A stretch of DNA of 62,993 bases, counting the filler, from Olpidium bornovanus S191 (Eukaryota; Fungi; Olpidiomycota), in assembly GCA_017911155.1 (NCBI GenBank). It is 30 parts of 30 records of this genome, joined end to end, with 100 filler letters (N's around TTAATTAATTAA, not from the genome) between each part and the next. Parts side by side here need not be neighbours in the genome. Positions count along the whole stretch, not along the records: positions 28,184 to 30,860 come from JAEFCI010003460.1; 29 more parts are not named here. One strand, given 5' to 3'. Under the pieces are notes generated by a model that had not been told where the DNA came from, searched no databases, and saw nothing but the letters and a program-made list of their open reading frames with translations. This document shows, in pieces, positions 1 to 62,993 of this stretch (position 1 is the stretch's first letter; the number at the start of each line of letters is the position of its first letter). Position numbers and translations under genes: made by a program.

Positions 1-11773: not shown

Positions 11774-12876
11774 TCAGTTCATGTTCAGCAGCATCTGGCT
11801 GCCACCTTTCCCGGGCAGGTAGGTCACATTGCGGCTGGCGGCGAGGTGCTGGGCGATGTCACGAGATGCTTCAATCCGGCGGAACTCGATGACGCCCTGA
11901 CCACTCTTTGCCAGAGCCTTGGAGATGAGATCGGCAGCCTGGGCGTCGCCCTCTGCGCGGATCACCGCCGCCAACTTCTCCTGTTCCGCCTTTTCCACCA
12001 CGAACTTGGCGCGCTCTGCCTCCTGCTGGGCTGTTTTGCGTAGCAAGGCGGCGGTGAGTGTGAGATACCTGCACGTGTTTCGTGACCGTACATACCAGCG
12101 GCACGGTGGTCACGAGTGTAAAACGGCGTAGGGAACAAGGAATCTTCTTACCGATCTGCTTCTTCTCAACAGCAGCAGTGAAATCTTTACTGAAGTTCAT
12201 GTGTGTCTGTGAAATATTAAGCACCAAGTCAGTATGACGTGGAATCACCGCTCTCCTTAAAACTCCCTGGGGCGCGCAACTGTGAGCTACGAGCATTCGA
12301 CGCTCATACACCCCGGACTCACAATAGAAACGTCCTCGAGCTCGATATTAAACTCGCGTGCGCGCTTCACAAGATCCTCACGAATCCGCGAGGACACCTG
12401 ATGACATTACGGTTGATGGTTGCCGGTTGGAGCCGAGAGGTGAGCGACGCATAGTGAACAATAATAATCGCCGCGACATGAAGACCAGAAGGGGCCGGCA
12501 CCGGCAAAGCCAAACCGAGGTACGCACGAGTTCGCGCTGCGTAATAAGTTCGCCGGCATCGAACTGGGCAACAATACTCTTCAGGACTTCGTTGCCAATA
12601 CTCGGCAGCACTCGCTCCTCGTAGTCAAGGCCGAGGTTCTGGTAGATTGCGGGGAGGCTCTTCTCGTCAGGGCGGTGGAGGACCCGGAGCGTGAGGGAGA
12701 CCATTTGCATGTCCTTGCTGCCCGTGGTAGTGGAGATCGAGCGGGGCTTGATCCGGACGTCATAGTCGACGGCTTTTTGCAGCCACGGGATGAGGAAGTG
12801 CGTGCCCTCACCCACGACACCGTGCTTCACACCCTTCAGGCGATCGAAAATGACGACGCGGTGGCCTCCAGGGACT
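11774..12876 (-). CDS. PHB1: Prohibitin 1, 5'-truncated, 4 exons visible
   Basis: [15 protein letters not shown]...[13 protein letters not shown]...[27 protein letters not shown] / [25 protein letters not shown] / [36 protein letters not shown]...RNVTYLP; stop at 11774. Confidence 0.97.
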
Positions 12877-13147
12877 TCACGGGAGGGGTTTGTTTTGCGG
12901 CAACGGGAGAGGAAACGAGCGTGAGCGGCGCAGGTGCCGACCACATGCGTTCGGAAGCTTAAAGCACTTTTCTGCGGAACGCAGTGCGCCAGGGCGGGGG
13001 CGGCGGGTTCAGGGTGGGGGCGGGAGTTCAAACACCGGCTGAGGGGGGGGGGGGGGGCGGCGGGGGGGGGGGGGAGGGGGGGGCGGGAAAGAATGACGAA
13101 GAAAGCGAAACGGGGCCGCGCAAAACACGCGAGGAGGGCCCGGCACG

Positions 13148-13182
<35 letters not shown>

Positions 13183-13184
13183 CG

Positions 13185-13233
<49 letters not shown>

Positions 13234-13333
13234 NNNNNNNNNNNNNNNNNNNNNNNNNNNNNNNNNNNNNNNNNNNNTTAATTAATTAANNNNNNNNNNN
13301 NNNNNNNNNNNNNNNNNNNNNNNNNNNNNNNNN

Positions 13334-14500
13334 CATGACCCGCTTGTACTTGGACCCTCCAAGTATCACGAGGCCGTTTCCCAACGTGAAGTGGCCGTCG
13401 CGGCTAAGGTATGTCCAACTCTCCGAAATTTGTTCGCCCGGTGCCATCGCAATAAACGCGTCAGGCTGCGAATACCTTTAAATTCGTAAGAACGTATTTG
13501 GTGAGAACGTGTTTCATTCCGTGCGCCGTTTCGCCGCGTCCGTGTCAGTTGGAAGGATTGCTCGACGCCGACAGGGAGACCGATGGAGCGCAAAAACATC
13601 GCGCTAACTCCGCCCCAGACCTACCGGCTTACCAGATGCTGCTTGGCCAAAGTGTTCGCCCAGTGCATGAGCATGCACGGAAAGGGCACGTCGTTCTGGT
13701 ACCGCTTCAGGTAGCTGAAAATGGACGTTTGCGTCTTTTCCGCAAGCGCGGGCACGTTCGTGAGGTGGTGCGTGCCGCCGAACGCGCAACTTCCCGCGCC
13801 GCCTGCTGCAGCTCCGGGGCCTGTCCCGTTAAGGGTCGGCTCGGAGGACACAATGCAGGCCGCATCAAATGAAACCAGGTAGTCCGGGGTGAACCCAGGC
13901 CGCGACTTGAGGCTAGAATTTGTCGTGCTTTCTGGCTTGGTTTGTGGGACTGGCGGTGGGAGTTGGGCTGCGGCCGTGACCTGCAGGGCGGCGCCCATGC
14001 CCGCGTCCTGCCATTGGTCGTCGGGGTCTCTCTTCGCTGGGGACGGCGGCATTCGTTTTCGCGATGGGATGGTGAACTGGGTGGGATCTTGAGTGGCCAC
14101 TCCCGCCTTTGCTGCAGCGGCGGCCTGTCTCGCGTCGTGTTTGACGTGGTTGGCCGTGGGGTCCTGTGCCTGCTGCGCAGGCTTCACGGCGGCAGTGAGG
14201 CCTGCTCCGTTGCTGCTACTAGTTTTATCCGCGGCCGTGATGCCGCTCCTTCCGCGGCCCTCGGCGCCAGCCCCCTGCTGGGGATGGTTCTGCTGCTGGT
14301 TCTGCTTCTTCTTCTTCTTGCTCCCGCTCGGGCGCCAGGCGAGCATGGTGGACAGGCCGGAGAGCACTGCAGCTGACTTCGAAGCGATCGAGGGGTCGCG
14401 TGCGGCGCGCGGTCCTTCGCCGGCGCTCGGTCGGTTCCCGTCGGAGCCCGAGCGCGCACGTCGTTGTTGGGCGGCACGGGGCGGTTTCGGTTCAGAACAC
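13334..14500 (-). CDS. Hypothetical protein, partial (disordered N-terminus followed by globular-looking exons)
   Basis: ORF 13621-14550 plus a downstream exon PDAFIAMAPGEQISESWTYLSRDGHFTLGNGLVILGGSKYKRVM running to the contig end; family not recognised. Confidence 0.45.
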
Positions 14501-14503
14501 CCG

Positions 14504-14540
<37 letters not shown>

Positions 14541-14674
14541 GGGGGAGCACCGGGGGCGAGCGCCCGGCGGGCCGNNNNNNNNNNNNNNNNNNNNNNNNNN
14601 NNNNNNNNNNNNNNNNNNTTAATTAATTAANNNNNNNNNNNNNNNNNNNNNNNNNNNNNNNNNNNNNNNNNNNN

Positions 14675-14794
14675 TCCGCCCTTGCCGATGGCAACAACTT
14701 TGTTGCCGGGGTGGCCGTCGTAAGTCGGAGCGCCGACGATGAGCTGAGCGGACGCGACGATGGCAGTGCCGAAAAGTGCGAGGGCTGACTTCAT
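14675..14794 (-). CDS. N-terminus of a secreted protein (signal peptide), truncated
   Basis: MKSALALFGTAIVASAQLIVGAPTYDGHPGNKVVAIGKGG has a basic n-region, a hydrophobic core and a typical fungal AP mature start. Confidence 0.6.
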
Positions 14795-15011
14795 GGCTCG
14801 AAGTGTGCGATGCCTGAAATTAAGGTGAGAGAGTATGGACGTGATAAAGGGCCCGAGAGCAGATATGGTACGGCGCGGGACGGAGACAGGAGGGGGAGGG
14901 AGGAGGGGCGGGCGCGGGCGGGAAGGGAGGGGCCGTCGCGATCGCGCGCGCGTTCTTCGGGGGGGGAGGGGGGGTGTTGGCGGCCGTCGTGTTTGCCGGC
15001 GATCCGGCTGG

Positions 15012-15139
15012 TTTATAACCAGCTCCGAAAGCGGCCGAGGACACCGCCGGCCGAGGACGGGATTATTCTGTGATGGAGGAACTCGGCCGGTCATTGGTCG
15101 GGGAGCGGCCCGTTATTTGATAGCGCCGGCGGCGATTGG
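15012..15139 (-). promoter_or_regulatory. TATA box plus two CCAAT boxes upstream of the secreted-protein gene
   Basis: On the minus strand: TATAAA at 15017-15012, GACCAATGA (core 15097-15093) and AGCCAATCG (core 15139-15135), matching the NF-Y/HAP consensus in the expected order. Confidence 0.4.
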
Positions 15140-15573
15140 CTTGACGCGATTCCCGGTTTGACAGCGCTGACCCAACGGAACCAACCCACCGAGGGCGCCC
15201 TCCTTCCCCCAAACCGTGTCTTGTAAACGCGCCGTAGCCGCTCAGCTTCTGAGCAGACGCCGACCCTTCCCAGGCTGGGTTCCTCGCCCGTCGCGGCGCT
15301 CTTCCTCAGCTTCCCGGGAACCGCCCCGACCGATTGCGTATTTGGCGCGCTTCACCCTCCCTTTCTTCCCCTTCCCCCTCCCGCTCCCCCGCCCACCGAG
15401 GTCGAGAAACGCCCCGGGCGGGCCCAAGACCGCTGCGCAGTTCTTTCTCGAGCTCCCGGATGCTGCCGCACTTCGCCGGATTGCCCGCTTTTCCCGGCGC
15501 TCCCTTGCTCCCAAGCCCACCATTAAGCAATAAAAAGACATGTAAACGTATGGAAGCGAAGACGCACGCGAGA

Positions 15574-15643
15574 CCCTGCGACGGAGGGAGGACTCCTCCC
15601 TGCGACGGAGGGATGGCTCCTCCCTGCGACGGAGGGCTCCTCC
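15574..15643. repeat. 24-bp tandem repeat CCCTGCGACGGAGGG-N9, x3
   Basis: Copies start at 15574, 15598 and 15622. Confidence 0.85.
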
Positions 15644-17453
15644 ATCTTGCACAAAAAAAAAAAACACAAGAAAGGACGGCTTTGACAGCATTTGCCACAC
15701 CTCTGGGGCAGGATATTGCCGGAGTACGCTTCTGGGATATCATGAATCACGCAATGACACAACTGGGTGCAGAGACCAACTGTACAGTGGCATACAAAAG
15801 CTGCGGGGCTTACAAGAAGAGGACAGCAGATAACTGCTCCACATCGCAAATGTGGTCCCAANNNNNNNNNNNNNNNNNNNNNNNNNNNNNNNNNNNNNNN
15901 NNNNNTTAATTAATTAANNNNNNNNNNNNNNNNNNNNNNNNNNNNNNNNNNNNNNNNNNNNTGCATTCTTCGGACGTTCTTGTCAGATCGAAAACCGCAT
16001 CGACGTGGAGTGGGATTATGTCACCATCCTCAAGTCAGTCAAATCTACGCACAATCCCGCAGCTGACCAGCTCTCCAGCATGATGAAAACGGTTTCGATC
16101 TCCACTGACTAACACAAGTCAAAGCGACCTTCTTATATATAATTTTGCCGGAAGTCGGAAGTTCACGTGTCATTTCCCCATCTTTTCCGTGTCCGATGCC
16201 TCAGCGGCGTTGAGTCCTCCGGACCATCTGTGCTCGTTTCGAGAGTTTTTCCCGGGGAAAATACCCCGTGGCGGGCAAAGTGGCCTGGATCCAACGCAGT
16301 TCACGGAATCCTGCAACCTCTGTCCCAAACCTGTCCTCGGGTGGGCAGGATGTCTCTGTTTTCGAGATTGTCGTCGAATGTTTGGGCGAGTCGAAAACAG
16401 GCTGTTTTGGGTCAGGCCAGACATTTAGCGAGGAACTCCAAATCCGGACCAAAATGGGCCTCGTGGGGAGTGTTTAACACTCGTTTTAGTGTATCCTGCA
16501 AGGTGTACGAGACTTTGGATTTGGGCACCAGGAGCACCGCTCAGTAGGCCACAGGCGGAGGTGCCCCGTGGGAGGTGTTTAAGTCTCGAAAAGTGGCACG
16601 GTGGGGGGGGAAAAGCTCCGGAACCGGTTTTTGACAGATTTTAGAGTTTGTGGAAATAACTTTTTTTGGCAGTGTCTCAGACACAACGCCGGTAACTTTT
16701 TCACCAATTGTTCCGCTGGACAGTAAAGGAAGTCTTGTGCTAGAAAACAGGTGCATCTTTCCTTTTCTTGGCCACCAGTTTCGGGATGGAGCCGGAGGAA
16801 AGGCATTTGCAACGGCATCACCTTTAGTGGTCACAAGCTATGCTCAGAAAACGTGGTGGCCGGTCGTGGTCGTCATTGCTCCCTTTTCCCTCCACAGCAT
16901 GCTCTCCGCTTAACGCGGCCCCGCGGAAGGATCAGGGAGGGTTGGGATCCTCAATCTCCCTTCCATTTAGACCCTCGAAAGAGCTCGAGGACACGGTCAA
17001 AACGAGGCCTGTTTGATGCAACGAGCCGCACCTTACGTCCTTGACGACCAGGGGATGTGACTCGGCAACGTTCGCGGGCAAGCGAGCGCAGTTCGCGCGG
17101 GAGGAATTCAGCTTTCGGGTGTCAAGTCCCAGACGCGCTGGAACCCCCCACCTTTAGCAGCCACCGGGACGTAAAGGCGGCGGCAGGTGGTGCGTTCAGG
17201 TAGGCGCGGCATGTTCTTTTCTGCCTCCCTGCGCGTGTGCGCCACGGGAAAGCAGATTCCGCTCAAAAAAGTTCTTCTTTCTGCGCGAGGCGTCGTTTGA
17301 TTTGGGGATTCCGGTCCAAATTTTCGCCCGGCGGGGTCCCCTCTAATCCCCCCGCCCCCCCCCTTCAACCCACCTGAACGCTCCCCCCCAGCCGACCCCG
17401 CGAACGTCTTGAACCCGGAGGAGGAGGAGGAGGAGGAAGAAGAAGAACCGGGA

Positions 17454-17763
17454 ATGCCGAAGGCCAAGAGGGGCCTCAAGGCGGCCCTCGCTTCGCTGCG
17501 CGAGAGCGAGAGGAAGAAGCGGCAGGCCCAGCAGAAGCTCGCCCGCGCGGGGCAGCAGCGCCCCGACGAGCGGCGGCGGGCGGGGGAGAAGCGGCCGCCG
17601 GAGGAGGAGGAGGAGGAGGAGGAGGAGGAGGAGGAGGGAGAGGAGGAGGAGGGAGAGCGGGCGAAGAAGACGAAGAGCGGCAAGGCGGCGGCGGCGGAGG
17701 GAAGGAACCGCCGCGTCGTCCACCGCTTCACCCGGGAGGACCGCATCCTGTGCGTGGGGGAAG
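17454..17763 (+). CDS. BMT5: 25S rRNA (uridine-N3)-methyltransferase Bmt5 (DUF2431), exon 1
   Basis: MPKAKRGLKAALASL...FTREDRILCVGEG followed by a GTGAGC donor matches the Bmt5 N-terminus (ILxVGEGxFSF). Confidence 0.8.
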
Positions 17764-18493
17764 GTGAGCAAAAAAAAAAAAAAGAAAAAGAAAACCGTTT
17801 CCCATTTTCCACTCGGATATCGGGACGAACACGGCGCTTTCTCTCGAACCGACAANNNNNNNNNNNNNNNNNNNNNNNNNNNNNNNNNNNNNNNNNNNNT
17901 TAATTAATTAANNNNNNNNNNNNNNNNNNNNNNNNNNNNNNNNNNNNNNNNNNNNCATGCTGCTGTACCGAAGTCAACGTAACAATTGCCTACGCCCGCT
18001 GGTCGCCAAGGGAGCGGGGAAATGTGCACGGCAACGCCGACTGAACGAAAAGCCTTTGCTAATCAATTCGGCGTTTAAAATCTGGGCGACCACCGTGCGG
18101 AGGAGGAATTTTTATTTTATTTTATTTTATTTTTTTCTAACGGAGCGAGGCCCCGTCCGCGTCTCGACCGCGTCTGCACCTTCGTCCTCGGGGTTCTTCT
18201 CCAGCTCGCGTTTGCCGCGGTCGCGGCAACGCGAGAACCCGTCCGACACCGAACACAACAGCAGTGTGCAGGCGGCGTTTGTTTCGCCCATCGCGACGGG
18301 GATTGCCTATTGCCATTTGGCAATCTACCGTCACCCGGCCAGTTCGCGACCGCTGCCCGCGACCGTCCCGTCGGGAAGTCGGCCGCAGCATTGGAGAACG
18401 GTTCTGCTTCGAGTCCCTTGCCCCGGTAAATGCCGGGCGCACCTGAGGTGTGGGCCCGGTTGTATTTGTGAAAAGAGAGGAAAACGGAAAAAA

Positions 18494-18529
<36 letters not shown>

Positions 18530-18601
18530 CAAAAAAGGCAAAAAGGGGCAAAACGACAGGCCGGGAAGTTTCGTCCGCCAAGCAACCACACAAGCTGCGC
18601 A

Positions 18602-19803
18602 ATGGCGTTCGCCCTGAACCTGTCCAACCGAAGCCAGAGGAGGACGAGTTGGGTATTACCCTTTACCAAAAAGCGGGGCGGTTCGCCGTGGGGGAGGGAG
18701 CAGACCATGACCGCCTGCGTCACTGCGCGCCGGCAGGACGCATCCAGGAACCGCTCTGTCATCCCCTCTCCCCCTCCCCCCTCCGGTGCGCCTGGTCGGT
18801 TGCCGGCCCGTTAGGGTTTCGCTTGCCTCGACAAGCTTTTCGCGCACGTGCTGACGCCCGTGGCCGTCTCCGCGCACTCGTGGCCCAGTTGTCCTCGCGC
18901 TCGATCCGGAGCGTGATCGGGAAACCAGGCAGACCGTGGAGTGGGCTGCGAACAACTTCCTTGACGCTAGCAGGGACAAGGTTGAGATAATATGCGCCGT
19001 CACGGTCGATGCGGACGACGACGCCACGGATCTCGGTACGAACACCACCCCTCCCTCCTCCCTTGGCAAAGCGGAGAAGGAAAGGGCGCGCTCGTAGTGC
19101 GTCTGCCCGATCAGACGAGAGAGCACGCGAGCTCACGTGCCGCCGTCTGTCACGCGATGTCAAAACCGGATTTCCGTCGCCGGCCCCGCTGCCCGGCCGG
19201 TCTGGGAACCGCGGGGTTATTTTCGCGGCTGGCGCCCGGTCGTCGCCTTTCAAGCAACAGACACCCTGTAGGAACCAAAACGCGGTTGTCGTGAAAATTT
19301 CTCACCGACGCGGCCGACAACCAGGTGCTGCCAAACCTCGGCAACGATCTTAACGCGTCCGTTCTTTCCGATCTTGTTGTATTTTGGTTTAGGTACGTGG
19401 GAGAATACTTGGTGAAGCTTGAGGAAGAGGTGAGGTGGTGTTTTTGCTGGCGCGCGATGCCCTTTTGCGGCGGGCTTCGCCGGCAGCGTCGTGGCGTTTA
19501 CCGTATCAGCATTCGCCTCCCAGCTGCGCGTCAAGAACAGTGCGATCCTCAACCAGTATGCCGAGGCCCTGAAAAACGAAAACGTGCGTCTGTGCGACCC
19601 AGTTTGGCGCGCCCCCGCGATGGAGCTGTTCTGCCAGATGATTTGGCAACCGTCGCTCTTCCCCCGCGGAAACAGTTCGACGTCTCGGTGACCGTTCTCA
19701 CGGGTCACCACAAGAACAGCGAGTCTCTGGTAGTCGACTACATCACCCGCGTCCAGGCGAGCGCGCTCCTTCTGGCGAGCAGAAATCTCGGAACGATGAA
19801 AAG
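18602..19803 (+). CDS. Universal stress protein (USP) family, multi-exon, 3'-truncated
   Basis: Spliced RRTIVLALDPERDRETRQTVEWAANNFLDASRDKVEIICAV ... ILNQYAEALKNEN ... LVVDYITRVQASALLLASRNLGTMKR follows the USP fold pattern, including the C-terminal xSRxLGxxKR motif. Confidence 0.75.
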
Positions 19804-19952
19804 GTACTCCCGGTCAACATCCGCCGCTTGAGCTCGGTTCGGGCGCGCATGANNNNNNNNNNNNNNNNNNNNNNNNNNNNNNNNNNNNNNNNNNNNTTAA
19901 TTAATTAANNNNNNNNNNNNNNNNNNNNNNNNNNNNNNNNNNNNNNNNNNNN

Positions 19953-21053
19953 CATGATGAAATATGCAGATAGTACGTGTGCGGTAACCAAGGCTGCAAA
20001 GTCCCCAGTGAAGTAGCGTGTTATCTGCAGGAACAGGTTCAGCTCCACTTGACGGATGGCTGGCATCGCATAACCAAGTTAGTAATGTCGAGAACAAGGC
20101 GTACTGCCGCATAGAACAGTCTAACCTTTCAAACGGATTCTCCGACAAAGAAAGACAATCATCATCCCCAGAAACGTCCAAATTGTGGCTGCTACGGTCC
20201 TCGGCATCACCAGAGATAAAAGCAGACGGGCTGAGAAAAGCCGACGCACGGAAAAACGCCAGGAAATGCAAGGTGGACGAGAGTTTGAACAGGTCGAGAC
20301 TGCCGGAAACACGGCGGTTCGCGAAAAACGTAACGAAGGGAAAGTGCATTCCCTTTGTCACGACTTACTGCTAAACCAGTTTCGAACAGGCATAGGTCCC
20401 GATACCCAGGACACGCCCCAGCACATGAGGAACACGTAGCCGACCAGATGTGCAAACCGTGCGTTCAGCTCCTTGGCCGCCGAGGCTTGGTAAAGCCGGC
20501 CCTCAATAACGCCTGGTGGTTCAGGCTGTTGTTGCGCGCATTCTTCGCCGTCCACAAGTCTCCGGCTTGACAACGTTGGACCGAACGCGGTATGTTGCGC
20601 TTGTGGCGGCAGCAGTGATGAATTCGGCAAATCCCGCCGGCTGGCTTGTTCCGCCGGTGCGAAAGCAGACTTTAGGGGCGAGAGGGCTCCCGGCATCGCC
20701 TCTCGCGGGAAAAGGGGAAATTTCGAGGAGTACGTGGGTCCGGGCGTGCCAGCCGGTTCCGCAGGTCGCTTCGCCGCTGTCCCGGTGGCGACCACGGACG
20801 CAGACACCGGTAGCGGAGGTGCTGCCGCCGCGACAGGACCACCCCCGGGGTCGGCGGTCGGCAGGCGCGGCGGCAGCCTGAATGGCGACGAGGCCTCCGC
20901 AGCAGCCGCCCGCCCTTCCACGTTCGCAAGCGGTCTTCTGCTCCGAATGTAGAAGGGCTCGGAAAGGGACGTCGGGTATCCTTTCGTCGCAGGCTTGGTT
21001 CGGTCGAGCGGAGCTTTCGCCCGCGGCCAATCGAAAACGTTCGTGTGCTCCAT
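19953..21053 (-). CDS. Hypothetical membrane protein, partial, about 3 exons
   Basis: Pro/Ala-rich N-terminus, then hydrophobic segments AHLVGYVFLMCWGVSWV and LLLSLVMPRTVAATIWTFLGMMIVFL joined via GTAAGT/CTCAG and GTTAGA/CTAAC..CAG sites. Confidence 0.5.
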
Positions 21054-22159
21054 CGGGCCGAAGTGCGCGCGTGCAGCTGCTGGTTCTCTCTCTCGCCGAA
21101 CCCGAAAGCCTCCGCCGGGCACGCAGTTTTTGGTGTATTTTTGTTTCCTTTTTTTTTTTTTTTTTTTTTTTTGTTTTCGGGAACTGAACGGGAAATTCAT
21201 CATGTTGCGAGCGTGACCGGAAAGCGCTCGAAAAAACGCGCGCTTGCGCTGCACTAAAAAACACCTTTCGCCGTTACATATGTTGGCGGCATGATCAGTA
21301 CCGCGAAGTTATATTCCAGGTGATTTCCTGCTTTTCCGTTGCCTGGATAAGCACACTTTGTTCCCAACGCCCAGCGTGAACGCAGGGGATGGCCGCCGCT
21401 TCATCTGAAANNNNNNNNNNNNNNNNNNNNNNNNNNNNNNNNNNNNNNNNNNNNTTAATTAATTAANNNNNNNNNNNNNNNNNNNNNNNNNNNNNNNNNN
21501 NNNNNNNNNNCGTCGATCGGGCGGCGGGCGGAATGTCAGCAGAGCCCGTTCCTCGCCAGGGCGATCGCGGGCGCGGTCGCGGTTCTTCTCCCACGCGGTC
21601 GTGGTTCCCACGCGGGGCTCCGTGTTCATGCGGTTGCATGCGGGGTCAGTCTCGTTTGCCGGGGGGAGGCGTGGTTGGCGGTGGGGTGCCCCGTGTGGTA
21701 TTGCTACGGGATGGGGGGGTATTTTATTGGTCAGGCCACGGGTCACGTGACCGCCCCGTCTTTGCCTTTGAGTCCTCCGCCGCCTGCCGCCGCGCCCTCC
21801 TTGGCATCCTCCGTGGCGGCCCTGGGGCGGTCGGGGTTGTGGGCTGTGCCACAGCACACCCACCGTATTTTCCGTCGCTAACCGGCACGGAAAGTCTTGT
21901 CGACCGGCATGCCATCCCCCGCCCCCTGGACCGCCGACGAATCGATGCCTGAAGTACTTTATATCTCTAAGCAGTCCAGGGGGAAGAGGAAGGGGGGGGG
22001 ACCATTGGGCTTGGCCGCAGTCTCGTTGGTTTCGGCAGTTTTTGCGACCTGCCGAGGTCGTGTCAGTTTGAGGCAGTTTTACGACCTACCAAGGTCGCGT
22101 CCCGGACTTTTCAAGTGCCGGAAGCAGTTTTTTTGACCTACCCAGGTCGCTGAGGTTTT

Positions 22160-22192
<33 letters not shown>

Positions 22193-22259
22193 GTTTTTTT
22201 TTTTTTTTCCCCCCCCCCCCCCCCCCCCCCCCCCTCCCCACGACCCGAACTCCCCGCAG

Positions 22260-22384
22260 GGTACATGATCAACTGGATCCAGGGCCACACCAAGCGGTTC
22301 AAATGCCTGGTCAACCACGACGGCGCGTTTTCGACGTTCGACACGTACTACGCCACCGACGAGCTCTACTTCCCGGAGCACGAG
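22260..22384 (+). CDS. Internal exon of a dipeptidyl peptidase V-like S9 prolyl oligopeptidase
   Basis: GYMINWIQGHTKRFKCLVNHDGAFSTFDTYYATDELYFPEHE follows the GxSYG nucleophile elbow in fungal DPP5. Confidence 0.88.
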
Positions 22385-24817
22385 GCACGCGACGGGAGGG
22401 GGCAGGGGGGGAGGGGATGAAAGGGGCGGGCGGGGCAGGCTGCGTTTTTTTTTTTTTTTTTTTTTTTCTTTCTCGTTTTGCTTTTTCTTGCGAGCGAGCG
22501 GGCCCTCTCTCTGACCGAGCGCGCGTGCTCATTACGACGGCTCNNNNNNNNNNNNNNNNNNNNNNNNNNNNNNNNNNNNNNNNNNNNTTAATTAATTAAN
22601 NNNNNNNNNNNNNNNNNNNNNNNNNNNNNNNNNNNNNNNNNNNCATGATCCGTGCGAAGGTGAGATCTGGGAAATGCCCCGGTGTTTTGTGTGAGGCTGA
22701 TGGAGGGATGATGCAAAGCAGCTGACCATTTGATAAGGGGGAGCTGTTCGGTTCAGGTACCAGCCAAGTCTCTGGACGATAAGCACAAAATTCTCGGCGT
22801 CGTCTGGTGTACTTTCATACAGTTAACAAGTTTTCCTGTTTTACAGCTCTCTCTGGACCGGTTGCTTTCCACCCCCATATTTGAATCTTGGACCTATTAC
22901 CTTTTTATACCACTTACTTTCTTACTGCGACAGGGAAAGCCTGCTGCAGTTAATTTGGCCATATTTTACCAGTTGACTCGTCTTTTATTTTTTTTTTTTG
23001 TTGGTCTTTTTGTCCGAGAGTTCTTTCGCACTTTTGGCCCAATTTTTTTTTTTGACGTCATCGACATATTTTCGCCCTACTCAATTCGACACTCTTCCCT
23101 CTGCTCCGGCAGCTACGCAGGACGTATGTTATCTCCATTGAACGGGGATTGTGAGCGGTGTGGATTGTCGTTAACAGTGAAATGGAGGCGACTCGAGGAC
23201 ACTACGAGCGATGCGCAGTTAGTGTCAAGGAACTGATAGCGTGACGAGGCGTGTTGTTGAAAACAAGGCTTGGGAGTGGTCAAGGCGGAGATTAAACTCA
23301 CAAGGATGCTGATTATCCGATGTATAGTTTAAAGATTACTAGATAATTGTCATTTCGCCGCCACTGCGCAACGCTCTCGAAGCTGTGAAGACGGCCCAAT
23401 GCGCACGCACTTTGCATCAGCCCGCAAGGTGGGTCTGGGGCCTAAAAAAAGACCCTTGCGAGATCTTCGCCGGGTCCTGTTTGCCGGCTGATGGCAGCCG
23501 CTTGCAAGCCCGCGCGGGACACATGCCCCAACGGGGCCGATGCAGGATGCCCCTGAACACGCGCGCGCCGCGTCCGCAGAGTCCCTTCCCGGGTATAAGC
23601 CAAGCCAACAGCGACCCGTTTTATTCCCGGTCGCCGGCGCACGTCAACAGGCGAGGGAGCGTTTTGGGCCAGCGTCGAAGGCGGACTCTCTTCGATTTGG
23701 GAAAAGAAAAAAAATATTATGGGAGTCGCCGCGCGCTTGTTTGCAATACACGCAGGGGGATTTTTCTCTTCCGGCGGATCACCCTTCGGTTCGCTGAGCT
23801 GCCTTGGTCTCCGAAGGCGCGCGCTGGGTCGTTAGTCGTTTGCCGCTCGCCGCTCTTGCTCCACTCTAAACGTTTTTGCGGCCCCAACCCTTCCCCGCCT
23901 TCTTTCTCCTTCGAAAACACGCTTCCCGCCGTGCGCCACGCCATGGTTGCTGGTGACCCAGACCCACCTAACAAAACGGCAGGCGGACTGGGTAGAGCTG
24001 CCACAAGAACGCGATATGAGCGTCGAGTATGCCCCAGGAAAAAGTATAAAACCGCTTCGCAGATGATCCTGTTCGGAAGGGCGGACTATTTCCCGGACTG
24101 TCCGAGGTGTCACGCCAAGGTATTCGTAAATGGATCAATAATGAAAACAACGAAACGATCTTTCTGCATCTCTCTGCCTTCTGGGATCTTCCTCCTGGCT
24201 AAAACGGCAAAAAAAAAAGAATAAAAAAAAAGAAAAAGCGACAGCTAAAGGCAAAAATTCTGAAAAAGGCGCATGGCGAAAGTTACAGCGAAAGTCAGAA
24301 TCGGATTGGAAAAAGGAGGACCGCAGCCAAAAAAAAAAAAGCGAAAGACGGCATTCGAAGGCAATATAACAGAAAAACATCCGAAAGCAAAAACATTTGA
24401 AAAGGCAATGCGAAGGTAGAAGAAGCTTCGGACAGCAACCGCGAGCGCAGAGAGCGACGTACAACACAATGCGCAGGCAGATTCCTAAAGGCAAATACGT
24501 TTAATGCGCTAATCCTTTCGGAATTGCAAACGTGCGGATTCATAAGCACTTTTGCACAATCCAGAGGGAGGGAAGCTTGCGGTTGCGCAGCAAACGATCG
24601 TTTTCCATCTTCTCCCGGTTGACGAGTTTCTCATTTTGTTCCTTTTATATGCGCCCTTTTTTTTTTTTTTTTTTTTTTTGTGCGCAACGCACTCTAGCGC
24701 CCCTGACAGCGTTTTTTTTTCTTGGCCGTGCGACACCGGCTTAGACCCGACCCCCTGACCGCCTCCTCTCCTCCTCCTCCTCCTCCACTTCCTGCCTACC
24801 CTCGCAGCCGCGCCACG

Positions 24818-26233
24818 ATGACCGTGAGCGAGTGCGCCGTGCTGGTTTCCGCGCCGGGAAAGGTCATCTTGTTTGGCGAGCATGCGGTCGTGTACGGCAA
24901 GGTACGCGCGGCGCCCCCGCAGCGGCGGGATTGCCCTGTCGCGCTTTGAACACAGCCGAGCGCCCCCGCTGACCGCCCACCGCCGACCGCCCACCGCCAC
25001 CCGCTCTGAACACGCCGTACGCCGTCCAAGGGCAGATGGCCGTGGCGGCCAGCGTCGGGTTACGGACGTACCTCCTGGCTGAGGTCTCGCCACGCCACTC
25101 GACGACGGCTGACGGAGTGGAGCTCTTGCTGCCCGAACTGCACCTCAACCTCTCTTGGCCGTCTGCTAATCTGAAGCGGCTGGTGGATCTTGCCAGTGCG
25201 AGTAGGGTGTTTTTTCACACATACTTTGCGTGGTTCGGGGAGGGCCGAAGGGGTGGGAGTGGAGCTTTAAACGGAGTCGCCCTTGGCGTTCACACCGTTT
25301 GATTGACGGCGGCCCGGATTGAAGATAGACTCAGTTATGCCGAACCGCCGGTTTCTGTCGATGATGAGGTGTCGCGGGAAGTTTCCGCCCTCGTTGGAAA
25401 GCTTGGCGAGGGGCGCATGAATAGGAGCGCGGTCGAATCGTTTCTCGTCTTGTATGCGTACATAACAGCTTGGGGCCACCAGTCACAGAGGTGAATCTTC
25501 CACCCGACATGCCTACTTACTCCGCAGACGAGAGAGTTCCTTCGGCGCCGTGCCACTCACTGTATTTCGAACCTGCAGTGTCCCGGAAAGCCGCAGGCTC
25601 CGGATCGCCGCCAGATCGGCACTGCCGATAGGTGCCGGACTCGGCTCCTCGGCTTCGTACAGCGTTTGCCTCGCAGCCGGATTGCTGAGCGTTACATCCC
25701 GGCAGGCAAATATGGAGCCACCAGCCGATGTTGTAAACAAGTGGGCCTACCTGGCGGAGACAGTTATACATGGAACGCCCTCCGGAATCGACAACACCGT
25801 GGCGACCTTCGGTAATGTCGTGGTGTTGGCATTCAATGGCTGCCGGCGGCGTGCCCTTCGGCTGCAATAATTGGGGGCTGAAAATGCGTGAGGGATTTGC
25901 AGGCGGCGCTATAGCTTTCGTCAAGGGTTTGCCGTCTCCGTTGAAGGGGTGCGTCTCAATGACATAAACTGGCGCCGCGTTCGCCGGCGATCATTGTTAA
26001 AGAGCTCGCCAACACGTGTTTGTAGATTCAAGTCATACAGGTTTCTGTTAACCGACACGGCGGTACCTCGGAGCACCCGAGAACAAGTGGATCTGGTCAG
26101 GAAAAAGAAAAAACAGGTAGATTTTAGCGCCCTGGCGAGATGGTGCACTCCTGATTTGCTTAAGATGACAATGGTGAATTCGTTGATGGTGGGATTTGGT
26201 ATGCAGTTTTTGAAGGTTTTCGATCCGATCATG
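24818..26233 (+). CDS. ERG12: Mevalonate kinase, 5' part, multi-exon
   Basis: VSAPGKVILFGEHAVVYGK; GHMP motif LPIGAGLGSSASYSVC; WAYLAETVIHGTPSGIDNTVATFG; LLTDTAVPRST. Confidence 0.96.
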
Positions 26234-26469
26234 NNNNNNNNNNNNNNNNNNNNNNNNNNNNNNNNNNNNNNNNNNNNTTAATTAATTAANNNNNNNNNNN
26301 NNNNNNNNNNNNNNNNNNNNNNNNNNNNNNNNNCATGCGTACTGCGTCGATAACTGGTGAGTCCCGCCCTGCTGCGCGGGAAACCGTGCGCATTTCGGCT
26401 TTGAAAACCGCCGTTTCGTTTTTTCTCACGTTTGAGCGCCGGAAATTGCCCCGAAAAAGCCTCTGCAAG

Positions 26470-27216
26470 GTTGGCGACCCGGTCTTCATCGGGCATTGCG
26501 TGCAGAAGGGCGCGGACTGCGGCGCCAAGGTGGTTCCGAAGACGAAGTGGGACGAGCCCGTGGGCGTCGTGTGCCTCCGAAACGGCAAATTTGCAGTGGT
26601 GGAGTACAGCGAGATATCGGAGGCGTTGGCCAAGCAAACGGACCCGCGAACGGGCGCCCTTGCGTTCCGAGCCGGAAACATCGCCAACCACTTCTACACG
26701 ACGGACTTCCTGAAACGCGTCGACAAGTTCGAGGACCAGCTGGAGTACCACGTGGCCAAAAAGAAGATCCCTTACGTGGACCTGGCCACGGGCGAGCAGG
26801 TGAAGCCCAAAAGCAACAGCGGGATAAAGCTCGAGATGTTCATATTCGACGTGTTCCCGTTCACCGAGCGGATGGCGGTCCTGGAAGTCCCGCGGGAGGA
26901 GGAGTTTTCGCCGCTCAAGAACGCCTCCGGGACGCCCGAGAACGACCCCGCGGACAACCCGGAGACCTCCCGCCGCGACATCGTCGCCCAGCAGGCTCGC
27001 TTCGTCAAGCGCGCCGGCGGAAAAGTACAGCTCGGGGAGGCGGACAAATCGGCCGACGCCGGCAAGTCATCCTCCCCTTGGGAAAAGGCCACCTTCGAGA
27101 TCTCGCCCCTCGTTACCTACTCGGGTGAGGGTCTTGAAGAGCACGTCAAGGGCAAAACGATTACAACGCCCGCCGTGATAAATTCGGTCGACGACTTGAA
27201 AAAGTTCGCCGAATGA
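26470..27216 (+). CDS. QRI1: UDP-N-acetylglucosamine pyrophosphorylase, terminal exon
   Basis: VGDPVFIG...AKVVPK...EPVGV...VVEYSEI...AGNIANHF...YHVAKKKIPY...GIKLEMFIFDVFPF...REEEFSPLKNA...EISPLVTYSGEGL (UAP1/QRI1). Confidence 0.96.
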   Translation, partial: VGDPVFIGHCVQKGADCGAKVVPKTKWDEPVGVVCLRNGKFAVVEYSEISEALAKQTDPRTGALAFRAGNIANHFYTTDFLKRVDKFEDQLEYHVAKKKIPYVDLATGEQVKPKSNSGIKLEMFIFDVFPFTERMAVLEVPREEEFSPLKNASGTPENDPADNPETSRRDIVAQQARFVKRAGGKVQLGEADKSADAGKSSSPWEKATFEISPLVTYSGEGLEEHVKGKTITTPAVINSVDDLKKFAE

Positions 27217-28183
27217 AAGCGGCGCGACGGACGCCGTTGTGTGGTGGTGGGAGGGGGGGGGAAAGGGGGGAGAAGGGGGGATGACCCCAAATCCCCGCCC
27301 CCCGCCCCCGCTGTCTAAAGTGTTTATTTGCGTTTACGTTATATATCACATATTACAAAATGTCTTTTGAACCCCACCCATCCCCCCCCGCTCACTCCCC
27401 CTTTTTTTTAAAAAAAAAATATAAATTGGCGACTGCAAATAAATTTTCCGGATCGAGGGGCAAAAATAAGTGCAAAACGTTTTGTGCACATTCGGCGGGC
27501 GGTGTTGCCTGAATGTTTAGATTCGAAGCGGCAGTTTTTTTTTTTTTGCTGCTTTTTGTTGTTTATTATTCTCGCCGACAGGTGCCGAGAACGAGGGCGC
27601 CCCGGATGCCGATTTTGCCGGGAAAGGAGTCGTCGCAAGGCATTCGGGGCCGTTTGGCAACCGGGGGCGTGATGACGCGAAGTTCACCCCCCCCCTCCCC
27701 CCTCCCCCCCCCGCCCTTCCCGGCTGGAAAACAGAAGATGAATTCGGCGTTCGCACGAATTCGAGGGGAGGGGCGCCTGATAAACTTTTGCTTTACACTT
27801 GGCTCCAAATCCGCTGGCAGCGTTCAGCACACAGGCCGAAATGAGGCGGCGTTCCCGGCGGCAAGGGATTTTGACCCTCTCATATATCCCGACACGATTC
27901 CGTCAGGCCGTCGTCGCCGCGAGCTCACCGACGAAAGAGGGGGGGGGGGGGAAACCACAAAAAAAACTGTTCTCGGAGGTTCGCCGGCCGGTTTTCTTTT
28001 CCCTTTTTTTTTCGCATTCTCTCTCCCCGCGACCGCCGCGCGCGGGGAAGGGGGGGGGGGGGGGGCGGCGGGGGGGCGGGGGGNNNNNNNNNNNNNNNNN
28101 NNNNNNNNNNNNNNNNNNNNNNNNNNNTTAATTAATTAANNNNNNNNNNNNNNNNNNNNNNNNNNNNNNNNNNNNNNNNNNNN

Positions 28184-30860
28184 CATGAACCTGGCTACCA
28201 CTCAGTTGGGGCTACCGCCATCTCTTGAGAACCCGAACGGCACAGTGCTGCTGTCACTAACGCAGCTTGCATCGAGTCTGCCTGCGGATGCGAGCCGCAC
28301 GATCGTCGCCGTCACGGCGTCCCTGGAGGGCGCATCGGTCCTGACGTCGGATGGGAAAGTTGTTCACCTCCCGATAGGCGGGGGCCTTGTGGTGTCGACG
28401 TTCACGGTGGTGCCAACGGCGCCGTTAACGACCATCAAGGCCGGCCTTCCGTTCTGTGACTTGGCATCTGCTTTGCCGACAAAGCTGAACTCGTATGTGC
28501 TCGGATGGAGCTCCCTCCCCGGCACAAATACGCTTTACCTCTCAACGGACGGCGGCGTCCATTTCGCCCCGCTTGTCTACTATCGCGGTGCGAGTCCCGT
28601 CACGACTAACGGGCAGCTCGGTTCAGGAGGGTACATACGTGACGCCGTGGTGAACTCGATTTCCGACCGGATCACTCTCCTTGTCCGCGACGCATATGAG
28701 ACTACTGCCAGGGACAGTGTGCTCTCCTGGGACATCCAGTCGTCTGCGTGGGTCGCAGGGTATGTCTTCCCTACCAGTGCGACAGATCACATCACTGCCC
28801 CATTGGACGCAGGGACGAAGGTATAGTCCAACGGTTGCAGTTTATGCACTAGAGGAAAAAGTGGGTTGTTTCGGGCTTTTAACTCAAGATGTTGCGGCGG
28901 CTGCTCGGCCACGTCTCTTAGGGGGCCAAAGGAGGACTGGCCATTGTTGGTATGAGCGGCGCCGAGATGATCGCTTACGGCGACAGCCTGTTCTACAGGC
29001 AAGTTTACCTGTGCGAGGCGGCGTTGGCGTGGACTTTTGACTGGTCTAATTTCACATTTTGCGTTAGCCCAAACGGCGGTTCGAATTTTTTCCTCATTTC
29101 TCTACAGTCGCGAGATCGTTCGCGACCCGCCCCAGGCCTGGCGAGCGACGAGTACATCGCACGGGTGGCGACCAGCCCGATGGGGAGGTTCGCTGCGTTG
29201 ACAAGCCAGAACCGGTGAGGAAATGCCGGCGGCGCAAGCCTTTATCCTCGTCCTCAGCTGCCGCAAGGTTTAATTTCTCGACTGGCACGGTGACGGTGGT
29301 CCCGCCCCGTAGGGTTTTCTACGGGAAAGCTGGCGTCGGCAGCGCCATTGAGATTTTGGCCGGATTACCACCCACGCAAGGAAAGAACGAACCCGTCGTC
29401 GGCGCGCCTGTAGCGCGAAATAATGCGGCCAGATTTCCTGACCTTCGGATATATCGATCCGCCCCCCAAAACAGATGCCACGCTGAGTTTTGATGTGTTG
29501 GAGAGACTCCGGGTACACACACCGGCGTCCGAGCAGGACGGATACGTGATAACCCGCGTCTTGCCGGTTGACAATCAGGTCATCAGCCCGAGGTAGGCCC
29601 CGGGAATGTTTTGTGCGCTTTTCCTCAAATGCTTGGCTTGTTTAAATCGCCGCCGTTTTTTTTGACACCGACAAGGCCGCCAATCAACTCCAATCCGATT
29701 TTGACGTGCCCGTACCTTGAGTGGTCGAGCAACCTGACCAGCGAATACGTGTTGGATGTTGAGGGAAGGCTTGCGTTCGAGGTATCCGTCGTGCCCAAAA
29801 GCGGCTTCAGTAACACTGTGTCGGTACGAACGTAAAAACCGGAAAGGTTCTCTGGAGATGATCTGAACGGACGTGTGGGTTTGCTTGCCTAATTTTTGTT
29901 CGTAATTTGCTGTCTCCAGATAGCGTTCTCGAACAGCAGCGTGATCTCCGTAAGCACCGATTCGACGGAAGAATACGCGTTCCCAAGCGCGGCCGCAACG
30001 AGCGACCCCATCATGCGCCGGAAATCCACGACGGTCATCACGCCGCGCTCTCCCGGGGTGTCCGGGAAAACGAACATGCGCGTCGCTCCGAGCGACGTGA
30101 GCCTGGGGTGTCAGCGAGTCGAAGATGTGAGCTGAGCGCTGGGCGCCACATTACGAGACGGCGTTCACTTCTGTTCATACGCTAAATCCTCGAAAATCCA
30201 TACTCGGACTTCCCCAGTATTCCACCGTCCGCATCGCATGCCCGCCCGCGAGACGGCTGGTGTACAGGTCGTCGCACTTTCTGCCTGCGTCGGAAAATTC
30301 CTGGAACTGTAGCGCGCTCTCCGCCGACGACGTCCCGGAGACAATCACCTTGAAACACAAGGAGTACATATCTGACTATTCCACCATGGCATTTGGACCG
30401 ACAAAGGTGTGCTCGGTTCGCCGGCTTATCACACGCGCTTTCTGCTCTCTTCGCGCCGAGTTACCAAAAACAAAAAAAAAACCCCCCAGTCCGATCTCAG
30501 GTCGGCAGCGGTGCTGCAGATGCGAACTCATTAACCCCAACCGCCCCGATTCAGGATATACCGTACGATTGCTCGCGCTTCGGACCGCCGAACAGAGTTT
30601 ACTACGGGGACCTCTGGAGACCTACCTTCGACATTTACGACGGAGACACGTTCGTCAAGCAAGTGACCGGGGACATCGTGCTTTTTGAACAAAACGGCAA
30701 GTTGACGTTCTCGTACAACGCCACCGTCGCCAACGTAAGCGAAACTATCAGGCCCAAACGGGGTTTTGTCGTACGAAACGGGACCTCAAAAAGACGTCTC
30801 TTTTTGGTCACGGAAACACAGGCCGGCTGCATCCGCCCTCCGCAGACGTGGAAATCCATG
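28184..30860 (+). CDS. CatSper auxiliary subunit delta/epsilon-like protein, internal part, 10 exons (28184-28820, 28922-28998, 29068-29214, 29313-?, 29475-29592, 29676-29823, 29920-30126, 30218-30406, 30555-30734, 30822-30860)
   Basis: Spliced motifs in CATSPERD/E order: LFYSPNGG, NRVFYGKAG, CPYLEWSSNLTSEYVLDV, GKTNMRVAPSDVSLGC, TVRIACPPARRL, YDCSRFGPPNRVYYGDLWRPTFDIYDGDTFVKQVTGDIVLFEQNG, FSYNATVANAGCIRPPQTWKSM. The exon 4 donor is unresolved. Similarity was judged from memory of the animal sequences. Confidence 0.8.
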
Positions 30861-31188
30861 NNNNNNNNNNNNNNNNNNNNNNNNNNNNNNNNNNNNNNNN
30901 NNNNTTAATTAATTAANNNNNNNNNNNNNNNNNNNNNNNNNNNNNNNNNNNNNNNNNNNNCATCTTTGCGCCGCGGAAGTGGTGCGCGGGTCCGTTGAAG
31001 GAAGGGGGGCTCGTTGTCGTTTGTTTCTTCTTCTTTTGGCAAACAAATCCGCAGCCACAGGAAGCGCCTCTGGCACATGCGCACTGCGAAAAAAAAAAAA
31101 AAAAAAAAAAAACCCCCACCGTAACCCGTTTTATGCGCTGTCGCCGTCCGCCAGAACCAACCCACTACTGGCTCCAGCGGAAAAGAAA

Positions 31189-32689
31189 ATGTCGAATGTC
31201 GACGGAGCGGAACGGGATGCGGCCCTGGTGTCATGCTTTTCCGCGGAGGACTTTGCCAAAAGCCTGAGGTCGTCTGCGCTCTGCTCCGGCCGCAAGCTGG
31301 AGCTCGCGAGAGCCGCCTGGGGCGCACCGGACTTTCTTTTTCCGGGGAGGAGGGCCTTTCTGCTCGAGTGGGCGTTCGCGGCGATGCTGAAGAGTGTGCA
31401 CTTCAAGGAGCAAAGGTGGGGTACCTTTGCGACGGCGCCTGGTGACGCGAGCTATTCCACATGACGGAATCTTTCGCGCTGCTGACGGCCGCCTCTATCC
31501 TGCGTTCCTGCCCCAGGTTTGGAGCCCCGCCGTACCTAAATGCGAATTACTGGAGTTTCCTGAGGAGCTTGCTGGAGGAGGCGACGGGCTGTGGTGCCGT
31601 GGATTCCCCGTCGCTGGTCGAGCCGTTTTCCGTTGCGGCATTTACATCCCTGAAGACGCCGGTCGTACCCTTGTTCACCGGCTTTGCGTCGCGTCTCGCG
31701 CGAGAGCTCGAAACCTCTGCGCCCAACGACGGGGCTCCAACATGTTTGCTCGACGGCGGGCATGTTCTAGCCACCCTGCTCGAGCTGTCGTCGGACTGTC
31801 TCCGCATGTTAGCAAATTCAGATGCCGGCTCGGCAGTGCTGAGCTCTTCACTGGATTACCAGGCTGCTCTGATACCACCGCTAGTGGACGTGCTGTTCAG
31901 GTTGTGGGACACAAAAACCGGCATGGATCGCGCCTGGAGAACACGCGCCCAACGCGCCGCGCTCTGTACGCTGTCCCTTGCTTTGATGCTTTTTGAATCT
32001 CAGCTTGCTGGTCAGGGAAATCAAAAAAAGGTGCGCGGAGGATATTTGTTTATGGCACGGCCAACAGCCGTCAGCCTAGTAAGTCTAACCGTAAGCGTAT
32101 GCTTAGGTCTTTACGCTTGTGACCGGCAAACTTCTAGCGCCGCTGCTACGCCTTAGATGCTCCGCGTGTGGCAAGCAAGAGGAATGCTTTGAATGTCTTT
32201 GCTCGGTCAATGCAATTCTGCGCACCTCATTGTTCCACATTTCCACCATTGCGGATTATTTCTCCGTGCTGCCGATCTGCCCTGCCAAGCGGGACGGCGT
32301 AAAGCAGCCGTCGGCGAAGGGCCCGAAATCTCTTGAGAACGACGGCGGCGGAAACCTTATCCAGAGCTACCAACGGGCGCTTTTCCATGAGCTGGCAAAG
32401 CTGGCACAGAACCGTGATGAAGATAACAGCTTTGGTGCGTGCGTGCCCTCGGTGGATCTGTCGCGGATCATTTAGATCGCCGCAGCGAACCGTTGCTAAT
32501 CGTTCAGGCGGCTCCGGGATCGCCGCCGGCAAACATTATTGCGCAGTGTTGGACGCACTCCCGTTCCTTCTCTCCGAATTCGTGCAGGCGGTGCGTCGTC
32601 GTGGTAGGACGGGCACGACAGCGTCCGTTCACAACGACGGTACGACGGGCGACAACAATTTTGCGAAACTGGAACACGCATTCTTCATG
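31189..32689 (+). CDS. URB2: Urb2/Npa2 ribosome-biogenesis protein, 5' part, multi-exon
   Basis: FAKSLRSS...KLELARAAWGAPDFLFPGRRAFLLEWAF and YLNANYWSFLRSLL match the Urb2 N-terminal pattern, followed by helical-repeat exons. Confidence 0.7.
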
Positions 32690-33460
32690 NNNNNNNNNNN
32701 NNNNNNNNNNNNNNNNNNNNNNNNNNNNNNNNNTTAATTAATTAANNNNNNNNNNNNNNNNNNNNNNNNNNNNNNNNNNNNNNNNNNNNCCCTCGTTCGC
32801 GCGCTTCCTTGATTCCCAGGGTTTCGAGCTCGCCATTCGCTTCCTCAACTAGGACAAGGTCGCGTATGATTGACGCAAGAGCCGGTTTCCAAAAGGGCAA
32901 AAAAAAAGTTCTCCACCGTATAATTTATGCTGCATCCCGTTCGGAGGACGCTTCGATTTTTGCTCGTTCACTCTCAAACCCAAGTTGGTGTTATTAGTGG
33001 CAAAGCGCGGCCCGAGAACTGAAGTCGGGTGCAGGGGCCACCCATGATCTTTCCTGCTGCTCAAGTTCAACTTCAGTGAAGCTGCTAAGCGTGGCGGGCC
33101 AAACCGTACGACAAGCCTGGTGCATATCGTTCTTTTGCAGCCGGCACGCGCACGAACAGGTTTTGCACGGTGGGGAGAGTATACCGGCGTCCAGCTGGCG
33201 GTCAAAAACCGCCGGCGCCGTATATGCCAATAAAGAAAGGATAAATGCATTTATGCATCGTAAATACGGTCTCCAGGGAGTGCCTGGATGCGCGGCGAGG
33301 TAAGGAGAGTTTAGCCCCGGTTTGCACACTGCAGACCGCCGATTTTTTTCGTGGGTTTGAGCGGCTGTATGCCCCCGAAGCGCTTCGCGCCGCCCAGAAG
33401 CGCCGCTTTTTTGGCTTTTTTGAAAGGCAAGGGACAGGCAAAAGGGGCCGTGGGTCAGAT

Positions 33461-35118
33461 TTATCGCAGAAATGGGTGGCCAGGGGAACACGAAACAGAA
33501 GGAAGTCCGGCGACACGAAACAAGCGCCCCCTGCCCCTCCACCCCCCCTTCCTCGCACCCTTTGCAGTGGACGAAAAGTACCGTGACGTCGTCTCCGGCT
33601 TCGCCCGGGTCTTTGAGGATGACAGCGCCGACGAACTGCCTACGGAGGACGGGTCCGATCCCGGCTTCCTGTTCCTTCTCGGGGGTGGCGGTTTCGACTC
33701 CAATCCCTTCTTCGGCGCCACCGTCTGCGGCATTTCCGCAGCGAAGCGCTGGCAGATGGCCAAGAACTCTGCTCCGAATCTGTTGTATTTGTGATCATCG
33801 ACGCCCGAGACCGTAAGCATCTCGCCGATCGCTGAATTAGAGAAACATGGGCGCCGCAAAAAAGGAGCACAACTTCAGAAAGCCGGCATACTACGACCCG
33901 CGCGCTGTCAACCGAGAAATCCTTCAAACTTTACTTTTTGGCAAGCTCGAGGCCTGGTAACAGACGGCGAGAAAACGAGTGAGCAAAGGAATGCTGCAGA
34001 GACGGAAAAATCTTAAACTGTAAAATCTAACCTACCATGTTTGATAACGTTTGGTCGTTGAATATCAACGCCGGCGGACAGTTACCTTTTCTCGCTGTCT
34101 AGATCACACCATAGTCCACAGCGTGGACGCGCGTCAGCTGGACGGGATGCCGGTCTTAAGGCCAACGCTCGAAATAATACGAAGTTCGGAATTCGACGAC
34201 AAAAAGCGAATGCGAAAAACGTACCTCGTTGCGCAGTTGTCTCAGCTCGTTGAAACACCGCAATCTCAGGGCGTGAACTTCTGGCGGGCCGTCCTCCTTT
34301 CGATCGTCTGGTGCCTGGTCGCGGTCGCGAGCACAGGCAAAAGACGAAGTAGACGTATACGTTTGAAAAAACTCCGCTCGCGCCGTGATCGTGTCGGCGG
34401 GCGGGCGGACAACATCGCGGCAGGGATTCGCCCCTTCCTCGCAGTTGGCGTTGTCATCGTCGTCGGCCGTTTCTGGCCGGTAGCTTTCGTCGTTATCTGC
34501 GCCACCACCCTCGCCGTCCACATCGCAAAAGAAATCTTCGCCCGGGACCTGTTGGCGGGAGAGGGAAACTCTGTGCTTGCGCCGTGCGGACGCCGCGGAA
34601 CCTGCTCCCGCGGAAGCGGCGCCGGACCTGGAAGAGTTGGAATTGCCGGCTTTTGTCGACGCCGGCGAGTGCTTCTGGTTACTAGCCTGGTGTGGTCGAG
34701 GATTTGCAATTCGTGTCGTCAGCCAAACAATGAACTTAAATGGCACCGGTGCCCAAAAGCCAAAAAGTGGTTCACCTTTGGAAACTTTAGTTCGAGATTG
34801 AGCTGGCCGTTTGTTGCCTGGTGCGCTGCCGAGCCGAGCTGGCCAAACGAGCACAATCAGATAACCGACGACGGGGAAAGTTCAGGCGGCGGTCTTTCGA
34901 TAAATTACCTACCTCGACATAGGCATTGACAAATCCCTGACCGTTGGCCTCACACCGCTCCCGGAAGACTTCCTTCGAAACTAGCCACCTTGCTATTCGC
35001 TCCGCTTCCGCCCTGGTGTAGTTCGAACCCGTGTTGTAGCCAGGGAATGTGTTCAGCCGCTTGGACTTGACCGACTGGTTCGACGATCCCCGCCACGCAT
35101 CCACAACGAGAGGAAGAG
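33461..35118 (-). CDS. SGS1: RecQ helicase (Sgs1/BLM-like), C-terminal RQC and HRDC domains, 5'-truncated
   Basis: RQC: YNTGSNYTRAEAERIARWLVSKEVFRERCEANGQGFVNAYVE. HRDC split over exons: CFNELRQLRNE / PPALIFNDQTLSNM / ASSLPK / TIGEMLTVSGVDDHKYNRFGAEFLAIC. Confidence 0.88.
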
Positions 35119-35566
35119 NNNNNNNNNNNNNNNNNNNNNNNNNNNNNNNNNNNNNNNNNNNNTTAATTAATTAANNNNNNNNNNNNNNNNNNNNNNNNNN
35201 NNNNNNNNNNNNNNNNNNAAAAAAAAAAGGAAGAGAAAAAAACCACGCCCCGTCGTTCTCCTCCGGAAACCCTTTCTTTTTTATTTTTGTTTCCTCCGAC
35301 GGCCTCGCACGTCGCCCACCCCCCGCTCCCCCCCCTTGAACGCGCCGGCGCAAGCTCCGAGAGGGACGGACGGGCGCGGAGCCATCCCGAAAGGTTCCCC
35401 ACCCACCACCCGTCGTGCAAACCGCTTGCGAAGGAGGGAGGGCGCTCCCGCCGTTTCGCGAGCCTCGCCTCCCCCGCCGGAGATCCTTTTCTTTTTTGTC
35501 CGCGCCTCCGGCCACGTCCTCGGCCTCCGCCGCCCCCGCGACGCCCCCCCAGCCCCGCAAAGCGCC

Positions 35567-37632
35567 ATGCGGTACCCGACCCCGTCCAACGCCCTCAAGA
35601 GGGCCGAGGAACTCCTCGCGGTCGGGCAGGGCCAGGCCGCCCTCGCCGTGCTGCAGGACGTGGTCACCTCCAGGAGGTCCCGCAGCGCGCCGCTCACCCT
35701 CATGGAGCCCATCGTCCTCAAGTTCATCGAGCTCGCCGTCGAGCAAAGGAAAGGCAAAATCGCCAAGGAGGGCCTGTACCAGTACCGGAACACGGCTCAG
35801 AACACGAGCGTCGCGACCATCGAGGTACCCGCCCGCCCGCCGCCACCCCCCTTTCCCCTTCCCCTTCCCCCACCACGCACGCAGCACGCACGCCCGCCCG
35901 CGCGCGTTTCGGGCGGTAACTATCAGTGGCGCTCTTCCCAGCTTGCGGGGCAAAATGCCCGCGCAATGCGCGCGCGGCGAAAAAAAAACGAAAAAGGCGT
36001 TTCCGCGAGGGGCAAAAACGGTCACCTTGCAAACTCAAAGCCAGCTTAGCCTTGTGTGCCGACCCCCTCCCTCCCTCCGCCGACGGGATTAATAGTATTG
36101 CGGTAGCTGGCGGCCTTTTCTCACGCCCTGCCGTTCCCGCACTTGTTGCCGCTCCAGACTGTGGTCAAACACTTTATCGAACTTGCCGAAGCCAAAGTGC
36201 AGCGGGCCCAGTTGAAGGCCGAACAAGTCACGCTCGATCTGGACGACTTGGAGGCCTTGGAGACACCCGAGAAGCTGATGATCAGCACCGTCACCTCCGA
36301 CGCGAACAAGGACCGCACGGACCGCGCTTTGGTCACCCCGTGGCTCAAGTTCCTGTGGGAAACGTACCGCACGTGTCTTGACATCCTTCGCAACAACGCG
36401 CGGCTCGAGGGCCTGTACCAGACGACCGCCCACCAGGCGTTCCAGTTCTGTTTGCGCTACGGCCGGAAGGCGGAGTACCGCCGCCTATGCGATCTCCTGC
36501 GGAACCATCTCCTCAGCATCTCCAGGTACTCCCACCAGGCGTATGCCGTCAACCTCGGCGATCCCGAGTCCCTCCAGCGCCATCTCGACACCCGGTTTCT
36601 TCAGCTGAACGCCGCCTCCGAGCTTGAGCTGTGGCAGGAGGCGTTCCGCTCTGTCGAGGACATCCACAACCTCCTCGGCCTCTCGAAGAAGCCGGTGAAA
36701 CCGCTTATGCAGGCCAACTACTACGAAACGTTGGCGAAGATTTTCCTCACTGCGGAAAATCTCCTGTTCCACTCGGCCGCCTGGAACAAGTACTACATGC
36801 TCGTGAAGCGCCATTCGGCCAAGCTCGGCAGCCCCGAGGAACAACAGAGGCTCGCTTCGCTGTTTCTCCTCTCTGCCCTTGCTATTCCGATCATAAGCCC
36901 GTCCAAGTCCCGAGGTTACATGCAAATGGACGAGTCGAAGTACAAGACTCGCCGCCTCACTGATCTGCTGAGCTTGAGCCGTATTCCGACGCGCGCCGGC
37001 CTTTTGAAAGAAGCGGTATGGCCGGAGAGAGTCGGCAGCAGGATTTGGCAACGCCGACGGGAGCAACTTGTGTCTTATACCGCGATTTTGCTTGCCCTTG
37101 CCGACGTGGTTCCTTTTTTTTTTCATCCCTGGAAGCTGAACAACAACGTGCTTCGCAAAGTGACGCCTGAACTTCGGGAACTATACAACATTCTGGAGGT
37201 TGAGTTCCATCCTCTTTCGATATGCAACAGGATTGCCCCTATTGTGGAGACACTATCCAAACACGAAGAGTATTCGATATATTGCAAACCGCTTCATGAC
37301 GTCATCTTGACTCGGCTGCTGCAGCAGGTAGGCACCTATGTTTACGTCTTTGGTGGTGTGTCTGTTGTCTGTTGCGTCTTTTTCGCTTATCCTCGTCTCC
37401 CATCTCGCAGCTTTCTCAAGTCTACACCACGATAAATCTCTCGATGCTGCTGAAGCTTACGCAGTTTCCGCAGCCGTTCGCGTTCGACGCCGCGGATCTT
37501 GAGAAATTCATCATGAACGGCTGCAAGCGTGGAGAGCTCTCAATCCGCATCGACCACGCGACAAACAGCATTACTTTCGACTCTAACCTCCTGGCTGCGC
37601 CGAAAAGCAGCGCGGACGGCCCGCGCTTGCAA
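35567..37632 (+). CDS. TIF32: Translation initiation factor eIF3 subunit a, 5' part (exons 35567-35824, 36158-37015, ~37136-37327, 37411-37632)
   Basis: PSNALKRAEELL...KGKIAKEGLYQYRN...TDRALVTPWLKFLWETYR..LDILRNNARLE...ELELWQEAFRSVEDIH...PCI region. Confidence 0.97.
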
Positions 37633-61556: not shown

Positions 61557-62993
61557 ATGCCGTTGGCAACAAACGCCCGCGGCGGGCAGGAGGATCTATT
61601 GGAGAAATTGAGGACGCCGGGCCTATGCACCCGGGAGCTGGCAGAGAACGTGCGGTGCGCGCTGTTCCCCGAAACTGACGCTGTTGCCGCAAGACCGTGC
61701 ACCATGAGAGCCGGGGAGCGCGGGTGTTCCGAGAACAAACCCAGCAGGCGGAGGGCCGAGAAGCATGTCGCAGCAGGCAGGGGCGACGGTGCAGCTGCGA
61801 GACATGCCCGCGTCGTCGGACCGTTCGCCATGCGCGTGATCAACCAAAACGTTGCTACGTTGGCTTCCTTGATTGACACCGCAAAAGCGGACGGCCAGGA
61901 TCGGGAAAAACCCGGACGTCTGCGACGCAATGAAGACTACGATGCCTGCAACTGCCTCGTCGATACCGCGTTTTACGCTGTAGACGCGCTTGCTGCTCTC
62001 CAGACGCACCTGAACCTCGAACCGCTGCAACTGGAGATGGCCGTATCCAATATCATAACCACGCTGATCGATCTGAAGTTTGTGCGTTTCAGAACGATAT
62101 GCCGGTGTGGCCGTGAGGCATCCTCGTCAGTGTCTCTCGCTCATTACGGGTTTTTTTGTCTATTACAAACCGTTTGTGTAGTACAACCGTGCCCTTGAGG
62201 AGTTGTGCACGCTGCAGTCCCGCCTGTGTGGAGTGCGTAAGCTGGCTTCCGACCAAAGCGGGAAGAATGTTGGCGCCGGTTTTCTTTCTGGAAAGCCGGT
62301 GCCGCGGCCGCGGGTATTGCGCAGCCGGACAAATCAACCCCACGAAACGGCAGCGCGGTACGTTGCTGCGTCCAAAAAGAAGCGTCAACTCCGTGAATCG
62401 TCACCCGGCGCGCAGCTGCCCTCGGCAGCGCAACCAACGAAGTCGCAAGAGGAAATAATCCACAGCCATCATCCTTCCCTGTTTAAGTGGAGGCGGCCGA
62501 TTATCGACGATTCGGGCACGCAGACGAACCTGCTAATGCTCTTAATCGCGCTTAACCTGAGCGCCGCACGATGCTGGATCGAGATCGGTGACCTGGCCTT
62601 GTTGAACGTGCGCTCTTTTTTGTGTGACGGGGGTGGGTTGGCGGTTTCCTCTGTGGGCCGAGCTGATTTTCGGCATTACTATAGCATCTTTCAGTGGCCG
62701 TAGGGCCGTCATCATCAACGTCGGAATACCTTTCGCTTTGGGACTGTTGCGAGCTGCTATCGCGATGTGACCCGGAAGCCGCATCGAAACAGTTCGATTT
62801 GGCATTCAGGTTGCTTTACCGCGCTTCAACGACGGCCAATACTCACCGTAAGATTGTCTTCCAATGGTATTCCCGCGGCCCCGATACGTTCCGCTTATCC
62901 TGTTGCGTGGCCTGCTTGCAGCCCGCGTCGCCATTAAAGTTCGAGCCTGCAGCTTGGAGTTCTTGTCCCAAATACGTTCCACCTGCGCCACGA
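61557..62993 (+). CDS. ESP1: Separase (Esp1/Cut1-like), N-terminal helical region, partial, multi-exon
   Basis: FAMRVINQNVATLASL...LVDTAFYAVDALAAL..LNLEPLQLEMAVSNIITTLIDLKF | YNRALEELCTLQSRL resembles fungal separase N-termini; recognised from memory only. Confidence 0.6.

What the first reader, a model, noticed from the sequence alone, without database searches (positions are those of the whole stretch)
28184..30860. CatSper delta/epsilon-like auxiliary subunit in a fungus: a sperm-type flagellar Ca2+ channel complex
Seen in sequence: the ORF track shows only fragments, but splicing at GT/GC-AG sites yields about 10 collinear exons. Their product carries the ordered motifs LFYSPNGG, VFYGKAG, CPY..YxLD, GxTxMRVxPSxxSLGC, TVRIACPPxRRL and the C-terminal block YD..FGPP.RVYYG.LWRP.F.IYDG..FVK.V.GD.VLFEQNG..FSYN.T...AGC..PQTWKSM. 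Established: CatSper is the animal sperm flagellar Ca2+ channel, with large single-pass delta, epsilon, beta and gamma subunits; core CatSper genes have been reported in a few flagellated non-animals, including the zoosporic fungus Allomyces. As I recall them, the animal delta and epsilon C-terminal ectodomains have this motif order, and epsilon ends it with QTWKSM. Inference: this fungus may run an animal-like multi-subunit CatSper complex in its zoospore flagellum, perhaps controlling motility, chemotaxis or host finding. I know of no functional study of such a system; whether this subunit is already annotated needs checking.
Basis: partly seen in the sequence, partly recalled or inferred. 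Interest (0 to 1): 0.88.

Follow-up and report, generated by a model that had tools for sequence, protein, structure and literature searches.

The report
Fungal CatSper epsilon-like channel subunit gene
This 2.7-kb piece is the middle of an expressed, intron-rich gene for a CatSper epsilon/delta-type subunit of the flagellar calcium channel, from a zoosporic, chytrid-like fungus; the call is correct, but this gene family is already catalogued and partly annotated in flagellated fungi.

Summary
RNA contigs from four studies lie on the piece without a mismatch.

The identification also holds.
- The last exons pass Pfam's cut-off for the CATSPERD/E C-terminal domain and match mouse CatSper epsilon and delta in the solved CatSpermasome.
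- The whole spliced product aligns collinearly (33-36% identity, E about 1e-87 to 1e-97) with chytrid proteins. These carry the epsilon N-terminal domain, the CatSper beta-propeller, the C-terminal domain and a transmembrane helix.
- A profile of those proteins plus the window's exons hits mouse epsilon at 1e-74 and delta at 4e-42.
- A related species and a soil-metagenome relative show purifying selection on the reading frame.

The gene is cut at both edges of the piece. Its N-terminal domains and transmembrane helix lie outside the piece.

It is not new in kind. CatSper epsilon was reported as ancient in eukaryotes in 2017. CATSPERB/G/D transcripts were reported in Allomyces. A 2026 atlas lists CATSPER1-4, B, D/E, G, EFCAB9 and TMEM249 orthogroups in flagellated fungi, and NCBI already names chytrid orthologues.

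I could not test whether this organism has the rest of the channel, or which species it is. One intron has non-canonical GA-AG ends.

The parts
28185..28820 (+). Exon 1 of the piece (212 codons; the frame is open at the 5' edge, so this is not the true first exon). It encodes beta-propeller blades with an Asp-box-like STDGGVHF at 28542-28565.
   Evidence: RNA contigs. Aligns to residues 267-435 of Chytriomyces P0005. AlphaFold model is all-beta, pTM 0.71, and its Foldseek hits are beta-propellers. No Pfam or PDB sequence hit on its own. Relatives read CTG, not ATG, at 28185, and their frame stays open upstream (loose ends).
28821..28921 (+). Intron 1, 101 nt, GT-AG, phase 0
   Evidence: Joint in X1, X2 and X17
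28922..28998 (+). Exon 2 (propeller; first half of LFYSPNGG)
28999..29067 (+). Intron 2, 69 nt, GC-AG. It is in frame and has no stop, so it reads as open frame if left unspliced.
   Evidence: Joint 28996->29066 with 2 shiftable letters. The orthologue alignment has no gap at LFYSPNGG.
29068..29214 (+). Exon 3 (propeller; second Asp-box-like SPNGGSNF)
29215..29312 (+). Intron 3, 98 nt, GT-AG
29313..29380 (+). Exon 4 (RVFYGKAG, a block conserved as far as mouse epsilon)
   Evidence: Profile alignment to 9ubw_H from about residue 472.
29381..29474 (+). Intron 4, 94 nt, non-canonical. Its ends can only be read as GA..AG, GG..CA or AG..AC.
   Evidence: Joint 29378->29473 in X1, X2, X8 and X12. Splicing it out restores the frame and matches the orthologues.
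29475..29592 (+). Exon 5 (end of the propeller region)
   Evidence: The PF15020 range in P0009 and P0011 maps to exons 1-5.
29593..29675 (+). Intron 5, 83 nt, GT-AG
29676..29823 (+). Exon 6 (middle, Ig-like region; conserved CPY cysteine)
   Evidence: Aligned to mouse epsilon 'CPYLAF' through the profile.
29824..29919 (+). Intron 6, 96 nt, GT-AG
29920..30126 (+). Exon 7 (middle region; GKTNMRVAPSDVSLGC)
30127..30217 (+). Intron 7, 91 nt, GT-AG
30218..30406 (+). Exon 8 (TVRIACPPARRL and a variable linker)
30407..30554 (+). Intron 8, 148 nt, GT-AG
30555..30734 (+). Exon 9: start of the CATSPERD/E C-terminal (stem) domain
   Evidence: Pfam PF22850, E 1.6e-12, 47.8 bits. Mouse epsilon 777-833 and delta 562-628 of 7EEB.
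30735..30821 (+). Intron 9, 87 nt, GT-AG
   Evidence: Mouse epsilon runs on without a gap across the excised stretch (784->785).
30822..30860 (+). Exon 10, cut by the edge of the piece (AGCIRPPQTWKSM). The rest of the stem domain and the transmembrane helix lie beyond it.
   Evidence: The X2 contig continues about 430 nt past the piece.

Best explanation
The piece is the central 603 codons of a roughly 1000-residue protein, encoded by a nuclear gene with many short introns. The protein is an orthologue of the CatSper epsilon/delta auxiliary subunit, with epsilon-type architecture, in a zoosporic chytrid-like fungus that lives in soil or on roots.

Shown here: the gene is transcribed and precisely spliced, the frame is under purifying selection, and the product is collinear with chytrid CatSper-epsilon-like proteins and with mouse CatSper epsilon and delta.

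Inferred from the mammalian structure and from fungal gene surveys: the protein is a type I membrane glycoprotein. Its beta-propeller, Ig-like and stem domains stand outside the cell and, together with beta- and gamma-type subunits, form the canopy over a CatSper1-4 pore in the flagellar membrane. Its single C-terminal helix packs against a pore subunit. The complex admits Ca2+ into the zoospore or gamete flagellum and so changes the beat for turning or chemotaxis.
For: Expression and splicing:
- Spliced transcript contigs from several studies lie on the piece with 0 mismatches.
- The spliced frame is open for 603 codons.

Purifying selection:
- 20 of 28 listed exon-1 differences to organism B's orthologue fall on third codon positions (p about 4e-5).
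- All 12 listed indels in a genomic relative from a soil metagenome fall in introns (p about 1e-6).

Family membership:
- Pfam CATSPERD-E_C scores 47.8 bits against a cut-off of 27.4.
- The window piece hits mouse epsilon and delta of 7EEB/9UBW directly at E about 1e-5.
- The model aligns over residues 22-603 to Chytriomyces proteins at 284 bits, and to Zopfochytrium at 1e-97.
- These orthologues carry CATSPERE_NTD2, Beta-prop_CATSPERD and CATSPERD-E_C.
- They hit epsilon at 7e-41 through the transmembrane helix.
- A profile that includes the window's exons hits epsilon at 1e-74 and delta at 4e-42.
- The predicted fold of orthologue P0011 ranks 7eeb_H, G, F and E first, with E from 6e-41 to 1e-20.
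- Window exon 1 folds as propeller blades.
- Six of the seven cysteines are conserved in 7-8 of the 8 fungal orthologues.

Literature:
- Epsilon is ancient and delta arose later (PMC5362262).
- The canopy roof is formed by the propellers of beta, gamma, delta and epsilon (PMC9205950).
- Fungal orthogroups exist for CATSPER1-4, B, D/E, G, EFCB9 and TMEM249 (PMC13358043 supplement).
Against: The transmembrane helix, the signal peptide and the epsilon-specific N-terminal domains lie outside the piece and were not seen for this organism. No other CatSper gene of this genome could be examined, and the 2026 atlas says CatSper components are not universally retained in flagellated fungi. The window's own exons 1-8 give no Pfam hit on their own. 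The window's C-terminal piece does not separate epsilon from delta (29.6 against 27.4 bits). The organism is unidentified. Two large RNA runs with the same species label held no read of the gene. No functional data exist for any fungal CatSper.
Confidence: 0.85

Rival explanations
1. The protein is a delta/epsilon-family ectodomain protein that has outlived the channel. The organism lacks a complete CatSper pore, and the protein does something else at the cell surface, such as adhesion or sensing.
For: CatSper components are patchy among flagellated fungi (PMC13358043). In the atlas table the D/E orthogroup holds 15 fungal proteins, against 9 for B and 11 for CATSPER4. No partner gene could be checked here.
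Against: The family is known only as a CatSper subunit. The stem-domain residues and cysteines that contact the rest of the complex in animals are conserved. The gene is under purifying selection and is expressed.
Confidence: 0.08
2. The contig is not fungal. It comes from another soil or root eukaryote, such as a flagellated protist, that was assembled or labelled with the sample.
For: Identity to the nearest chytrid proteins is only 33-36%. No protein above 50% identity exists among 1.84 billion cluster representatives. The sequence appears in soil and root metagenomes. No non-fungal protist homologues were available for a rooted tree.
Against: Every significant full-length hit is a chytrid protein. 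The best of them score about 250-310 bits, and the weakest, Phlyctochytrium P0012, 84 bits. The window's C-terminal piece alone scores about 30 bits to mouse epsilon. About four intron positions coincide with those of the gene for chytrid protein P0004. Flowering plants have no flagella and no CatSper (background knowledge).
Confidence: 0.06
3. The gene is a decaying pseudogene or a chance set of ORF fragments.
For: The unspliced sequence shows only fragments, and one intron has non-canonical ends.
Against: Exact splicing in the transcript contigs of X1, X2, X8 and X12 (four studies) restores a 603-codon frame. Third-position bias and intron-only indels point to selection.
Confidence: 0.01

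Closest known systems
Mouse CATSPERE (CatSper epsilon; chain H of 7EEB and 9UBW)
   Same: The order of blocks is the same from the RVFYGK-like strand through CPY, the Ig-like region, the stem domain and QTW(K/D)SM. It is the best solved relative of the fungal orthologue group by sequence (7e-41; profile 1e-74) and by fold (6e-41). The orthologues also share the epsilon-type NTD2 and the C-terminal transmembrane helix.
   Different: Only the C-terminal piece of the window matches directly (E about 1e-5). The propeller region is too diverged for a direct hit. The organism is a fungus, not an animal, and the cell is a zoospore or gamete rather than a mammalian sperm. The N-terminus and transmembrane helix were not seen for this gene.
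Mouse CATSPERD (CatSper delta; chain G of 7EEB)
   Same: It shares the PF22850 C-terminal domain, and the profile aligns over almost its whole length (229-898 against 50-721, E 4e-42). NCBI names the chytrid orthologues after delta.
   Different: It scores lower than epsilon for the orthologue group in every search, though the window's own C-terminal piece does not separate them (29.6 against 27.4 bits). Delta lacks the epsilon N-terminal domains and is reported to have arisen later in animal evolution (PMC5362262). The fungal gene is therefore better seen as a pre-duplication, epsilon-like form.
Chytrid CatSper epsilon-like proteins (Chytriomyces confervae TPX74159.1, P0005; Zopfochytrium P0011; Obelidium P0009; Podochytrium P0010)
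   Same: They are collinear over the whole piece, with exon-by-exon correspondence, conserved cysteines and Asp-box-like motifs.
   Different: Identity is only 32-36%. In an unrooted tree the window's protein sits on a long branch outside the Chytridiales group, weakly joined to P0004 (support 81/91). It therefore represents a lineage that is not sampled in the protein databases.

Membership tests
CatSper delta/epsilon auxiliary subunit family | CATSPERD/E C-terminal (stem) domain, Pfam PF22850, above the gathering score | tested here: met
   window:30549-30860 scores 47.8 bits against a cut-off of 27.4, E 1.6e-12. Only profile positions 26-91 of 215 are matched, because the piece ends there.
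CatSper delta/epsilon auxiliary subunit family | Sequence homology to the solved subunits of the CatSpermasome | tested here: met
   The window piece hits 7eeb_H, 9ubw_H, 7eeb_G and 9ubw_G at E 7e-6 to 5e-5. A profile with the window's exons hits epsilon at 1e-74 and delta at 4e-42.
CatSper delta/epsilon auxiliary subunit family | Extracellular beta-propeller preceding the Ig-like and stem domains | tested here: inconclusive
   The window's exons give no Pfam propeller hit. However, the exon 1 model is a set of 4-stranded blades that match generic propellers. The aligned orthologue regions match PF15020: P0009 above the cut-off (36.2 bits against 27), P0011, P0012 and P0010 just below it at 20-26 bits.
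CatSper delta/epsilon auxiliary subunit family | Single C-terminal transmembrane helix with a short cytoplasmic tail | not testable with these tools
   This lies beyond 30860. The transcript runs on for about 430 nt. The orthologues have the helix, aligned to the mouse epsilon transmembrane helix (helix 929-973). No hydrophobic helix lies within the 603 residues.
CatSper epsilon specifically (as against delta) | Epsilon-type N-terminal domains (CATSPERE_NTD2) and a better match to epsilon than to delta | not testable with these tools
   The N-terminus lies upstream of the piece, where the mRNA has about 1321 nt more. Orthologues P0001/P0005 and P0009 carry NTD2 and score higher against epsilon. 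The window's own C-terminal piece does not discriminate (29.6 against 27.4 bits).
CatSper channel complex (functional membership) | Co-occurrence and assembly with CatSper1-4 pore subunits and the beta and gamma subunits in the flagellar membrane | not testable with these tools
   Only this piece of the genome is available. Published surveys list these orthogroups in flagellated fungi, though not in all of them.
Functional protein-coding gene | Transcribed, correctly spliced, open frame under selection | tested here: met

The most novel reading that the evidence does not exclude
The gene may belong to an unsampled, root- or soil-dwelling zoosporic fungal lineage. No protein above 50% identity exists among 1.84 billion cluster representatives, and the branch is long and falls outside Chytridiales. 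The assembly appears very fragmented, since the gene is cut at both ends of a 2.7-kb piece, and the sequence turns up in root-associated runs; both would fit an obligate root parasite such as Olpidium, but that is only a guess. If so, a complete sperm-type CatSper complex would have persisted up to the last flagellated relatives of the land fungi, and may steer host-finding zoospores. That would be a tractable non-animal system for CatSper, which still cannot be expressed heterologously.
Probability: 0.2. Interest if true: 0.45.

Novelty: new member of a known kind. Interest (0 to 1): 0.22.

Why it matters
It adds one more diverged, expressed orthologue to an already documented picture: the CatSper channel, with its large extracellular auxiliary subunits, predates animals and survives in flagellated fungi. 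Its practical value is modest.
- It corrects the annotation of a fragmented contig, where an ORF view shows only fragments.
- It gives RNA-validated exon boundaries, including one GC-AG and one non-canonical intron.
- It flags a poorly sampled soil or root lineage.

The real open question is untouched by sequence analysis: what CatSper does in a fungal zoospore or gamete. My four full-text searches found no functional study of it.

Tried and rejected
- Pfam on the nine exon-sized pieces: only the last one hit. The weak Ig_GpJ_C match on exon 1 (E 0.079, below the cut-off) is treated as chance.
- PDB sequence search with exon 1 alone: nothing.
- The exhaustive representative search with exon 1 gave only 4 hits, the best at 35% identity. 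It found no close relative and no protein of the organism itself.
- The word-index homologue searches were capped at 8000 candidates. They returned only a few chytrid proteins and no animal or protist sequences, so no rooted tree was possible.
- Two metagenome scans, one with a protein and one with a degenerate DNA pattern, found nothing.
- Cai et al. 2014 (PMC4169769) is not held in the library and is cited only through PMC5362262.
- Rfam and tandem-repeat scans of both strands found nothing. Minus-strand ORFs are short and unsupported.
- The pseudogene and chance-ORF readings were rejected on the RNA and selection evidence.
- The spliced 603-residue model could not be sent to the remote Pfam, PDB or structure tools, because it has no reference. 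It was analysed locally, and remotely through its exon pieces and orthologues.
- The Olpidium genome paper gave no data that could identify the organism.
Full report
**What is in the sequence**

The piece 28184-30860 shows only broken ORFs when read as prokaryotic DNA. Public RNA data settle the gene structure.

Transcript contigs of 3457 nt (run X1) and 3561 nt (run X2) lie on the + strand of the piece with no mismatch and nine joints. Runs X8 and X12, from two further studies, carry the same joints.

The ten exons are 28185-28820, 28922-28998, 29068-29214, 29313-29380, 29475-29592, 29676-29823, 29920-30126, 30218-30406, 30555-30734 and 30822-30860. Joined, they give 1809 nt, or 603 codons without a stop.

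Seven introns are GT-AG. Intron 2 is GC-AG. Intron 4 (29381-29474) has no canonical reading, and GA-AG is the best one. Introns are 69-148 nt long, and exon GC is 59%.

The piece is an internal part of the gene. The X2 contig has about 1321 nt before it and about 430 nt after it. Relatives read CTG instead of ATG at 28185 and keep an open frame upstream (loose ends), so the ATG at the edge is not the start codon.

**Is it a real, constrained gene?**

Yes, on three grounds.
- A transcript from a second species label (organism B, run X17) is about 92% identical and shares the intron positions. Of its 28 listed differences in exon 1, 20 fall on third codon positions (p about 4e-5).
- A soil metagenome (X9) holds the unspliced genomic form of a close relative. 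All 12 of its listed indels fall inside the nine introns, which make up 32% of the piece (p about 1e-6).
- Six of the seven cysteines of the product are conserved in seven or eight of the eight fungal orthologues, as expected for a disulfide-bonded ectodomain.

No RNA family, tandem repeat or credible minus-strand ORF is present.

**What is it?**

The last exons match Pfam PF22850 (CATSPERD/E C-terminal domain) at 47.8 bits against a gathering score of 27.4. They also match mouse CatSper epsilon and delta from the solved CatSpermasome (7EEB, 9UBW) at E about 1e-5. Mouse epsilon runs on without a gap across the excised intron 9.

Exon 1 alone has no Pfam or PDB hit. An exhaustive search of 1.84 billion cluster representatives with exon 1 found four proteins.
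- Two of them are full-length chytrid proteins.
- One, from Chytriomyces, is labelled hypothetical.
- The other is named by NCBI 'cation channel sperm-associated protein subunit delta-domain-containing protein'.

The spliced 603-residue model aligns from residue 22 to residue 603 with residues 267-819 of the 970-residue Chytriomyces proteins (284 bits). It aligns with Zopfochytrium at 1e-97 and 36% identity. Exon boundaries fall at gap-free places.

Those orthologues carry CATSPERE_NTD2, Beta-prop_CATSPERD and CATSPERD-E_C. They hit mouse epsilon at 7e-41 through the transmembrane helix, and delta at 2e-20.

A profile of seven orthologues plus the window's own exon pieces hits epsilon at 1e-74 and delta at 4e-42. 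The epsilon alignment starts at the block that the window encodes in exons 3-4.

An AlphaFold model of the Zopfochytrium orthologue has moderate confidence (pLDDT 62). It ranks chains H (epsilon), G (delta), F (gamma) and E (beta) of 7EEB first, at E 6e-41 to 1e-20. Generic propellers follow only at 1e-10.

The window's exon 1, modelled with its orthologue segments, folds into four-stranded blades (pTM 0.71) that match beta-propellers. It also carries Asp-box-like S-x-D/N-x-G-x-x-F motifs.

The piece therefore encodes most of the propeller (exons 1-5), the middle Ig-like region (exons 6-8) and the first third of the stem domain (exons 9-10). The protein is an epsilon-type CatSper auxiliary subunit.

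**Whose gene is it?**

All significant full-length relatives found are from Chytridiomycota: Chytriomyces, Obelidium, Podochytrium, Zopfochytrium, Phlyctochytrium and Dinochytrium.

Identity to them is only 26-36%. In an unrooted tree the window's protein sits on a long branch outside the Chytridiales group, weakly joined to P0004. About four of its intron positions coincide, within a couple of residues, with those of the P0004 gene. This is approximate, because it rests on tblastn segment ends.

No protein above 50% identity is in the representative library. The sequence occurs in soil and root metagenome and metatranscriptome runs.

I conclude that this is a zoosporic fungus of a poorly sampled lineage. 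The species was not identified, and a non-fungal protist origin is unlikely but not excluded.

**How it most likely works**

Established for mammals: the beta-propellers of the four auxiliary subunits beta, gamma, delta and epsilon form the roof of a canopy over the CatSper1-4 pore (PMC9205950). CatSper admits the Ca2+ that changes the flagellar beat.

By homology, the fungal protein should be a type I membrane protein with the same ectodomain stack and a single C-terminal helix, seated on a fungal CatSper pore in the zoospore or gamete flagellum. Only the homology, the expression and the selection are shown here. The topology, the partners, the location and the physiology are inferred.

**Comparison with what is known, and novelty**

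- PMC5362262 states that CatSper epsilon has the same ancient eukaryotic origin as CatSper1-4, beta and gamma, and that delta appeared later. Allomyces was among the genomes it screened.
- A preprint reports CATSPERB, CATSPERG and CATSPERD homologues expressed in sexual stages of Allomyces (10.1101/230292).
- The 2026 atlas of fungal flagellar proteins lists orthogroups specific to flagellated fungi for CATSPER1-4, CATSPERB, CATSPERD/E (15 fungal proteins), CATSPERG, CATSPERT, EFCB9 and TMEM249. It notes that they are not universally retained (PMC13358043).
- NCBI already names several chytrid orthologues.

The finding is therefore a correct identification of a new, diverged member of a known kind. 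It is not a new system.

**Limits**

- The spliced model could not be submitted to the remote tools as one sequence. It was analysed locally and through its exon pieces and orthologues.
- The N-terminal domains, the transmembrane helix and every partner gene lie outside the available sequence.
- The lists of differences are truncated, so the selection statistics rest on the listed subset.

Noticed in passing
window 29381-29474: Intron 4 has non-canonical ends. The RNA joint, seen in four runs from four studies, can only be placed as GA..AG, GG..CA or AG..AC. I could not check whether the genomic donor base is real or an assembly error.
   Followed up: partly
window 28999-29067: This GC-AG intron is 69 nt long, in frame and without a stop. 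An ORF view reads straight through it, and retaining it would insert 23 residues inside a propeller Asp-box motif.
   Followed up: partly
window 28184-28187: The ATG at the left edge is not the start codon. The relatives in X9 and X17 read CTG there, and their frame stays open for at least ten more codons upstream (..YIGSEAG L..).
   Followed up: yes
runs X21 and X24 laid on window 28184-30860: Two large 2026 RNA runs with the same species label as the positive runs gave no read at all, in samples of about 10 million reads each. Either expression is stage-specific, or the label is that of a host and the fungus is absent from these samples.
   Followed up: no
runs X9 (soil metagenome) and X17 (organism B) laid on window 28184-30860: A genomic relative of about 96% identity occurs in soil, and transcripts of about 92% identity occur under another species label. 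This suggests a group of closely related taxa in soil or root habitats.
   Followed up: partly
P0009 (Obelidium), residues 5-102: The annotated orthologue carries an N-terminal PIG-P domain in front of the CatSper epsilon-like body. This is probably a fusion of two neighbouring gene models.
   Followed up: no
L001 3001-7837 (gene of P0004): The annotated protein does not translate exactly from the locus, and several tblastn segments read through introns, so the gene model looks imperfect. About four intron positions coincide with those of the window's gene.
   Followed up: partly
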